Source: Trichormus sp. ATA11-4-KO1 (lineage in GTDB: Bacteria; Cyanobacteriota; Cyanobacteriia; Cyanobacteriales; Nostocaceae). From it: DNA of 64,000 bases. The notes beneath the pieces are model-generated. The model did not search any database. It was not told the DNA's origin and saw nothing but the letters and a program-made list of their open reading frames with translations. Of the stretch, positions 1 to 64,000 are shown in pieces. Position numbers and translations under genes: made by a program. The stretch is from positions 192,001-256,000 of the forward strand of contig JAHHIM010000055.1 in assembly GCA_019358915.1 (NCBI GenBank). Direction: 5' to 3'. The stretch's first letter is position 1. Every line of letters starts with the position of its first letter.

Positions 1-1169
<1,169 letters not shown>

Positions 1170-1188
1170 AGAAAATTCGACTCCAATG

Positions 1189-1480
1189 TTCAAGAAAGGC
1201 AGAAGGCAGAAGGCAGAAGGCAGTTCCGATGAAACGAGTTTCACAGCCAAGTATGAAAGAGAGACTAGAAGCTAGAGACTGGAATTTTTACTCAGCACTC
1301 AGCACTCAGCACTCAGCACTTTCAAGTCAGAAGGGATTTATCTCTTCTCCGAATGCCCGAACCGTATTGCGACCACTCGTGAGCAAGGGTTTAAGACCCC
1401 CACTCAATCGAAGAATTGAGTGGCTCCCGTTCAGGAGGCGTCCCAATCCCCTTTTGAACGGAACCTTCTGCCTTCTTCAA
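1189..1480. mobile_element. MITE-like composite repeat, copy 1 (inverted GGCAGAA/TTCTGCC arms, internal hairpin, nested CACTCAG array)
   Basis: (GGCAGAA)n at about 1197-1223 and CCTTCTGCCTTC at about 1464-1475. The core GCGACC..GAGCAAGGGTTTAAGACCCCCACTCAAT..ATTGAGTGG is shared with 27385-27575. Confidence 0.6.
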
Positions 1481-1587
1481 CGAACTCACGTTGATTTAGT
1501 TTTAGTGTGCCCAATTTTGACTAACTAGATATCTCTGGACATCGCCAAAACCAAGATGAGAAAGTAGGGAATGGGGATTAGTATTTT

Positions 1588-1636
1588 TACTCAGCACTCC
1601 CCTTCGACTTCGCTCAAGTCCAGCGCACTCAGCACT
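1588..1636. repeat. CACTCAG heptamer STRR interrupted by a CCCTTCGACTTCGCTCA small dispersed repeat
   Basis: Read directly from the sequence; the same interrupting 17-mer recurs at about 48312. Confidence 0.75.
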
Positions 1637-1638
1637 TT

Positions 1639-2085
1639 CTATGTTGACTGACGTTCTAAGCTAGCTTCCATTGTATTGGTTAAAACATGACCTGCCATAA
1701 CGCCACTGCTGAGATAATATGTATCTTCTGAAATGCGGTGCATGGTTTCAAAGCCGCTACGCCGTTGGCGATCGCCTAATACCCAATAACGCTGCACGAT
1801 AGTATCTAAACCAATCCAACCCTCACCTTCAACTTGCCCCAAAATATTATGTTGCAGTAAAAAAGTATACTGGCGCTCACCATCATGTAAACGTCCTTTG
1901 TATTGCAAAGAAATTTCTGAGCGATCGCTACCTGGAAATATCAGCTTTGTTGCCATTGTGAACCAATTATCTCGATTCCAAGCAACTAAGGTCATGCCCT
2001 TAACGCTGATTGGCATACCATGACGCTCCAGCCAACTTCCTTGCATTACCCAGCGTCCTGGTTCCAATAAAAAAGTGTGAGCCAC
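1639..2085 (-). CDS. Conserved cyanobacterial hypothetical protein (beta-barrel/nitrobindin-like fold plausible)
   Basis: ORF 1639-2142. The probable start is the GTG at 2085 (AHTFLLEPGRW), preceded by AAGGAAAG. Confidence 0.75.
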   Translation of the reverse strand: MAHTFLLEPGRWVMQGSWLERHGMPISVKGMTLVAWNRDNWFTMATKLIFPGSDRSEISLQYKGRLHDGERQYTFLLQHNILGQVEGEGWIGLDTIVQRYWVLGDRQRRSGFETMHRISEDTYYLSSGVMAGHVLTNTMEASLERQST

Positions 2086-2227
2086 CTTGTACTTTCCTTG
2101 ACTTAATCCAGTACCCCTAAGACTTAAAGATATATTAGTCATTGGTCATTGGTCATTAGTCATGAGTCATTAGTTGCTTTTTACACCTCCCACACTCCCC
2201 CCATCTCCTTGTCCCCTTCCTATTCCC

Positions 2228-3478
2228 TCACAATCCTTGATGAATTTCTCCCAAAAGTACTTCATACGGTGCGCCAGTGGCAGCAGGTAAGTTACCAGGA
2301 ATACCCTGCTGTCGCCAGTAGGCTAACACAGCAAAGGCGATCGCTTCTTTAAAATCTGCATTTAAGCCGACTTCATCTGTAGTCAAAACTGGCACTGATG
2401 CCATCAATAATTGTAATCTTTGTTTTAAGTAGAGATTGCGACTACCGCCACCACATAATAGTACCTGCTGCGGCATTTGCGGTAAAAAACTACGGTAACT
2501 GTGAGCAATCGAAGCAACTGTGAGTTCTGTGAGCGTTGCTAGCAGGTCGGCGGGACTAAGTTGGTATGGTGCGGCATCTTGTAAACACTGATGCAAGTAA
2601 GTCACACCGAATAATTCGCGTCCCGTAGATTTAGGCGGCGGCAAATGAAAGTAGTCTTGCTGGAGCCATTGCTCTACTAATGGATAGCAGGGAGTACCAC
2701 TTGCTGCCCAATTGCCACTTTCATCGTAAGTCTTGGCACCAGCCGTTAAATGCTGCACCGCCAAATCCAACAGGCTATTTCCTGGGCCAGTATCCCAGCC
2801 CCGAATTTTAGACAGCCAGTCATGACGGCGGGGTGGAATGTAAGCAACATTGCCAATTCCACCTAAATTTTGAATGCAACGTCCTTCTTGGGGATGACTG
2901 AGCAAAAAAGCATCTACTCTGGGCACAAGCGGCGCACCATGACCACCAATGGCGATATCAGCAACGCGAAAATTACTCACAGTTGTCATTCCCGTGAGAT
3001 GGGCAATTAAAGCACCGCGACCTAGTTGGAGGCTATAACCCAAAGGAGTGCTGAGTGCTGAGTGCTGAGTGCTGAGTGAGGAGTGAGGAGTAGGAAATTC
3101 TCCCCCTGCTCCCTGAGGTGGTCGATGGTATACTGTCTGACCGTGGGAGCCAATCAAAGTTGCTGACTGATGACCAATTTGAATATTTTGGGCGGCTTGG
3201 GCGAAGGCAAAGGCGATCGCATCATCTATTTCTGCTAATTCTGCTATGGAGATAGCTGCACCGGCACAAACAGCTAATATTTTTTCTCTGAGGTTGGGGG
3301 TGTAAAGATATGTTTCACCTGCTAGTAACTCAATTTTGAGATCCAAATCTGTACCAGAAATCTCTACCAAGGCAGCGTCTATACCATCTACGGAAGTACC
3401 ACTGATTAAACCAATCACGCGAGTAGATCCGGTAACTTGTTCATTTGGATGTATTGGCAGAGATTCTTTGGTAATCAT
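2228..3478 (-). CDS. anmK: Anhydro-N-acetylmuramic acid kinase
   Basis: Motifs [39 protein letters not shown] and KEAIAFA. Confidence 0.95.
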
Positions 3479-3572
3479 AAATTTTGTGAAATCTTTATTA
3501 AAATGAGGAATTTTAGTAGTTTAAAAACCCCTCACAATTCTATTTTTATCTAGGGAATGGGGGCTAATTTTA

Positions 3573-4172
3573 TTAGTTTTGTTGAAGGTTAATTTCTTGT
3601 AAATCAAGAGCATAATTTAATCGCAAAACATTAACTCCCGGTTCACCAAAAATCCAAAGAAATCTGCCATCAGTATACTTATTAATTAAAGGTAGTATTT
3701 CATCATCTCGTACACCACGGGCACGAGCAACCCGGCTCAATTGTTGTCTTGCTGCTCTCAAAGAAATATGTGGATCTAAGCCAGAGCCTGAAGTATAAAT
3801 TAAATCGGCAAGGGGTTGAATATTTTCGTCTCGGAATTGATTTGCTTGTTCGACAATTCGATCCAATAGTGCTGGATTACTAGGAGCGAGATTACTAGCA
3901 CCAGATATACCAGTTGGATTAGCCCTTTTCCCTTCACTATATCTCACAGCACTAGGGCGACCATGAAAATATCGTTCTGATGTGAATGACTGGCCAATCA
4001 AAGCTGAACCAATGGGTTTTGCTTCTATATTTACCATGACACTGCCGTTAGCTGGAAACGGAAATAAGGCTTGACCTAATACCAGAATGGCAAGAGGATA
4101 AATGATTGCTGTTAGTAACCACAGAACCAAAGTTATACGAATTGCTCTGATAATCTCTCGAATAAAATACAT
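3573..4172 (-). CDS. kdpC: K+-transporting ATPase subunit C
   Basis: Motifs ANGS, SALIGQ, YFHGRPSA, GASNL, TSGSGLDPHIS and VNVLRLN. Confidence 0.95.
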   Translation of the reverse strand: MYFIREIIRAIRITLVLWLLTAIIYPLAILVLGQALFPFPANGSVMVNIEAKPIGSALIGQSFTSERYFHGRPSAVRYSEGKRANPTGISGASNLAPSNPALLDRIVEQANQFRDENIQPLADLIYTSGSGLDPHISLRAARQQLSRVARARGVRDDEILPLINKYTDGRFLWIFGEPGVNVLRLNYALDLQEINLQQN

Positions 4173-4347
4173 AAAATTTTCTATTTGTTCTCAAAATTTA
4201 ATTGTGACTTGTTTCCTGGGTCAAGTTCTTTATTCATACTTCTCTTGTGGTTTACCTTCTAAACAGGGTAAAAATAAAAAAATTCTGTTAAATGCCATTT
4301 GTTTTCACTAGGAAACCCCAGACATGAAAATGGCTCTTTTTTTCTTA

Positions 4348-6447
4348 CTAAACTAACCCCACTGCCGTAATTAGTACATCTATTAATTTAATGGCGATAA
4401 ACGGCAAAATTACCCCACCTAAGCCATAAATTAAGATGTGGCGTTGTAGCAGTTGATTAGCTGTTAAGGGTCTAAACTGCACTCCTTTCAAAGCTAAAGG
4501 AATTAAAGTAGGAATAATCAAAGCATTATAAATCAACGCCGATAGTACAGCAGAATTAGTGCTAGACAAATTCATAATATTTAGACTTTGCAAGTTAGCA
4601 GCAGTAAAAATAACCGGAATAATGGCAAAGTATTTAGCAACATCATTGGCAATGGAAAATGTAGTCAACGCCCCACGGGTAATCAGTAATTGTTTACCAA
4701 TACTCACGATATCGATGAGCTTGGTGGGATCAGAGTCCAAGTCCACCATGTTGGCTGCTTCTTTAGCGGCTTGAGTACCTGTATTCATAGCCACGCCGAC
4801 GTGAGCTTGTGCTAGTGCAGGAGCGTCATTAGTGCCGTCTCCTGTCATCGCTACCAATTTGCCTGCTGCTTGTTCCCTTTGAATAACACTCACTTTATCT
4901 TCTGGTGTAGCTTCAGCGATGAACTCATCTACTCCGGCTTCATTGGCAATCACAGCTGCGGTAATTCGATTATCTCCAGTGAGCATGATGGTACGTACAC
5001 CCATGCGGCGTAACTGCTGAAAACGCTCACGGATACCAGGTTTGATGATGTCTTTCAGATAAATCACACCATAAATTTCGTTATCTAAACAAACTGCTAA
5101 GGGTGTACCTCCTTGTTGAGAAATTTGTTGATAGACAATATCTATATCTGGGGATTCTTTGCCATTACGGGAACGGACAAACTCTTTAATTGCTTTGACT
5201 GCTCCTTTACGAGCCTCACGTCCACCAGAAAAGTTTGTGCCACTCATCAGCGTTTTGTCAGAAAACTCTACCCCTACTGCTTGGTTGGGATCAAAATCAA
5301 ATCGTGCGCCTAACCTTTGTGCTAGTCGGACAATTGATTTTCCTTCAGGTGTATCATCAAATATGCTAGCGGCCAAAGCAATATGAGCCATTTCCTCTAA
5401 TGAGTGGCCGTTGATGGGGATAAAATCTTCTGCCAAGCGGTTGCCGAGAGTAATTGTGCCTGTTTTGTCCAGAACTAGGGTGTTGACATCGCCACAGGCT
5501 TCCACAGCTCGTCCGGAGGTAGCAATGATGTTCAATTGGGTGACCCGATCCATGCCAGCAATACTAATGGCGCTTAGTAATCCTCCGATGGTGGTGGGAA
5601 TTAGCGCCACCAACAGGGCAATCAAAATTGGTACACTAACTGGACTGTCAAGATAGTAGGCAAATACGGGCAAGGTGACCACAACCAACAAACATACTAG
5701 GCTCAAAATTACTAGTAATAGAATTAAGGTAATTTCATTTGGTGTTTTGCTGCGTTTTGTCCCTTCTAATAAAGTAATCATCCGGTCAAGAAACCCTTTG
5801 TCTGGGTCAGCTGTGATGCGGACAATTAGTTCATCAGAGATAATACGCGTACCACCAATAACCGAACTGGCGACATCTGAGCCTGATTCTTTCAAGACTG
5901 GTACAGATTCTCCAGTAATTGCTGATTCATCCACTGAGGCAGCACCCATGATCACTTTGCCATCAGCAGGAATGATATCGCCAGCTATCAAGTAGATGGT
6001 GTCATTTTGTCTGAGGCTGGTGGAACGAACCTCAGAAATTGTGCCATCGGGAGCAAGTTTTTTCGCGATCGCCTCTGACTTTGTGGATCGTAAAGCATCA
6101 GCTTGGGCTTTACCCCGTCCTTCAGCCACTGCTTCCGCAAAATTAGCAAACCAAACGGTGCAGAACAAAATCCCAGTTAGTAGGCCGTTGAATAGTCGAG
6201 GATTCTGCGCTGGGGTGGGGATAAATAAGTTGGGATCAATGGTTAGCAACAGGGTAACAAGTGTCGCTATCCAAACCAAAAACATGATGGGATTTTTAAT
6301 TGCATACTGAGGATTAAGCTTGACAAAAGCATCCCTGATGGCTCTAAGGTAGAGTCTTTTGGCATTGATCTTGGATTGTTTACCTGCTTGGCGGCGATCT
6401 CCAGGACGAGAACGTGGTGATCTAGAGGTAGGTGCGACTGAATTCAT
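4348..6447 (-). CDS. kdpB: K+-transporting P-type ATPase subunit B
   Basis: Motifs TGES, IPTTIGG, the DKTGT phosphorylation site, MTGDGTNDAPAL and ANDVAKYF. Confidence 0.96.
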   Translation of the reverse strand: MNSVAPTSRSPRSRPGDRRQAGKQSKINAKRLYLRAIRDAFVKLNPQYAIKNPIMFLVWIATLVTLLLTIDPNLFIPTPAQNPRLFNGLLTGILFCTVWFANFAEAVAEGRGKAQADALRSTKSEAIAKKLAPDGTISEVRSTSLRQNDTIYLIAGDIIPADGKVIMGAASVDESAITGESVPVLKESGSDVASSVIGGTRIISDELIVRITADPDKGFLDRMITLLEGTKRSKTPNEITLILLLVILSLVCLLVVVTLPVFAYYLDSPVSVPILIALLVALIPTTIGGLLSAISIAGMDRVTQLNIIATSGRAVEACGDVNTLVLDKTGTITLGNRLAEDFIPINGHSLEEMAHIALAASIFDDTPEGKSIVRLAQRLGARFDFDPNQAVGVEFSDKTLMSGTNFSGGREARKGAVKAIKEFVRSRNGKESPDIDIVYQQISQQGGTPLAVCLDNEIYGVIYLKDIIKPGIRERFQQLRRMGVRTIMLTGDNRITAAVIANEAGVDEFIAEATPEDKVSVIQREQAAGKLVAMTGDGTNDAPALAQAHVGVAMNTGTQAAKEAANMVDLDSDPTKLIDIVSIGKQLLITRGALTTFSIANDVAKYFAIIPVIFTAANLQSLNIMNLSSTNSAVLSALIYNALIIPTLIPLALKGVQFRPLTANQLLQRHILIYGLGGVILPFIAIKLIDVLITAVGLV

Positions 6448-6455
6448 GTTGTGTG

Positions 6456-6499
6456 GGGAGTGGGAATGGGGAGTGGGGAATGGGGAATGGGGAATGGGG
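6456..6499. repeat. GGGGAAT/GGGAGT heptamer STRR in the kdpA-kdpB spacer
   Basis: Tandem heptamers read directly. Confidence 0.8.
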
Positions 6500-6554
6500 T
6501 GAAATTGCTTCTATAATTCTCCCTCACTCCCTCACTTCCTCATCCCCTCTTCTT

Positions 6555-8240
6555 CTAACTGCCAGAAGCTAGTTTAAAACCCTCGGCGATCGGGCCTAAA
6601 GCCAAAATGGGGAAGAAAGTCAATAGCCCCAAAATCAGCACTAATCCGGCTGTGGCAGTGGTAAATAGCAGAGAATCGGTTTTGAGGGTACCAGGAGTTT
6701 CCGGTATTGTTGGTTTACGAGACATCCCGTCAGCCAATAGCAAGATGGCAATAATTGGAATGTAACGCCCTACCAAAATACTGAAACAAGTACTTAAATT
6801 CCACCATATTGTGTTATCCGCTAATCCCTCTAAACCAGAGCTATTATTGGCACCAGCTGCGGCATACTCATAAACTACTTGGGAAATACCATGAAAGCCA
6901 GGGTTGGTAATTCCAGACAAAGAAAACGGATAAGCCAATGTAATGGCACTGGGAATTAAAACTACAATGGGGTGAATCAACAGCACCACGCTGGCAAGAA
7001 TAATTTCTCGCCTGGCAATTTTGCGCCCTAAAAATTCTGGGGTGCGTCCTACCATTAACCCAGTTAAAAACACGGTCAAAATTAAATAAATGAATAGGTA
7101 AGCCGTGCCAATTCCTTGACTTCCCCAAATAATTTGCAGAAATAAGTTAAATAAACTCGAAAATAATCCTGATGGCATCAAAGAATCGTGCATCCCGTTG
7201 ACAGCACCACACATAGTCGCGGTAGTCATGACTGCCCACAGTGCTGTTTGTGCCCAGCCAAATCGAATTTCTTTGCCTTCTAAATTGGGCTGTTCTAATC
7301 CCAATGTATTGTTAACAAGGGGATTGCCTTGTTGTTCTCCGCCCACGGCTAACCAAACTAAAATTACGAAAACTACAAATACCATCCAAAACAGTAGCCA
7401 AGCTTGTTTGATGTTTTTGGCAAATACGCCGTAGGTGTAAATTAAGGATGCTGGAATCGAAATCATGGCGATGATTTCGATTAAATTAGTAGCGCCATTG
7501 GGATTTTCAAAGGGGTGAGCCGAGTTAACGCCAAAAAAACCACCGCCGTTTTCACCCAACATTTTGATCATCTCAAATGATGCTACTGGCCCTCTAGCAA
7601 TATATTGGGTTCCTCCCTCTAGGGTTTGGACAACTAGCGGTTCACGTAATGTTTGTGGTACACCTAACATCACTAAGGCGATCGCGCCAATTACTGAAAT
7701 GGGTAGTAATATTCTGGTAATGCCACGGGTCAGATCAACATAAAAGTTACCCAGCTTTTTGCCTGTCAAGCCGCGAATAAAGGCAATACCCACCGCCAAA
7801 CCTGTAGCAGCTGAGGTGAACATTAAAAAGCCTAAAGCTGCTGCCTGGCTAAAATAACTTAAGGTTGTCTCACCAGTGTAGTGTTGTTGGTCGGTATTTG
7901 TTACAAATGAAATGACTGTATGTAGCAATGTGTCCCAACTAGGCGCACCCAAGTTATTAGGGTTCCAGGGTAATAATCTCTGAAAGAATATCAGCGAATA
8001 TACTAAAATACCCATGAATAGGTTAGTGATTAATACTGACCGGATATACTGTCCACCCGTCATCTCATCTTTTGGGCGGACACCCGCTAGCACAAAGAAG
8101 CCGCGCTCTATTGGGTTCATTAAGGGAGCGAGCAACGTTCTTTCTCCCAAGAAAACACGCGCCATATATCTTCCCAAAACTGGAGTGATAGCTATGACAA
8201 TACACAGTGTCAAGCCGATTTGTAAAAAACCTTGTCCCAT
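6555..8240 (-). CDS. kdpA: K+-transporting ATPase subunit A
   Basis: Motifs [37 protein letters not shown] and GRTPEFLG. Confidence 0.96.
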
Positions 8241-8847
8241 TTATTTCGCACTCAATTCAAGTTTAATGATCGAAAGCTAATTATTTAGATATTTAGATAT
8301 AGCAAATGAATTACTCTGCAATTCAATCACGAGCAGTTGGGTAATGTCTATATATATGTAACCTCAATTCATTTGTTGTTTTTAGTTAATACTATTTTTC
8401 ATATTTTTTTTCAGGTTTCCGTCAAAAATATTTAAACTTTATTTTTATATAACTTGTGAATATTACTTGCCTACATAACAAATTCCTGAAATTTGCTAAT
8501 GTAAAATACATTCTGAATTATAAAATTATGTATAAAAATACACTAATTACTCATGGACGTAAACTAAACTAAGAGTTAGCAAAAGATTATATTGCATATT
8601 TAGCCTTTTGGGTGAAAATAAGTATCTTGCGAAAATAAACTACAATAGTCAAGTTTAATGAGCAAATAATATTAACTCAAGATTTTTAGCTTTATTCTGG
8701 CAAATTATGCCCAAATCTGGCATAAAATTAAGTTTTAGAGTTAGATGTATAGCAGTTGCCACTTAGTTTAGGGCATAAACTAATCATAAAACCTATAAGT
8801 GTAAGCCTGTCCCCTGTTATAACGGCTGACACCACAATAAAAAGAAT

Positions 8848-10326
8848 ATGTTTACTAAAGAATCTTTTGCAGCCAAGGAAACCAACTATTCTCAACGCAA
8901 AGTGTTGATTGTCGGTGGAGGCCCCGCAGGTCTAGCGACTGCATTAATGTTAGCCAAACGTGGTTGGACAAAGATTACGGTTTTAGAACAACGGGCTAGT
9001 GCTGATTATTATGAACCTGACAAGTCGTTTCATTATCTAATTGATGGTCGGGGTCAAAAATTAACAGATTTTTTTGGACTTACCGACCAAATATCAAAAA
9101 TTAGTGTTCCCAATACAGAATTTTACTTAACTCAAATTAAACCTGATGGCAGTCGCAAAACATCGAAATTGCCTATCGTAGATCCCAACAGGAAAACTGC
9201 CTATTGGCTACCACGAAAAGCCTTTGTTTTGTTGTTATACCAAGAAATCACACAACATTGGCAAGATGCAGTTACTGTATTATTTAATACAAAATGTATT
9301 CAAATTAATAAAATTCAGGAAAAGCTGGAAGTAACTACACAAGATAAAAACGGTAGTATTGGCAAGTTTGAGCCTTGTCTGCTGGTTGGTTGTGATGGCA
9401 TTTACTCTCTTGTCCGTAACACCCTCAAAGAGTGGGACAAATCCACATCGGACAAATTTGAGATGAAGTTTTTTCCTTCACCCAGTTCCGGGCTGAGGTA
9501 TAAAGTGTTAAGTCTACCGCCAAAGTTTCCCCTTGATCGCAGTGGCAATGAATATGCAGTGAGTCATATGGCATATGCTATTCGTGGAGCTTTCCGCGAT
9601 CGCTTGCGTGCTTTTTCTCTGGGTTTACTACCGTTCCATAACCCCGATGAACCCAGAACAGCAAATGTGATTACACGACCAAACCATAAAATCTGGGAAT
9701 TGAAAACCAATGCGGAAGTTTACGATTTTTTTGAGCAAGCTTTCCCCCAATTACCCATACGCCAAATAGTTTCACCCACGGAGGTTGAACGATTTGCTAA
9801 AAGTGAAGGGGGTTGTTTTCCTGATCCGCAATACTGTTCTAAATTGCAATACTTGTTACCGCAGAATCAGTCATCGGCTACTGGGGTTGTACTCTTAGGA
9901 GATGCCATCCACTGCTTTCCTCCAGACATTGGACAAGGGGTAAATTCAGCATTGGAAGATGTCTATGTCTTGAATGAAGCACTCACTAAGAGCGATGATG
10001 ATCTCTCACAAGCGCTGCCTCTATACGAATCCTGGCGGCTTCCTGATGTCAAAGCTTTGGTACGTCTGGCTCAAGTTGCCTATCCTTGGCAGTATAATCA
10101 GGATCGCTTAGGGAAGAGGCTATGGAATATTAACTTTTTTCTGAGATTTTTACTTAGTCGGTTGCTACCTTACATCTTCAATCCTCCAGCTTTTTTGCTG
10201 ATCCAGAATCATCAGTTTTCGTATCAAGACATATTGAGGAAGGCTCAGAGTACCACTCGAACCTTATATGTACTTGGCCTAATCATTATTTTTGGGTTTT
10301 TAGTTTTAGTAAGTACTAACGGGTAA
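8848..10326 (+). CDS. FAD-dependent monooxygenase (kynurenine 3-monooxygenase-like, group A) with a C-terminal membrane helix
   Basis: Motifs GGGPAG, LVGCDG and LLGDAIHCFPPDIGQGVNSALED, plus a hydrophobic C-terminus. Confidence 0.85.
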   Translation: MFTKESFAAKETNYSQRKVLIVGGGPAGLATALMLAKRGWTKITVLEQRASADYYEPDKSFHYLIDGRGQKLTDFFGLTDQISKISVPNTEFYLTQIKPDGSRKTSKLPIVDPNRKTAYWLPRKAFVLLLYQEITQHWQDAVTVLFNTKCIQINKIQEKLEVTTQDKNGSIGKFEPCLLVGCDGIYSLVRNTLKEWDKSTSDKFEMKFFPSPSSGLRYKVLSLPPKFPLDRSGNEYAVSHMAYAIRGAFRDRLRAFSLGLLPFHNPDEPRTANVITRPNHKIWELKTNAEVYDFFEQAFPQLPIRQIVSPTEVERFAKSEGGCFPDPQYCSKLQYLLPQNQSSATGVVLLGDAIHCFPPDIGQGVNSALEDVYVLNEALTKSDDDLSQALPLYESWRLPDVKALVRLAQVAYPWQYNQDRLGKRLWNINFFLRFLLSRLLPYIFNPPAFLLIQNHQFSYQDILRKAQSTTRTLYVLGLIIIFGFLVLVSTNG

Positions 10327-10792
10327 AAACAGCTTTCTTCATGCCCATTTCTTCCACAGTTACGGGGCTGCCATCCTTGGTAAAATCAAAAGATTTAGTG
10401 ATTGGCCCGTGAATGAACAATGTCCATGCCTGTTGACCATCTTCAATCCAGATGCAATGGTATTTTTGGGCAGACCGGAAAATGATTGAACCTGGCCGAT
10501 ACCACTTAACTCCTTGTTCTGTTTTCTCCCAGTAACCGCCTTTTATAATAATACTAATATTGAACCAAGGATGGTTGTGCAGTAAGCCTTTGTACCATTC
10601 TGGACGATCTAAAATTTGGTTAAGGGTGACATTAAACCAGCGATTTTGGGGAAACAAGATAAAGTGAATATGCTGCCGAGGCTCTTTCTGTTCTGAATCA
10701 TTAAAGGCAGTTAAGCAAGGGCGAGACTCTAGATATTTATTGAATAATCTGGTAAGCACAGCAATACCTCCTATTAAACTTAGTGATTTCAC
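10316..10792 (-). CDS. Cupin-fold hypothetical protein
   Basis: Cupin metal-ligand pattern LHNHPW..IIKGGYWE..PGSIIFR..KYH..WTLF. The ORF starts 10 bp after the priA stop. Confidence 0.7.
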   Translation of the reverse strand: MKSLSLIGGIAVLTRLFNKYLESRPCLTAFNDSEQKEPRQHIHFILFPQNRWFNVTLNQILDRPEWYKGLLHNHPWFNISIIIKGGYWEKTEQGVKWYRPGSIIFRSAQKYHCIWIEDGQQAWTLFIHGPITKSFDFTKDGSPVTVEEMGMKKAVFTR

Positions 10793-10802
10793 AAACCCAT
10801 GA

Positions 10803-13304
10803 TTACATAATATTTAATGGATCTACATCTATAGTTAAGTTAACAGAATCACCACAAAGCGATCGCACTGACTCCCAATCGGGTAATTGCGGTAATGCAT
10901 CAGGGGCAAATTTTAGCAATATTTGCCAGCGATAACGGTTGGCTACCCGCATGATACTAGCTGGTGCTGGGCCAAGGATTTCAAATCCTTCCTGATCGCT
11001 TAACGCTGTGGCGATGATTTGCGCTGTGTTCTGTACTTGGATGGGATCTAGGCTACTCAATCGCAATAAAATCAACCTTCCATAAGGCGGATAATTGAGT
11101 GCTTGCCGTTGTTCTAATTCAGCTTGTGAAAAAGATTGATAATCATGTTGTTGCATCGCCTCAATTACGGGATGCTCTGGGGTGTAAGTTTGCACAATTA
11201 CCCTACCTGGGTCGTTACCTCTCCCAGCCCGTCCAGCTACCTGTGTCAAGGTTTGAAATGCGCGTTCACTGGCGCGATAGTCTGATAAATGCAGCAAACC
11301 ATCAGCAGCAACCACACCTACAAGTGTCACCTGGGGTAAATCTAAACCTTTGGTGAGCATTTGTGTACCTACTAATAAATGGGCTTCCCCGTTGGCAAAT
11401 TGGGTGAGTAAGGTACGGTGTGCGCCTTTGTTACGGGTGGTATCACTATCAAAACGGATGAAACTCAACTGCGGAAACTGTCGCGTTAATTCCTGGGCGA
11501 CGCGCTGAGTTCCGCTACCAAAAAATTTGAGGTAAGGCGAACCACATTCGGGGCAATGTTGGGGATGCGGTCGCGTATAGTTACAGTAATGACAGCGTAA
11601 TAATTGCGGCGCACCTGCTTCGGTATGGTGATACGAAAGTGACACATCGCAGTAAGGACATTCCATCACATATCCACAACTGCGACAAGAAACAAAGGTG
11701 CTGTGTCCCCGCCGATGAATAAATAAAATTCCCTGTTGTTGCTTCTCTTGTAGTTGGTTTAAAGCTGTTTGTAGCGATCTACTGAATATTGAACGATTTC
11801 CCTGCTGCAACTCTAGCCGCATATCTACTAGTTCTACTGGTGGTAATGGGCGGGAGTGGATGCGTTCGGGGAGGGAGAGGTAATGGGGGACAAGGGGAGG
11901 GGAGGCGTTTTTTACGCTTACCCAACTTTCTAATGAGGGGGTGGCGGAACCTAATATTAAGGGACAGTTTTCTAATTCGGCTCGCCATTGGGCGACGGTG
12001 CGGGCGTGGTAGGTGGGGATGGGTGAGTCTTGCTTAAAGCTGCTGTCGTGTTCTTCATCTAGGATGATTAATCCTAAGTTAGGCAATGGGGCGAAAATGG
12101 CACTACGAGTCCCGATGACAATTTGGGGTTCTCCTGTCAGCATTTGTCGCCAAGTGTCGTAACGTTCTCCTTCGGAGAGGGCGCTGTGATAAACACTGAT
12201 TTGATTGCCGAAACGGGCGCGGAAACGGTCTGTTAACTGGGGTGTGAGTCCAATTTCTGGGACTAAGACTAAGGCGGATTTACCTTGATTCAGGAGAGGT
12301 GCGATCGCTTGTAAATATACTTCTGTTTTGCCTGAACCTGTAATCCCATGCAACAATACTTGAGCAAATCCCTTGAGGGCTTTTATGCTCTCCAAGGCAT
12401 GAGCTTGGGCAGTATTTAGGGTTTTGGGGTGATCTTGCGCTAATGCAGGACTTTGTTCTGTTCGTAATACTTCCTGCTCTGCAATCACGATATAGCCCTT
12501 TTGTGCCATCGTCTTGAGGGTAGAGGAAGCAGCATGACAAATTTGCAACAATTCACTTTGCCATAACTCTCCACCACGTCGCCGCAATACTTCTAAAATT
12601 TCTCGTTGGCGAGTAGTTAAATCACTGTCAATGGCACCAATCAAGGTGACTGCTTTTTGTAGCTTTGGTCGATTTAATCGCGGTGGTTCTAAATAACTTT
12701 CTACTAACCCAAATCGCAATAACTCCCGCACTCCCCGATAAGCTGTTTTGACTTTTTGTTGCAGGTAGACGAAACTGTAGTCTCCTGCTGACTGAGCTTG
12801 CAAAAGTTTTAAAACTTGCTGGGCTGCGGGACTAAGGAAGGTTGGAGATGAGGAAATTTGTCTGTTTATTTTCTGCTCTGGGAGCAAGCGAATGCGACGT
12901 TGCGATCGCCCCAGCAATCCTGGTGGTAATGCCACCCGGATCACTTGAATTAAAGGCGTATAGTAATATGCAGCTACCCGATTTAATAATTCCCAATAAG
13001 TAGTGGGGAAAAATCCTTCGCTCACTACATCTTCTACTTCTCGAATTTTCTCTGGTGGTAGATCGAGATTTGGTTCTGCTAATAAACGAATAGCGATCGC
13101 TCCTACCTTTTGGGCACCAAATGGCACACTTAAAATATCACCAGGTTTTATTTTTAACTGACTTGGCAATCGGTAAGTAAATAGTCCTGTAGCGCCTGGA
13201 CAGTCCACCAGAACTTCAATCCAGCCATTTCTATTCTCTGAATGGTAAGTTTCTTCAGGCTCAGCAACCATCAAATTAAGTAAATTTATGTCGTTTGTAT
13301 ACAT
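10803..13304 (-). CDS. priA: Primosomal protein N' (replication-restart helicase)
   Basis: Motifs GITGSGKT and DEEH, four CxxC zinc motifs, and QVAGRAGR. Confidence 0.97.
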   Translation of the reverse strand: MYTNDINLLNLMVAEPEETYHSENRNGWIEVLVDCPGATGLFTYRLPSQLKIKPGDILSVPFGAQKVGAIAIRLLAEPNLDLPPEKIREVEDVVSEGFFPTTYWELLNRVAAYYYTPLIQVIRVALPPGLLGRSQRRIRLLPEQKINRQISSSPTFLSPAAQQVLKLLQAQSAGDYSFVYLQQKVKTAYRGVRELLRFGLVESYLEPPRLNRPKLQKAVTLIGAIDSDLTTRQREILEVLRRRGGELWQSELLQICHAASSTLKTMAQKGYIVIAEQEVLRTEQSPALAQDHPKTLNTAQAHALESIKALKGFAQVLLHGITGSGKTEVYLQAIAPLLNQGKSALVLVPEIGLTPQLTDRFRARFGNQISVYHSALSEGERYDTWRQMLTGEPQIVIGTRSAIFAPLPNLGLIILDEEHDSSFKQDSPIPTYHARTVAQWRAELENCPLILGSATPSLESWVSVKNASPPLVPHYLSLPERIHSRPLPPVELVDMRLELQQGNRSIFSRSLQTALNQLQEKQQQGILFIHRRGHSTFVSCRSCGYVMECPYCDVSLSYHHTEAGAPQLLRCHYCNYTRPHPQHCPECGSPYLKFFGSGTQRVAQELTRQFPQLSFIRFDSDTTRNKGAHRTLLTQFANGEAHLLVGTQMLTKGLDLPQVTLVGVVAADGLLHLSDYRASERAFQTLTQVAGRAGRGNDPGRVIVQTYTPEHPVIEAMQQHDYQSFSQAELEQRQALNYPPYGRLILLRLSSLDPIQVQNTAQIIATALSDQEGFEILGPAPASIMRVANRYRWQILLKFAPDALPQLPDWESVRSLCGDSVNLTIDVDPLNIM

Positions 13305-13404
13305 GGTTTGGTAATTTTATAGATAAAGATTTGTCTTGCTTTCACTTAGTTGCTTAGATTTCACCTAGCCACCCAAAATCTTTTTTCTTTCTTAAAGATA
13401 AAAT

Positions 13405-13446
13405 GTATTTGATAATACTTTTATTCCACATAATACTTGATAAGTT
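13405..13446 (+). promoter_or_regulatory. NtcA-activated promoter (GTA-N8-TAC-N22-TAN3T) upstream of the sigma factor gene
   Basis: GTATTTGATAATAC at 13405-13418, then exactly 22 nt, then TAAGTT at 13441-13446. Confidence 0.7.
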
Positions 13447-14093
13447 TCCTCTTATGTAATCTACTAGACAATTTCGTCTTAACAATACATGCAATAAATA
13501 TTTAAAGTCCACTATAAAAAATCAAGCTATCTTTCCGGCTATTTCGGAAATAGTTTGACATCTACTAAATAGGACATAGCCTTTTTCAGCCTCTTGATAG
13601 ATATTCAACTGTTTGTGTATATGAGATGCTTTTATACAAACAAAATAATTCAGAAAATTAAACTAGTCAACTTGTGTCCTTTAGGAAGCTTTATGAAAGA
13701 AGCATAACCCCAAAACCAAGATGATGATTTCTGATCTGTAATGATTCCCAACCCACAAAGCTTAAAAATTTTTATACATTTTTAAGCTAATGGCATGTTT
13801 ACCTAAGTTTTTTATATTTGTTAAAGTGGATAAAGGTTGAGGGGATTTGACAGATTTGGGTATTAAGAAAAAAATAAGGAAAATATCTGTTGGAACCTGA
13901 GAAGATAGTTTTTGGGTGCAAAAACCAGTATTTGTTAGAGGTTCTATCTAACAGGAACCAAGAAATGACAGCTAAAAGCTGACTTTCACTACCGAATAAG
14001 CAGTTAGCAGAAATATGTATTTTTCTCACAAAGGGGTGCATTTGTTTCTTAGGGAAAACTACCAAGCTTTAAGCAAGCGGCTGTCACTAAATT

Positions 14094-15263
14094 ATGTACC
14101 AAACAAAGCAAAAATCCCTAAAGGAAACTATGAACATTGCTGAATTGGGAACAATGGAAATACTGGAAACTACTGCCGAACATGAAGAAAACTCACTTGA
14201 TATTTTAGAACCAGTAGTAGAAGAAGAATCCCCAATTGTAGAAAATCTGGAATCAGAGGAACGTGATGGGGACGAAATGGCGGCGGCGCGGCCTTCAGGA
14301 TACAATAAAACCGAGCATGATGATGCTGTAGGTGCATTTTTTAAAGAAATGGCGCGTTATCCGTTGCTAAAACCCGACGAAGAAGTGGAGTTAGCTCGGC
14401 GAGTCCGGTTTCTAGAAGAAGTTAGGGAAGTACAAGATGCTTTGGAGTTACAACTGGGACAGCAACCCAGCAAGGAACAAGTAGCTTCCCAGCTAGACAT
14501 GACAGAAAAGCAGTTAGAAAGTCGCTTATATCAAGGTCGAGTTGCGAAACGCAAGATGATTCGCTCGAACTTGAGATTGGTAGTGTCAATTGCTAAGCGG
14601 TATCTAAATCGTGGTGTACCTTTTCTGGACTTAATTCAGGAAGGTGCAATGGGATTAAATCGGGCTACAGAAAAATTTGATCCAGATAAAGGATATAAGT
14701 TTTCTACCTACGCCTACTGGTGGATTAGACAAGCAATTACGCGAGCGATCGCCAACGATGCGCGGACAATCCGGTTACCTATCCACATTGTCGAAAAACT
14801 CAACAAACTCAAAAAAGCCCAGCGCGAACTCAAGCAAAAACTCTGTCGCAATCCCTCCGAAGCTGAAATGGCAGAAGCTTTGGAAATTAACGTGCAACAA
14901 CTACGCCAACTACAACAGCTACGTCGTCAAGCACTTTCCCTCAATCACCGTGTCGGTAAAGAAGAAGACACAGAACTGATGGATTTGCTAGAAGACGAAG
15001 ATAACCTGTCTCCAGAAGCAAAAATGAACGAAAACATGATGCGTCAGGAGATTTGGGAAGTGTTGGGTGATGTGCTAACTCCACGGGAAAAAGACGTGAT
15101 TTCTCTGCGCTATGGCTTAACAACCAGCGAACCTTGTACCTTAGAAGAAGTCGGTAATATGTTCAATCTGTCCCGTGAACGAGTGCGACAAATTCAAAGC
15201 AAAGCTATGCGGAAATTGCGCCGTCCTCACATAGCCAAACGTTTAAAAGGATGGCTAATTTAA
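14094..15263 (+). CDS. sigE: Group 2 sigma-70 factor (SigE-like)
   Basis: Region 2 SNLRLVVSIAKRY, DLIQEG and FSTYAYWWIRQ; region 4 SRERVRQIQ. The priA/GNAT/petJ synteny matches my recollection of Anabaena sigE, so the symbol is less certain than the family. Confidence 0.85.
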   Translation: MYQTKQKSLKETMNIAELGTMEILETTAEHEENSLDILEPVVEEESPIVENLESEERDGDEMAAARPSGYNKTEHDDAVGAFFKEMARYPLLKPDEEVELARRVRFLEEVREVQDALELQLGQQPSKEQVASQLDMTEKQLESRLYQGRVAKRKMIRSNLRLVVSIAKRYLNRGVPFLDLIQEGAMGLNRATEKFDPDKGYKFSTYAYWWIRQAITRAIANDARTIRLPIHIVEKLNKLKKAQRELKQKLCRNPSEAEMAEALEINVQQLRQLQQLRRQALSLNHRVGKEEDTELMDLLEDEDNLSPEAKMNENMMRQEIWEVLGDVLTPREKDVISLRYGLTTSEPCTLEEVGNMFNLSRERVRQIQSKAMRKLRRPHIAKRLKGWLI

Positions 15264-15330
15264 AAAGTCATATCAAGTATTTGGCTTGAGTAGATAAATT
15301 AATTCCTCAGCCAATTAACATCCTTATGAA

Positions 15331-15428
15331 CTAGTACACTGCGGCGGAAGTATGGATACTATGCCAAATAATGCAAAAGCCTAAAATCAACTCCTTTTGA
15401 CTTTTGACTTCCGCAAAGCGGCTTGTAT
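15331..15428. mobile_element. Short MITE-like repeat (CTAGTAC..GCGGAAGT ... TTTTGACTTTTGACTTCCGC)
   Basis: Imperfect inverted ends GCGGAAGT/ACTTCCGC with TTTTGAC heptamers. Confidence 0.5.
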
Positions 15429-15513
15429 TTGTATATTGTTTAATCCTAACCACCAGCAAGCCACCATCTGGGAATTTAAACACTAGCTCCTTAATCTTGT
15501 CTTTAGTCATTAA

Positions 15514-16086
<573 letters not shown>

Positions 16087-16139
16087 CGAGTGGGTACTAG
16101 TATTTGTTACTCAACACTCAGCACTTTTTTGTTGAAGTT

Positions 16140-16183
16140 TGACGGCTTGTCTTTTGACTAAGGCAATTTGTTCAACTGAAAAT
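16140..16183 (+). promoter_or_regulatory. Putative PetR box (GAC-N5-GTC) with -35/-10 elements of petJ
   Basis: TGACGGCTTGTCTTTTGACT followed by GAAAAT at 16178-16183. It is nearly identical to 17776-17818. Confidence 0.6.
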
Positions 16184-16231
16184 TAGGAAGGATATTGATC
16201 GCATCAGCCGTTTTTGCAGAGAGAACACGAA

Positions 16232-16564
16232 ATGAAAACAATTTTTTCATTACTACTATTAGGCATAACAATCTTCACCTTTGCCTTCAGTAGTCCAGCT
16301 TTAGCAGCAGATACTGTTAACGGAGCTAAAGTATTTAGTGCTAATTGCGCTTCTTGTCATGTAGGTGGCAAAAATCTGGTTCAAGCCAACAAAAGCCTGA
16401 AGAAGGATGATTTGGAAAAATATAATTTGTACTCAGCAGAGGCAATTATTAGCCAAGTTACAAATGGTAAAAATGCTATGCCAGCCTTCAAAGGTCGTTT
16501 AAAACCAGAACAGATTGAAGATGTAGCTGCTTACGTACTTGAACAAGCAGAAAAAGGTTGGTAA
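16232..16564 (+). CDS. petJ: Cytochrome c6
   Basis: Signal peptide ending in ALA, CASCH heme motif, GKNAMPAF and a terminal W. ATG at 16232. Confidence 0.95.
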
Positions 16565-16714
16565 CTAACCTAAATTGATACAGTTTATAGCTGTAGTCAC
16601 ATATATTAGGACAGTGTTGATTGCTCATAGCAATGATGCAACTGAGTTTATACTCAGCACTCAGCACTCAGCACTTAGAAAGGAAGCACTTTACTATAGC
16701 TATTGCTACTGTAG

Positions 16715-16830
16715 ATAGAATACTACTTCGGAGTTGCTAGGTATACTCGACTCAAGCGAAGAGCGCCAGCACAATTAGCGGGGCTGTTTGTCCCGTTAAT
16801 TTTGTTTTTGCCGAAATTGTCAAATACGAT
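16715..16830 (+). ncRNA. Candidate yybP-ykoY-like (Mn2+) riboswitch / structured leader
   Basis: TTCGGAGTTGC ... CGCCAGCAC, the hairpin AATTAGCGGGGC-TGTTT-GTCCCGTTAATT, and a closing CCGAA. These resemble the yybP-ykoY GGAGUAGC/CGUCAUCAC motifs, judged by eye only. Confidence 0.4.
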
Positions 16831-17767
16831 GCTTATGACTTATTTCTGGCGATTATTTTTCAGTGTACTGATTGCTTTCTGCCTAACTTTTGCGACTTCA
16901 GTATCACAATCATTAGCTCTAGATATCACCCAAATAACAGCCAATGAGTATTTAAAATTGGGTGTAAAGCAGATGCAGCGAAGTGATTACCAAGAAGCAA
17001 TCGAGAATTTTAACCAAGCGCTGCAAGTTCAAGAAGATTTTGCTGTAGCTGATAGCGATCACTGTCCTCAATTACCAGATTACCACCAAGCGGGCCGCCT
17101 GCGGACGAGTTTCGCTAATGCAGATTGTACTCAAGCCAAAAATTTAGCCCGTAAGAAATTTGAAACTTATTTGCTTCGGGGATTAGCATACTACAGACAA
17201 GGGGATGATCCAGCAGCCATTGCAGATTATAACCAAGCGATCGCCCTCAAGCCTGATGATTTTCGAGCTTACTACAACCGAGGTCTAGCCCATGCCGGTC
17301 AAGAGAATTATTCACAGGCGATCATCGATTATAATTTAGCTCTAACTCAAATTCCCCAAACAGCTAGTGTATTTTTGGGGGATATCTACAATGACAGAGG
17401 TTTAGCTCATTTAGTCTTGCAAGACTTTCCAGCAGCTATGCTCGATTTTAATTTGGCAATTCGTTTTAATCCGCAGGGTTATCGAGCTTACTTTAACAGA
17501 GGCTGTGCTAGCGGCACAAATGGCGATAATTTTGGTGCAGTCCGCGATTTTTCTCAAGTTATTAAACTTGACCCTAGTAATGCTCAGGCTTACGTTAACC
17601 GAGGAATGGCTCAATATCGCCTAGGATACCATCAAGGAGCGATCGCGGACTTAAAACAAGCATCTGAGTACTTTGGTAACCAAGGAAAGACAGTTGCCTA
17701 CGAAAAAACTTTAGATTTACTCAAGAGTCTGCGCCAACAATTAGAATTTGTCACCGCGATCGCCTAA
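16802..17767 (+). CDS. Exported tetratricopeptide-repeat protein
   Basis: Signal-peptide-like N-terminus and repeated AYYNRG..AI.D..AI TPR units. The real start may be the ATG at 16829 or 16835. Confidence 0.88.
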   Translation: MFLPKLSNTMLMTYFWRLFFSVLIAFCLTFATSVSQSLALDITQITANEYLKLGVKQMQRSDYQEAIENFNQALQVQEDFAVADSDHCPQLPDYHQAGRLRTSFANADCTQAKNLARKKFETYLLRGLAYYRQGDDPAAIADYNQAIALKPDDFRAYYNRGLAHAGQENYSQAIIDYNLALTQIPQTASVFLGDIYNDRGLAHLVLQDFPAAMLDFNLAIRFNPQGYRAYFNRGCASGTNGDNFGAVRDFSQVIKLDPSNAQAYVNRGMAQYRLGYHQGAIADLKQASEYFGNQGKTVAYEKTLDLLKSLRQQLEFVTAIA

Positions 17768-17775
17768 CGGAACTA

Positions 17776-17818
17776 TGACAGCTTGTCTTTTGACACCTAT
17801 TAGCAGTAACTAGAAAAT
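17776..17818 (+). promoter_or_regulatory. Putative PetR box and sigma70 promoter of the TonB-dependent receptor
   Basis: TGACAGCTTGTCTTTTGACA: GAC-N5-GTC, TTGACA at 17790-17795, 17 nt, then GAAAAT at 17813-17818. Confidence 0.55.
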
Positions 17819-17858
17819 AGCATTTGGTTACTGTTTTTACTTGGTGTGAGAAAAAAAC

Positions 17859-19933
17859 GTGAATAAGTCTTTTTTTTTATTGCAGTTGCTTTACCTAGCT
17901 CACTGATAGCTTTTCCTGCTTTAGCTGCTGAGATAAAGCAGGGAAATTCAATCATTTTTAACTTAAATGAAATCGAGTTACCTGCCACTAATGCTGAATT
18001 ATTAACTCAACAATCTATACCAATTGAAGTTAACCCAGAAACTCAGCCGGAAATAGAATCAACTCCCAACGATGATGCAGACATTTTTATAGAAGTGGTG
18101 GGAGAAAAAGACCCTTTGCCTGAGTCTACGCCTGTTTATGTAGTTGATCAAGAAGAAATTAAAAAGCAGGGTGCTACAAGTGTCGCTGATGTCTTAAAAA
18201 GAATGCCTGGTTTTGCCATCAATGATGTAGGTCATGGTGCAGATATTCACACAGGTACATACTACCGGGGAGCCTCAATTAATCAGTCTGTCTTTCTCAT
18301 TAATGGCAGACCAATTAATAATAATGTCAACACTTATCATGGTGGAACCGATTTAAATAGTATTCCTGTAGAGGCCATTGAACGAGTGGAATTATATAGC
18401 GGTGTAACTTCCGCTTTGTATGGTTCATCAGCCTTTGGGGGAGTTGTGAATATCATCACCAAAGAAGGTTATGGTCAACCTAAATTGACTGGTAGTGTAG
18501 AATTTGGCTCATTGAGCTTAAATAATCAACAAGTAAGCTATGGTGGCTCGGTTGGCGATGCTCGGTATAACTTCAGTTTTGAAAGATTCTTTATAGATAA
18601 TCGTTACCGTGTTCCCGTTGGTGCAGCCAATCGTGATGCTCAAGGCTTTTTATCGAATGCAGACACAGCTACCAGTACCTACTTTGGCAGTATTGCTTTA
18701 GATTTAGATAGTAAAAATTCTTTGAGTTTAGATGTTAAAAAACTTAGCAGTCGTAGAGGTTTAATTTATTTCGGATTCCCTCTACAAAGAGATAGATTAG
18801 ACCATGATGGCTTCAACGTTGGCTTATCTTGGAAAACTCGATTGAGTGAAGGGGAAAATTCAAATCTCACAACCACACTTGGCTATAACCAAGATTATTT
18901 CAGCACTTATGGACCTACAGTTTTTGCCGGACAGGAATTTAACCGCACAGGAGTTTTAGACACACAACAACTCACAGCCAGAATAGATCATGATTGGAAA
19001 TTAACACCTCACAATAAATTGCGTTGGGGATTAGATTTAAAAAATACTAACTTAAACGGCGATACTATCAGTACTAGACCTGATAGAATTGCTAATAACG
19101 GCACTGAAAATAGAAATGTATTAAATACAGCATTGTTTGCTGTTAATACTTTAAACATTAGTAATAATTTTCAGATAGATTTAGGGCTAAGACAAAGCTT
19201 TGATGGGCAGTTTGGCAATTATCTCAATCCTAGTGCTGGGTTACGTTATGCCCTCACACCAACAGTAGCCTTCCGTGGAAGTTGGGCAGGAGGACAGCGC
19301 AATCCTGGGTTAGATCAATTATATGTTTATGATACAGTTCACGGTTGGGAACCAAACCCCGATTTAAGACCAGAAACTGGTTCATCATGGACTGCGGGAG
19401 TAGATGTCAAACTAGCTAATAATTTGATTGGACAGTTTACTTACTTCGGTAGTAGTTTGGATAATCGCTTAGGAATTATAGCCGGAAGATGGGAAAATAT
19501 TGGGTTAGTAAATACTAATGGTTTAGAGGCAGCATTGCAATTACAAATTGCCGATGGTTGGTCAACTTTCCTCAATTATACTTATACAGATGCTCAAATA
19601 AAAACGGGAGTAGAAAGAGGGTTACAGTTGGGTTTAATTCCTTATTCTGTCATGCAAACTGGTATAGGTTATCAAAATTCAGGTTGGCAAGCTAACTTAT
19701 ATGTTACCTATAACAGTGGCACGCGTAGAGCCTTATTTAATAACCCTGGTGAAAGTAATAGAGATTTTGCACCTTCTTTCTTAAACTTAGATTTGAGTGG
19801 TCGTATACCTTTAACTAGCAATTTAGGTCTGACAGTTTATTTAGAAAATTTACTAGGTGAGCAATACGAGCGAGTTAATCGTATCTATAGTCCTGGGTTG
19901 ACATTTCGTGTAGGTTTAACCTCAAATTTGTAG
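17859..19933 (+). CDS. TonB-dependent outer-membrane receptor; N-terminus frameshifted in a T9 tract
   Basis: Plug motifs (VFLINGRP, DLNSIPVEAIERVE, SALYGS.AFGGVVNIITK), NPDLRPE and a beta-barrel C-terminus. The frame is open from 17867; the GTG at 17859 joins it only if one T is added at 17870-17878. Confidence 0.9.
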
Positions 19934-19941
19934 TAGCGTGT

Positions 19942-20066
19942 CTAGTACTCTGCCAAACTAAATTTGATGGGTGAAAGAATGAACCGCAAAGTACACAAAG
20001 GAAAAGGGAAAAAAGAAAAATTTAAAGGTTGATTAACCTATCAAAATTAACCTGGTGGAGTAGTAG
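19942..20066. mobile_element. MITE-like element with imperfect terminal inverted repeats
   Basis: CTAGTACTCTGCCAAACTAAATTTGATGGGT ... ACCTATCAAAATTAACCTGGTGGAGTAGTAG. Confidence 0.6.
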
Positions 20067-20149
20067 AATGCGTGTGCTACACGATTGAGCTAATTATATT
20101 GGTAAATTTGCCAAACCAGGATGCTCCCAAGCAATATACAATAGCTGAT

Positions 20150-20350
20150 ATGAGAGCCAGTATTGAAAATACAGTGCTGTTTTTGCACCATGAGGACTTA
20201 CCAAAATTTAAAAAAGGCGGTTCGGTGGTAAGAAATTCTTATTTCTGGGCTTTACGTTCAATTGCTGGTCGAACTTCTCGTTATCGTGATGCTGAAATTG
20301 AAAAATGTTTAGCATCCTTTGAACCTCAGATTTTAGATGAACCGCAGTAA
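20150..20350 (+). pseudogene. Truncated conserved cyanobacterial hypothetical protein fused to a probable IS110 transposase fragment
   Basis: MRASIEN..KKGGSVVRNSYFWALRSIAGR is followed by an abrupt switch to DAEIEKCLASFEPQ. Confidence 0.5.
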
Positions 20351-20402
20351 GATGTTGACCAAGCCCGAACAACTGCAAGTGGCAAGGTAGGTATTTTGAA
20401 CG

Positions 20403-21638
20403 ATGAACGCACAGGGAAATGAGCCACAGCAATGGATGCAACTGAGTACCAATCCACAAGATTGGTCATGGCAATTTTGGCCTGTGTTACCACTCTATCC
20501 CTACGGTAAGCGGCGGACAATTTGCTTGGAAATAGTCAAGGATACTATCTGGACATTCGATCAGCTACACGGTATCCTCTACACTGTTGTGCCGATTCGG
20601 ATGACTGTCGTCAAGCTAGAAGCAGGCGGTCTTCTTATCTATGCGCCAGTTGCTCCCACTATTGAGTGTGTCCGCTTGGTTAACGAGTTAGTGACAAAGC
20701 ATGGCGACCTTAAGTATATTATTCTGCCAACTAGTTCTGGTCTAGAACATAAGGTCTTTGTCGGCCCCTTCGCTAGACGCTTTCCACAAGCACAGGTATT
20801 TATTGCCCCCCATCAGTGGAGTTTCCCTGTAAACCTGCCTTTAAGTTGGCTGGGTTTTCCTCCTAAACGTACTCAGGTGCTTTCAGAAGACAGTAGCCAA
20901 ACACCTTTTGCTGATGAGTTCGACTATAAGGTGCTGGATATCAATTTGGGTAGGGGATCTTTTGTAGAAGTGGCATTTTTCCACAAGCGATCGCACACTC
21001 TGCTGCTGACTGACTCCATACTATCTGTGCCAGAAGATCCACCTGCAATCAACCAGTTAGATCCCTACCCCTTGCTGTTTCATGCTAGGAACAATGCCTC
21101 TGAGGTAATTGTAGATAATCAAGTAAACCGTCGCCAGGGATGGCAACGTATTTCGCTGTTTGCGATTTACTTTCGTCCTAGTGCGCTGGAGATGCCTAGT
21201 TTGGGTCAGATGTTTCGCGATGCTTTGAAAGCTCCACAGCGATCGCCAAAGGCTTATTTTGGTTTATTTCCGTTCCGTTGGCAAGAGAATTGGCAGCAGT
21301 CATTTGCTGTTTTACGCGGAAATGGCCGTCCGTTTGTAGCACCAATTTTACAAATCCTCATTTTACCCCAAGCTCCCAGACAAGTACTCGACTGGGCTGA
21401 TAAAGTGGCAAATTGGGATTTTCGTCAAATTATCGCCTGTCACTTTGATTCACCAATTGAGGCTAGTCCCCGTCAATTTCGCCAAGCATTCAGTTTTCTG
21501 GAAAAGCAGCCTACGCTAGACCAGGACTTATCGGGAACCAACCCGCCACTGTTAGCAGAAGATATGAAATTTATTCAGGAACTTGAGGCTAGTTTAGCTA
21601 GGCAGGGTATCGCCAAGCCAGCAAAGGAGAAGGTCTAA
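20403..21638 (+). CDS. DUF4336 family protein (metallo-beta-lactamase-like)
   Basis: Motifs PLYPYGKRRT, IRMTVVKL, YAPVAPT, GLEHKVF, TLLLTD and IIACHF. Confidence 0.88.
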   Translation: MNAQGNEPQQWMQLSTNPQDWSWQFWPVLPLYPYGKRRTICLEIVKDTIWTFDQLHGILYTVVPIRMTVVKLEAGGLLIYAPVAPTIECVRLVNELVTKHGDLKYIILPTSSGLEHKVFVGPFARRFPQAQVFIAPHQWSFPVNLPLSWLGFPPKRTQVLSEDSSQTPFADEFDYKVLDINLGRGSFVEVAFFHKRSHTLLLTDSILSVPEDPPAINQLDPYPLLFHARNNASEVIVDNQVNRRQGWQRISLFAIYFRPSALEMPSLGQMFRDALKAPQRSPKAYFGLFPFRWQENWQQSFAVLRGNGRPFVAPILQILILPQAPRQVLDWADKVANWDFRQIIACHFDSPIEASPRQFRQAFSFLEKQPTLDQDLSGTNPPLLAEDMKFIQELEASLARQGIAKPAKEKV

Positions 21639-21709
21639 AGGGGGTCATCTGGACACAATTTGGTCTAAACTTCCTGAATAATGTTGGATTTTTATGAGCA
21701 ACGCTTGTT

Positions 21710-22780
21710 ATGTTCTCTAGTCAAAAACTCCCCCGTTGGCTCAACTTCGGAATTGCGTTTCCCGTAATTTTTCTGAATATTTGGTTAATTTTTCTGCTGT
21801 GGCAATACTTGCAGCCTATTCCCAGCATCGTATTAACAGCCAGCCTTGCTGCTTTCTTGCTAGACTACCCGATTATTTTTCTCGAACAGCGCGGGATGAC
21901 ACGGACTTGGGCGATCGCACTTGTCTTGCTGTTCGCACTGGCGCTGTTAACTGTAATTGGTTTGTTTTTGGGGCCTGTGGTATTTCAACAGCTGATTGAG
22001 TTTGGCGATCGCTTACCTGTTTGGATTGAAAAAGGCAGAAAACAACTGCAAACTCTAGATGACCAAACCATACTACAAAATTTACCCATTGATTTAAGTG
22101 GACTCACCATTCAGCTAACAAACCAAATTTCGGCTACCTTACAGTCCTTAACCAGTCGAATTATTAACCTCACACTCGATACTATTAATATTGCAGTAAA
22201 TTTTTTAGTGACGGTAGTACTGACGATTCTTCTGGTTCTCAACGGCAAAAAGCTCTGGGACGGAATATTTAACTGGTTTCCTGCAAAATGGAGTACCCGA
22301 ATTCAAACTTCACTCCAACAAAGTTTTCAAGGCTATTTTGCCGGACAAGCAATCATTGCATTGATTTTGAGTATTGTTTTATCACTGACATTTGAGGTTT
22401 TGCAAGTACCTTTTGGCTTGCTATTTGGTCTAGGCATTGGCATCGCCAGTATTATTCCCTTTGGAGGTACACTTAGTACAACCCTGGTGAGTTTGTTACT
22501 GGCCTCTCAAAACATCTGGTTAGGAATTAAGGTCTTTGTAACAGCTTTAATTCTTATTCAAATTAACGACAATGTTGTTGCTCCTCGCTTGATTGGTGGC
22601 ATTACTGGACTTAATCCGGCGATCGTAGTGATCTCGATCCTCATTGGCGTCAAAATTGGCGGATTTTTGGGTTTACTATTAGCTGTTCCTACAGCGAGTT
22701 TCATTAAAAAAATAGCTGATACTTTATATAATTTTGTTGTGACTGATGAAAAAGTTTCTCAAGCTAATCAATTACAATGA
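21710..22780 (+). CDS. AI-2E (PerM) family transporter
   Basis: Multiple transmembrane helices with motifs IPFGG, NVVAPRLIG, GLNP and GGFLGLLLAVP. Confidence 0.9.
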   Translation: MFSSQKLPRWLNFGIAFPVIFLNIWLIFLLWQYLQPIPSIVLTASLAAFLLDYPIIFLEQRGMTRTWAIALVLLFALALLTVIGLFLGPVVFQQLIEFGDRLPVWIEKGRKQLQTLDDQTILQNLPIDLSGLTIQLTNQISATLQSLTSRIINLTLDTINIAVNFLVTVVLTILLVLNGKKLWDGIFNWFPAKWSTRIQTSLQQSFQGYFAGQAIIALILSIVLSLTFEVLQVPFGLLFGLGIGIASIIPFGGTLSTTLVSLLLASQNIWLGIKVFVTALILIQINDNVVAPRLIGGITGLNPAIVVISILIGVKIGGFLGLLLAVPTASFIKKIADTLYNFVVTDEKVSQANQLQ

Positions 22781-22837
22781 CTTTCAGATTCACCATTCAT
22801 CTAAGACAAGCTTTTAAAATATAATCTTGTTGCCAAA

Positions 22838-23377
22838 TTAGTTACTTTTTTTATAACTTCTTCGCCATCTTTCCAGATATTCTATAGAAATAGATTTAGT
22901 TACGACATTAACACCATTTCCTCGCCAGGCAACTTCCGGATCTGTTGTAAACACACCACACTCTAATTGTTCAAGTCTAATATCCCAATATTGACTAAAT
23001 CTATTTTTTAAAGTAATCACCTGCTCAAATACCTTGTTCCTATGCTTATTTCTTCTTTTTCTCTCTGTTGCTCCTTTTGCCTCTGTATCAATAAATTTAG
23101 TTTCGATTAAAAACAAATTACCTTGAAATGTGAGATAGACAAAATCACACTTACCTAAATCTGTATAATCTGAAATTGGCGACTTTTCAAATAAAAGTAA
23201 TTCACAGCATGAAGGAAATAAATCTTTAATATGTAAAAATAAATAAGCTTGTAATAAAAGTTCTTTGTCGTAAGGAAATACGATCACCCCTTCAAAAAAT
23301 TGTTGAATATCTTCCTGGCTTTGGGGTTGAATTTTCTTACAATAAGAAACAAATTTATATAAATCATTGGCAATCAT
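22838..23377 (-). CDS. Hypothetical protein with a PD-(D/E)XK nuclease-like motif
   Basis: FEK...GKCDFVYL..GNLFLIETK...EQV; the sequence is AT-rich. Confidence 0.7.
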   Translation of the reverse strand: MIANDLYKFVSYCKKIQPQSQEDIQQFFEGVIVFPYDKELLLQAYLFLHIKDLFPSCCELLLFEKSPISDYTDLGKCDFVYLTFQGNLFLIETKFIDTEAKGATERKRRNKHRNKVFEQVITLKNRFSQYWDIRLEQLECGVFTTDPEVAWRGNGVNVVTKSISIEYLERWRRSYKKSN

Positions 23378-23547
23378 TAAGTTTTAGCTCCTACTCCCGG
23401 CGATCACTTCAGTCCTCATAGCATAAAAAGATACTATGTGAATCTGTAAATCTCCAACCGCATAAGTAACTAAAACAACGATTGAACTCCAGAATTAATC
23501 AGGTAATATACTGATAGCATAATCGTAAAGAGAGACAGGTTTTGCGA

Positions 23548-24900
23548 TTAACCACCAATTAGCGGTTTGAGATGAGCAGTAAACCTGGCATTTTGCAAAG
23601 CTTGAACTGTGATGCGAGAGTCTTGCACACAAAATTGCCAACCTAAGCGAACTAACTTGCGGGAATTTTCAGCTTGGACAATTCCGATCACTGGCATTTT
23701 TGCCTTTTCTTTATCACCTGACTGTTCTTGCAAAATTGTTTTTAAGCGATGTAGTTCTTCGATGTCGGCTGCTTGTTGAGGATTTAGTTCTACCATTACC
23801 ATTTGCACTGTTTCTACTGGTTCGGCATCTTCAACAATCAATTGAGTTTGTTCATCTCTTCGGTCTACTTTACCCCAAATAATCAATCTCACATCGACTT
23901 GGAGTAGAAAACTAATGCGTTCGTAAGTTTTAGGAAAAACAATAGCTTCCGATTGTGCAGTTAAATCTTCTATTTGTAAAATAGCCATCGGATCACCTTT
24001 TTTAGTCATCACTTTTTTGACATTATTTAGCATGATCACCACACAAACTTTTGTATCTTCTCTTTGTTCGTTGAGTTGTGAAAGGTTAATTGGAGTCAGT
24101 AGTGATGCTATTGGTCTTAAAGATTTTAATGGATGATCTGATACATAAAAACCCAGCAATTCTTTTTCCATGCGTAATTTTTCCTGTGGGGGAAAATCCA
24201 TCACAGGTTCAGCTTTGGGAACAGCTGCAAAGGCATTACTCGCTGTTTTATTATTAGTATTTGCAAAACTACCACCTAACAAATCAAACAGATTTCCTTG
24301 GCCGCTAGCCCTATCTTTGGCACGGGACTGCGCCCAATCGTAAACTAGTTCTAAATCACGGATTAATTGTTGGCGGTTGGATTCAATTTTGTCAAAGGCA
24401 CCACAGTAAATCAGTGATTCCAAAGTCCGGCGATTAACAGCGCGCAGATCCACGCGATCGCAAAAATCAGCGAGTGATTTAAACTCTCCGCCCTCACTTC
24501 TAGCTTCCAGAATACAGGCGATCGCATTTTGCCCCACGTTCCGCACAGCTGAAAATCCAAATAAAATCTTTCCAGCCGCAGGTGTAAAATCCAGCCCAGA
24601 GCGATTAATATCAGGCGGATCTATGGGAATACCCATGCTCGTGCAGTTATTAATATATTTCTGCACTTTATCTGTATCGCCACTGTTAGCAGTCAGCAGC
24701 GCCGCCATATACTCTAATGGATAATTAGCTTTCAAATATGCAGTTTGATAAGTAACATATCCATAAGCAGTTGAATGAGATTTATTGAAACAATTGGAGG
24801 CTATCAAACCATTTTTAATGGCAAAATTATGGTCACGTTCTACCCCAATGTCATAAACGTTTTCTCTACCTACAAATTTACGAGCAACTATTTTGACCAT
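23548..24900 (-). CDS. dnaE-C: DNA polymerase III alpha, C-terminal partner with split intein IC (first 36 aa, 24900-24793)
   Basis: MVKIVARKFVGRENVYDIGVERDHNFAIKNGLIASN|CFNKSHS, plus EKELLGFYVSDHP and an OB fold. ATG at 24900, after GAGAGG. Confidence 0.97.
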   Translation of the reverse strand: MVKIVARKFVGRENVYDIGVERDHNFAIKNGLIASNCFNKSHSTAYGYVTYQTAYLKANYPLEYMAALLTANSGDTDKVQKYINNCTSMGIPIDPPDINRSGLDFTPAAGKILFGFSAVRNVGQNAIACILEARSEGGEFKSLADFCDRVDLRAVNRRTLESLIYCGAFDKIESNRQQLIRDLELVYDWAQSRAKDRASGQGNLFDLLGGSFANTNNKTASNAFAAVPKAEPVMDFPPQEKLRMEKELLGFYVSDHPLKSLRPIASLLTPINLSQLNEQREDTKVCVVIMLNNVKKVMTKKGDPMAILQIEDLTAQSEAIVFPKTYERISFLLQVDVRLIIWGKVDRRDEQTQLIVEDAEPVETVQMVMVELNPQQAADIEELHRLKTILQEQSGDKEKAKMPVIGIVQAENSRKLVRLGWQFCVQDSRITVQALQNARFTAHLKPLIGG

Positions 24901-25436
24901 CTTACCTAACCTCTCTTGTTTTGTCTTGAGATTGCTGACCTTAGTGGCTGATTTACTCAACCATCTTCCTATTCATCTTCATCGCTGGAGTTATTTTCCT
25001 TCTACTCCTGTTGACGATTTCTTTTGCTTTAACTCCTCTTGATTGTAAAAAACCTACACCTGTCAGCACTCCCCCATAAAGCTTTTGTGATAAAATCTTG
25101 AAGTTTTTCTCGGATTTTTGAAGATAGGCAGTTTCAGCCCTGGCATCAAGTTAATTTTTATGACAAAAATTTGATCAAATTGTGTTGTTTAATTGAACTT
25201 TCCTCTTCCTCGCTCTTCGGTTCTCTTACACAAAACTGAATATAGTACACAACCAATCTAGGAAATTTGAAATATTCAGGCAATCGATTCAGCAAACTCA
25301 TAGGGATACATCCCCTATATAAACTTCTCACAAAATTGCCCTACAGTCGCCAGTAAGCCTTTTGTGTTAGAATTTTGGTGTGTTTTGACTTTTTTGTTTT
25401 TGGGCGAGTTCAAACCCACGCATCAGGAGAATTTTC

Positions 25437-27374
25437 ATGACGAGCAGTTACAGTGCCGATCAGATTCAAGTTCTGGAAGGTCTGGAAGCCGTCCGCAAAC
25501 GACCAGGGATGTACATCGGTACTACCGGGCCGCGAGGACTTCACCATTTAGTTTACGAGGTGGTAGATAACTCTATTGATGAAGCTTTGGCGGGTCACTG
25601 TACCCATATAGAAGTGGATATCAATGCTGATGGTTCCGTGACTGTAACAGATGATGGTCGGGGTATTCCTACCGATACCCACTCGCGAACGGGGAAATCG
25701 GCTTTAGAAACTGTGTTAACCGTACTGCACGCCGGAGGTAAGTTTGGCGGTGGTGGCTACAAGGTTTCTGGAGGATTGCACGGGGTTGGTATTTCTGTGG
25801 TTAACGCCCTGTCGGAAATGGTGGAAGTGACAGTTTGGCGAGATAAGAAGGTTCATGTCCAGCGTTATGAACGAGGTTTACCAGTTACCGAACTGCAAGT
25901 CAAGCCTGAAAAAGAGGGGAGAACCGGAACTTCTGTCAGGTTTAAGCCAGATACTCAAATCTTTACTAATAGCATTGAGTTTGATTACATCACTTTATCG
26001 GGTCGCCTGCGGGAGTTGGCGTATCTAAATGCAGGTGTCAAAATTACCTTTAGCGACCATCGGCTAGAACTTCTTAAAAGCGATGTACCCAGGATAGAAA
26101 CCTACGAGTATAAGGGTGGCATCAAAGAATATATTGCTTACATGAACCGCGAGAAGCAACCACTGCACGAAGAAATTATTTATGTGCAAGGGGAACGCAA
26201 TAATGTACAAGTAGAAGTTTCTTTGCAGTGGTGTACTGACGCTTACACAGATAATGTGCTGGGTTTTGCCAATAATATTCGTACCGTTGATGGTGGTACA
26301 CACTTAGAAGGTTTGAAGGCGGTTCTGACTCGCACATTAAATGCGATCGCCCGTAAGCGCAATAAAATCAAAGAAAATGAATCTAACCTCAGTGGCGAAC
26401 ACGTCCGCGAAGGTTTAACAGCAGTAATTTCCGTTAAAGTCCCCGACCCAGAATTTGAAGGACAAACCAAAACCAAACTCGGTAACACCGAAGTCCGGGG
26501 TATTGTTGATTCCTTAGTAGGAGAAGTGCTGACTGAGTACTTAGAATTTCATCCTGGTATCGCCGACTCGATTTTAGATAAAGCCATCCAAGCTTTTAAA
26601 GCCGCAGAAGCCGCCCGTCATGCGCGGGAGTTAGTGCGACGCAAATCTGTTTTAGAATCTTCGCCATTACCAGGTAAATTAGCAGATTGCAGTTCTCGTG
26701 ACCCCAGCGAATCAGAAATCTTCATCGTGGAAGGGGACTCAGCAGGTGGTAGCGCCAAACAAGGACGCGATCGCCGCACCCAAGCTATCCTGCCTCTACG
26801 TGGTAAGATCCTCAACATCGAAAAAACAGACGATGCCAAAATCTACAAAAATAACGAAGTCCAATCGTTAATTACAGCCCTGGGTTTGGGCGTAAAAGGT
26901 GACGAATTCGATTCCTCCCAACTGCGCTATCACCGCATAGTCATCATGACTGACGCTGACGTAGATGGCGCGCATATCCGGACACTGTTGTTAACTTTTT
27001 TCTATCGGTATCAGCGAGCGCTCATTGAACAAGGTTTCATCTATATTGCTTGTCCCCCACTATTCAAAGTAGAACGAGGACGCAATCATGAGTACTGCTA
27101 TAGCGAACGTGAACTACAACAGTACCTAGGAACGCTTCCTAGTAACGCCAACTACACTATCCAACGCTTCAAAGGTTTGGGTGAAATGATGCCACAACAA
27201 CTCTGGGACACCACAATGAACCCAGAAACCCGCAAAATGAAACAAGTGGAAATTGAAGACGCCGCAGAAGCCGATCGCATTTTCACAATTTTAATGGGCG
27301 ATCGTGTGGCACCTAGACGCGAATTTATTGAAACCTATGGGTCTAAACTCAATTTCACGGATTTAGATATCTAA
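25437..27374 (+). CDS. gyrB: DNA gyrase subunit B (no intein)
   Basis: Motifs [38 protein letters not shown] and DADVDG. Confidence 0.98.
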
Positions 27375-27384
27375 TATCAACAAG

Positions 27385-27575
27385 AAAGGCAGAGGGCAGG
27401 AGGCAGGAGGCAGAAGGAATACTACCTCGTGCTATCTGCCGCGACCGGAGGGAGCAAGGGTTTGAGTCCCCCACTGAAATCTGTGATTCAGTGGCACTTA
27501 TTTGGTGGGGGTTTGAATCCCCCATCAAATTCTTCCCGAATGCCCTCTGCCCTCTGCCGAATGCCTTCGTTTCAA
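27385..27575. mobile_element. MITE-like composite repeat, copy 2, downstream of gyrB
   Basis: GGCAG(A/G)A heptamer arm and inverted TGCCCTC arm, with hairpins CCACTGAA..TTCAGTGG and TTTGGTGGGGG..CCCCCATCAAA. Confidence 0.6.
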
Positions 27576-27851
27576 TTGCATATCATCATCTTAAATGTGC
27601 AGTGAGCTGGCTAATTAATTTGTCATGGATAGTTGGTTTTCATCGACTATCCATTAATTTTTGATAATCTCACAGTGCTATCGCCTTAATCATATAAGTT
27701 AGGATAGTATTGCTCCATGCTGGGCCTAGATCATCGCGTCTTTGAAAAAACTAGCTGTAGAAGACGCACATCAGCAATTACAAGCACTAGCCTATGACAA
27801 AAAACTTACCTCAGACTTGCAACAAGGAATCGCGATCGCTTCAAGTGTCAA

Positions 27852-30521
27852 TTAATCAACTACTTCATTCACAGGGAATCTATCAATTAATTGCATAGCT
27901 CGATAAGCATTACGCTGCAAGGATTGCGGCAAATGGGGAACGTGGGGAATCTGAGATAATAAGTCCAATGTCCGGCGTAAAATTCTGACTACATCACCTT
28001 CATCCAAGCTGGTATTGTTGCACAGTTCTATCCACGGTGTTCCTAATGCCCACAGTTCCACTAGGGCAATTAACTCAAATTCCAACCAGATGGGCAAAGT
28101 TACACCATACCGCCGTTGCAGTTGAAATATTTGGCGACGAATTCCCCGCAATTTTGCCAAAGCATCGACAACTTCGTGACTGAGTTCATAGTGTACCCTA
28201 CTATCTGGGCGTGGGGTTTCGACCACCAAAGCGGCGGCGGCGGCGGCTAAATGGTGCGGATCTAAATTGTCCAATTCTCCACTGGCCAGTGCTAAACCTA
28301 GCCATAATTCATTTTCTCCGCGAATAGCTGCGGCGATTTGCCCTAGTTGTGTGGGGACTAAGTTATGCAAACAGCCAAATTGTTGCAATATGGTAATTAA
28401 ATTCAGAAATTCTTCCCAATGACGTTGTGAGTGTTGTTCTACTTGCGATTGCAACTCTTCCAGTTCGGCTTCTAATTCCACATAACGCGCCCGGCGTTTG
28501 AAAATCTTGCTAGCGTTACCTGATTGATGGATGGGATTAGCTTCTAATTGTTCTTGGACGGCGGTAACGCGACTGAGTTGTTCTGCCACTTCTGGCGGCA
28601 TGTATAATGAGCTTTGTGGCTCAGGAATGCGTTGGGCGATCGCAAATGTTTCTTCATTACCACGGAGTGATTGACCTGGTTTCAAAAGCAATTCTGGCGG
28701 TGGTATAATCTCCGGTGGCACGTCCACTCGTGGTAGTTCAGCATACAAATCGACGACATCACTAGTTGTCACCACATACCAACGGTTATCCTGCCCTAAA
28801 CATACCAAATAAGGCGCTTCAGCACCGGGTGTTTTACCTACTAATACTGCTGTTATCGGTGCAGAAACGGCGATGTTTTTACCCTTGAGACTTAACAGAG
28901 TTCCCGACACGGCAAAGCTCAACATCATCACAAATTCTTCTTGTCGGTTTGCCTGCGCTTGTTCTTGTAGAGTTTTTAATAACTGGCGTTCTACTTTCAA
29001 ACGTTGCCGTAATTTTTCATAAACTGCTAGTTCATGTTCGTTAACTGCGGCAATTTGTGCTTGAAGTTGAGCTAATTGTGTTTGCAGTTCGGCAATCTCA
29101 TCATACTCTGGTTTTAAATACAAAGTCGCCATATACTGCCCGAAACTGCGTTCTATGAGTTCTCTGGCTTGTTCTAGAGTATGGATTTGCAATAAATTCA
29201 GTACCATCCCATAGCTGGGTGTAAATTGGCTGACCAAAGGGTCTGGTTGAGATGTAGCCAAATACGCCGCTTCTTTCGCTCCTTCAAAGGGGGTTTGTAC
29301 TGTTACTACATGACCTTGTAAATCCATCCCCCGGCGGCCGGCTCGTCCCGCCATCTGGAGAAATTCGGAAGCGTTTAATAAGCGATGTCCAGAGTCAGTC
29401 CGTTTGGAAAGAGTAGAAATTACTGTTGTTCTGGCAGGCATATTAATTCCGGCTGCCAGTGTCTCGGTGGCAAAGACTACTTTAATCAATCCTTGCTGAA
29501 AAAGTTCTTCTACTAGTACTTTCCACGCAGGTAAAATTCCGGCATGGTGAGCAGCTATACCTCTATAGAGCGGCGCGATTTGTCCAGAACGCCCGGCTTC
29601 AGGATTGCGGGCTAAAAAGTCATCAATTTGTCGCCGTAAGATTTGCGACTCGTCATTATTTACCAACCATAAATCCCCTACTTCTGCTACCGCTTTATCA
29701 CATCCTCGGCGACTGAAGATAAAGTAAATCGCTGGTAGCATATCTCTTTGCTGTAGGTGGCTGAGAGTGTAAGCTATGCTAGGGGCTTCGGGTCTACCAC
29801 CTTTACCCCTGTCTCCTTGCCGCCTTTTGCCTCGGTTTGCCAAGCGGGGGTTAATTTTGGTTCTGCTATCGTTTAGTAGGGGAAATAGCCCTTTGGGATT
29901 GCAATAGTGAAACTCCAAGGGGACTGGGCGGAAATCGGAGTAAATTAAATCAGTGGGGCCGTGAACCCGATTTAGCCAGTCAGTGAGTTGATCGCTGTTA
30001 GCAACGGTTGCTGAAAGGGCTACCAACTGAATCTCCCGAGGACAATAGATAATTGATTCTTCCCAAACTGTTCCTCTTTGGCGATCGTTCATATAGTGGC
30101 ACTCATCCAGTACCACCGCTTCAACATCCACTAATGAGATACCGACTTGCCCGATGGGTGTACCATAGAGCATGTTTCGGAAAATTTCTGTAGTCATCAC
30201 CAGAATTGGTGCATCCCTGTTAATGGAGGCATCTCCCGTTAACAGTCCCACGAGGTCATACCCGAATTTTTCGCGGAAATCACGTAATTTTTGATTTGAC
30301 AGCGCCTTTAGGGGTGTGGTGTAAAATACCCGTTTCCCTCGCGATAAAGCGCGATAAATGGCGTATTCTCCTACTAATGTTTTGCCCGAACCTGTGGGCG
30401 CACATACGACTACTGAGCGTCCAGCGTTCAGGGACGCGATCGCATCTTTTTGGAACTGATCTAGTTCAAAGGGAAATATTAACCCTAAGTCTAGTTCTGG
30501 AGACGGTGCGGGATAATTCAC
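27852..30521 (-). CDS. Ski2/HelY-like DEAD/DEAH-box RNA helicase
   Basis: Motifs APTGSGKT, PLKALSNQK, DECH, SAT, ATETLAAGINMPA and QMAGRAGRRG, with a DSHCT-type C-terminus (DEGDVVR). Confidence 0.94.
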   Translation of the reverse strand: MNYPAPSPELDLGLIFPFELDQFQKDAIASLNAGRSVVVCAPTGSGKTLVGEYAIYRALSRGKRVFYTTPLKALSNQKLRDFREKFGYDLVGLLTGDASINRDAPILVMTTEIFRNMLYGTPIGQVGISLVDVEAVVLDECHYMNDRQRGTVWEESIIYCPREIQLVALSATVANSDQLTDWLNRVHGPTDLIYSDFRPVPLEFHYCNPKGLFPLLNDSRTKINPRLANRGKRRQGDRGKGGRPEAPSIAYTLSHLQQRDMLPAIYFIFSRRGCDKAVAEVGDLWLVNNDESQILRRQIDDFLARNPEAGRSGQIAPLYRGIAAHHAGILPAWKVLVEELFQQGLIKVVFATETLAAGINMPARTTVISTLSKRTDSGHRLLNASEFLQMAGRAGRRGMDLQGHVVTVQTPFEGAKEAAYLATSQPDPLVSQFTPSYGMVLNLLQIHTLEQARELIERSFGQYMATLYLKPEYDEIAELQTQLAQLQAQIAAVNEHELAVYEKLRQRLKVERQLLKTLQEQAQANRQEEFVMMLSFAVSGTLLSLKGKNIAVSAPITAVLVGKTPGAEAPYLVCLGQDNRWYVVTTSDVVDLYAELPRVDVPPEIIPPPELLLKPGQSLRGNEETFAIAQRIPEPQSSLYMPPEVAEQLSRVTAVQEQLEANPIHQSGNASKIFKRRARYVELEAELEELQSQVEQHSQRHWEEFLNLITILQQFGCLHNLVPTQLGQIAAAIRGENELWLGLALASGELDNLDPHHLAAAAAALVVETPRPDSRVHYELSHEVVDALAKLRGIRRQIFQLQRRYGVTLPIWLEFELIALVELWALGTPWIELCNNTSLDEGDVVRILRRTLDLLSQIPHVPHLPQSLQRNAYRAMQLIDRFPVNEVVD

Positions 30522-30593
30522 TCAATCAAATTTGCAACCGGACTGTTTACTATATTAACGGCTATTTTGTCAACTTCGTTAGGGATTAGGAAG

Positions 30594-30693
30594 TGGGGGA
30601 TGGGGAATGGGGGGATGGGGACAAGGGGGCAAGAACAAAAATACTTCCTCATCTCCCCACTCAGCACTCAGCACTCAGCACTCAGCACTCACT
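30594..30693. repeat. STRR cluster (GGGGA[AT]G, CACTCAG) downstream of proC
   Basis: Tandem heptamers read directly. Confidence 0.8.
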
Positions 30694-31501
30694 TCCCCAA
30701 CTCCTGCGATCGCCATGTGGCAACTTTCACTGCTTCAATTAAGGCTGAGCGAAATCCTGCCTTTTCTAGTTGGGCGATCCCAGCAATTGTCGTACCACCG
30801 GGACTGGTAACGCGGTCTTTGAGTTCGGCTGGGTGCATTTTGTGATCATGCAACAGTTTCGCTGTTCCTAAGACAGTTTGCAGGGCTAGTTGATTGGCTA
30901 TGCTTCTGGGTAAACCTGCGGCTACTCCCCCATCAGCTAATGCTTCCACCATTAAGGCTACGTAAGCAGGGCCACTACCAGATAATCCTGTGACTGCATC
31001 CATGAGCATTTCGGAAACTTCTACAACCTCCCCTACTGCCGAAAACACTTGTTGTGCTATTTGGTGGTGTTTGGCGTTAGTGTATGCACCTAAACACATA
31101 GCAGTAATTCCTGCCCCTACGGTGGCTGGAGTATTGGGCATGGCTCTAATTACTGGTAACTGGGGAAACGCCGCTTCTAATTGACTTAAAGATACTCCTG
31201 CCAAAATGGAAATTACTACAGGCGTGAGTTCTATGGTGAGAACATCTGCTAATTCTTGAGCGATCGCACTGAATACCTGTGGTTTTACTGCTAAAAATAC
31301 TACTTCGCTTGCTTGCTTAAAAACTAAACTATTTTCTGTAGTTACAGTCACATCGTACTGCTGCCGCAAAAAACTTTGGCGTGTAGGTAGGGGTTCACTG
31401 ACTATAACTTCTGATGGTTGATAAATTCCCCGGACAATAAGGCGGGATAATAGTGCTTCGCCCATTACCCCACCACCAATTAAGCCAAATTTAATAGTCA
31501 T
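30689..31501 (-). CDS. proC: Pyrroline-5-carboxylate reductase
   Basis: Motifs IGGGVMG, LAVKPQ, RAMPNTP, GSGPAY and VTSPGGTT. The ATG at 31501 is preferred. Confidence 0.96.
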   Translation of the reverse strand: MTIKFGLIGGGVMGEALLSRLIVRGIYQPSEVIVSEPLPTRQSFLRQQYDVTVTTENSLVFKQASEVVFLAVKPQVFSAIAQELADVLTIELTPVVISILAGVSLSQLEAAFPQLPVIRAMPNTPATVGAGITAMCLGAYTNAKHHQIAQQVFSAVGEVVEVSEMLMDAVTGLSGSGPAYVALMVEALADGGVAAGLPRSIANQLALQTVLGTAKLLHDHKMHPAELKDRVTSPGGTTIAGIAQLEKAGFRSALIEAVKVATWRSQELGK

Positions 31502-31630
31502 TAAGTTAATAGTCAATAGTCAATCAGAGCAGGTTTAACCCTTTAATCTATGCTTAAACACTATATCTTGTTAAACCCGCCCGTACAATAATCAAAAATT
31601 TGGGACTTGGGACTTTTGACTAATTTAACG

Positions 31631-32230
31631 TTATTGTACCATCCGGTTAACGTCGTTACTCCAGGTTTGAGTGGCGCTACTTGCAGGACGTGAGGGACGA
31701 GCTGGGGGTTGTGGGACTTCATGAATAACTCCACCTTGGGTGCTAACTTGCACGCAACTGGGCGTAAACAAAAAGATGCTTTCTCCGATGCGCTCTTGAT
31801 GTCCGTCCAAGGCGTAAGTTCCACCTGCAACAAAGTCTACTGCTCGTTGTGCTTGATCCGGGTCCATAATAGTCAAGTTTAAGACCACAGACTTGCGCTC
31901 GCGTAGTGCTTGAATTGCCTGGGGCATTTCTTCAAATGTACGAGGTTCAAGTACTAACACTTCTGAAATACCGTTAATTGCTCCTGGCATATTAATCACA
32001 TTCCCCATCGTAGACTTTGATCCTGCTGCTACATCATCACCCATTGTAGTCATGGGTTCCCGCCAGCGTCGATTTTGAGCGGTTGCTTCTGCTGCTGGTT
32101 GAGAATTTTCTTCTTGATACAGATTTTGGTAGTTACCAGCATCTGTATCGGCTTCTTCTTCGTAGTACTCGTATTCCACCTGCTCATTGAGACCTACAAA
32201 GTCTCGGAGTTTGGTAAATATGTTGTTCAT
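31631..32230 (-). CDS. sepF: Cell division protein SepF
   Basis: Motifs [23 protein letters not shown] and IFLFTP. Confidence 0.96.
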
Positions 32231-32592
32231 TTTTACGCTCCTGGTAAAAGTTACCCTTATTGATTTGGCTAGTAGTTAATGTAGCCTGACTTGATAGCTA
32301 CAAGAGCGGACAACTTAGTAATTTTATCGCTGTTTGTAGCCTCTATCACAGCTTGGTTTGATGAACTGACGTTTAGGGAACGCCTGTACATTAACCTAGA
32401 GACAATTAATGAGTCAAGATTATAGCCTAAGTATTGTTGGAAATAAAGTTAACTTTACACCATATTTTTTTCATAGCCAGTTGATCGTAGCATCAACTTT
32501 AATGTATTAAATTATACTAGTATGGTGCGAATATCTCTGTATTCTATCCCCAGCACTATTGATACTCAAGCCAAAAATTGCCGACTCACACC

Positions 32593-33261
32593 CTAAGTGC
32601 GCTCACCAAATAAGATGGTTCCTAATCTTACCATCGTTGCACCAGCTTGCACAGCCAGTTGGTAGTCGCCTGACATCCCCATTGACAGTTCCTGCATTTT
32701 AATGTGAGACCAGTTTTGTTCTTGGATTTCTTCTGCTAATTCATGCGTATTTTTAAATACATTCATAACTTCCGCATTATTTAAACCCACAGGGGGAATT
32801 GTCATCAAACCCTGAATTTGTAAATTTTTACACTGATTGAGAGCGGGTAAGTCAGTTAGTAGTTCGGGGACACTCCAACCCGACTTATGAGGATCAGGGA
32901 GAATTTTCACTTGGAGGCAAACATGAGGACTAACTTCTAGCTGTTGCGCTAATTGATTTAAGCGCTGTGCCAACTTCAAATTGTCTACAGAATGAATCCA
33001 ATCAAATAATTCAATGGCTTTTTTGGCTTTATTGCTTTGCAAATGTCCAATAAAGTGCCAGGTAATATCCGCTAAGTCTTGCAATTCGGCTTGTTTACTG
33101 GCAGCTTCTTGGATACGATTTTCGCCAAAATCACGAATTCCGGCGTGATATGCCGTCCGAATCACCTCAGACGGAAATGTCTTGCTAACAGCAATCAACC
33201 GTACTGAAGGCGGTAGTGAGGCACAAATAGTGGTAATACGTTCGTTAATCGAACTAGTCAT
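32593..33261 (-). CDS. pipY: PLP homeostasis protein YggS/PipY
   Basis: Motifs LIAVSK, DFGENRIQE, WHFIGHLQSNK, LSMGMSGD and VRLGT. ATGA overlap with pipX. Confidence 0.95.
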   Translation of the reverse strand: MTSSINERITTICASLPPSVRLIAVSKTFPSEVIRTAYHAGIRDFGENRIQEAASKQAELQDLADITWHFIGHLQSNKAKKAIELFDWIHSVDNLKLAQRLNQLAQQLEVSPHVCLQVKILPDPHKSGWSVPELLTDLPALNQCKNLQIQGLMTIPPVGLNNAEVMNVFKNTHELAEEIQEQNWSHIKMQELSMGMSGDYQLAVQAGATMVRLGTILFGERT

Positions 33262-33536
33262 TGGAATGTGCGTTGGAAAACACTCTGAAGTAGATCGTAC
33301 TCCTGGGATTGACCACTGCGGCGCAGAGTACGTAAGCGATTTTCCAACAACATTCTAGCTTCAGTACGTCCTATAGACTGAAATTTGATCCCTTTGATGT
33401 CATTTGTGACCAAAAAAAATAACCGTTGGGCATAAAGTGTAGTGAATAGATCCTGGTTCTCGTCAACCATGCAGATCCTATAAAGCAAACCCCAAGTTGG
33501 ATGATTTATGTAAGTTTCTAGGTTTTCTGGGTTCAT
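33258..33536 (-). CDS. pipX: PII-interacting protein X (NtcA coactivator)
   Basis: Motifs ETYINHPTWGLLY, LFTTLYAQRLFFLV and RLRTLRR. Confidence 0.97.
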   Translation of the reverse strand: MNPENLETYINHPTWGLLYRICMVDENQDLFTTLYAQRLFFLVTNDIKGIKFQSIGRTEARMLLENRLRTLRRSGQSQEYDLLQSVFQRTFQ

Positions 33537-33920
33537 TTAATAGTCAAGGTAGGAGTATATATCTTTTTTCGCAGTTAAGTACAAATATTCAGACGATAAT
33601 ACACCCCTTTCACCAGGTTATGAAAACCTTGATCTAGTTGCATATAGGCAGATGAAGCTAGCAGTAGCAACGTAGAACGACACAAGATAAGTAATGACGA
33701 TTTGGCCTTGATGACTTATACTCATCTGCCATTGGAAACCAGGAAAATTTCTTACCCTGATGTTTGAAGTTTCCAGTGGCAAAGGGATATACTCTTTGAA
33801 GTGCCCAAAGGCAAAAGCCAACTCTCATAACTTCTGTTTGCTCTGGCTTTTTTCCATATTGCCACAATTATCGCTTTGTGGAGCAAAATGGCTGGGGGAG
33901 AAAAATTCCCACTCAGCACT

Positions 33921-34838
33921 TTAACCTAGAACTAGTCTTGCTCCCCAAAATAAGGTTAAGATCGCGATCGCTAGCCAGTCTTTTGCTTTTAGCCGTAATT
34001 GGTGCCATTTAACTTGATGTTCATTGGGGCTAGTGAAGCCGCGCACCATCATTGCACTAGCCATTTGTTCTGCTCGTAGTAGTAGATTCTCTAATAATCT
34101 CTCTGCGACTATCATCCAAACTTTGACTGCTCCTTTCAATCCCAGTTTTTTCCAATTAATTGCCCTTGTCATTACAGAACGAATTAAATTTTGCACTTCT
34201 TCTAGGACTAGGGGGATAAATCGCAAGGACAAAGTTAAAGTCAGAGTAATTTCAGTTACGGGTATCTTAAACCTTCGCAGAGGCTGCATCAAGCTTTCAA
34301 TAGCGGTAGTGATTTCTTCGGGTGCTGTGGTGAGGAGATATAGGTTGCTGCTGTAAATTACGGTAAATATGATTGTACTCAAGCGTACTGCCAAATCTAG
34401 AGAACGGCGAGTTACTTTGACTGGCCCTTGATGAAACAAAATGTAGCTATAGTCCTTATTACCACCTGCTGACTCTGTAACAACGTTGGCATTATCTGTA
34501 TTTGCTGGCTGAGTCAAGACTTGTTCGCTCGCTGGTAGGCGCGGCTGATAACTGATCCCCAACCCATCTGGACTGATAGATGCAATAATTAATACAAAAA
34601 ATGACAAAGTTAACAGCCAGCCCATTTGCTGCTGCCACACTCTCCGAGGAATTCTGGCTATTAAAGTAAAAATAATTAATAATACTACCAGCAGTATCCG
34701 CCATTCATTATTAGCAAAAGTGTAGCTAGTTAAAAAGCTCATCAACCAGGCAATCTTGACTCGTGGATCGAGTTTGTGTAGCCAAGTTTGCGGCTGTTCT
34801 AGGTAGAGTCCAAGTGGTAGCGATCGCAATAAGTCCAT
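33921..34838 (-). CDS. ECF transporter transmembrane component T (CbiQ/EcfT)
   Basis: Motifs LHKLDPRVK, TTAPEE, LRFIPLVLEE and AMMVRGF. Confidence 0.92.
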   Translation of the reverse strand: MDLLRSLPLGLYLEQPQTWLHKLDPRVKIAWLMSFLTSYTFANNEWRILLVVLLIIFTLIARIPRRVWQQQMGWLLTLSFFVLIIASISPDGLGISYQPRLPASEQVLTQPANTDNANVVTESAGGNKDYSYILFHQGPVKVTRRSLDLAVRLSTIIFTVIYSSNLYLLTTAPEEITTAIESLMQPLRRFKIPVTEITLTLTLSLRFIPLVLEEVQNLIRSVMTRAINWKKLGLKGAVKVWMIVAERLLENLLLRAEQMASAMMVRGFTSPNEHQVKWHQLRLKAKDWLAIAILTLFWGARLVLG

Positions 34839-34896
34839 GTCTGAGTGCTGCGTGGTAGAAAGTCAGGGCTTTGTCTTAACTATTTTACGAATAAAA

Positions 34897-35093
34897 AGAT
34901 CCCCGACTTCTTAAAGGATGCATCTAGTGCATAGGGGGTCTGACCCCTAATAAGTTGGAGAGGAGGAAGTAATACCAATTCAAAATGAAGAAAGCCAGAT
35001 TTTACAAGGGTTTTTAGTTTTGGTGAAATGGTATTACTTGTGGGGTAAGGACTTTAGTGCTGAGAAAAGCAGGACTAAAGTCCTGACTACAAG
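34897..35093. repeat. Cluster of small palindromic/MITE-like repeats at the left border of the accessory cassette
   Basis: A lone AGATCCCCGACTTC half-palindrome, TAATACCA..TGGTATTA, and AGGACTTTAGT..ACTAAAGTCCT (a related element lies at 50655-50687). Confidence 0.55.
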
Positions 35094-36437
35094 CTAGAAG
35101 TTCTTCTCGACTAAACTTTTTGAATACTCCACAATTGTTTCCACTAATTCAAAATTCAATAAGCCTCCCACGTAGAAGGTTTTGCGTTGACCTTGCATGG
35201 CTTCTAGGCGATCGTAAAATCCCGCCTGCATGGCCTCTGAGGTAACGTGAGGAAAGTAAGGCCACTCATCATAGGTGTAGTAACCATCATCTACCTGCGC
35301 TCCCAAATTCTCTACTGTCTTTTGAATCCCTTGAAGAACATCTGTTTTAGTGATTTTTCCCTGGCTGTCTAGGCGAGTGTAGAAAGCAATCAGGTCATTT
35401 TCAGCAAACTGTTGAGCAATAAACCAGGGATTCCCCACCGCATTTACGGGAATGACATTAGTTACTGGGGTTGGCATTTGCAAATCAGGAATTAGATACG
35501 TAATCAAACTGTAGGGATTGAGAATGATTTGCTCAAATAGGTCTTTCTCTGCTGGCGACAAATCGAGAAAGGTGTTGAGGACATCCAGCGTCAATGGACA
35601 AGCTAAAACCAGATAGTCAAATTCTAAAACTTCTTCATGGGTAACAATCTGGTCAAGAATCTGCTCTTGCTCAGTGAACCGCACTCGCGTAATTGCCCCA
35701 CGCTTAATTTCCTTGATGTCAATATTCAAGCGCACATTTAGCCCCCAAGCAACACGCTCCCAGAAGCGTTGGAAACCATCAGTAAATCGTTTAGGCCAAC
35801 CGCAGCGCAGACCTGCACCGTAAGTAACTAAAGTCCCAAAGGTTTCTAGAGTCATGTATTTGAGGGCATAGGCGGTGGGAATTTCATTTAAGTAGCCATA
35901 GCCCATTGTGGTAATGGGAATTTCCAACAGAGTTTCTAGACATGACAAATCTTTCTGTGCTAACCACTGGGAAAAAGGTTGCGTGAGTTCGGGATGTTGA
36001 CTGATACCAGCAAATCCAGGAACAGAAATAATTGGCTCTAGCCAAAGACGCTCCCACCAAAAGCGCCCAACGGCTGCCAAAAATGTTGCTGGGTCAGTTC
36101 CCTCAGTAACAGCATTCATAATTGAGGTGTAGGCAGGTTGTCCCGGTTGAGATTTAAAAGGATTGTAGACTTGGCCTGGCCCTTCGCTGTAAAGTGAAGC
36201 GCCGACTTCTTCGGCCATTTTCAAAACTTCTTTGTAGGCAGGGGTGAGATAATTTGCACCTAAGTCAAAGGAACGGGAATTGTAGGTAATAGAACAGCAC
36301 AATCCCCCTACCCGGCCAGCTTTTTCTAACACAACTACATTGCGGTAGCCTTGCTTTTTCAAAAAGTAAGCCGTAGATAAACCGGCTGCTCCCGCCCCGA
36401 CAATACAAATTCGTGCATCTTGAGGTAGTTTAGTCAT
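35094..36437 (-). CDS. FAD-dependent protein, polyenoic fatty acid (linoleate) isomerase PAI-like
   Basis: N-terminus RICIVGAGAAGL..LEK..RVGG..FDLGA and C-terminus WPYFPHV..AGFYDRLEAMQGQRKTFYVGG..YSKSLV. Both closely echo C. acnes PAI as I recall it. Confidence 0.75.
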   Translation of the reverse strand: MTKLPQDARICIVGAGAAGLSTAYFLKKQGYRNVVVLEKAGRVGGLCCSITYNSRSFDLGANYLTPAYKEVLKMAEEVGASLYSEGPGQVYNPFKSQPGQPAYTSIMNAVTEGTDPATFLAAVGRFWWERLWLEPIISVPGFAGISQHPELTQPFSQWLAQKDLSCLETLLEIPITTMGYGYLNEIPTAYALKYMTLETFGTLVTYGAGLRCGWPKRFTDGFQRFWERVAWGLNVRLNIDIKEIKRGAITRVRFTEQEQILDQIVTHEEVLEFDYLVLACPLTLDVLNTFLDLSPAEKDLFEQIILNPYSLITYLIPDLQMPTPVTNVIPVNAVGNPWFIAQQFAENDLIAFYTRLDSQGKITKTDVLQGIQKTVENLGAQVDDGYYTYDEWPYFPHVTSEAMQAGFYDRLEAMQGQRKTFYVGGLLNFELVETIVEYSKSLVEKNF

Positions 36438-36499
36438 ACACTGTTGATTTTTAGATAGTAATGTGGATTGGTTGGAAAGTACTGCGATCGCAACGTCTT

Positions 36500-38521
36500 C
36501 TACTGAAAATGCGGATAAACTGCTTCTGTGAATAATTGCTGAATGGCTGGCTGGTTAAGTAGCAATTCATAGTCTTGTTGGACGGGAATATCGTAACTAG
36601 CAGTGCGAGGAGCGATCGCAGATAACCAAGCAGTATGCATTGTGAAGCCAAAATTTAGTTGTGGATGGCTCAACTTGCATATAGGGCCAGCCCCTAATTG
36701 ATCAGCCTGAAAGATCCAAATTTCGTTGTTATTTCCCCCAAATACCGTACAGACGATATAGCCATCTGTGGAACTACCATTACCGTTTAATCTCGGTACA
36801 AACTGGGGTGAACTGATGAAGTGACCGGGGGGTGCATCATAAAAATCTGCCACTTCCATTTTGGTTGTATCTAACCGGAACAAAGAAGAAGGGCGATTGT
36901 GGAATGCTTCTTGTCGTTGCAGTAATTCTTTTAGTGGTACAGCCCGGTAGGGATAGTCTTGGTATAAGTTGTAAATAAACTCAGTCAGCAGTTCTGGCCA
37001 AAAACCGAGAGATTGCCAATAAATATTATCGATTCGCTTGGGAGGCAATCCAGAGGCCAGCTTTTCCTGGTAAGCATAGAACCCTATACCCCAATGACGG
37101 CGAGCATCATAAATGACTTTGGCATCTAGGACTTGTCCTGTCTCGCCGTCTATTTGATAGCGACCTAGACGACCTACATCCATTTGCCCATTAGCCAGCA
37201 TTCCTCCCAACCACAGAGGCGCAGATTTGGGAGCGTCGAATTTTGAGATGTCATACTTGCGAACCCATTCGGCGATATCTGTGGCGCAGAGATGGGCTGC
37301 GTGCATTGTGATTTGACCGTCGGGGTTTTCGTAATTTGTCAAAAAATGTACTGTTTCTAAAGGAATTAAGGATGGGCGGACTACCACAGTATCTACATCT
37401 GCCTTGAGGTCAGCCCGACGCACGATGTAAATGGGGGAATTGGGTTGCTGCGATCGCGTCAGTAATAGCCGCAGGAGGCGCTCAGTTTCTAAACTATCGG
37501 GAACTGGGTTATTGAGGATTTGTTCTGGGCCAATCTTTAGGGAAGTGTCCATCAACACCACGTAATCTTGGGTAACAGCCAACTGATGGATACTTTGTTC
37601 AATTCGCACCGGGGAACCATCCGGTAGCATTAACTGCCAGCGCTGGAGTTTACCTACACCATCCCACTGCACCAGATAAACAAAATCTGGCATGGCAGTT
37701 CCTAACCAATGCTCAATCCAGCTAATCAACGGTTGCCAGAAACTTTGAGCCAACTTCGAGAACATTTTCAAGGGAATCTGCCAGGGATTGTGCTCTAAAA
37801 GTTGAGCGATCGCCCTTAGCAGTTGCTCTAGTTCCTGGGGCAATTGTTCTAGGTCATAAATGAAACGCGCACTTTCGAGAAAATTACCTAGCGATCGCCC
37901 ATAGTTAACTAAGAACACCTCGTTGGTATAACCATCAAAGGTCGGGTGAGATGTACTCAACACCGGGGGGAAAGGATAGGAAAAAGGTAGAAAGGCTTTC
38001 CACTCGGTGTTGGCTCCTACTGGGGTCACTACCTCTAGGCTATTAGTATCAATTTCGTAGGGACGGCCTGCATCATAGGTAATCATTAATCGCTCTTGGC
38101 TGTTTATAGCCGTATTAAAGGCGAGAAAGGCAATATCTACCTCATCTCGCAAGCCCAAGGAAGGGGAAAAACGCAGTAAACCATGATCACGAAATTGATG
38201 AGAGCGATAAGCAAGATTTTTAAAAGTTGCCTGATCTGCATAGTAGCAAGGTGTACGTGCCAGTTTCGTCTTGACAGTAACCTGTCCGGCTTGCCAGTCC
38301 AAGCGGTAAATCATCCCATCACCGTTAAAAATGTGGGTTCCATTGGGATTGGGTAAGCCCCCAGAAGCGACAGTGCCTACAGGTGCAATGATGAACATAT
38401 GCCCAGACAAATCTGTCGGTACATGCCCATAGACCATATTCAGTGGTAAATTCGATAGTTCCTCACGACTGGCAGTCATTGCTGCCTCTGGAAATCGGGG
38501 TTCGGAAATTTCGCGATTCAT
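36500..38521 (-). CDS. Carotenoid oxygenase / lignostilbene dioxygenase (RPE65) family protein
   Basis: NGDGMIYR, DAGRPYEID and SSPQFVP, with four iron-ligand His (TSHP, SIHQ, TVHF, TMHT). The ATG at 38521 is preferred. Confidence 0.88.
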   Translation of the reverse strand: MNREISEPRFPEAAMTASREELSNLPLNMVYGHVPTDLSGHMFIIAPVGTVASGGLPNPNGTHIFNGDGMIYRLDWQAGQVTVKTKLARTPCYYADQATFKNLAYRSHQFRDHGLLRFSPSLGLRDEVDIAFLAFNTAINSQERLMITYDAGRPYEIDTNSLEVVTPVGANTEWKAFLPFSYPFPPVLSTSHPTFDGYTNEVFLVNYGRSLGNFLESARFIYDLEQLPQELEQLLRAIAQLLEHNPWQIPLKMFSKLAQSFWQPLISWIEHWLGTAMPDFVYLVQWDGVGKLQRWQLMLPDGSPVRIEQSIHQLAVTQDYVVLMDTSLKIGPEQILNNPVPDSLETERLLRLLLTRSQQPNSPIYIVRRADLKADVDTVVVRPSLIPLETVHFLTNYENPDGQITMHAAHLCATDIAEWVRKYDISKFDAPKSAPLWLGGMLANGQMDVGRLGRYQIDGETGQVLDAKVIYDARRHWGIGFYAYQEKLASGLPPKRIDNIYWQSLGFWPELLTEFIYNLYQDYPYRAVPLKELLQRQEAFHNRPSSLFRLDTTKMEVADFYDAPPGHFISSPQFVPRLNGNGSSTDGYIVCTVFGGNNNEIWIFQADQLGAGPICKLSHPQLNFGFTMHTAWLSAIAPRTASYDIPVQQDYELLLNQPAIQQLFTEAVYPHFQ

Positions 38522-38738
38522 TATTGATACCCTGGCATTGCAAGCTGATTTGATGTTTTGCCTCAGGTATAACACTAGGTTTTAATTGAGAAGTTGATTT
38601 TTTGCCCTCAAATGCCCAAATATCAACTTTTTCAGGATTTTTAACTATGTAATGTATTCTTCTTGGTGTCTTAGTGCCTTAGTGGTAAAAAATAACTTTC
38701 GCACCACAACGGCACAAAGACACAAAGGTGGAAATCCC

Positions 38739-41700
38739 TTACAACTTAACTGTCTCGGTGAAAATTGCTGCTATTTCTTGCCCTGACTGACAACGGTCAA
38801 GATACATCTGCGCGACTTGATCCCACGGGTTTTGCTGCAAGCACTCTTGAAAACACTCGGCTGCGGTGGCGAATTCTTGTTGTTCGTAAAACGCTAATGC
38901 TGATGCAAATAACTCTAAGGTGGCTGTTTTACCTGCAATAATGTGGGGAAGATCGGCTGCAAATACTTCATGAACAGTTACAGCATTCGTCTTACCCTTC
39001 ACCTTCACCTGACCGACTACACGAATACCATAGCGATCGCGATTTTGTAAGCGCTCAAAAGTTTGGTCGGTAATTAGGAGTGGGGTGTTGAATGTTTTAG
39101 TTAATCCTTCGATGCGTGCTGCTAAATTGACCGCATCACTAATCACTGTGCTATCCATGCGATTCAACCCGCCAACTGTTCCTAAAATTAGCGAACCAGT
39201 ATTAATGCCAATGCCAATTTGAATTGGTAAGTAGCCCCTGGCTTGGCGTTCTTCATTGTAGGTTGCTAAGGTTTGCAACATGGCAATTCCCGCTTGTACC
39301 GCATCATCGGCATCTCCGGCAAACAATGCCATGATGGCATCACCAATATATTTGTCGATAAAGCCATTGTTTTCGATAATTATCGGCTCCATGCGACTGA
39401 GATAGGCGTTAATAAATCGGAAGTTTTCGGCGGGGGTCATGCTTTCTGAAAGGGTGGTAAAGGCGCGAATATCGGTAAATAAAACTGACATTTCCCGTTG
39501 CACCTGATCGCCTAATTGCACATCTATAATGCTTTGTTTATTGAGAAATTGCAGAAATTGGCGAGGGACAAAGCGCTCATAAGCTTTGTTAAGTGCGGCT
39601 ACATCTGTGTATAAACGGGCATTTTCAATGGAAATTGCTGCTTGTGCTGAAAGTAGGTTGAGCAACTCCAAGCGATCAGGGGTAAATGCTCCTGTTGTCA
39701 AGTTATTTTCTAAATACAAAATTCCGGCTAACTTTCCTTGGTTAATTAAGGGAGTACACAGAATTGATCGCGGTTGGTATTGGCGAATGTAGGGATCTTT
39801 GATAAATTCCCCAATTCCTACTGCTTCGTGGATGGCATCGTTGAGGACTACATTGGTTTTAGTGCGAATCACATAGTTAATAATCGCTCTCGAAAGGATT
39901 TGGTTATCTTCAATACTGAGTGATTCCAACACCTGAATAGTATTTTCACCAACAGTTCCCTGAGCTTCAATCAGAAATTTACCTTTGGTTGACAACAGCA
40001 AAAATCCCCGTTGCGCCCCGGCATTTTCCATTAAAATTCGCATTAAGTTAGAGAGAAGTTTATCTAGCTGAATTTCTTCGGAAAGGGTCTGAGAAGCTTT
40101 AATGACTGTCACCAAATCTAATGATTCTGAATGACTACTACTCGTGATGCTGGTCTGGTTAGAACTAGTGGTTGATAAAGTTGATTTAACAGCTTTGTCT
40201 GGATTGCGCGTTAAAATTTCGGGATACTTGGCTTCTAAATCTTTAACTTTGGCGATCGCGCCCCACTGTAAATAAAGATAGCGGGCTTCTTGCAGATAAA
40301 CTTGGGCAATCTTGAATTTGTTTTCAGCCAAGTAAAATTTGGCAGTTAATTCATTGGCTAGAGCCGCTTCATTAAGATATTGGTTTTTTTGAGCTAAGGC
40401 AATGGCTTGATCGTAACAGGCGATCGCTTGACTAGATTTTCCCTGTACCCGATGCCATTCTGCTTCTACCAGCGCTAATTTATGGGTATAGTTGACAGGA
40501 GAAAATTTCGCCCATACTTGCAATTTTTTCTGGTTAGCTGCTACTCGCTGGAGTAGTTTTTGCCGTTCTGCTGCACTGACAACTGAGGCTAAAGCTAGTC
40601 GTCCTAAAGAGTCATAAAAGTAGAACCATCCCACAATATATAAAGCCACAACTGCATCTAAATAAGGAATTGCTAAATCAGCATTCTTGACAGCTGTAGC
40701 ATAATCTTCAAACCAATAATTGAGTGTGAGGTAATGAGTATAAACATAAAAAATAGCTGTGCGATAATTACTCTCGATATGCTGGGGTAACATAACGGTG
40801 GCATCATAAAATTCTCCCACCAATTGACAAGGATTAGCATTTTTTCCTTGTAAATTTGCAACTGCTTGGCGATAAAGTTGAATGAGCACAAAAATCGGTT
40901 TTTTCTTAAACTGCTGAATTGCCTCTCCGTAAATAGCTACACATTCATCCAATTCAGCCAGATTTTGACCAGAAAAATAGGAATGCATAGAGCAGACATT
41001 GGCAGCAAATGCAGCATACTCAGTATCGCCTGTATCCCGCCCAACTTGAAATGCTGCTTGCAGTGAAGGAATCGTATTTTGCAGTGGTTCTTGCCAGTGG
41101 CGGACAAAGGAATTAACTACAAATAAAGTTCTCGCTTGCAGGTGTTTGGCATTAAAACGGTCTAGCAGTTTCAAAGCTAATTCACCAAATTTATATCCCC
41201 CTTGCAAATCCCCAACAACGCCACAGAGAATCAAGCCATAAGTAGCGTAGGCAAAGGCTGATTCCGCCGCATTGCCGTATTTAGCGGATAGTTCTACCTG
41301 TTTAAAAACGGTCAAAGGAAAAACATTCGGGGCTGCTAGGTAGGTGGCCGAGGCGATACTAGCCAGGATGCGAATTGCCGCTAATTTCGTGGGATTGCTG
41401 AGTTCTGGCAATTCAACTAAGGTGTGTACCTGCTTACCTACCAAAGCCAGTTTAGTTTTTAACAATCCCAGCATAATTTGTGGTTGACCGGGGTTGTTAG
41501 CTAAGGGAATGCCCAGCAGTTGCATTACTTGCAGACCGAGTTGAGAAGCTGCCAACAGTTGATCGCGGGCGATCGCCGCTTGGATTTTGATGGCATAAAC
41601 CTGCACCTGATCGATTGTGCTGCGGGTCTTTTGCAGTACTTCTTCTGTGAGTGCATCCATGCGCTCAAAGTCTCCACCCAGATAAGCAGCTTCGGCGGCG

Positions 41701-44102
41701 GCGGTGTGCAATGCCAAAGCTAACTCATACTGCTGTTGCCAACAGTTAGCTGTGAGGCAGTTAATCCCCATTGTCAGATAATCTAAGGCTGGCTGATAGG
41801 CTGCTGAGGCTTTGGCTTTGTTACCTGCTGTTAAGTTCAACTGAGCTAGTTCCTGGCGTTGTTGAGGATTTGTAATTAAGTCAATGCCGAAATTCAGTTG
41901 GTTAACAATGTCAAAAATCTTTTCTTCTTGCTTTTGAGGGGTAATGCCTTGTAATAACAGTTGCCCAATCTGCAAGTGTACTGCCTGTTTTTGGTCAGTA
42001 GAAATTAGTGAATAGGCTGCTTGCTGGACGCGATCGTGCAGGAATTTGTAGACTACATCCAAATTTTTTAAGTTCGCAGCTACTTCTTGATCAGCAACTT
42101 GCAAGAGTTGGTAGTCATTGCCTTGGGGTAAAATTAGCCCTGTTTGCACGGCTTCCCAGAGTTGGGCGGCGACATCTGCAAGTGATTTTGAGCTAGCGAT
42201 CGCTAAAGTATGTAAATCAAATAAATTACCAATACAAGCGGCTAATTTTAAGGCTTCCTGGGTGGCTACTGGCAGCTTTTGAATTTTCAGTGCCATCAAC
42301 TCGACTACATTATCAGTAATCTGGGCTGCTTGGATTTTTGCCAGTTGCCACTGCCATTGCCGTTGAGCGAAATTAAACTGTAATAATTCTTCTGTATATA
42401 GCGACTTGAGAAATTCATTCATGAAGAAGGGATTGCCATTGGTCTTCTGCTGAAGCAGTTCAGCTAAAGGAGTAAGCTGTGCTAAATCTTCATTGTTAAG
42501 GGTATCGCTGAGGAGTTGTTGAATTTGGGGCAATGCTAAGGGCTTTAAGGTGATTTCGTGAATAGCCGCCCCTATTTGTTCTAAGGATGCGATCGTTGTC
42601 CTTAGTGGATGGGTTTTATCTACTTCGTGATCACGATAAGCACCAATCAACAACAGATATTGACTGTCTACCTGACTCATTAACAACTCAATTAGCTGGA
42701 GTGATGCACTATCCGCCCATTGCAGGTCATCCAAAAACATCACTAAAGGATGTTCCTTTTGGGTAAAGACCTGAATAAAGTTTTGCAAGACTAAATTAAA
42801 CCGAGTTTGCGCTTCTTTGGGCGATAGTTCTACAACAGGTGGCTGAGTCCCAATAATCAATTCCACCTCTGCAATCACGTCGATGATTACCTGACCATTC
42901 ACACCAAGAGCATTTAATAATTTTTCACGCCAAGTGGTAATTTCTGCTTCACTTGTAGTTAACAGTTGGCGAATTAAAGCTTGAAAGGCTTGGATTAAAG
43001 AACTGTAGGGAATGTTACGTTGAAACTGGTCAAATTTCCCAGAAATAAAATATCCCCGTTGTTGGGTAATTGGTTTATAAATTTCTTGTACCAAGGCTGA
43101 TTTGCCAATGCCAGAATAACCAGCAATCAGCATTACTTCGCTCTGTCCTTGACTGGTTCGCTCAAAGGCTGCGAGTAAGCTTGCTACTTCCGCTTCTCGT
43201 CCGTACAGTTTTTGCGGAATTTGAAATCTACCGGAGTGATCCTGCTGTCCTAGTGCAAATAATGGAATTTGCCCTGTAGTATTGAACATCTCCAGGCATT
43301 TCTGTAAATCTGTCTGCAACCCAAAAGCACTTTGATAACGCGCCTCGGCTGTCTTTTCTAGCAACTTCATCACAATTTGCGAAAGCGCTGGCGGAATTTG
43401 GGGATTAATTTGATCAGGCGGAATCGCTTGTTTGGCAATGTGGCTATGAACCAATTCCACAGGATCATCACTCCTAAAAGGTAACTGCTGGGTCAACAGT
43501 TCGTAGAAAGTGACTCCCAAAGAATAAAAGTCGGTGCGATAATCAAGCGATCGATTCATCCGTCCTGTTTGTTCAGGAGAAATATAAGCGAGAGTTCCTT
43601 CCAAAACATTCAGATTTCGTAAAGTGGGATTTTCCCGCGATAGTAAAGTCGCAATGCCAAAGTCAATTATTTTCGTTTGTTGAGTCGTGGGATTAAGGAG
43701 AATATTGGCAGGATTAATGTCTTTATGAATAATCTGTTGCTGATGAATTTCTGCTAAAGCTGCTGCTACTTGTATAGCCAGTTGCAAAAAATTCTGTAGC
43801 GGTAGAGGCGATTGATTGAGTAATTCACGCAGGGATTGCCCACCAAAATCCTCTAAAATTAACACTAAAGTGTTTTGATATTTTTTCAAGTCGTAGGCTT
43901 GGATAATTCCAGGCGCTTGAAAGCGGCGTGTGAGAGCATATTCAAGTTTAAACCGAGCGATCGCTTCTGGGGGTGGGTATTCTTGCCGCAGGACTTTCAG
44001 TACTACTGGTTGTTGATTTAACTCTCGATATCCTCGATAAACCTGAGAATTGGGGCTGGTGTGCAGTTCTGTCAGGACTTCATACCCTTCCAGTGTAATC
44101 AT
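38739..44102 (-). CDS. Multidomain Ser/Thr kinase - AAA ATPase - TPR-like - GAF - class III adenylate cyclase
   Basis: Kinase VLK/HKDINPAN/DFG/SPEQTGR; Walker A GYSGIGKS and Walker B FLDDLQW; GAF LYLENN..F; cyclase FTDIR, DKYIGDA and DAVNLAARIE. Confidence 0.93.
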   Translation of the reverse strand: MITLEGYEVLTELHTSPNSQVYRGYRELNQQPVVLKVLRQEYPPPEAIARFKLEYALTRRFQAPGIIQAYDLKKYQNTLVLILEDFGGQSLRELLNQSPLPLQNFLQLAIQVAAALAEIHQQQIIHKDINPANILLNPTTQQTKIIDFGIATLLSRENPTLRNLNVLEGTLAYISPEQTGRMNRSLDYRTDFYSLGVTFYELLTQQLPFRSDDPVELVHSHIAKQAIPPDQINPQIPPALSQIVMKLLEKTAEARYQSAFGLQTDLQKCLEMFNTTGQIPLFALGQQDHSGRFQIPQKLYGREAEVASLLAAFERTSQGQSEVMLIAGYSGIGKSALVQEIYKPITQQRGYFISGKFDQFQRNIPYSSLIQAFQALIRQLLTTSEAEITTWREKLLNALGVNGQVIIDVIAEVELIIGTQPPVVELSPKEAQTRFNLVLQNFIQVFTQKEHPLVMFLDDLQWADSASLQLIELLMSQVDSQYLLLIGAYRDHEVDKTHPLRTTIASLEQIGAAIHEITLKPLALPQIQQLLSDTLNNEDLAQLTPLAELLQQKTNGNPFFMNEFLKSLYTEELLQFNFAQRQWQWQLAKIQAAQITDNVVELMALKIQKLPVATQEALKLAACIGNLFDLHTLAIASSKSLADVAAQLWEAVQTGLILPQGNDYQLLQVADQEVAANLKNLDVVYKFLHDRVQQAAYSLISTDQKQAVHLQIGQLLLQGITPQKQEEKIFDIVNQLNFGIDLITNPQQRQELAQLNLTAGNKAKASAAYQPALDYLTMGINCLTANCWQQQYELALALHTAAAEAAYLGGDFERMDALTEEVLQKTRSTIDQVQVYAIKIQAAIARDQLLAASQLGLQVMQLLGIPLANNPGQPQIMLGLLKTKLALVGKQVHTLVELPELSNPTKLAAIRILASIASATYLAAPNVFPLTVFKQVELSAKYGNAAESAFAYATYGLILCGVVGDLQGGYKFGELALKLLDRFNAKHLQARTLFVVNSFVRHWQEPLQNTIPSLQAAFQVGRDTGDTEYAAFAANVCSMHSYFSGQNLAELDECVAIYGEAIQQFKKKPIFVLIQLYRQAVANLQGKNANPCQLVGEFYDATVMLPQHIESNYRTAIFYVYTHYLTLNYWFEDYATAVKNADLAIPYLDAVVALYIVGWFYFYDSLGRLALASVVSAAERQKLLQRVAANQKKLQVWAKFSPVNYTHKLALVEAEWHRVQGKSSQAIACYDQAIALAQKNQYLNEAALANELTAKFYLAENKFKIAQVYLQEARYLYLQWGAIAKVKDLEAKYPEILTRNPDKAVKSTLSTTSSNQTSITSSSHSESLDLVTVIKASQTLSEEIQLDKLLSNLMRILMENAGAQRGFLLLSTKGKFLIEAQGTVGENTIQVLESLSIEDNQILSRAIINYVIRTKTNVVLNDAIHEAVGIGEFIKDPYIRQYQPRSILCTPLINQGKLAGILYLENNLTTGAFTPDRLELLNLLSAQAAISIENARLYTDVAALNKAYERFVPRQFLQFLNKQSIIDVQLGDQVQREMSVLFTDIRAFTTLSESMTPAENFRFINAYLSRMEPIIIENNGFIDKYIGDAIMALFAGDADDAVQAGIAMLQTLATYNEERQARGYLPIQIGIGINTGSLILGTVGGLNRMDSTVISDAVNLAARIEGLTKTFNTPLLITDQTFERLQNRDRYGIRVVGQVKVKGKTNAVTVHEVFAADLPHIIAGKTATLELFASALAFYEQQEFATAAECFQECLQQNPWDQVAQMYLDRCQSGQEIAAIFTETVKL

Positions 44103-44547
44103 AGATTATTCAAGCGTTTGCTGTATAGTTAGGGTCTATTCAGTATAAATTGCTTACCTTGCAAGTGAACAGAGATTAGCTAAATTTACTTACGCAAATT
44201 TACTCAACGCTTCTACATAATGCTTGATTTTGTGACTAGGACAGTAAGCTAAAAAAATATTTAGTTTGCATATTTAAATTAGATTAAACTCTTGTGGGCT
44301 AGGCATTTTAACTTATTCACAAAACCAGCAAAATCATCCCGCAAATATACAACACCGTTTTTCTCTATCACTAGAGTGATGGCTGCCTTTACAGACACAA
44401 ACATAATGTATAAAACATTAATAATTTCCACTCTTAATCTCTGCGCCACACCAGTAACTACAACTGTGAGAACCAAAGCAACGCATTGACTTCGTTCGCT
44501 ATCACCTACAGCCACATTGCTGCCTGAGAAGATAACTCGGAGTGTAT

Positions 44548-44871
44548 ATGAGTAATAAAAATAAAACAGTAATTGACGAATTTCACAAAGTCGTAAATAT
44601 GACACCCCAGGAAATAGAGTCTTGGCTAGAGACAGAAGAGTCCCAAGCAGTGGGACAAAAGGATGGAGATGACGAATCAATTGGTCACAAGTCCGGGCGG
44701 CGTATCGTCGAACTTTTGCACAAGCATGATTATACCGATGATGACCTATCGCATATGAAGAAAGTTAATAGTTACGTCCATCGCCACTCAGCACAGCAGC
44801 CAACGGGTGATATTGAACACACCCGTTGGCGTTACTCTTTAATGAATTGGGGACACGACCCGCTTAAATGA
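44548..44871 (+). CDS. DUF3140 family protein
   Basis: Motifs VNMT..E..WL, ESIGHKSGRRI, HMKKV.SY and WRYSLMNWGHDP. Confidence 0.88.
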   Translation: MSNKNKTVIDEFHKVVNMTPQEIESWLETEESQAVGQKDGDDESIGHKSGRRIVELLHKHDYTDDDLSHMKKVNSYVHRHSAQQPTGDIEHTRWRYSLMNWGHDPLK

Positions 44872-44986
44872 AGAGTGCTGAGTTAAAAGACCGCCCACGA
44901 GAGGCAGGGCATTTACTGAGTGCGAGAGTGCAGAGTACTCTTTTTCTTACTCAGCACTCAGCACTGAGTATGGTATCCCCAAAAGT

Positions 44987-45586
44987 TTATTGCCAAAGAT
45001 AAATCAGGATAAACAAAACAATCCAGATGACATCGACGAAATGCCAAAATAACGAGGTCGCATTCACGCCAAAGTGACCTGATTCGTAGTTACCAGGGAA
45101 GAAAGAACGGACAAAAATAATCAACTGCAACAAAATACCTGTGAGGACGTGTAAACCGTGGAAACCAGTTAATAAATAGAACATTCCACCGTATACCCCG
45201 GAGGTAAAGCCAAAGGTCAGGTTACTCCATTCAATACCTTGTCCTACTAAAAAGTAACTACCCATTGCCATTGTTGCCGCGAGATACACACGAAATCCCA
45301 TCAAGTTGTGGCGTTGTAGGGCGCGTTCTGCTAGGTAAATGACGAAGCTACTGGAAACAAGAATGACTGTGTTGATTGCAGGTTCTTTGATTTCTAGTCC
45401 CGAAACTCCTGCTGGTAGCCAATTAGGTGTTGTTGTTTTGTAGATGATATATCCGGCGAAAAAACTCAGGAAGATGACACTTTCGGAGAGGAGGAAGACG
45501 ATGAAGCCGAACATTTTGTTGCCTTCTTCGTCGTGTTCGTGTTCTCTCGGTAATTGCAATTCAGATGAGTTGATGGAACTGTCCAT
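44987..45586 (-). CDS. ctaE: Heme-copper oxidase subunit III (ARTO type)
   Basis: Motifs FLLSE, INTVILVSSS, TGFHGLHV and FWHFVD. Confidence 0.93.
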   Translation of the reverse strand: MDSSINSSELQLPREHEHDEEGNKMFGFIVFLLSESVIFLSFFAGYIIYKTTTPNWLPAGVSGLEIKEPAINTVILVSSSFVIYLAERALQRHNLMGFRVYLAATMAMGSYFLVGQGIEWSNLTFGFTSGVYGGMFYLLTGFHGLHVLTGILLQLIIFVRSFFPGNYESGHFGVNATSLFWHFVDVIWIVLFILIYLWQ

Positions 45587-45635
45587 TGTGAGAAATTCTC
45601 CTTGTTTAAACGCAGAGGAACGCTGAGGGGGGTAA

Positions 45636-47294
45636 CTAGTCTGCGTTTTCCCGTGGGTTATTGGCTGTTAAGGGTTCTGATTTGCCGTAGCCGTAGGGTT
45701 CAGAGATGATGATGGGGATTTGTTCAAAGTTTTCCACTGGGGGTGGTGAAGAAATCATCCACTCTAGTCCAATGGCGCGCCAGGGATTATCAGGTGCTTT
45801 CTCTCCTTGCAGCCAAGAACTTACCATGTTGAAGATGAAGGGTAAGGTGGACATGCCCAACATGAAGCCGCCCAGGCTAGCAATGATGTTCCAAAATTCG
45901 TACTCTGGGGCGTAGGAGGAAACTCGGCGTAACATTCCTTGTAGTCCCAAGGGGTGCATGGGGAGAAAGTTAAGGTTGGTGCCAATAAATGTTAACCAAA
46001 AGTGTAATTTGCCCCAGCCTTCGTAGTACATCCGTCCGGTCATTTTGGGGAACCAGTGGTAGATGGCAGAATATAAGCCCATCGTGACTGTGCCAAAAAG
46101 AACGTAATGGAAGTGTCCTACTACAAAGTAGGTGTTGTTAACATGAACATCTACAGGTACTGAGGAAAGCATAATGCCTGTGATACCTGCGAAGACAAAC
46201 ATCACCAAAGCACCAAGGGAAAACAGCATTGCTGTGTCCAGTCGCAGTTTACCTCCCCAAATGGTGGCTACCCAAGCAAATACTTTAATGCCTGTGGGTA
46301 CAGAGACAAACATAGTTGTCAGCATGAAAATTAACCGCATCCAGCCGGGTGTACCACTGACGTACATGTGGTGTACCCAGACAATGCCACTGACTACGGC
46401 AATTAACATTGAAGAAATAGCAACTACTTTGTAGCCAAATAACGGTTTGCGCGCATAGACAGGGAATATTTCCGAGAAAATGCCGAAGATAGGCAAAATA
46501 ATCACGTAAACGGCAGGGTGGGAGTAAAACCAGAAGTAATGTTGGAAGAGAACTGGATTACCACCGTGGCTGGGATTGAAAAAGGCCGTCCCTGCTGTCA
46601 GGTCAAGTAACAGCATGACAGCACCTGCTGTGAGTGCAGGTAATCCAAATAATTGGATAATTTGGGCGCTAAATACTGCCCAAACAAATAAAGGCATCCG
46701 AAAGAAGCCCATACCTGGGGTGCGCATTTTCACAATGGTGGTAACAAAGTTAACTGCCCCCATAATTGAGGATACGCCGGATATGGCTACTGCCAGCAAC
46801 CAGATCACTTGACCGTTGATTAAGTTACCTGTAGGGTTTTGCAGACTGACTGGTGGGTAAGACCACCAACCTGCTTGGGCTGGGCCACCAGGGACTAAGA
46901 AACTGCCCATTAGCAGAATTCCCACAACTGGCACCATCCAAAAGGCGACGGCGTTGAGGCGGGGAAATGCCATGTCTCGCGCCCCAATCATTAGAGGTAC
47001 GAGATAGTTAGCAAAACCAACGAGTGAGGGAAATGTCCACAAAAACAACATGACGGTGCCGTGCATGGTGAACATACCGTTATAGACGGTGCGGTCAACT
47101 AAGTCAGATTCGGGTGTAATGAGTTCTCCCCGAATTACCATTGCAAAGATGCCACCGACCAAAAAGAAGATAAATGAAGTCACAAGGTACTGAATACCAA
47201 TGACCTTGTGGTCGGTGCTAAAGCTGAAGTATTGTTTCCAGCCACCTGGTTTCTCATTATGGTGACTGATGTCTACAAGTACGATATTTTTCAC
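45636..47294 (-). CDS. ctaD: Heme-copper oxidase subunit I (A2-type YSHPAVY; ARTO)
   Basis: Motifs DHKVIG, MHGT, YSHPAVY, VWVHHM and GHFHY. VNNT replaces the Mg-site HDT. Confidence 0.95.
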   Translation of the reverse strand: MKNIVLVDISHHNEKPGGWKQYFSFSTDHKVIGIQYLVTSFIFFLVGGIFAMVIRGELITPESDLVDRTVYNGMFTMHGTVMLFLWTFPSLVGFANYLVPLMIGARDMAFPRLNAVAFWMVPVVGILLMGSFLVPGGPAQAGWWSYPPVSLQNPTGNLINGQVIWLLAVAISGVSSIMGAVNFVTTIVKMRTPGMGFFRMPLFVWAVFSAQIIQLFGLPALTAGAVMLLLDLTAGTAFFNPSHGGNPVLFQHYFWFYSHPAVYVIILPIFGIFSEIFPVYARKPLFGYKVVAISSMLIAVVSGIVWVHHMYVSGTPGWMRLIFMLTTMFVSVPTGIKVFAWVATIWGGKLRLDTAMLFSLGALVMFVFAGITGIMLSSVPVDVHVNNTYFVVGHFHYVLFGTVTMGLYSAIYHWFPKMTGRMYYEGWGKLHFWLTFIGTNLNFLPMHPLGLQGMLRRVSSYAPEYEFWNIIASLGGFMLGMSTLPFIFNMVSSWLQGEKAPDNPWRAIGLEWMISSPPPVENFEQIPIIISEPYGYGKSEPLTANNPRENAD

Positions 47295-47305
47295 GCGGTT
47301 TCCTT

Positions 47306-48238
47306 TTAACCAGGATAATTGACCAAAGGAGATGCCGCAGGTGCAACTGTCGGCCAGCCAGTTTTGACTGATTGACTAGATGCTTGGGCATATTCAGAGG
47401 CGGCCTGATTGTTAGCTGGGCTTGGTTTCTGGGTGGCAGCTTGGGCTAGCCATTGCTGGTAGTCTTCTGGAGATTCGACGACTACATTAGCTTGCATAGT
47501 GGCAAAATATGTACCACTATATTGAGAATCGGTGAGGCGATATTGACCGACGCGGGTGGGCGTAAATTCAAAGTCAATGGTGTGGTTGGGGATAATATCC
47601 TGCTTGAGGCGAAATGCTGGAATATAGAAGCCATGGAGCACATCTTCTGATTGCAGCGCTAAATGTACCCGGCGATCGCTTGGTAAATGCAGTTCGGTAC
47701 TGGTAACATTTTTTTCAGGGTAATGGAAGACCCATGCCCATTGTTTCGCTACTACTTCAATGTTTTCTGATGGAGAGACAACAGATGTCCCCTTGTTTTC
47801 CATCGGTGCTGCATAAGCCGACTCCATACCTACGGGATTATGCAAATGTACAAGTTCCATCGGCCCTTGAATCCCCATTTGCTCGTAGACTTGGTAGCTA
47901 TAGCCGGCAATCCACAGCACTAACATAATAGGGATGGCTGTCCAGACAACTTCCAAGGTGACATTACCTTCAATGTGAGGGCCGTCGGTCAAGTCGCCTT
48001 CTTTTGCCCGATGAAAAATGATTGAATACATGAGAGTGCTAGTCACACCCAAAAAGATGAACGCTCCCAGTGTTACTAAGAAACTAATCAAATCATCAAT
48101 CAGTTGGGATTCTGCGGCTGCTTGGGGAGGAAGCCAGGTATAAGCTTGTTTACCAATCCAGAGACTGATCACAGTCACTGCGATCGCTCCCGCAAACACG
48201 GTTAAAATGTTGAAAATCTTCTGGACTTTCATACTCAT
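47306..48238 (-). CDS. ctaC: Heme-copper oxidase subunit II lacking the CuA ligands (ARTO type)
   Basis: Motifs LEVVWT, KQWAW and DVLHGF. TDSQYSGTYF replaces CxExCGxxH. ATG at 48238; the upstream ORF extension is repeat-derived. Confidence 0.92.
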   Translation of the reverse strand: MSMKVQKIFNILTVFAGAIAVTVISLWIGKQAYTWLPPQAAAESQLIDDLISFLVTLGAFIFLGVTSTLMYSIIFHRAKEGDLTDGPHIEGNVTLEVVWTAIPIMLVLWIAGYSYQVYEQMGIQGPMELVHLHNPVGMESAYAAPMENKGTSVVSPSENIEVVAKQWAWVFHYPEKNVTSTELHLPSDRRVHLALQSEDVLHGFYIPAFRLKQDIIPNHTIDFEFTPTRVGQYRLTDSQYSGTYFATMQANVVVESPEDYQQWLAQAATQKPSPANNQAASEYAQASSQSVKTGWPTVAPAASPLVNYPG

Positions 48239-48425
48239 TGGGAATGGGGAATAGGGGATAGGGAATAGGGAACAGAGGAATTCTTCGCTAAACACTCAGC
48301 ACTCAGCACTCCCCTTCGACTTCGCTCAGCACTCAGCACTCAGCACTCAGCACTCAAAAAGGCACTCAGCACTCAGCACTCAAAAAGGCACTCAGCACTC
48401 AGCACTCAAAAAGGCACTCAGCACT
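48239..48425. repeat. STRR array with a 26-bp higher-order unit (CACTCAG-CACTCAG-CACTCAAAAAGG) x3
   Basis: The GG of AAAAAGG recurs at 48361, 48387 and 48413. Confidence 0.85.
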
Positions 48426-48428
48426 TTG

Positions 48429-49034
48429 CTACTTGAGAACTGTGTTCAGGTCTGCACCCATTCTCAGTAGGGTATCGGCGGTGTTGTGTACACCAAACTC
48501 GGCGGCCATTTGCGCCCCTAATGTGCCGTGGACGTACATGATTAACATCACTGCTACGCCGATGGCTAGATAACTCCACTGCACTTGTTGGTCTGCGTCT
48601 TGACTCCAAACGAAGCGCTGCCATCCTCTCCAAACGGTCATACCCAGAATCAGTGCTAGTAAGAATACACCACCGATGCCATGCCAAATCATCGTTTCCA
48701 TTGCCTGCATTCCCCAGGCACTTTTAACATCAGCTGGTGGTGTAGCTAGCAACATTTCATAAAAGCCTGCGGCTACGGTGAAAAAAGTAATCACCGTGGA
48801 ACCTAGCATGTTGTACCAGCCCACATCAAATAAGTTGGCACGTTCAACGGAAATTGCCAAAAATTTGAACATCCATTTTTGGAAGGGGAAAAGTGTACCA
48901 ACGATATCAAAGGTAATCCCAATGATGAACAGACCCAAAGTCAGGTGGACTAAGTTGGGATGAATGGGAATGGAATAAGGTAAGCCGTTAGCGCCCAGTT
49001 GTACGTTCAATTGGTCAATTAATTCCGAGTTCAT
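48429..49034 (-). CDS. DUF2231 family membrane protein
   Basis: Motifs IHPNLVH, WHG and HGTLG, with four transmembrane segments. Confidence 0.85.
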   Translation of the reverse strand: MNSELIDQLNVQLGANGLPYSIPIHPNLVHLTLGLFIIGITFDIVGTLFPFQKWMFKFLAISVERANLFDVGWYNMLGSTVITFFTVAAGFYEMLLATPPADVKSAWGMQAMETMIWHGIGGVFLLALILGMTVWRGWQRFVWSQDADQQVQWSYLAIGVAVMLIMYVHGTLGAQMAAEFGVHNTADTLLRMGADLNTVLK

Positions 49035-49531
49035 GGCAAGATACCTTCCTTGACTGCTTCAACAACTGGTACTGTGTGCAGTCCATATACCCAAACAAGT
49101 TCATCACCGAGATATACTTGCATACCCACAATCACAGTTAAAAGTAGCCCCGCTACCATATAATGAATCGGCAATTTGTAAGGGTTGCGGGTACGAATTA
49201 CATAGCGCCAAGCTGTAATTGAGGCGATAATTCCCGACAGCGACCAGCCCACTAGTGTATGCACATTCAGCACTGATTTAGCTAAGTCATAAGGTTGAGC
49301 TAAGCCAGCTTCAAACTGACCAAAAATAATCGCTACGAAGATAGCGATCGTCGCTACACACATATTCCACCAACTCACTTCAAAAAGATGAGTTCTACCA
49401 GTAAAATAACCTAGTACATCACAGAAGAATGCAAACAAAACCATCGCGATTACGAAGTGGACGATGATGGGATGCATCGTATCTGGATACGGCAAATTGT
49501 GGTCGTTCAAAGATGTAAGATACTCAAGCAT
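49031..49531 (-). CDS. DUF2231 family membrane protein
   Basis: Motifs MHPIIVHF, HTLVG and LGDELVWVYG. ATGA overlap with the next gene. Confidence 0.85.
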   Translation of the reverse strand: MLEYLTSLNDHNLPYPDTMHPIIVHFVIAMVLFAFFCDVLGYFTGRTHLFEVSWWNMCVATIAIFVAIIFGQFEAGLAQPYDLAKSVLNVHTLVGWSLSGIIASITAWRYVIRTRNPYKLPIHYMVAGLLLTVIVGMQVYLGDELVWVYGLHTVPVVEAVKEGILP

Positions 49532-50003
49532 TGTGTTCTCCTGGAAATATCCATTGCACCTCAGTCGTCAAGATTTACAGCCACTCACACCACTACAATT
49601 TTTTGCACCTGACCGGAATTTGTTGAATTATGCGCGGCGAAATCCGGTTACTCAAGCGGCAACTTGGTTGTAGCTACATTAGCGAAGTTACTATTTATAG
49701 TGAATGATTGAGTTCAATTCATTTGTTCATGCCGATAATCTACGACAGCGATTTTTAATTTACCTAACAAAATTGCTGTTTTCTGTTTGATTAATTAAAC
49801 CTATCTTTTAGCTTAAATATTTTTTTACTAATTGTCAAAAAAATTAAGAGAAACTTTTAAAATTGCTTTTGTAAAACGAAAGTTTATTTTAGCAATGTAC
49901 TTTATTTTGCTATTTTTAATATATTGCACATACAAAAAACTTTAAATGTACAACTTAAAACATTATCAAGTTATTATTTTGTGATATCAATTACAAACAA
50001 ACA

Positions 50004-50140
50004 TGACTTACGCGCGGGTTACAGAAAATTGAACCACAGAGGCACAGAGGAGCCATTGCGTTGCGCGGGTTCCCCGCGTTGTAGCAAATGGCGTAACACG
50101 GAGGAATGAGAGTTTGAGTGGTTCTTTTGCGTAAGTCCTA
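50004..50140. mobile_element. MITE-like element (GACTTACGC...GCGTAAGTC) with a nested GC-rich small dispersed repeat
   Basis: Inverted ends, with internal CCATTGCGTTGCGCGGGTTCCCCGCGTTGTAGCAAATGG. Confidence 0.6.
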
Positions 50141-50328
50141 ACAAAGATTTTTTAGATTTTAACTTTAGCCTTTATTTCCCAATATTCTCAAGCTAATAGC
50201 TCAGAAGTACAGCCTGCTTTTGTAGGCTAATTACGCGTATATTCATTTTTCATCCACTACGTTACAAATGCTTCAAGAATAAAAGTAAAATATATGTAGC
50301 TCTAATTGACAAATTACAAGTATAAGGA

Positions 50329-50583
50329 ATGAAGTTACCAGAGATCGATTCTGCAACTATTGATCGCATTATTGAAATGGCTTGGGAAGATAGAACACCT
50401 TTTGATGTAATTGAGGCTCAGTTTGGGCTACAAGAAAAACAGGTAATTGCCTTAATGCGGCGGGAAATGAAGGAATCTAGTTTCCGGATGTGGCGAGAGC
50501 GAGTTACCAAACGCAAAACGAAGCATCTCAAAAAGCGAGAGTTTCTTGCAGGTAGGTTTAAGTCGCAAAATCAAAAAACATGA
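50329..50583 (+). CDS. TIGR03643/DUF2805 family protein
   Basis: Motifs DRIIEMAWEDRTPF and SSFRMWRERV..RKTKH. Confidence 0.9.
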   Translation: MKLPEIDSATIDRIIEMAWEDRTPFDVIEAQFGLQEKQVIALMRREMKESSFRMWRERVTKRKTKHLKKREFLAGRFKSQNQKT

Positions 50584-50695
50584 ATATGAATGTGTGATGA
50601 GTGTAAGTTCTTTAATAAACTATGTGAAGCAATACAAAAAATAGTGAGGTTGGCTCGTAGTGAGGACTTTAGTCCTCACTACAAACTTTTAATTA

Positions 50696-51616
50696 TTATT
50701 TGTTATTTTTGTAGTTATCTACTGCTGTTCTGAGATTACCTTGATGTTCTGCAAGCAATTGTTCACCTGCCTCTTTTTCTAAACCAGTCCAGTGCATCAA
50801 TAACGCCAACTTGACCCACTTCCCACTACGTTCTAATAAGAAACCAGCAGCTTCTCGACTTAAACCTGTGAGGTCTTGCAACATCCGCAAAGCGCGATCG
50901 CGTAACTTAAGATTAGTCACAGCTACATCTACCATGCGATTGCCGTAAACTTTGCCCAGCTTGATCATGACTCCAGTCGAAAGGATATTTAAAGCTAATT
51001 TTGTAGCTGTCCCAGCTTTTAAGCGAGTTGAACCAGCGAGGATTTCTGGCCCAGTTAATAAACGAATGTCAACATCCGCATCAAAGCTAACTTGTTCTAT
51101 CGGTACGCAGGCAATAAAAATAGTACTGGCTCCCCGTTGACGAGCAGCGTTCAGCGCCCCGTGAACAAAAGGTGTTGTCCCGCCAGCAGTAATCCCGACT
51201 ACCACATCTAATTGAGTAATATGTCGTTGAGCGATCGCCATCTCACCATCTTCGCTACGATCTTCTAAATCTTCGGAACTGCGTACTAATGCACCAGCAC
51301 CACCCGCAATAATTCCCTGTACCAACTCCGGGGGAGTACAAAAAGTAGGTGGACATTCAGCAGCGTCTAATACCCCTAACCTACCACTCGTTCCCGCACC
51401 AACATAAAATAAACGTCCTCCCTGGCGCAAACGCTCGGCGGCGCAATCAATCGCTTCAACTAACTGAATTTTAGCCGCCGCCACCGCCGCAACTGCTTTT
51501 TGGTCTTCACTATTAAACAAATCAACCAACTCTACAGAATTAAGCTGGTCTAAATTAAGGCTGTGAGGATTTACCTGCTCAGTTAAAAGATAGCCACGTT
51601 CCTGCAAATTTTGCAT
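50696..51616 (-). CDS. murQ: N-acetylmuramic acid 6-phosphate etherase
   Basis: Motifs LTEQVNP, GAGTSGRLGVLDAAECPPTF, GSTRLKAGTA and GKVYGNRMVD. Confidence 0.97.
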   Translation of the reverse strand: MQNLQERGYLLTEQVNPHSLNLDQLNSVELVDLFNSEDQKAVAAVAAAKIQLVEAIDCAAERLRQGGRLFYVGAGTSGRLGVLDAAECPPTFCTPPELVQGIIAGGAGALVRSSEDLEDRSEDGEMAIAQRHITQLDVVVGITAGGTTPFVHGALNAARQRGASTIFIACVPIEQVSFDADVDIRLLTGPEILAGSTRLKAGTATKLALNILSTGVMIKLGKVYGNRMVDVAVTNLKLRDRALRMLQDLTGLSREAAGFLLERSGKWVKLALLMHWTGLEKEAGEQLLAEHQGNLRTAVDNYKNNK

Positions 51617-51696
51617 TGTCTACATCCGTTACATCCATTTAATAAATAACTCTTATGAAAAAAAGCACTGGAAACTGGATTAGGGGCTAGTATTTT

Positions 51697-51800
51697 TACT
51701 CAGCACTCAGCACTCAGCACTCAGCACTTAGAGAAGCACTCAGCACTCAGCACTTAGAGAAGCACTCAGCACTCAGCACTTAGAGAAGCACTCAGCACTC
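51697..51800. repeat. STRR array with a 26-bp higher-order unit (CACTCAG-CACTCAG-CACTTAGAGAAG) x3
   Basis: TTAGAGAAG recurs at 51728, 51754 and 51780. Confidence 0.85.
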
Positions 51801-51801
51801 T

Positions 51802-52242
51802 TTACAATAAGCCTTCCAGTTTACGACGAATGTTTTCTAGTTCAGAATCAGAGATTTCTGGTGCGGCTGGTGGGACTTGATGAGAACGAAAGTCATCCTC
51901 CTCTTCAGCTTCAGCTTGCCAGTCAGTTTCCTCGACATTAACTTCTGGGGGCAGAATTAAATCACTGTTTGCTGGGACGATTTCCCATTCATAACCAGCA
52001 CTTTCGCAAAACCCCTTAACTTCTTCAGCATCAAGCATTTCTACTGTAGGTGTAGGGAAATCCTGAGCTTCCAGCATCAGAGCAAAGCGCAGAGCATCAT
52101 CTTCTGACTCAAACATGAGAATTTTGTTGCGTCCAGCCCCTGGCTGCGCCGCTTCGGCATCGCCCACCCGAATTGAGTGAATTCCCTCGTTTTCTGTGTG
52201 AGCATTGAAAATCAACACAAAAACGCGCATTGGTGTAATCAT
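51802..52242 (-). CDS. DUF3110 family protein
   Basis: Motifs VFVLIFNA..ENEGIH, FESEDDA.RFA..LEAQDF and RRKLEGLL. Confidence 0.9.
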   Translation of the reverse strand: MITPMRVFVLIFNAHTENEGIHSIRVGDAEAAQPGAGRNKILMFESEDDALRFALMLEAQDFPTPTVEMLDAEEVKGFCESAGYEWEIVPANSDLILPPEVNVEETDWQAEAEEEDDFRSHQVPPAAPEISDSELENIRRKLEGLL

Positions 52243-52527
52243 CTGTCCCTTTGTTTTTTAATCTATCTATATTAAAGTTTTAGACTGTGCCTCTGGGAAA
52301 GAGACAGCTACAATTTTCACTTTATGCAGATTTTTAGCCAAGCATCAATAACCTTGAGCTAGCAAACAGGAGAAAATCAAACTTTGCCCAAGTATCCCCA
52401 TCATCATCTAAGTAATCTCTGATCCCAAAATCTCAAATAGGTTTGTATCCTGGAATAAGCATCAAAATAATATTTGCCAGTTATTGCTTAGTAGTATGCC
52501 AGCTACACTAGCGGAAAGAGAAATTAT

Positions 52528-55500
52528 ATGACTAAATCTCCTAAAGAAGAGCAGCACTCCCAGCCCTCCGCCCGCAAACGTCTGTCATTGCTGGTGTTGA
52601 GGCGCGGCGGTATTGCCTTGGGCGGAATTTTGCTAGTGGGAATGGTCGGTGGTGTGTGGCGGTTATGGTCTTTTGTGCAAAATGAATTAACACCGTTAGC
52701 AGAAACCGGGATTACCAACACCCTCAACCGTCCGGTAAACCTAGGACAAGTTATAGGTTTTTCCCTCACAGGAGTCAAGTTTGGGGCTTCAGCTATTCCC
52801 GCAACACCCACAGATCCAGACAGGGCAGTAGTTGATGCTGTAGAAGTGGGTTTTGATCCATTACGATTAATTTTTAACCGCCAATTAAAGCTAGATGTCA
52901 CCTTAGTCAACCCAGATATTTATATTGAACAAGACAATCAAGGAAACTGGATTACTACTAAAATAGCCCCTCCGGGAGAAAGCGGCGCTCTTCAAACTGA
53001 TTTAGATAAAATCCGGTTTCGCAATGGCAAGTTGGTGTTGATACCGCAAAGAAGATATGAGAAAGCAGGGGCAGATCAGGAAGTTATACCCCCCTCATCC
53101 CCAGTAGCATTTTCGCAACTGCATGGATCTGCCCAACTTTTAGAAAAAAATCAGTTAGTTAAGTTTGAAGTGGGGGGACAAGCAGATAGCGGGGGTAATA
53201 TTGCGATTCAGGGAGATGTGCGCCCCAAAACATTAGCATCAAACTTACAACTGCGATCGCAAAATTTATTAGCTTCTAAAATTACCCGCCTGATTAAGTT
53301 ACCCTTTGACTTACAGGCGGGTACAGTTAATGGCGACTTGCAGATTCAACTGGCACCAGAACAGCAAACTTTGTTATTTGGCAGTGCTAACTTGCAAAGT
53401 GTAACGCTGCAAATTCCCAATGTACCCCAAGCTTTGCTCAATACCCAAGGTAATATCCGTTTCCAGGGAACTGAGGTGCAGCTAAATAATGTTGCTAGCA
53501 ATTACGGCAAAATTCCTCTGGTGGCTACGGGAATTATCGACACGGAAGCAGGCTTTAAGTTGGCAGGGCGTGTAAATGCAGTGAGTGTGGCCAATGCTCA
53601 AGAAACTCTCAATATCACCGCACCTGTACCTGTAAACGGGCAATTACAAGCCAACTTGCAGATTCTCGGCCCCATCACCAAACCCGTGCTTTCCGGCTCA
53701 GTTGCCACGATTAAAACTGCCCAAATTGATCAAATTAATTTTAATAATATCAGTAGTAAATTTGCATTTTCTCCCAATGCTAACTTAGTTACCTTGAGCG
53801 ATATTCAAGGCAAAGCCGCAGTTGGTGGAGAAATTACAGGTGCTGGTAAAATCCTCCTGGGGAAAACTCCCCGACTAGATTTAAATTTTGCAGCCAAAAA
53901 TGTTTCCGGGGATGCGGTCGCCAAAATTTACGAAACAACACCCCCGATCCAAATTGGCACTCTCTCAGCAACAGCTCAAGTCACTGGTCCCGCTACCAAT
54001 GTCCAAACTATAGTAAAATGGCAAGCTCCAGGGGCAACTTATCCGGGGACTGGTGAAACCATCATCGCCGCAGATCGTACCCTCACCTTCCGCAATGTGG
54101 CTTTGAATGTCGGCGGTGGTATGGTCAGGGGTGCTGGTAGTTTTGCTAATCGGCGTTGGCAAGCGGTGGCTCAAGCCTCTGGTGTAGGGTTGGCACCTTT
54201 TGTAGACCAAAATCAACTAGAAAATATCTCACTATCCGGGGCAGAATTCAACGGGCGTTTGCTGCTTGCAGGTAGCGCCGAACCATTTCAAATCGCCAGC
54301 ATTCGCACTGAAAATGCAGGAGTTAACATTGGTGGCGGCACTATTGCAGTTTCTAATATCCAGTTGCAAGACAAAAACTTTGCTGCTCAATTAGTGGCTA
54401 ATAATGTCCGCCTAGGGCGCATCTTGAAACAATCTCCTCCAGCTTTGGGTGGGCCGTTGGCAGGTACATTTCAAATAGCAGGTAATACAGAAAATTTTTC
54501 CCTGAACACTTTGCGTGGTACTGGTGAAGCCAGGCTAAATGTCGGTGGTGGGACTGTAACAGCCGCCAATATCCAATTAGCTGATGGTGTATATCAGGCA
54601 CAATTACGCGCCAATAATGTAGCTGTGCAGCAGTTAGCAGCTGTACCACCACAATTTCAAGGGGCGTTAACTGGTCAGTTTAACGTAGCAGGTTCTGTGG
54701 AATCCTTCCAGCCAGCAGCTATCCAAGCTAGTGGTGATGCCCGCGTGAATGTTGCCGGGGGGACAATTACAGCTGCTAATATCCAACTAGCTAATGGTCG
54801 CTATCAAGCCCAAGTCCAGACCAATAATTTACCTGTGCAGCAGTTGGTAACAGTCCCACCACAATTTCAGGGAGGGTTAACTAGTCAATTAAATGTGGCA
54901 GGATCAGTTGAGTCATTCCAACCAGAAACGATCCAAGCTAGTGGTCAAGCCCGGTTAAATGTTGCCGGGGGGACAATTACAGCCTCTAATATCCAAATCG
55001 CGAATGGCCGCTATCAGGCTATGGTTGATGCAGCTGGTGTGGAATTAAACCGGGTCAATCAGCAGTTACAAGGTGAGTTTGGCGGTAATGTGCAGGTGGC
55101 TGGGATCTTGGGATCTGCCAAATTAGCTGATGTGCGTGCGGCTGGACAGGTACAGTTATCCCAAGGTATCCCTGGACTTGAGCGACCCTTGAATGCAGAG
55201 ATCGCCTGGACTGGGGAAAAGCTGGCCATTGAGCAAGCAATAGCCCCAGGATTAAATGTTAGTGGTGATATATTTGCTAACGCTGACATTGCAGGTATCC
55301 CGGAAATTACTCGGTTAAATCTCAACGTCCAAGCGCAGAATTACAATTTGCAACAGTTACCCATCAATCTGCCAAATCAGGTAGCTGTGGCGGGTAATAT
55401 AGATTTTGATGGACAAATCACAGGTAATCTGCCCTTACCCAACGTCACAGGGAAAATCGGTTTACGAGACTTGGTTGTCCAAGACATAGCTTTTGAGCCG

Positions 55501-58203
55501 TTGTTAACTGGAAACATTCAGTCAACACAGGGACAAGGTTTAAATTTAGACATCACAGGTAATCGCGATCGCCTTGCCTTCAATTTAGATGCCCAAAATC
55601 GTCCCCAATCCTTTTTAGTCCAGTGGCAACAAGCCTTAGCCTCAGGTCAAGCTCAAGGAAATGATTGGACAGTAAAAGTTGCCAACTTCCCCCTACAAAT
55701 CTTGAATTTGACACCGCCGCCAAATCTGCGTTTGGGTGCTGGTCGAGTAGCTGGTTTGTTAACTGGAGATTTACAGGTAAATCAGCAGACATTAGCCGCA
55801 ACCGGCAATTTAGCGATCGCATCTCCGGAAATTGGCCGAATTACAGGCGATCGTCTAGCGGCTCAGTTCCGCTACGGTGATGGTAAAGCCACGCTCACCA
55901 GTAGTGAATTTGTCAAAGGTAACAGTAGCTACGCCTTTGCTGGTAATTTTGGTCAGACCCCTCAAGGGCCGCAACTACAAGGTAAACTCAATGTCAACCA
56001 AGGTAATATCCAAGATGTGCTGACAGTAGCGCAGATATTTGAATTACAAGATTTGCAACGCGGTGCAGCCGAACCAACCTACGGTACAGCCGCAGACCTC
56101 ACAACCAAATCCCGTGGGTTACCTAATCAGCCTTTGTTAACTCAACTCAAGCGCTTTTATGAAATTAATGCACTGCTAACAGCACAGGAACAAGAACGGC
56201 GGGACTCTAATCCCATTCCAGATTTAGCCGATTTACAAGGGACTTTTAACGGGGAAGTTGCTGTAAATACTGCTACAGCTAACGGCCTATCAGTGCAATT
56301 TGATTTGAATGGACAAAACTTTACCTGGGGTAAACAGGAAGAACCCAATCGTTTTTATACTGCCAACAATATAATTGCCCAAGGCAGATTTGAAAATGGC
56401 GTTTTACAGTTACTTCCATTACGGATTGAATTAGCAAATAGCCGTCTCGCTTTTAGAGGTAACATTGGCGGCGATGATCAATCTGGTCAGCTGCGAGTCA
56501 ATAATTTTCCTCTAGAGTTACTCAATAATTTTGTTAACTTCCCAGTGGGAATTTCCGGGAATCTCAGTGGTACAGCAGCTTTAGCCGGTAGTGTTGCCAA
56601 TCCCCAAGGTAGAGGGGAGTTGGTAATCGCAGAAGGAAGATTGAATCAGCAACCAGTAGAATCAGCTACAGCTAGTTTCAGTTATGCCGATGGACGGCTG
56701 AACTTTGGCAGTACCGTCTCAGTTGTGGAAACGGAACCAGTGAATATTACTGGTAGTATTCCTTATCAGTTACCTTTTGCATCTGTAGCACCAGATAGCA
56801 ATCAAATTAGTCTGGATGTGAAAGTGAAAAACGAGGGATTAGCAATTTTAAATCTGTTGACTAATCAGGTAGCCTTTGAGCAGGGTGAAGGAGACGTAGA
56901 CATTACAGTCCGAGGTACCAGACAAAAGCCACAGGTCAATGGCATTGCCACTGTTAATAATGCTACTTTTACAGCTCAGGCGTTGCCAGGCAAGCTCAGA
57001 AGTGTTACCGGAAAAATCCAGTTTGATTTTGACCGAATTTTAGTAGAAAATCTGGAGGGTAGGTTTAGCCGAGGTGATGTCAAAGCTGCGGGAGAAATTC
57101 CCATCTTTGACAACGGGCTAGCTAATCTTGACAATCCCCTCACTGTTAACATAGGTGAGCTAGCTTTAAATCTCAAGGGACTTTACCAAGGAGGAGTTAG
57201 TGGCAATCTACAAATTACTGGTTCTGCCCTAAACCCAGAAATTGGCGGTAAAGTGAATTTATTTGATGGTCAGGTACTGCTAGCAGATTCTGCCAACCCA
57301 GATCAACCTGCAAATAACACTCTTGGTTTATCATCCTCTGCAACTAACAAGCAGAGCCAACCTGATGACGGCAATACTTTAGCGAAATTTAATAATTTAG
57401 AGATAGAACTCGGTAAAAACGTCCAAATCAACCGTCCACCTATTCTCAGTTTTCGAGCAATCGGCAACCTCACAGTTAACGGCTCCTTTTCTGAGCCAAT
57501 ACCCGATGGCACCATCAGGTTAGAACAAGGTGGCGTGAATTTGTTTACTACCCAGTTTAACCTGGCTCGTGGGTACAAACATACCGCGACTTTTAGAGCC
57601 AGTCAACCCCGTGACCCCGAATTAGATGTTCGGCTATTTGCTAAGGTACTAGATGTAGTTCAAAGTAGTGATTTTGCCCGGACAAACACCGCCGGGTTAG
57701 CGGCTTTAGAGAGTGTTCGAGTTGAAGCCAATGTTCAAGGTTTTGCCAGTCAAATCAATGAAACTTTGGAACTAACAAGCACTCCGACTCGCTCTGACGC
57801 CGAAATTGTCGCTTTGTTAGGTGGTGGATTTCTCGGTAACCAGGGTGGTGGAGACAGCACCTTGGGTCTGATTAACATTGCCGGCTCAGCTGTATTTAGC
57901 AACTTTCAGGCGGCTTTTAACCAGATTGGTAGCGCCGTTGGGTTAAGTGAACTGCGTGTATTTCCTACTATCATTTCCAATAATCCGGAAGCAGGTAGGA
58001 GCAGTTCTAGTTTGGAATTGGCTGCGGAGGCGGGAGTTGATATTTCTCCAAAAATTTCCGTGTCCAGTATCAAAATTTTGACAGCAAACGACCCCTTCCA
58101 GTGGGGTGTGAATTATCGAATTAATGACGAAATTCGTTTGCGTGCTTCAACTAATTTAGACGATGATAGTCGTGCAGTAGTAGAGTTTCAAAGACGATTC
58201 TAA
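52528..58203 (+). CDS. tamB: Translocation/assembly module TamB (DUF490; AsmA-like) protein
   Basis: N-terminal TM anchor, long beta-taco repeats and a DUF490-like C-terminus (G.VNLFTTQF, DPELDV, terminal F). Confidence 0.88.
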   Translation: MTKSPKEEQHSQPSARKRLSLLVLRRGGIALGGILLVGMVGGVWRLWSFVQNELTPLAETGITNTLNRPVNLGQVIGFSLTGVKFGASAIPATPTDPDRAVVDAVEVGFDPLRLIFNRQLKLDVTLVNPDIYIEQDNQGNWITTKIAPPGESGALQTDLDKIRFRNGKLVLIPQRRYEKAGADQEVIPPSSPVAFSQLHGSAQLLEKNQLVKFEVGGQADSGGNIAIQGDVRPKTLASNLQLRSQNLLASKITRLIKLPFDLQAGTVNGDLQIQLAPEQQTLLFGSANLQSVTLQIPNVPQALLNTQGNIRFQGTEVQLNNVASNYGKIPLVATGIIDTEAGFKLAGRVNAVSVANAQETLNITAPVPVNGQLQANLQILGPITKPVLSGSVATIKTAQIDQINFNNISSKFAFSPNANLVTLSDIQGKAAVGGEITGAGKILLGKTPRLDLNFAAKNVSGDAVAKIYETTPPIQIGTLSATAQVTGPATNVQTIVKWQAPGATYPGTGETIIAADRTLTFRNVALNVGGGMVRGAGSFANRRWQAVAQASGVGLAPFVDQNQLENISLSGAEFNGRLLLAGSAEPFQIASIRTENAGVNIGGGTIAVSNIQLQDKNFAAQLVANNVRLGRILKQSPPALGGPLAGTFQIAGNTENFSLNTLRGTGEARLNVGGGTVTAANIQLADGVYQAQLRANNVAVQQLAAVPPQFQGALTGQFNVAGSVESFQPAAIQASGDARVNVAGGTITAANIQLANGRYQAQVQTNNLPVQQLVTVPPQFQGGLTSQLNVAGSVESFQPETIQASGQARLNVAGGTITASNIQIANGRYQAMVDAAGVELNRVNQQLQGEFGGNVQVAGILGSAKLADVRAAGQVQLSQGIPGLERPLNAEIAWTGEKLAIEQAIAPGLNVSGDIFANADIAGIPEITRLNLNVQAQNYNLQQLPINLPNQVAVAGNIDFDGQITGNLPLPNVTGKIGLRDLVVQDIAFEPLLTGNIQSTQGQGLNLDITGNRDRLAFNLDAQNRPQSFLVQWQQALASGQAQGNDWTVKVANFPLQILNLTPPPNLRLGAGRVAGLLTGDLQVNQQTLAATGNLAIASPEIGRITGDRLAAQFRYGDGKATLTSSEFVKGNSSYAFAGNFGQTPQGPQLQGKLNVNQGNIQDVLTVAQIFELQDLQRGAAEPTYGTAADLTTKSRGLPNQPLLTQLKRFYEINALLTAQEQERRDSNPIPDLADLQGTFNGEVAVNTATANGLSVQFDLNGQNFTWGKQEEPNRFYTANNIIAQGRFENGVLQLLPLRIELANSRLAFRGNIGGDDQSGQLRVNNFPLELLNNFVNFPVGISGNLSGTAALAGSVANPQGRGELVIAEGRLNQQPVESATASFSYADGRLNFGSTVSVVETEPVNITGSIPYQLPFASVAPDSNQISLDVKVKNEGLAILNLLTNQVAFEQGEGDVDITVRGTRQKPQVNGIATVNNATFTAQALPGKLRSVTGKIQFDFDRILVENLEGRFSRGDVKAAGEIPIFDNGLANLDNPLTVNIGELALNLKGLYQGGVSGNLQITGSALNPEIGGKVNLFDGQVLLADSANPDQPANNTLGLSSSATNKQSQPDDGNTLAKFNNLEIELGKNVQINRPPILSFRAIGNLTVNGSFSEPIPDGTIRLEQGGVNLFTTQFNLARGYKHTATFRASQPRDPELDVRLFAKVLDVVQSSDFARTNTAGLAALESVRVEANVQGFASQINETLELTSTPTRSDAEIVALLGGGFLGNQGGGDSTLGLINIAGSAVFSNFQAAFNQIGSAVGLSELRVFPTIISNNPEAGRSSSSLELAAEAGVDISPKISVSSIKILTANDPFQWGVNYRINDEIRLRASTNLDDDSRAVVEFQRRF

Positions 58204-58287
58204 TTCTACTTGAACTTTTCCCATTGCTGAATAAAAACGCGTCCGAGCACGAGAGAATAAGAAATAGTGATTTAAATAGCAAAACCA

Positions 58288-59496
58288 ATGGATACAAAAG
58301 CTTTTAAACGTACACTCCAACATTCGGAAAATTACAATCGTAAGGGGTTTGGTCACCAAGCAGAAGTCACTACCCAGTTGCAATCTGAGTATCAAAGTAG
58401 CTTGATCCAGGAAATTCGCGATCGCAACTACGTTTTAGAGCGAGGTGATGTTACTATCCGACTAGCACAAGCCTTTGGTTTTTGCTGGGGTGTAGAACGT
58501 GCTGTAGCCATGGCTTATGAAACCCGTCAGCATTTCCCCACAGAACGCATCTGGATTACTAACGAAATTATTCATAATCCCTCAGTGAATCAACGGATGC
58601 AGGAAATGCAAATCGGATTTATTCCTGTGGCAGCTGGTAAAAAAGACTTTTCAGTTGTGGAAACAGGAGATGTAGTCATCCTACCCGCTTTTGGTGCCAG
58701 CGTGCAAGAAATGCAAATTCTGCATGACCAAGGTTGCAAAATTGTCGATACAACTTGTCCTTGGGTATCTAAAGTTTGGAATACGGTGGAAAAGCACAAA
58801 AAAGTTGCTTATACCTCAATTATTCACGGTAAATACAAGCATGAAGAAACCGTTGCGACTAGTTCCTTTGCTGGCAAATATCTCATTGTGCTGAATTTAC
58901 AGGAAGCACAATATGTTGCAGACTACATTCTTCATGGTGGCGATCGCGCAAAATTTTTACAAAAATTCGCTAAAGCTTGTTCGGCAGGATTTGACCCTGA
59001 TCAGGACTTAGAACGAGTGGGGATTGCTAATCAAACTACAATGCTCAAAGGCGAAACCGAGAAAATAGGTAAGTTGTTTGAGCGTACTCTGATGCAGAAG
59101 TATGGCACAACTGAATTAAACCAGCATTTCCAAAGTTTTAACACCATTTGTGATGCTACCCAAGAACGGCAAGATGCCATGTTGGAATTAGTAGAACAAA
59201 ATGTAGATTTAATGGTAGTAATTGGTGGGTTTAATTCATCAAATACGGCTCAATTGCAACAAATCGCTGCTGAAAAGAAAATCCCTTCCTATCACATTGA
59301 TTGTGTAGAGCGCATTAAATCAGCCACCACCATTGAACATCGGCAATTAAATGGAGAAATCGCGATCGCTCAAAACTGGCTACCCAATGGCAAAATTATT
59401 GTAGGAGTGACTTCTGGTGCTTCTACACCAGATAAAGTAGTCGAAGATGTGATTGAAAAGATTTTCGTATTAAAAGCATTGGTACCAGCACTTTAA
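58288..59496 (+). CDS. ispH: 4-hydroxy-3-methylbut-2-enyl diphosphate reductase
   Basis: Motifs [32 protein letters not shown] and SGASTP. Confidence 0.97.
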
Positions 59497-59819
59497 ATTA
59501 AAAATTCCCCATCTCTTTACTCTGTGTTCTCCGTGCCTCTGTGGTTATATAAATTATCTTTAAACCGCAGAAGCGCAGAGAAAAAAAGTAAAAGTCTATT
59601 AATTTGTGACTACAAACTTTATTTGCACCGTGCTACTGATGAGGATTCGATTGCTAATTGGCGATCGCGTCAACAACAAGTCAATCCTAGGGAACAAATT
59701 TACCTCAATTTGATTCCCTAACTTAAGTTTTGTTAAGAATGAGTTTTTTTTGTGTACATTTATGCTCATGCCTTCCACAAGCGATCGCCCTGCATCAGAT
59801 AGCTTGCTTTCTCAAGTCA

Positions 59820-59993
59820 TTAAGCTGCATCCATAACACCAGGAATTTCAGCATTAGACTCTTGGGAGTTGATTGCAGGCTGCGATGGCTCAGTACTTTT
59901 GGGTTTGGTAGTTATTATAGATAGCAACTTGGGTAGAGCGATGCAGACAACAGTATTTAACAGCGTCAGCAATAGACCATCCATCAAGGTCAT
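59820..59993 (-). CDS. Small (57 aa) membrane-anchored protein, not in the ORF track
   Basis: An AGGAGA RBS lies 8 nt before the ATG at 59993. Translation: MTLMDGLLLTLLNTVVCIALPKLLSIITTKPK...MDAA*. Paralogous to 60406-60654. Confidence 0.8.
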   Translation of the reverse strand: MTLMDGLLLTLLNTVVCIALPKLLSIITTKPKSTEPSQPAINSQESNAEIPGVMDAA

Positions 59994-60405
59994 ATACAGT
60001 ATCTCCTTTGTGAAAATTGGTATTTATTATCTTTTAGTTTGCAGCATAATTGGATTATCAATTACATAGATAATTTTAATTAACTTTGAGAATAGATAAG
60101 ACAAATAAATATATTAATCTATCTACAATTGCTACTTATACTCAAGGAATACAAATAATGTTACATTATAATGCAATTTATTTAATAATCTAACTAAAGT
60201 AATAAATTTTTTCTCTGGTAATGGTAAATAAGTAATAGGTGACTTTATTATTTGCAGACGGACTGAACTACTGATGGTTGAATATCTGCACAACTTTTAA
60301 TGTACCTAAGAAGCAAGACTATCTGCTGATTTCTGTACTTATTCTGAATGATGGATAAGCACAAAATTGGTACGGATTATGCAGAGATTAGTACCTTCAG
60401 ACAGT

Positions 60406-60654
60406 CTATGAATTTGGAGAACACTGGGAACAGAATTGAGGACTGAACTTACAGAATTGCCTACCTGTCAATACGTAAGTTGTACAATAAGGAAAACTAG
60501 TAGTTTCCATGCTGGCTTTTCCTGATGTTAAACCTTTTGACAACGGTTGAGTAGGTTTAAGCTGACGAGCCAGAATCAAAGAGAGCAATTTGGGCAATGC
60601 TAAGCAGGCAGCAGCATTGAGCAGGGTCAACAATAAGGCATCTAGTAAATTTAT
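60406..60654 (-). CDS. Small membrane-anchored protein with a Cys-rich tail (start codon position reads ATA)
   Basis: GGGGGTGA, then (ATA)NLLDALLLTLLNAAACLALPKLLS...YC...FCKFSPQFCSQCSPNS*. Confidence 0.65.
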   Translation of the reverse strand: MNLLDALLLTLLNAAACLALPKLLSLILARQLKPTQPLSKGLTSGKASMETTSFPYCTTYVLTGRQFCKFSPQFCSQCSPNS

Positions 60655-60906
60655 AGGTAGTCACCCCCGTTGAAAATAGGTGGTCTCTGTTTTTGACGGC
60701 AAACACAACTAAAGCAACAGACTATGCAGTAATCTATTGCTTTTAGTTTATATAAATTAACTTTAACATAAATTTTTATCAATACAACCGTTGAAGCTGT
60801 GAAATGGTTTACGTATTAGGCTACTTAGATATTGAAGAGAAGTACCATAGCGTAATAACAGAATAATCTGTAAAAAAGGCAATTTACTGCACCTAGGTAA
60901 TGAGTT

Positions 60907-62883
60907 ATGACAAACACCCAATCTGCGACTTCTTTATTATCTAATATCACAAAACGAGAAAGCCAAGAAATACAGCGTTTGGTAGATTACACCAACGTAG
61001 TTTCGCTACCAGAAATATGGCCATTGGCAGCAAAGCGATTTGGTGATATTGTTGCCCTTCACAATCCCCACGCGACACCAGAAGTAGTAATTACTTACGC
61101 CCAGCTAGCAGAGCAAATTAAACAATTTGCAGCTGGGTTGCAAGCATTAGGAGTAAAAGCAGGCGATCGCCTTTCTTTAATTGCTGACAACAGTCCTCGG
61201 TGGTTTATTGCCGATCAAGGCATGATGACGGCTGGAGCAGTCAATGCGGTGCGTAGTGCCCAAGCCGAAAGAGAAGAATTGCTGTTTATCATGGCTAATA
61301 GTGGCAGCACGGGGCTAGTAGTCCAAGATTTAAACACACTCAACAAACTCCAAGAGCGGCTGCATGAGCTACCAATTCAACTAATTATCTTACTTTCAGA
61401 TGAAACCCCATCACCAGAAGCCACCCCCAAGATACTGAATTTTTCTCAGTTGTTAGAAATTGGTGCTAATAACACTCTGATGCGGGTTCAGCAACAAGCC
61501 GATACCTTAGCTACTTTAATTTATACATCTGGCACTACGGGTAAACCCAAGGGTGTAATGCTTTCTCATAGCAATTTGCTGCACCAAGTCAAAACCCTGG
61601 GTACAGTAGTGCAACCACAACCAGGAGACATCATTCTCAGCATCCTGCCTTCTTGGCATAGCTACGAACGCAGTGGTGAGTATTTCTTGCTTTCTCAAGG
61701 TTGTACGCAAATTTATACTAACTTGCGTTCCGTTAAACAGGATTTAAAAGAATTTAAACCCCATTACATGATAGCTGTACCCCGCCTGTGGGAATCGATT
61801 TATGAAGGAGTACAAAAGCAGTTTCGCGAACAACCAGCGAAAAAGCAACGCCTGATTAACTTTTTACTGGGGACTAGTGAGAAATATATTAAAGCGCGAC
61901 GCATTGCCCAAGGGTTGAGTTTAGATCATCTTCATGCTTCAGGTATCGAGCGATTCACCGCGAAAATCCTAGAATCCGCCTTATTTCCTTTCCACGCACT
62001 GGGAGAACGCCTAGTTTACGCCAAGGTACGAGAAGCAACAGGAGGACGCATCAAGCAAGTTATTACCGGTGGTGGGGCGCTACCAAGGCACATAGATAAC
62101 TTTTTTGAAATTATTGGTGTAGAACTTTTACAGGGTTATGGTTTAACAGAAACTTCTCCTGTGACTAATGCGCGTCGTCCTTGGCATAATTTGCGTGGTT
62201 CATCTGGTCAGCCAATTCCCGGCACAGAAGTAAAAATTGTTGACCCTGAAACCAGAGTGCCTTTACCACCTGGAAAACGAGGCTTGGTACTATTAAAAGG
62301 TCCACAAATCATGCAAGGCTATTACCAAAATCCGGAAGCGACAGCCAAAGTAATTGATGCTGAAGGATGGTTTAATAGCGGCGATTTGGGTTGGGTAACA
62401 CCACAAAATGATTTGGTACTCACAGGTAGGGCAAAGGATACGATTGTCTTGACAAATGGAGAAAACATCGAGCCGCAGCCAATTGAAGATGCTTGTTTGC
62501 GATCGCCTTACATTGACCAGATTATGCTCGTCGGACAAGACCAGCGCAGCCTTGGTGCTTTGATTGTCCCCAATGTCGAAGCCCTAGAAAAATGGGCAGA
62601 AAGTCAAAATCTGCAACTACATCTATCAGCAGAAAGCCCCTCAGCCCCCAGCAAATCCATCGATCTGGAGAGTAAAATGATCCAGGACTTGTTTCGGCAA
62701 GAATTGAATCGGGAAGTGCAAAATCGTCCAGGTTACCGCCCGGATGACCGTATTGGGCCCTTCAGGCTAATTCTAGAGCCGTTTTCCATAGAAAATGGCT
62801 TGATGACACAAACGCTGAAAATCCGGCGGCACGTGGTCGCGGAACGCTATCGCGATATTATTGACGGAATGTTTACCCGATAA
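60907..62883 (+). CDS. aas: Acyl-ACP synthetase / long-chain fatty acid ligase
   Basis: Motifs YTSGTTGKPKG, QGYGLTETSP, SGDLG and GRAKD; ylqD lies downstream. Confidence 0.9.
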   Translation: MTNTQSATSLLSNITKRESQEIQRLVDYTNVVSLPEIWPLAAKRFGDIVALHNPHATPEVVITYAQLAEQIKQFAAGLQALGVKAGDRLSLIADNSPRWFIADQGMMTAGAVNAVRSAQAEREELLFIMANSGSTGLVVQDLNTLNKLQERLHELPIQLIILLSDETPSPEATPKILNFSQLLEIGANNTLMRVQQQADTLATLIYTSGTTGKPKGVMLSHSNLLHQVKTLGTVVQPQPGDIILSILPSWHSYERSGEYFLLSQGCTQIYTNLRSVKQDLKEFKPHYMIAVPRLWESIYEGVQKQFREQPAKKQRLINFLLGTSEKYIKARRIAQGLSLDHLHASGIERFTAKILESALFPFHALGERLVYAKVREATGGRIKQVITGGGALPRHIDNFFEIIGVELLQGYGLTETSPVTNARRPWHNLRGSSGQPIPGTEVKIVDPETRVPLPPGKRGLVLLKGPQIMQGYYQNPEATAKVIDAEGWFNSGDLGWVTPQNDLVLTGRAKDTIVLTNGENIEPQPIEDACLRSPYIDQIMLVGQDQRSLGALIVPNVEALEKWAESQNLQLHLSAESPSAPSKSIDLESKMIQDLFRQELNREVQNRPGYRPDDRIGPFRLILEPFSIENGLMTQTLKIRRHVVAERYRDIIDGMFTR

Positions 62884-62923
62884 GCATTCCACCTGCTAAC
62901 TATAGAGTGAACGTGAAACTTTT

Positions 62924-63373
62924 ATGGATGTCTCCAACCCTCAATTGCTTCTGAAGCGCGTCGTTAATGTCAAAGTCATTGTCACTCCCCTCTGGAAAGA
63001 GGAAGTGCAACAGCAACTGCAAGCGCAGATCAATCAAAGTGACCAGCAGCTGCAACAGCTCGATGTCGAAGGACAAAGAGCGATCGCGGCTATTCAAAAG
63101 CAGAGTCTACAACCGCCAGGCCCACAGACCCTGCAACAAATTGACAATATCCAACTCCAAGTTAATCAAAAGAAAAGTGAACTGCTAGAGCAAAAAAATC
63201 AATTGCTGCAAAACCTCCAGCAAGTACAGTTTCTTGAGTTGGATCAAGAAGTTAATCAATTCCAAATGGAAGGCTTTTTCCGAGTTGAAAAGGGTGATAA
63301 CTTGATTAGCAAAATGCAAGTCGAAATCGTGCTGCGTGATGGCGTTGTCGAAGACATTCGCGGCGACGTTTAA
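62924..63373 (+). CDS. YlqD family protein
   Basis: LKRVVNVKVIVT, a Gln-rich coiled coil, and EIVLRDGVVEDIR. Confidence 0.9.
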   Translation: MDVSNPQLLLKRVVNVKVIVTPLWKEEVQQQLQAQINQSDQQLQQLDVEGQRAIAAIQKQSLQPPGPQTLQQIDNIQLQVNQKKSELLEQKNQLLQNLQQVQFLELDQEVNQFQMEGFFRVEKGDNLISKMQVEIVLRDGVVEDIRGDV

Positions 63374-63901
63374 CTACTGACAGCTTTGAGTTAACTGTTT
63401 GTGGGGGCGACTCCCAGTGCGACATTGTATCTGGGAGCCAGCCCAAACAATTTGCCACACCGGAGGTGAGCTAACTAAAAGCGATCGCCCAAAGGTTGTC
63501 ATCTCCACTCGATACTTAATTACATCAACTACACCATCATCCGGTGGGATGTGCGTAATTTTTACTAAAGCTTGATTTTGTTGGGGATAAACTACCTCTA
63601 TTTTAGGCTTTTCTCCTACTGATACTTGATCAGCAAAGGCATTCAAGGCGAGGGTAGCAGGATCGCTACCTTGAAGAGCAGATTTAATACTTTCTAGTGG
63701 TATGGTTTGATATTTCTCACGCTCAGGGTAAGCTGCAATATCTTGAGCATGTTGCACAGTTGAGAATTGTTGCGGTTGCTCATTGCTATTATCTAAAACT
63801 GTTGTAGATGTTTGGTGCTGGGTGATATAAAAACCAGCACCAGCAGTGGCAAAGATGCTCAATACCAAAATTAAAAAAAATTTCCACTTGATCGAAATCA
63901 T
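63374..63901 (-). CDS. Hypothetical membrane-anchored/exported protein
   Basis: N-terminal TM segment and WQIVWAGSQ..C; abuts ylqD tail to tail. Confidence 0.75.
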   Translation of the reverse strand: MISIKWKFFLILVLSIFATAGAGFYITQHQTSTTVLDNSNEQPQQFSTVQHAQDIAAYPEREKYQTIPLESIKSALQGSDPATLALNAFADQVSVGEKPKIEVVYPQQNQALVKITHIPPDDGVVDVIKYRVEMTTFGRSLLVSSPPVWQIVWAGSQIQCRTGSRPHKQLTQSCQ

Positions 63902-64000
63902 AAAATTAAATAGGTGACAGGTTACAGGTTACAGGTTACAGATATACCTCCTGTACCCTGTCACCTATCCCTTATTCCCTAAGTTTCATGCAATAACGAC

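Follow-up and report, generated by a model that had tools for sequence, protein, structure and literature searches.

The PetR activator motif has been described as a GAC-N5-GTC core inside a TTTGAC-N9-TTTGAC direct repeat that overlaps the −35 element, and the PetR/PetP regulon of Synechocystis PCC 6803 as a set of four, petE, petJ, slr0601 plus slr0602, with no transporter among them (bioRxiv 10.1101/2020.07.31.226407). In the excerpted text of a 2026 review, only petE and petJ are listed as PetR targets (PMC13421787). How copper crosses the outer membrane of cyanobacteria with high affinity is poorly defined; one review from 2025, as excerpted, discusses porins and contains no occurrence of "TonB" (PMC12292863).

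The closest described receptor, All3310/BtuB1 of Anabaena sp. PCC 7120, was published as a constitutive cobalamin receptor (PMC10878165, PMC2771747). Its gene lacks a riboswitch, Co does not induce it, a GFP fusion gave no signal, and the btuB1 mutant, measured after Co starvation, showed no significant defect in 57Co-B12 uptake (PMC10878165). Transcripts of btuB1 are present in standard medium and 10-fold up in a btuB2 mutant, no double mutant was obtained, and both single mutants are lower in Cu, as well as in Fe and Mn (PMC10878165). The 2009 study reported all3310 to be expressed in almost all conditions, minus Cu included (PMC2771747); the forward primer it prints for all3310 fails to match that gene. 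According to a supplement note, all3310 is upregulated in iron deficiency. The excerpted text of both papers reports no PetR or copper link for BtuB1 (PMC10878165, PMC2771747), and no link of PetR to this receptor was found in the literature searched. Another Anabaena receptor, IacT (All4026), has been described experimentally as an iron and copper transporter, the transcript of which appears when Cu, but not when Fe, is limiting (PMC2771747).

PetR-type boxes of petJ, the receptor and other genes

The window, which is the whole 64,000-nt stretch of Trichormus sp. ATA11-4-KO1 DNA analysed here, contains a cytochrome c6 gene and, downstream of it, a gene for a TonB-dependent receptor (Table 1). 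The first gene was correctly named petJ in an earlier sequence-only reading, since its NF045930 match lies above the cut-off.

Table 1. Features of the petJ–receptor region (positions in the window; His numbering of the 612-aa ORF from 18095)
Feature	Position	Strand	Basis or remark
PetR activator site of petJ	16138..16158	+	Exact TTTGAC-N9-TTTGAC, core GAC-N5-GTC at 16141-16151; matrix score 32.5
Predicted petJ promoter	16154..16183	+	−35-like TTGACT, 18 nt, weak −10 GAAAAT; consensus match only
petJ, cytochrome c6	16232..16564	+	NF045930 172 bits, cut-off 135
TPR-repeat protein gene, between petJ and receptor	16829..17767	+	Without own box in the Trichormus genome
PetR-type activator site of receptor	17774..17794	+	TATGAC-N9-TTTGAC, core GAC-N5-GTC at 17777-17787
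Predicted receptor promoter	17790..17818	+	TTGACA, 17 nt, GAAAAT
Conserved GTG start	17859..17906	+	Own frame gives a 15-residue peptide, then stop
T9 run, candidate slippage site, at frame break in signal-peptide region	17870..17878	+	
TonB-dependent transporter body (rest of signal peptide, plug, 22-strand barrel)	17879..19933	+	Pfam Plug and barrel; AlphaFold2 pLDDT 93
Invariant His52, plug loop	18248..18250	+	51/51 orthologues, 0/8 paralogues; position from AlphaFold2 model
Invariant His82, second plug loop	18338..18340	+	Orthologue alignment; AlphaFold2 model
Invariant His237, outer end of barrel strand 6	18803..18805	+	Orthologue alignment; AlphaFold2 model
Invariant His416, extracellular loop 7	19340..19342	+	Within an insertion of 6 residues compared to E. 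coli BtuB

As that reading had noted, the 19-mers at 16140–16158 and 17776–17794 differ in a single base, and each is accompanied by a TTGAC(T/A) hexamer with GAAAAT 18 nt (petJ) or 17 nt (receptor) downstream. The pair provides the sole matches at ≤3 mismatches in the window (expected 0.05; two matches in 0 of 100 shuffles) and the sole matches at ≤1 mismatch genome-wide. Compared to the published direct repeat, the receptor box has one mismatch. Weak promoter matches of the TTGAC(T/A)/GAAAAT type are no more frequent than chance predicts (10 versus an expected 10.4) and both transcription starts are predicted ones; the −10 region of the receptor promoter is kept as A-N-A-A-T across orthologues. 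Contrary to the claim of a shared promoter, the TPR gene sits between the two genes, which therefore have separate promoters. Of 80 orthologue loci, 22 gave a TPR-like match. One operon running from petJ to the receptor was considered and rejected: both genes are preceded by a box, and only 21–22 of the 80 loci have petJ within 4 kb of the receptor.

A scoring matrix trained on petJ promoters alone and run over the 5.97 Mb genome placed the receptor site joint first with petJ (both 32.5), followed by the site of a DsbD_2 gene (28.4) and all remaining sites at 22.8 or lower. The box is kept upstream of the receptor in 80/80 close orthologue loci versus 0/464 control windows, with GAC, GTC and TTGAC invariant and a variable spacer. 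In the wider set, 42 of 50 orthologue loci score above 18; the full activator box is absent from the other eight and any site from two. None of the eight paralogue loci reaches this score or has a PetR box. As the orthologues are kin, these counts are not independent of one another. A petR gene was found in all 42 genomes tested, petR-petP, petE and petJ are all present in the Trichormus genome, and in two distant genomes the receptor gene adjoins petR-petP. The proposed membership of the receptor in the PetR regulon is thus strongly supported by comparative genomics (matrix rank, close and wider orthologues, paralogues), and we regard control by PetR, as read from the promoters, as very likely. 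The outcome that the earlier reading had named as refuting its proposal, a motif that is not kept upstream of orthologues, did not occur. Carrying a conserved PetR-type box, the receptor would therefore be switched on at low copper, together with cytochrome c6.

The box also precedes genes of metal handling. Among mbnP copper-binding genes, the loci of which were collected independently by family search, it lies upstream in 16 of 18 (9 of the 11 not seen earlier), compared to 0/9 in genomes that share no more than the phylum and 0/27 control windows. In genome G755 it is located 76 nt before iacT, and IacT relatives at 54–73% identity carry it as well, some of them adjoining mbnP-mbnH. In the Trichormus genome it precedes the DsbD_2-reductase gene, the product of which has a ferric-reductase-like domain. 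It further lies upstream of the heme operon hutA2 in G755 and, in G059, of a permease gene similar to it. Two of the co-regulated proteins matched no named family in the ESM Atlas. Six other TonB-dependent transporter genes were also Cu-induced in the RT-PCR study (PMC2771747), yet no site was found for them in the box search. In biofilm expression data, all3310 (−3.1), petJ (−2.1) and iacT (−3.8) are jointly down, which gives weak support to their co-regulation, because 17.7% of genes change in these data.

The frame break at the T9 run

The conserved GTG at 17859, which is in frame in 76 of the 80 orthologue loci, is out of frame with the receptor body in Trichormus, a feature that the sequence-only reading overlooked. 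An in-frame stop lies just 5' of the body, so that in the Trichormus genome no continuous reading frame joins a signal peptide to the body. The break is common to six genomes; one genome has T8 instead of T9. An assembly error at the run was considered and rejected: the contig of the likely source run spans 16653–20100 with no gap or mismatch at a depth of ~1000, a check that is not independent of the assembly and in which rare variants are dropped, and other genomes share the run. Runs X2 and X3, which contained small shares only, were left out of account. Four frameshifted pairs have a dN/dS of 0.09–0.125 (dS up to 0.29), compared to 0.05–0.13 in 13 intact pairs. Since six genomes share the break and the body is under purifying selection, slippage at the T9 run suggests itself, and in this lineage it is, by a modest preponderance of the evidence, the only way in which the full-length receptor would be made. 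A hairpin so near that it could promote −1 ribosomal frameshifting was not seen.

Alternatively, whatever the family does elsewhere, the Trichormus copy may be silent, either as a pseudogene or in a phase-variable OFF form, or translated from a non-canonical start. The out-of-frame GTG and the stop are in keeping with this explanation, as are the T8 variant, the ATT codon at which the NCBI annotation starts the close relatives P0005 and P0006, and an alternative GTG in the body frame of G503. However, the bodies are intact, with a dN/dS similar to that of the intact pairs; no in-frame T-run form of these lineages occurs among 389 family genomes; the alternative starts are not common to the relatives, and with them the charged n-region would be lost. 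We therefore consider a silent or differently started copy unlikely, albeit the strongest of the alternatives.

Fold, histidines and candidate substrate of the receptor

The receptor is the orthologue of Anabaena All3310/BtuB1: it shares 81% identity with P0126, the protein that seven of the eight published primers for btuB1 match in translation; the remaining primer lies in the promoter. Structural similarity search with the AlphaFold2 model, built from a 150-sequence alignment, placed it nearest to BtuB, with a Z-score of 39.3 and an RMSD of 2.7 over 569 aligned residues at 20% identity to E. coli BtuB. The top 15 matches are all BtuB structures, and ShuA (34.0), ZnuD (33.8) and OprC (33.0) score lower; a shared fold, however, shows no function. 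The BtuB family models are far from their cut-offs (TIGR01779, 147 versus 600 bits; NF007926, 115 versus 836 bits).

Four histidines, invariant in 51/51 orthologues, which are kin, and absent from 8/8 paralogues, all lie on the outer (extracellular) face by the strand topology of the predicted model. The earlier reading had pointed to the His-containing segments GHGADIH, TYHGG and DTVHGW and to modelling of a plug His cluster. The segments are present, but in GHGADIH the first His varies among orthologues (kept in 37/51), and the fourth invariant His, in RLDHDG, had been missed; in the model, His52 and His82 are predicted in two plug loops at the outer face. Cys is absent from the ORF and no Met is conserved, and there is thus no site of the Cys/Met type that holds copper in OprC. 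Sites made of His only suit Zn and Ni too. Because of the co-regulated genes and the invariant histidines, the receptor probably imports copper or a copper chelate, with heme or iron and B12 as the competing substrates. Altogether, we favor on balance that the All3310/BtuB1 orthologue is both activated by PetR at low copper and an importer of copper or a small copper chelate through the predicted four-His outer-face site.

A receptor that is activated by PetR might instead import heme or an iron complex, paying the iron cost of the cytochrome c6 switch. In the heme receptors ShuA and HemR, a pair of histidines is provided by the plug and by loop 7 between the FRAP and NPNL motifs, and by topology His82 and His416, the latter between FRAP-like and NPNL-like motifs, resemble this pair. 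The boxes at hutA2 and at the similar permease gene, the reported upregulation in iron deficiency and the ferric-reductase-like domain of the DsbD_2 protein point in the same direction. By contrast, the heme receptor model TIGR01785 gives 108 bits against a cut-off of 317, a bis-His site would leave two further invariant histidines unexplained, and MbnPH and IacT point to copper; moreover, HutA1 and HutA2 are already described as separate heme receptors (PMC10792254). A heme or iron substrate is accordingly rather improbable.

The sequence-only reading had inferred that the receptor is not a B12 receptor and had noted that no cobalamin riboswitch is evident. No Rfam family, the cobalamin riboswitch included, reaches threshold in the window; a cobalamin riboswitch precedes 7 of 8 paralogue loci versus 0 of 10 orthologue loci tested. 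This split of riboswitch and box between paralogues and orthologues, together with the published btuB1 mutant (PMC10878165), supports that view. The receptor could still be a basal cobamide importer, as proposed for BtuB1, with a real PetR box that is incidental to its substrate: its best family and fold matches are BtuB, btuB1 is cross-regulated with btuB2 with no viable double mutant, and tblastn found no BtuB2 paralogue in the Trichormus genome. Against this stand the low TIGR01779 score, the missing riboswitch, Co induction and significant uptake defect, and the distinct riboswitch-led paralogue that does the B12 job in relatives, and there is no known reason for B12 uptake to track copper; we give this explanation little chance.

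Equally improbable is a PetR-activated carrier of another His-liganded metal (Zn, Ni or Co) or a scavenger of metal chelates with low selectivity, which would suit a His-only site, the lower Mn, Fe and Cu of the btuB1 mutant and the low ligand selectivity with which CrtA imports chelates according to excerpts of its description (PMC12914433), whereas regulation by a Cu sensor and the company of MbnPH favor copper, and scanning with a Zur-like consensus gave chance-level matches only and none in the receptor promoter.

Proposed pathway and comparison with known systems

At low copper, the protease PetP would be inactive and PetR would accumulate, as shown in Synechocystis. PetR would then bind the box overlapping the −35 element and activate the weak promoter, which has been shown for petJ and is suggested for the receptor by the same motif and spacing. 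The receptor may capture Cu(II) or a copper chelate with four histidines, two from the plug and two from the barrel, after which TonB-ExbBD would pull the cargo in. In the periplasm, the metal might be handled by co-regulated proteins, namely the DsbD_2/reductase-like membrane protein and its partner in Trichormus, and MbnPH, PepSY_TM and IacT elsewhere. In the frame-broken lineage, the full-length receptor would probably depend on slippage at the T9 run.

More broadly, and only tentatively, PetR in filamentous cyanobacteria might be the master activator of a copper-starvation uptake regulon that includes four-His, BtuB-derived importers, IacT, MbnP-MbnH, PepSY_TM, the DsbD_2-reductase and a heme operon for cytochrome c6, with the importer of one lineage expressed only via conserved T9 slippage in the signal peptide. 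If true, PetR would turn on scavenging beyond the swap of electron carriers, and a four-gene photosynthesis switch would become a metal-scavenging programme. A widespread protein of filamentous cyanobacteria, now labelled "B12 receptor", would receive another function, a mechanism would be at hand for the puzzling phenotype of BtuB1 and for the copper response of IacT, and the few known copper TonB-dependent transporters would be joined by a new family that is His-based. As all3310 and iacT mutants and reporter strains exist, the claim is directly testable.

The receptor and All3310/BtuB1 are both encoded by stand-alone genes without a riboswitch, and the same box lies upstream of the Anabaena-type gene in G755; the Trichormus copy differs in its frame break and its position near petJ. 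The Synechocystis regulon shares the core and direct repeat overlapping the −35 element, as well as petR-petP, petE and petJ, whereas in Trichormus and its relatives uptake genes of the outer membrane and the periplasm bear the motif. E. coli BtuB has the closest solved fold, but the receptor falls far below the family cut-off and has a His-bearing loop-7 insertion. IacT, also a TonB-dependent transporter with the same box upstream, belongs to a different family, with an AMIN domain, a length of ~830–860 aa and patchy local similarity (26–32%) to the receptor. OprC and MbnT are low-copper TonB-dependent transporters, as the receptor would be, OprC being set apart by its Cys/Met site. CrtA of Bordetella is another low-copper transporter of this type, which, as excerpts of its description give it, uses an invariant His, lacks Cys/Met and neighbours PepSY_TM genes; by that description it differs in being proteobacterial, 707–911 aa long and regulated by the uORF CruR, with its key His on strand 8 (PMC12914433).

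A promoter element shared by petJ and the receptor gene

The two 19-mers reported by the sequence-only reading, one before petJ and one before the TonB-dependent receptor gene, were recovered at their positions. With up to 3 mismatches allowed, the window contains no other match (0.05 expected), and with up to 1 allowed there is none elsewhere in the 5.97-Mb genome. Both overlap a TTGAC hexamer, with GAAAAT then at 18 nt (petJ) or 17 nt (receptor), as had been described; the shared promoter feature is real. The gene after the first is petJ (NF045930, over cut-off), and the second sits between a TPR gene, just past its stop codon, and a TonB-dependent transporter (TBDT) gene (Pfam Plug plus barrel). 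In the accessible part of Garcia-Canas et al. (bioRxiv 10.1101/2020.07.31.226407), the PetR core is GAC-N5-GTC, and petJ promoters carry, at the -35 position, TTTGAC-N9-TTTGAC as a direct repeat. The window matches this repeat exactly before petJ and with one mismatch before the receptor; judged by sequence, the motif they share is the activator site published for PetR. In this genome, a matrix trained solely on 27 petJ promoter sites scored receptor and petJ at 32.5 each and nothing else above 22.8, apart from a gene on contig C65 for a DsbD_2/ferric-reductase-like membrane protein, at 28.4. The genome also possesses petR-petP (L084), and petE (L085) with a core-only site.

Among the best 80 of 158 relatives confirmed by genome scan, taken as close orthologue loci, GAC-N5-GTC-N4-GAC was found upstream in all 80, versus 0/464 downstream control windows, with three invariant triplets and a variable spacer. 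A 401-genome phylum sample contributed all eight paralogue rows (29-32% identity) and, after exclusion of one fragment, 50 of the 51 orthologue rows. The matrix exceeded 18 at 42/50 orthologue loci, to about 51% identity, versus 0/8 paralogues, the orthologue genomes being kin and the box counts not independent events. Five of the eight missed loci keep the core palindrome alone, one (L240) has the site before a small gene directly upstream, and two (L122, L128) have no site upstream of the receptor. A cobalamin riboswitch occurs at 7/8 paralogue loci versus 0/10 orthologue loci examined; its claimed absence from the window held up, an Rfam search giving zero hits. By sequence reading, the receptor adjoins petR-petP at L129 and L131, and exbB/exbD/tonB-like genes at L122 and L133-L135. 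Since petR is present in 42/42 genomes examined, receptor-less ones included, its co-occurrence with the receptor is uninformative. Given the promoter comparisons, the receptor gene is very probably under PetR control.

At four loci of one genus (L115, L117, L118, L119), perfect TGACA-N3-TGTCA palindromes take the place of the direct-repeat form in the receptor promoter, and at three of these loci two palindromes lie 42-43 nt apart; this may represent a different mode of PetR control.

Coordinates of features in the window, in its genome (G000), in the genome encoding P0126 (G755) and at one further locus
Feature	Sequence	Coordinates	Remark
19-mer before petJ	window	16140-16158	
19-mer before receptor	window	17776-17794	
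Terminator-like hairpin	window	17802-17835	overlaps predicted -10 and start of receptor transcript
Start used by orthologues	window	17859	GTG; just 15 residues
T9 run	window	17870-17878	
Receptor body	window	17879-19933 (+)	
Small gene	window	20072-20350	in 56/80 orthologue loci; its own 3' end appears divergent here; no family match
DnaE-like ORF	window	23548-24960	
Third PetR-type site and genes	G000, C65 (L234)	11294-13217	
Plug-domain match	G000, C9	290-595	open frame of 412 aa
Plug-domain match	G000, C21	15142-15444	open frame of 360 aa
iacT	G755 (L339)	3439-6021 (-)	76 nt downstream of an exact PetR activator box
Permease-ATPase-hutA2-binding-protein heme operon	G755 (L340)	640-6453	variant box
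Exact match of printed all3310 forward primer	G755, C1	5871880-5871900	
GLTT-repeat protein gene	L240	801-1175	box-led

Other genes preceded by the box

A motif search over 42 genomes, with downstream genes read at 90 loci (a subset of the hits that includes several chance or unassigned matches), revealed recurrent box-led genes: petJ, the receptor, the DsbD_2-reductase gene, a His-rich secreted protein, PepSY_TM proteins, porins, and tonB or exbB. It also revealed box-led mbnP-mbnH operons, whose products exceed the TIGR04052 and TIGR04039 cut-offs; AMIN-domain TBDTs are encoded divergently from them. Against ascertainment bias, mbnP was re-searched by family and 27/30 loci were scored, three second hits being dropped. 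The box lies upstream at 16/18 same-family or same-order loci, including 9/11 previously unseen, and at 0/9 loci in genomes related solely at phylum level and 0/27 control windows. The family search found no mbnP in the window's own genome. MbnP is named copper-binding in NCBIfam, and the accessible text of PMC3621798 ties MbnP/MbnH to methanobactin operons and TBDTs.

In G755, the strict box gives five matches versus two for a reverse-pattern control, preceding petJ, all3310, the DsbD_2 gene, iacT and the hutA2 operon. IacT shares 54-73% identity with five box-led AMIN TBDTs. Transcripts of iacT, hutA2 and six more TBDT genes appeared under Cu, not Fe, limitation, according to the accessible part of Mirus et al. 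2009 (PMC2771747); the motif search of G755 found no box for those six. Our literature search, mostly at title level and outside subscription papers and bioRxiv supplements, found no paper linking PetR to the receptor, IacT or MbnPH.

At L234, gene 1 encodes a 413-aa DsbD_2 plus ferric-reductase-like membrane protein, and overlapping gene 2 a 209-aa secreted, C-terminally anchored protein with no Pfam family; this box-led pair recurs across many genomes. The His-rich protein (about 150-165 aa) is often encoded before the DsbD_2 gene (L197, L144, L145, L165, L181, L224); it has no Pfam or NCBIfam match, and DUF6130, the closest Atlas cluster with a name (0.86), is a lead only. Box-led iacT relatives are often divergent from mbnP-mbnH, and a permease gene like that of the hutA2 operon follows a similar box in genome G059 (L228). 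Three distant genomes (L146, L180, L240) have a box-led gene for a small GLTT-repeat membrane protein; in genome G273 this gene directly precedes the receptor. A one-mismatch box stands before DUF2231 genes heading an apparent cytochrome c oxidase operon (L233, genome G291). In genus g3, two petJ copies lie close together with one box each (L212, L214), and the receptor match is absent at E 1e-60 in the two genomes examined. Elsewhere in the window, an ORF resembles the C-terminal half of a split DnaE with a short intein part, an ordinary cyanobacterial feature.

Reading frame of the receptor gene

Across the T9 run, the frame of the receptor body is shifted by one base relative to the start used by orthologues. 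Among the best 80 of 158 relatives, start and body are in frame at 76/80 loci and out of frame at 4/80. A pattern search of 389 family genomes found six out-of-frame copies (five T9, including that of the window's genome, and one T8) and two in-frame relatives. The 5' regions of these copies are mutually closest (140-160/165 matches versus at most 127 otherwise), whereas the body tree requires two changes; by sequence, a single origin is possible.

The frameshifted bodies are intact, with dN/dS of 0.09-0.125 versus 0.05-0.13 in intact pairs, and nine-T or nine-A runs are slippage-prone, conserved run length having been read as a sign of use (PMC1088944, in the part accessible). The two together make transcriptional slippage or -1 frameshifting the likeliest account, held with moderate confidence. 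Phase variation, bypass by alternative starts and a silent gene are possible accounts.

The receptor and its candidate cargo

The receptor shares 81% identity with P0126, a protein encoded at 100% by G755. The P0126 cluster contains a Nostoc sp. PCC 7120 entry, and 7/8 published btuB1 (all3310) primers translate exactly into P0126. The accessible text of Graf et al. 2024 (PMC10878165) describes btuB1 with no riboswitch and no Co induction, a promoter-GFP fusion without signal, and a mutant whose B12 uptake after starvation was not significantly impaired, under conditions without Cu limitation. Counter to a copper reading, the same text gives a basal btuB1 mRNA rising 10-fold in the btuB2 mutant, no viable btuB1 btuB2 double mutant, and reduced Mn, Fe and Cu in both single mutants. 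Searches of the window's own genome found no BtuB2 paralogue. Using non-quantitative RT-PCR, Mirus et al. 2009 (PMC2771747, as accessible) saw the all3310 transcript under nearly every condition. The forward primer printed there has 6 mismatches at the gene's locus and an exact match about 1.9 Mb away, and the reverse primer likewise lacks a match at the locus; this may reflect a typesetting error or a wrong amplicon, which are indistinguishable.

AlphaFold2, with a 150-sequence alignment, predicted a plug and a 22-strand barrel (pLDDT 93.3, pTM 0.92). The nearest folds are BtuB structures (Z 39.3), followed by ShuA (34.0), ZnuD (33.8) and OprC (33.0); the receptor falls far below cut-off for every curated TBDT model. 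In the 50%-cluster library, a few full-length clusters at 49-59% are followed by a fall to about 33% or less, and the family looks compact by sequence. The only two other plug-domain matches in the window's genome sit in short open frames, possibly TBDT genes that are broken or truncated.

His52, His82, His237 and His416 (numbered on the 612-aa ORF starting at 18095) are invariant in 51/51 orthologues and absent in 8/8 paralogues. Strand topology places two of them on plug loops and a third at the outer tip of strand 6; the fourth falls in loop 7, inside an insertion relative to BtuB. We infer that the four would form one site. Heme receptors carry a plug plus loop-7 His pair, which the pair seen here recalls, and a heme receptor is the main rival. 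We lean towards copper import. The copper-chelate importer CrtA, apparently of a different family, offers a precedent for a His-only site (PMC12914433, in its accessible part).
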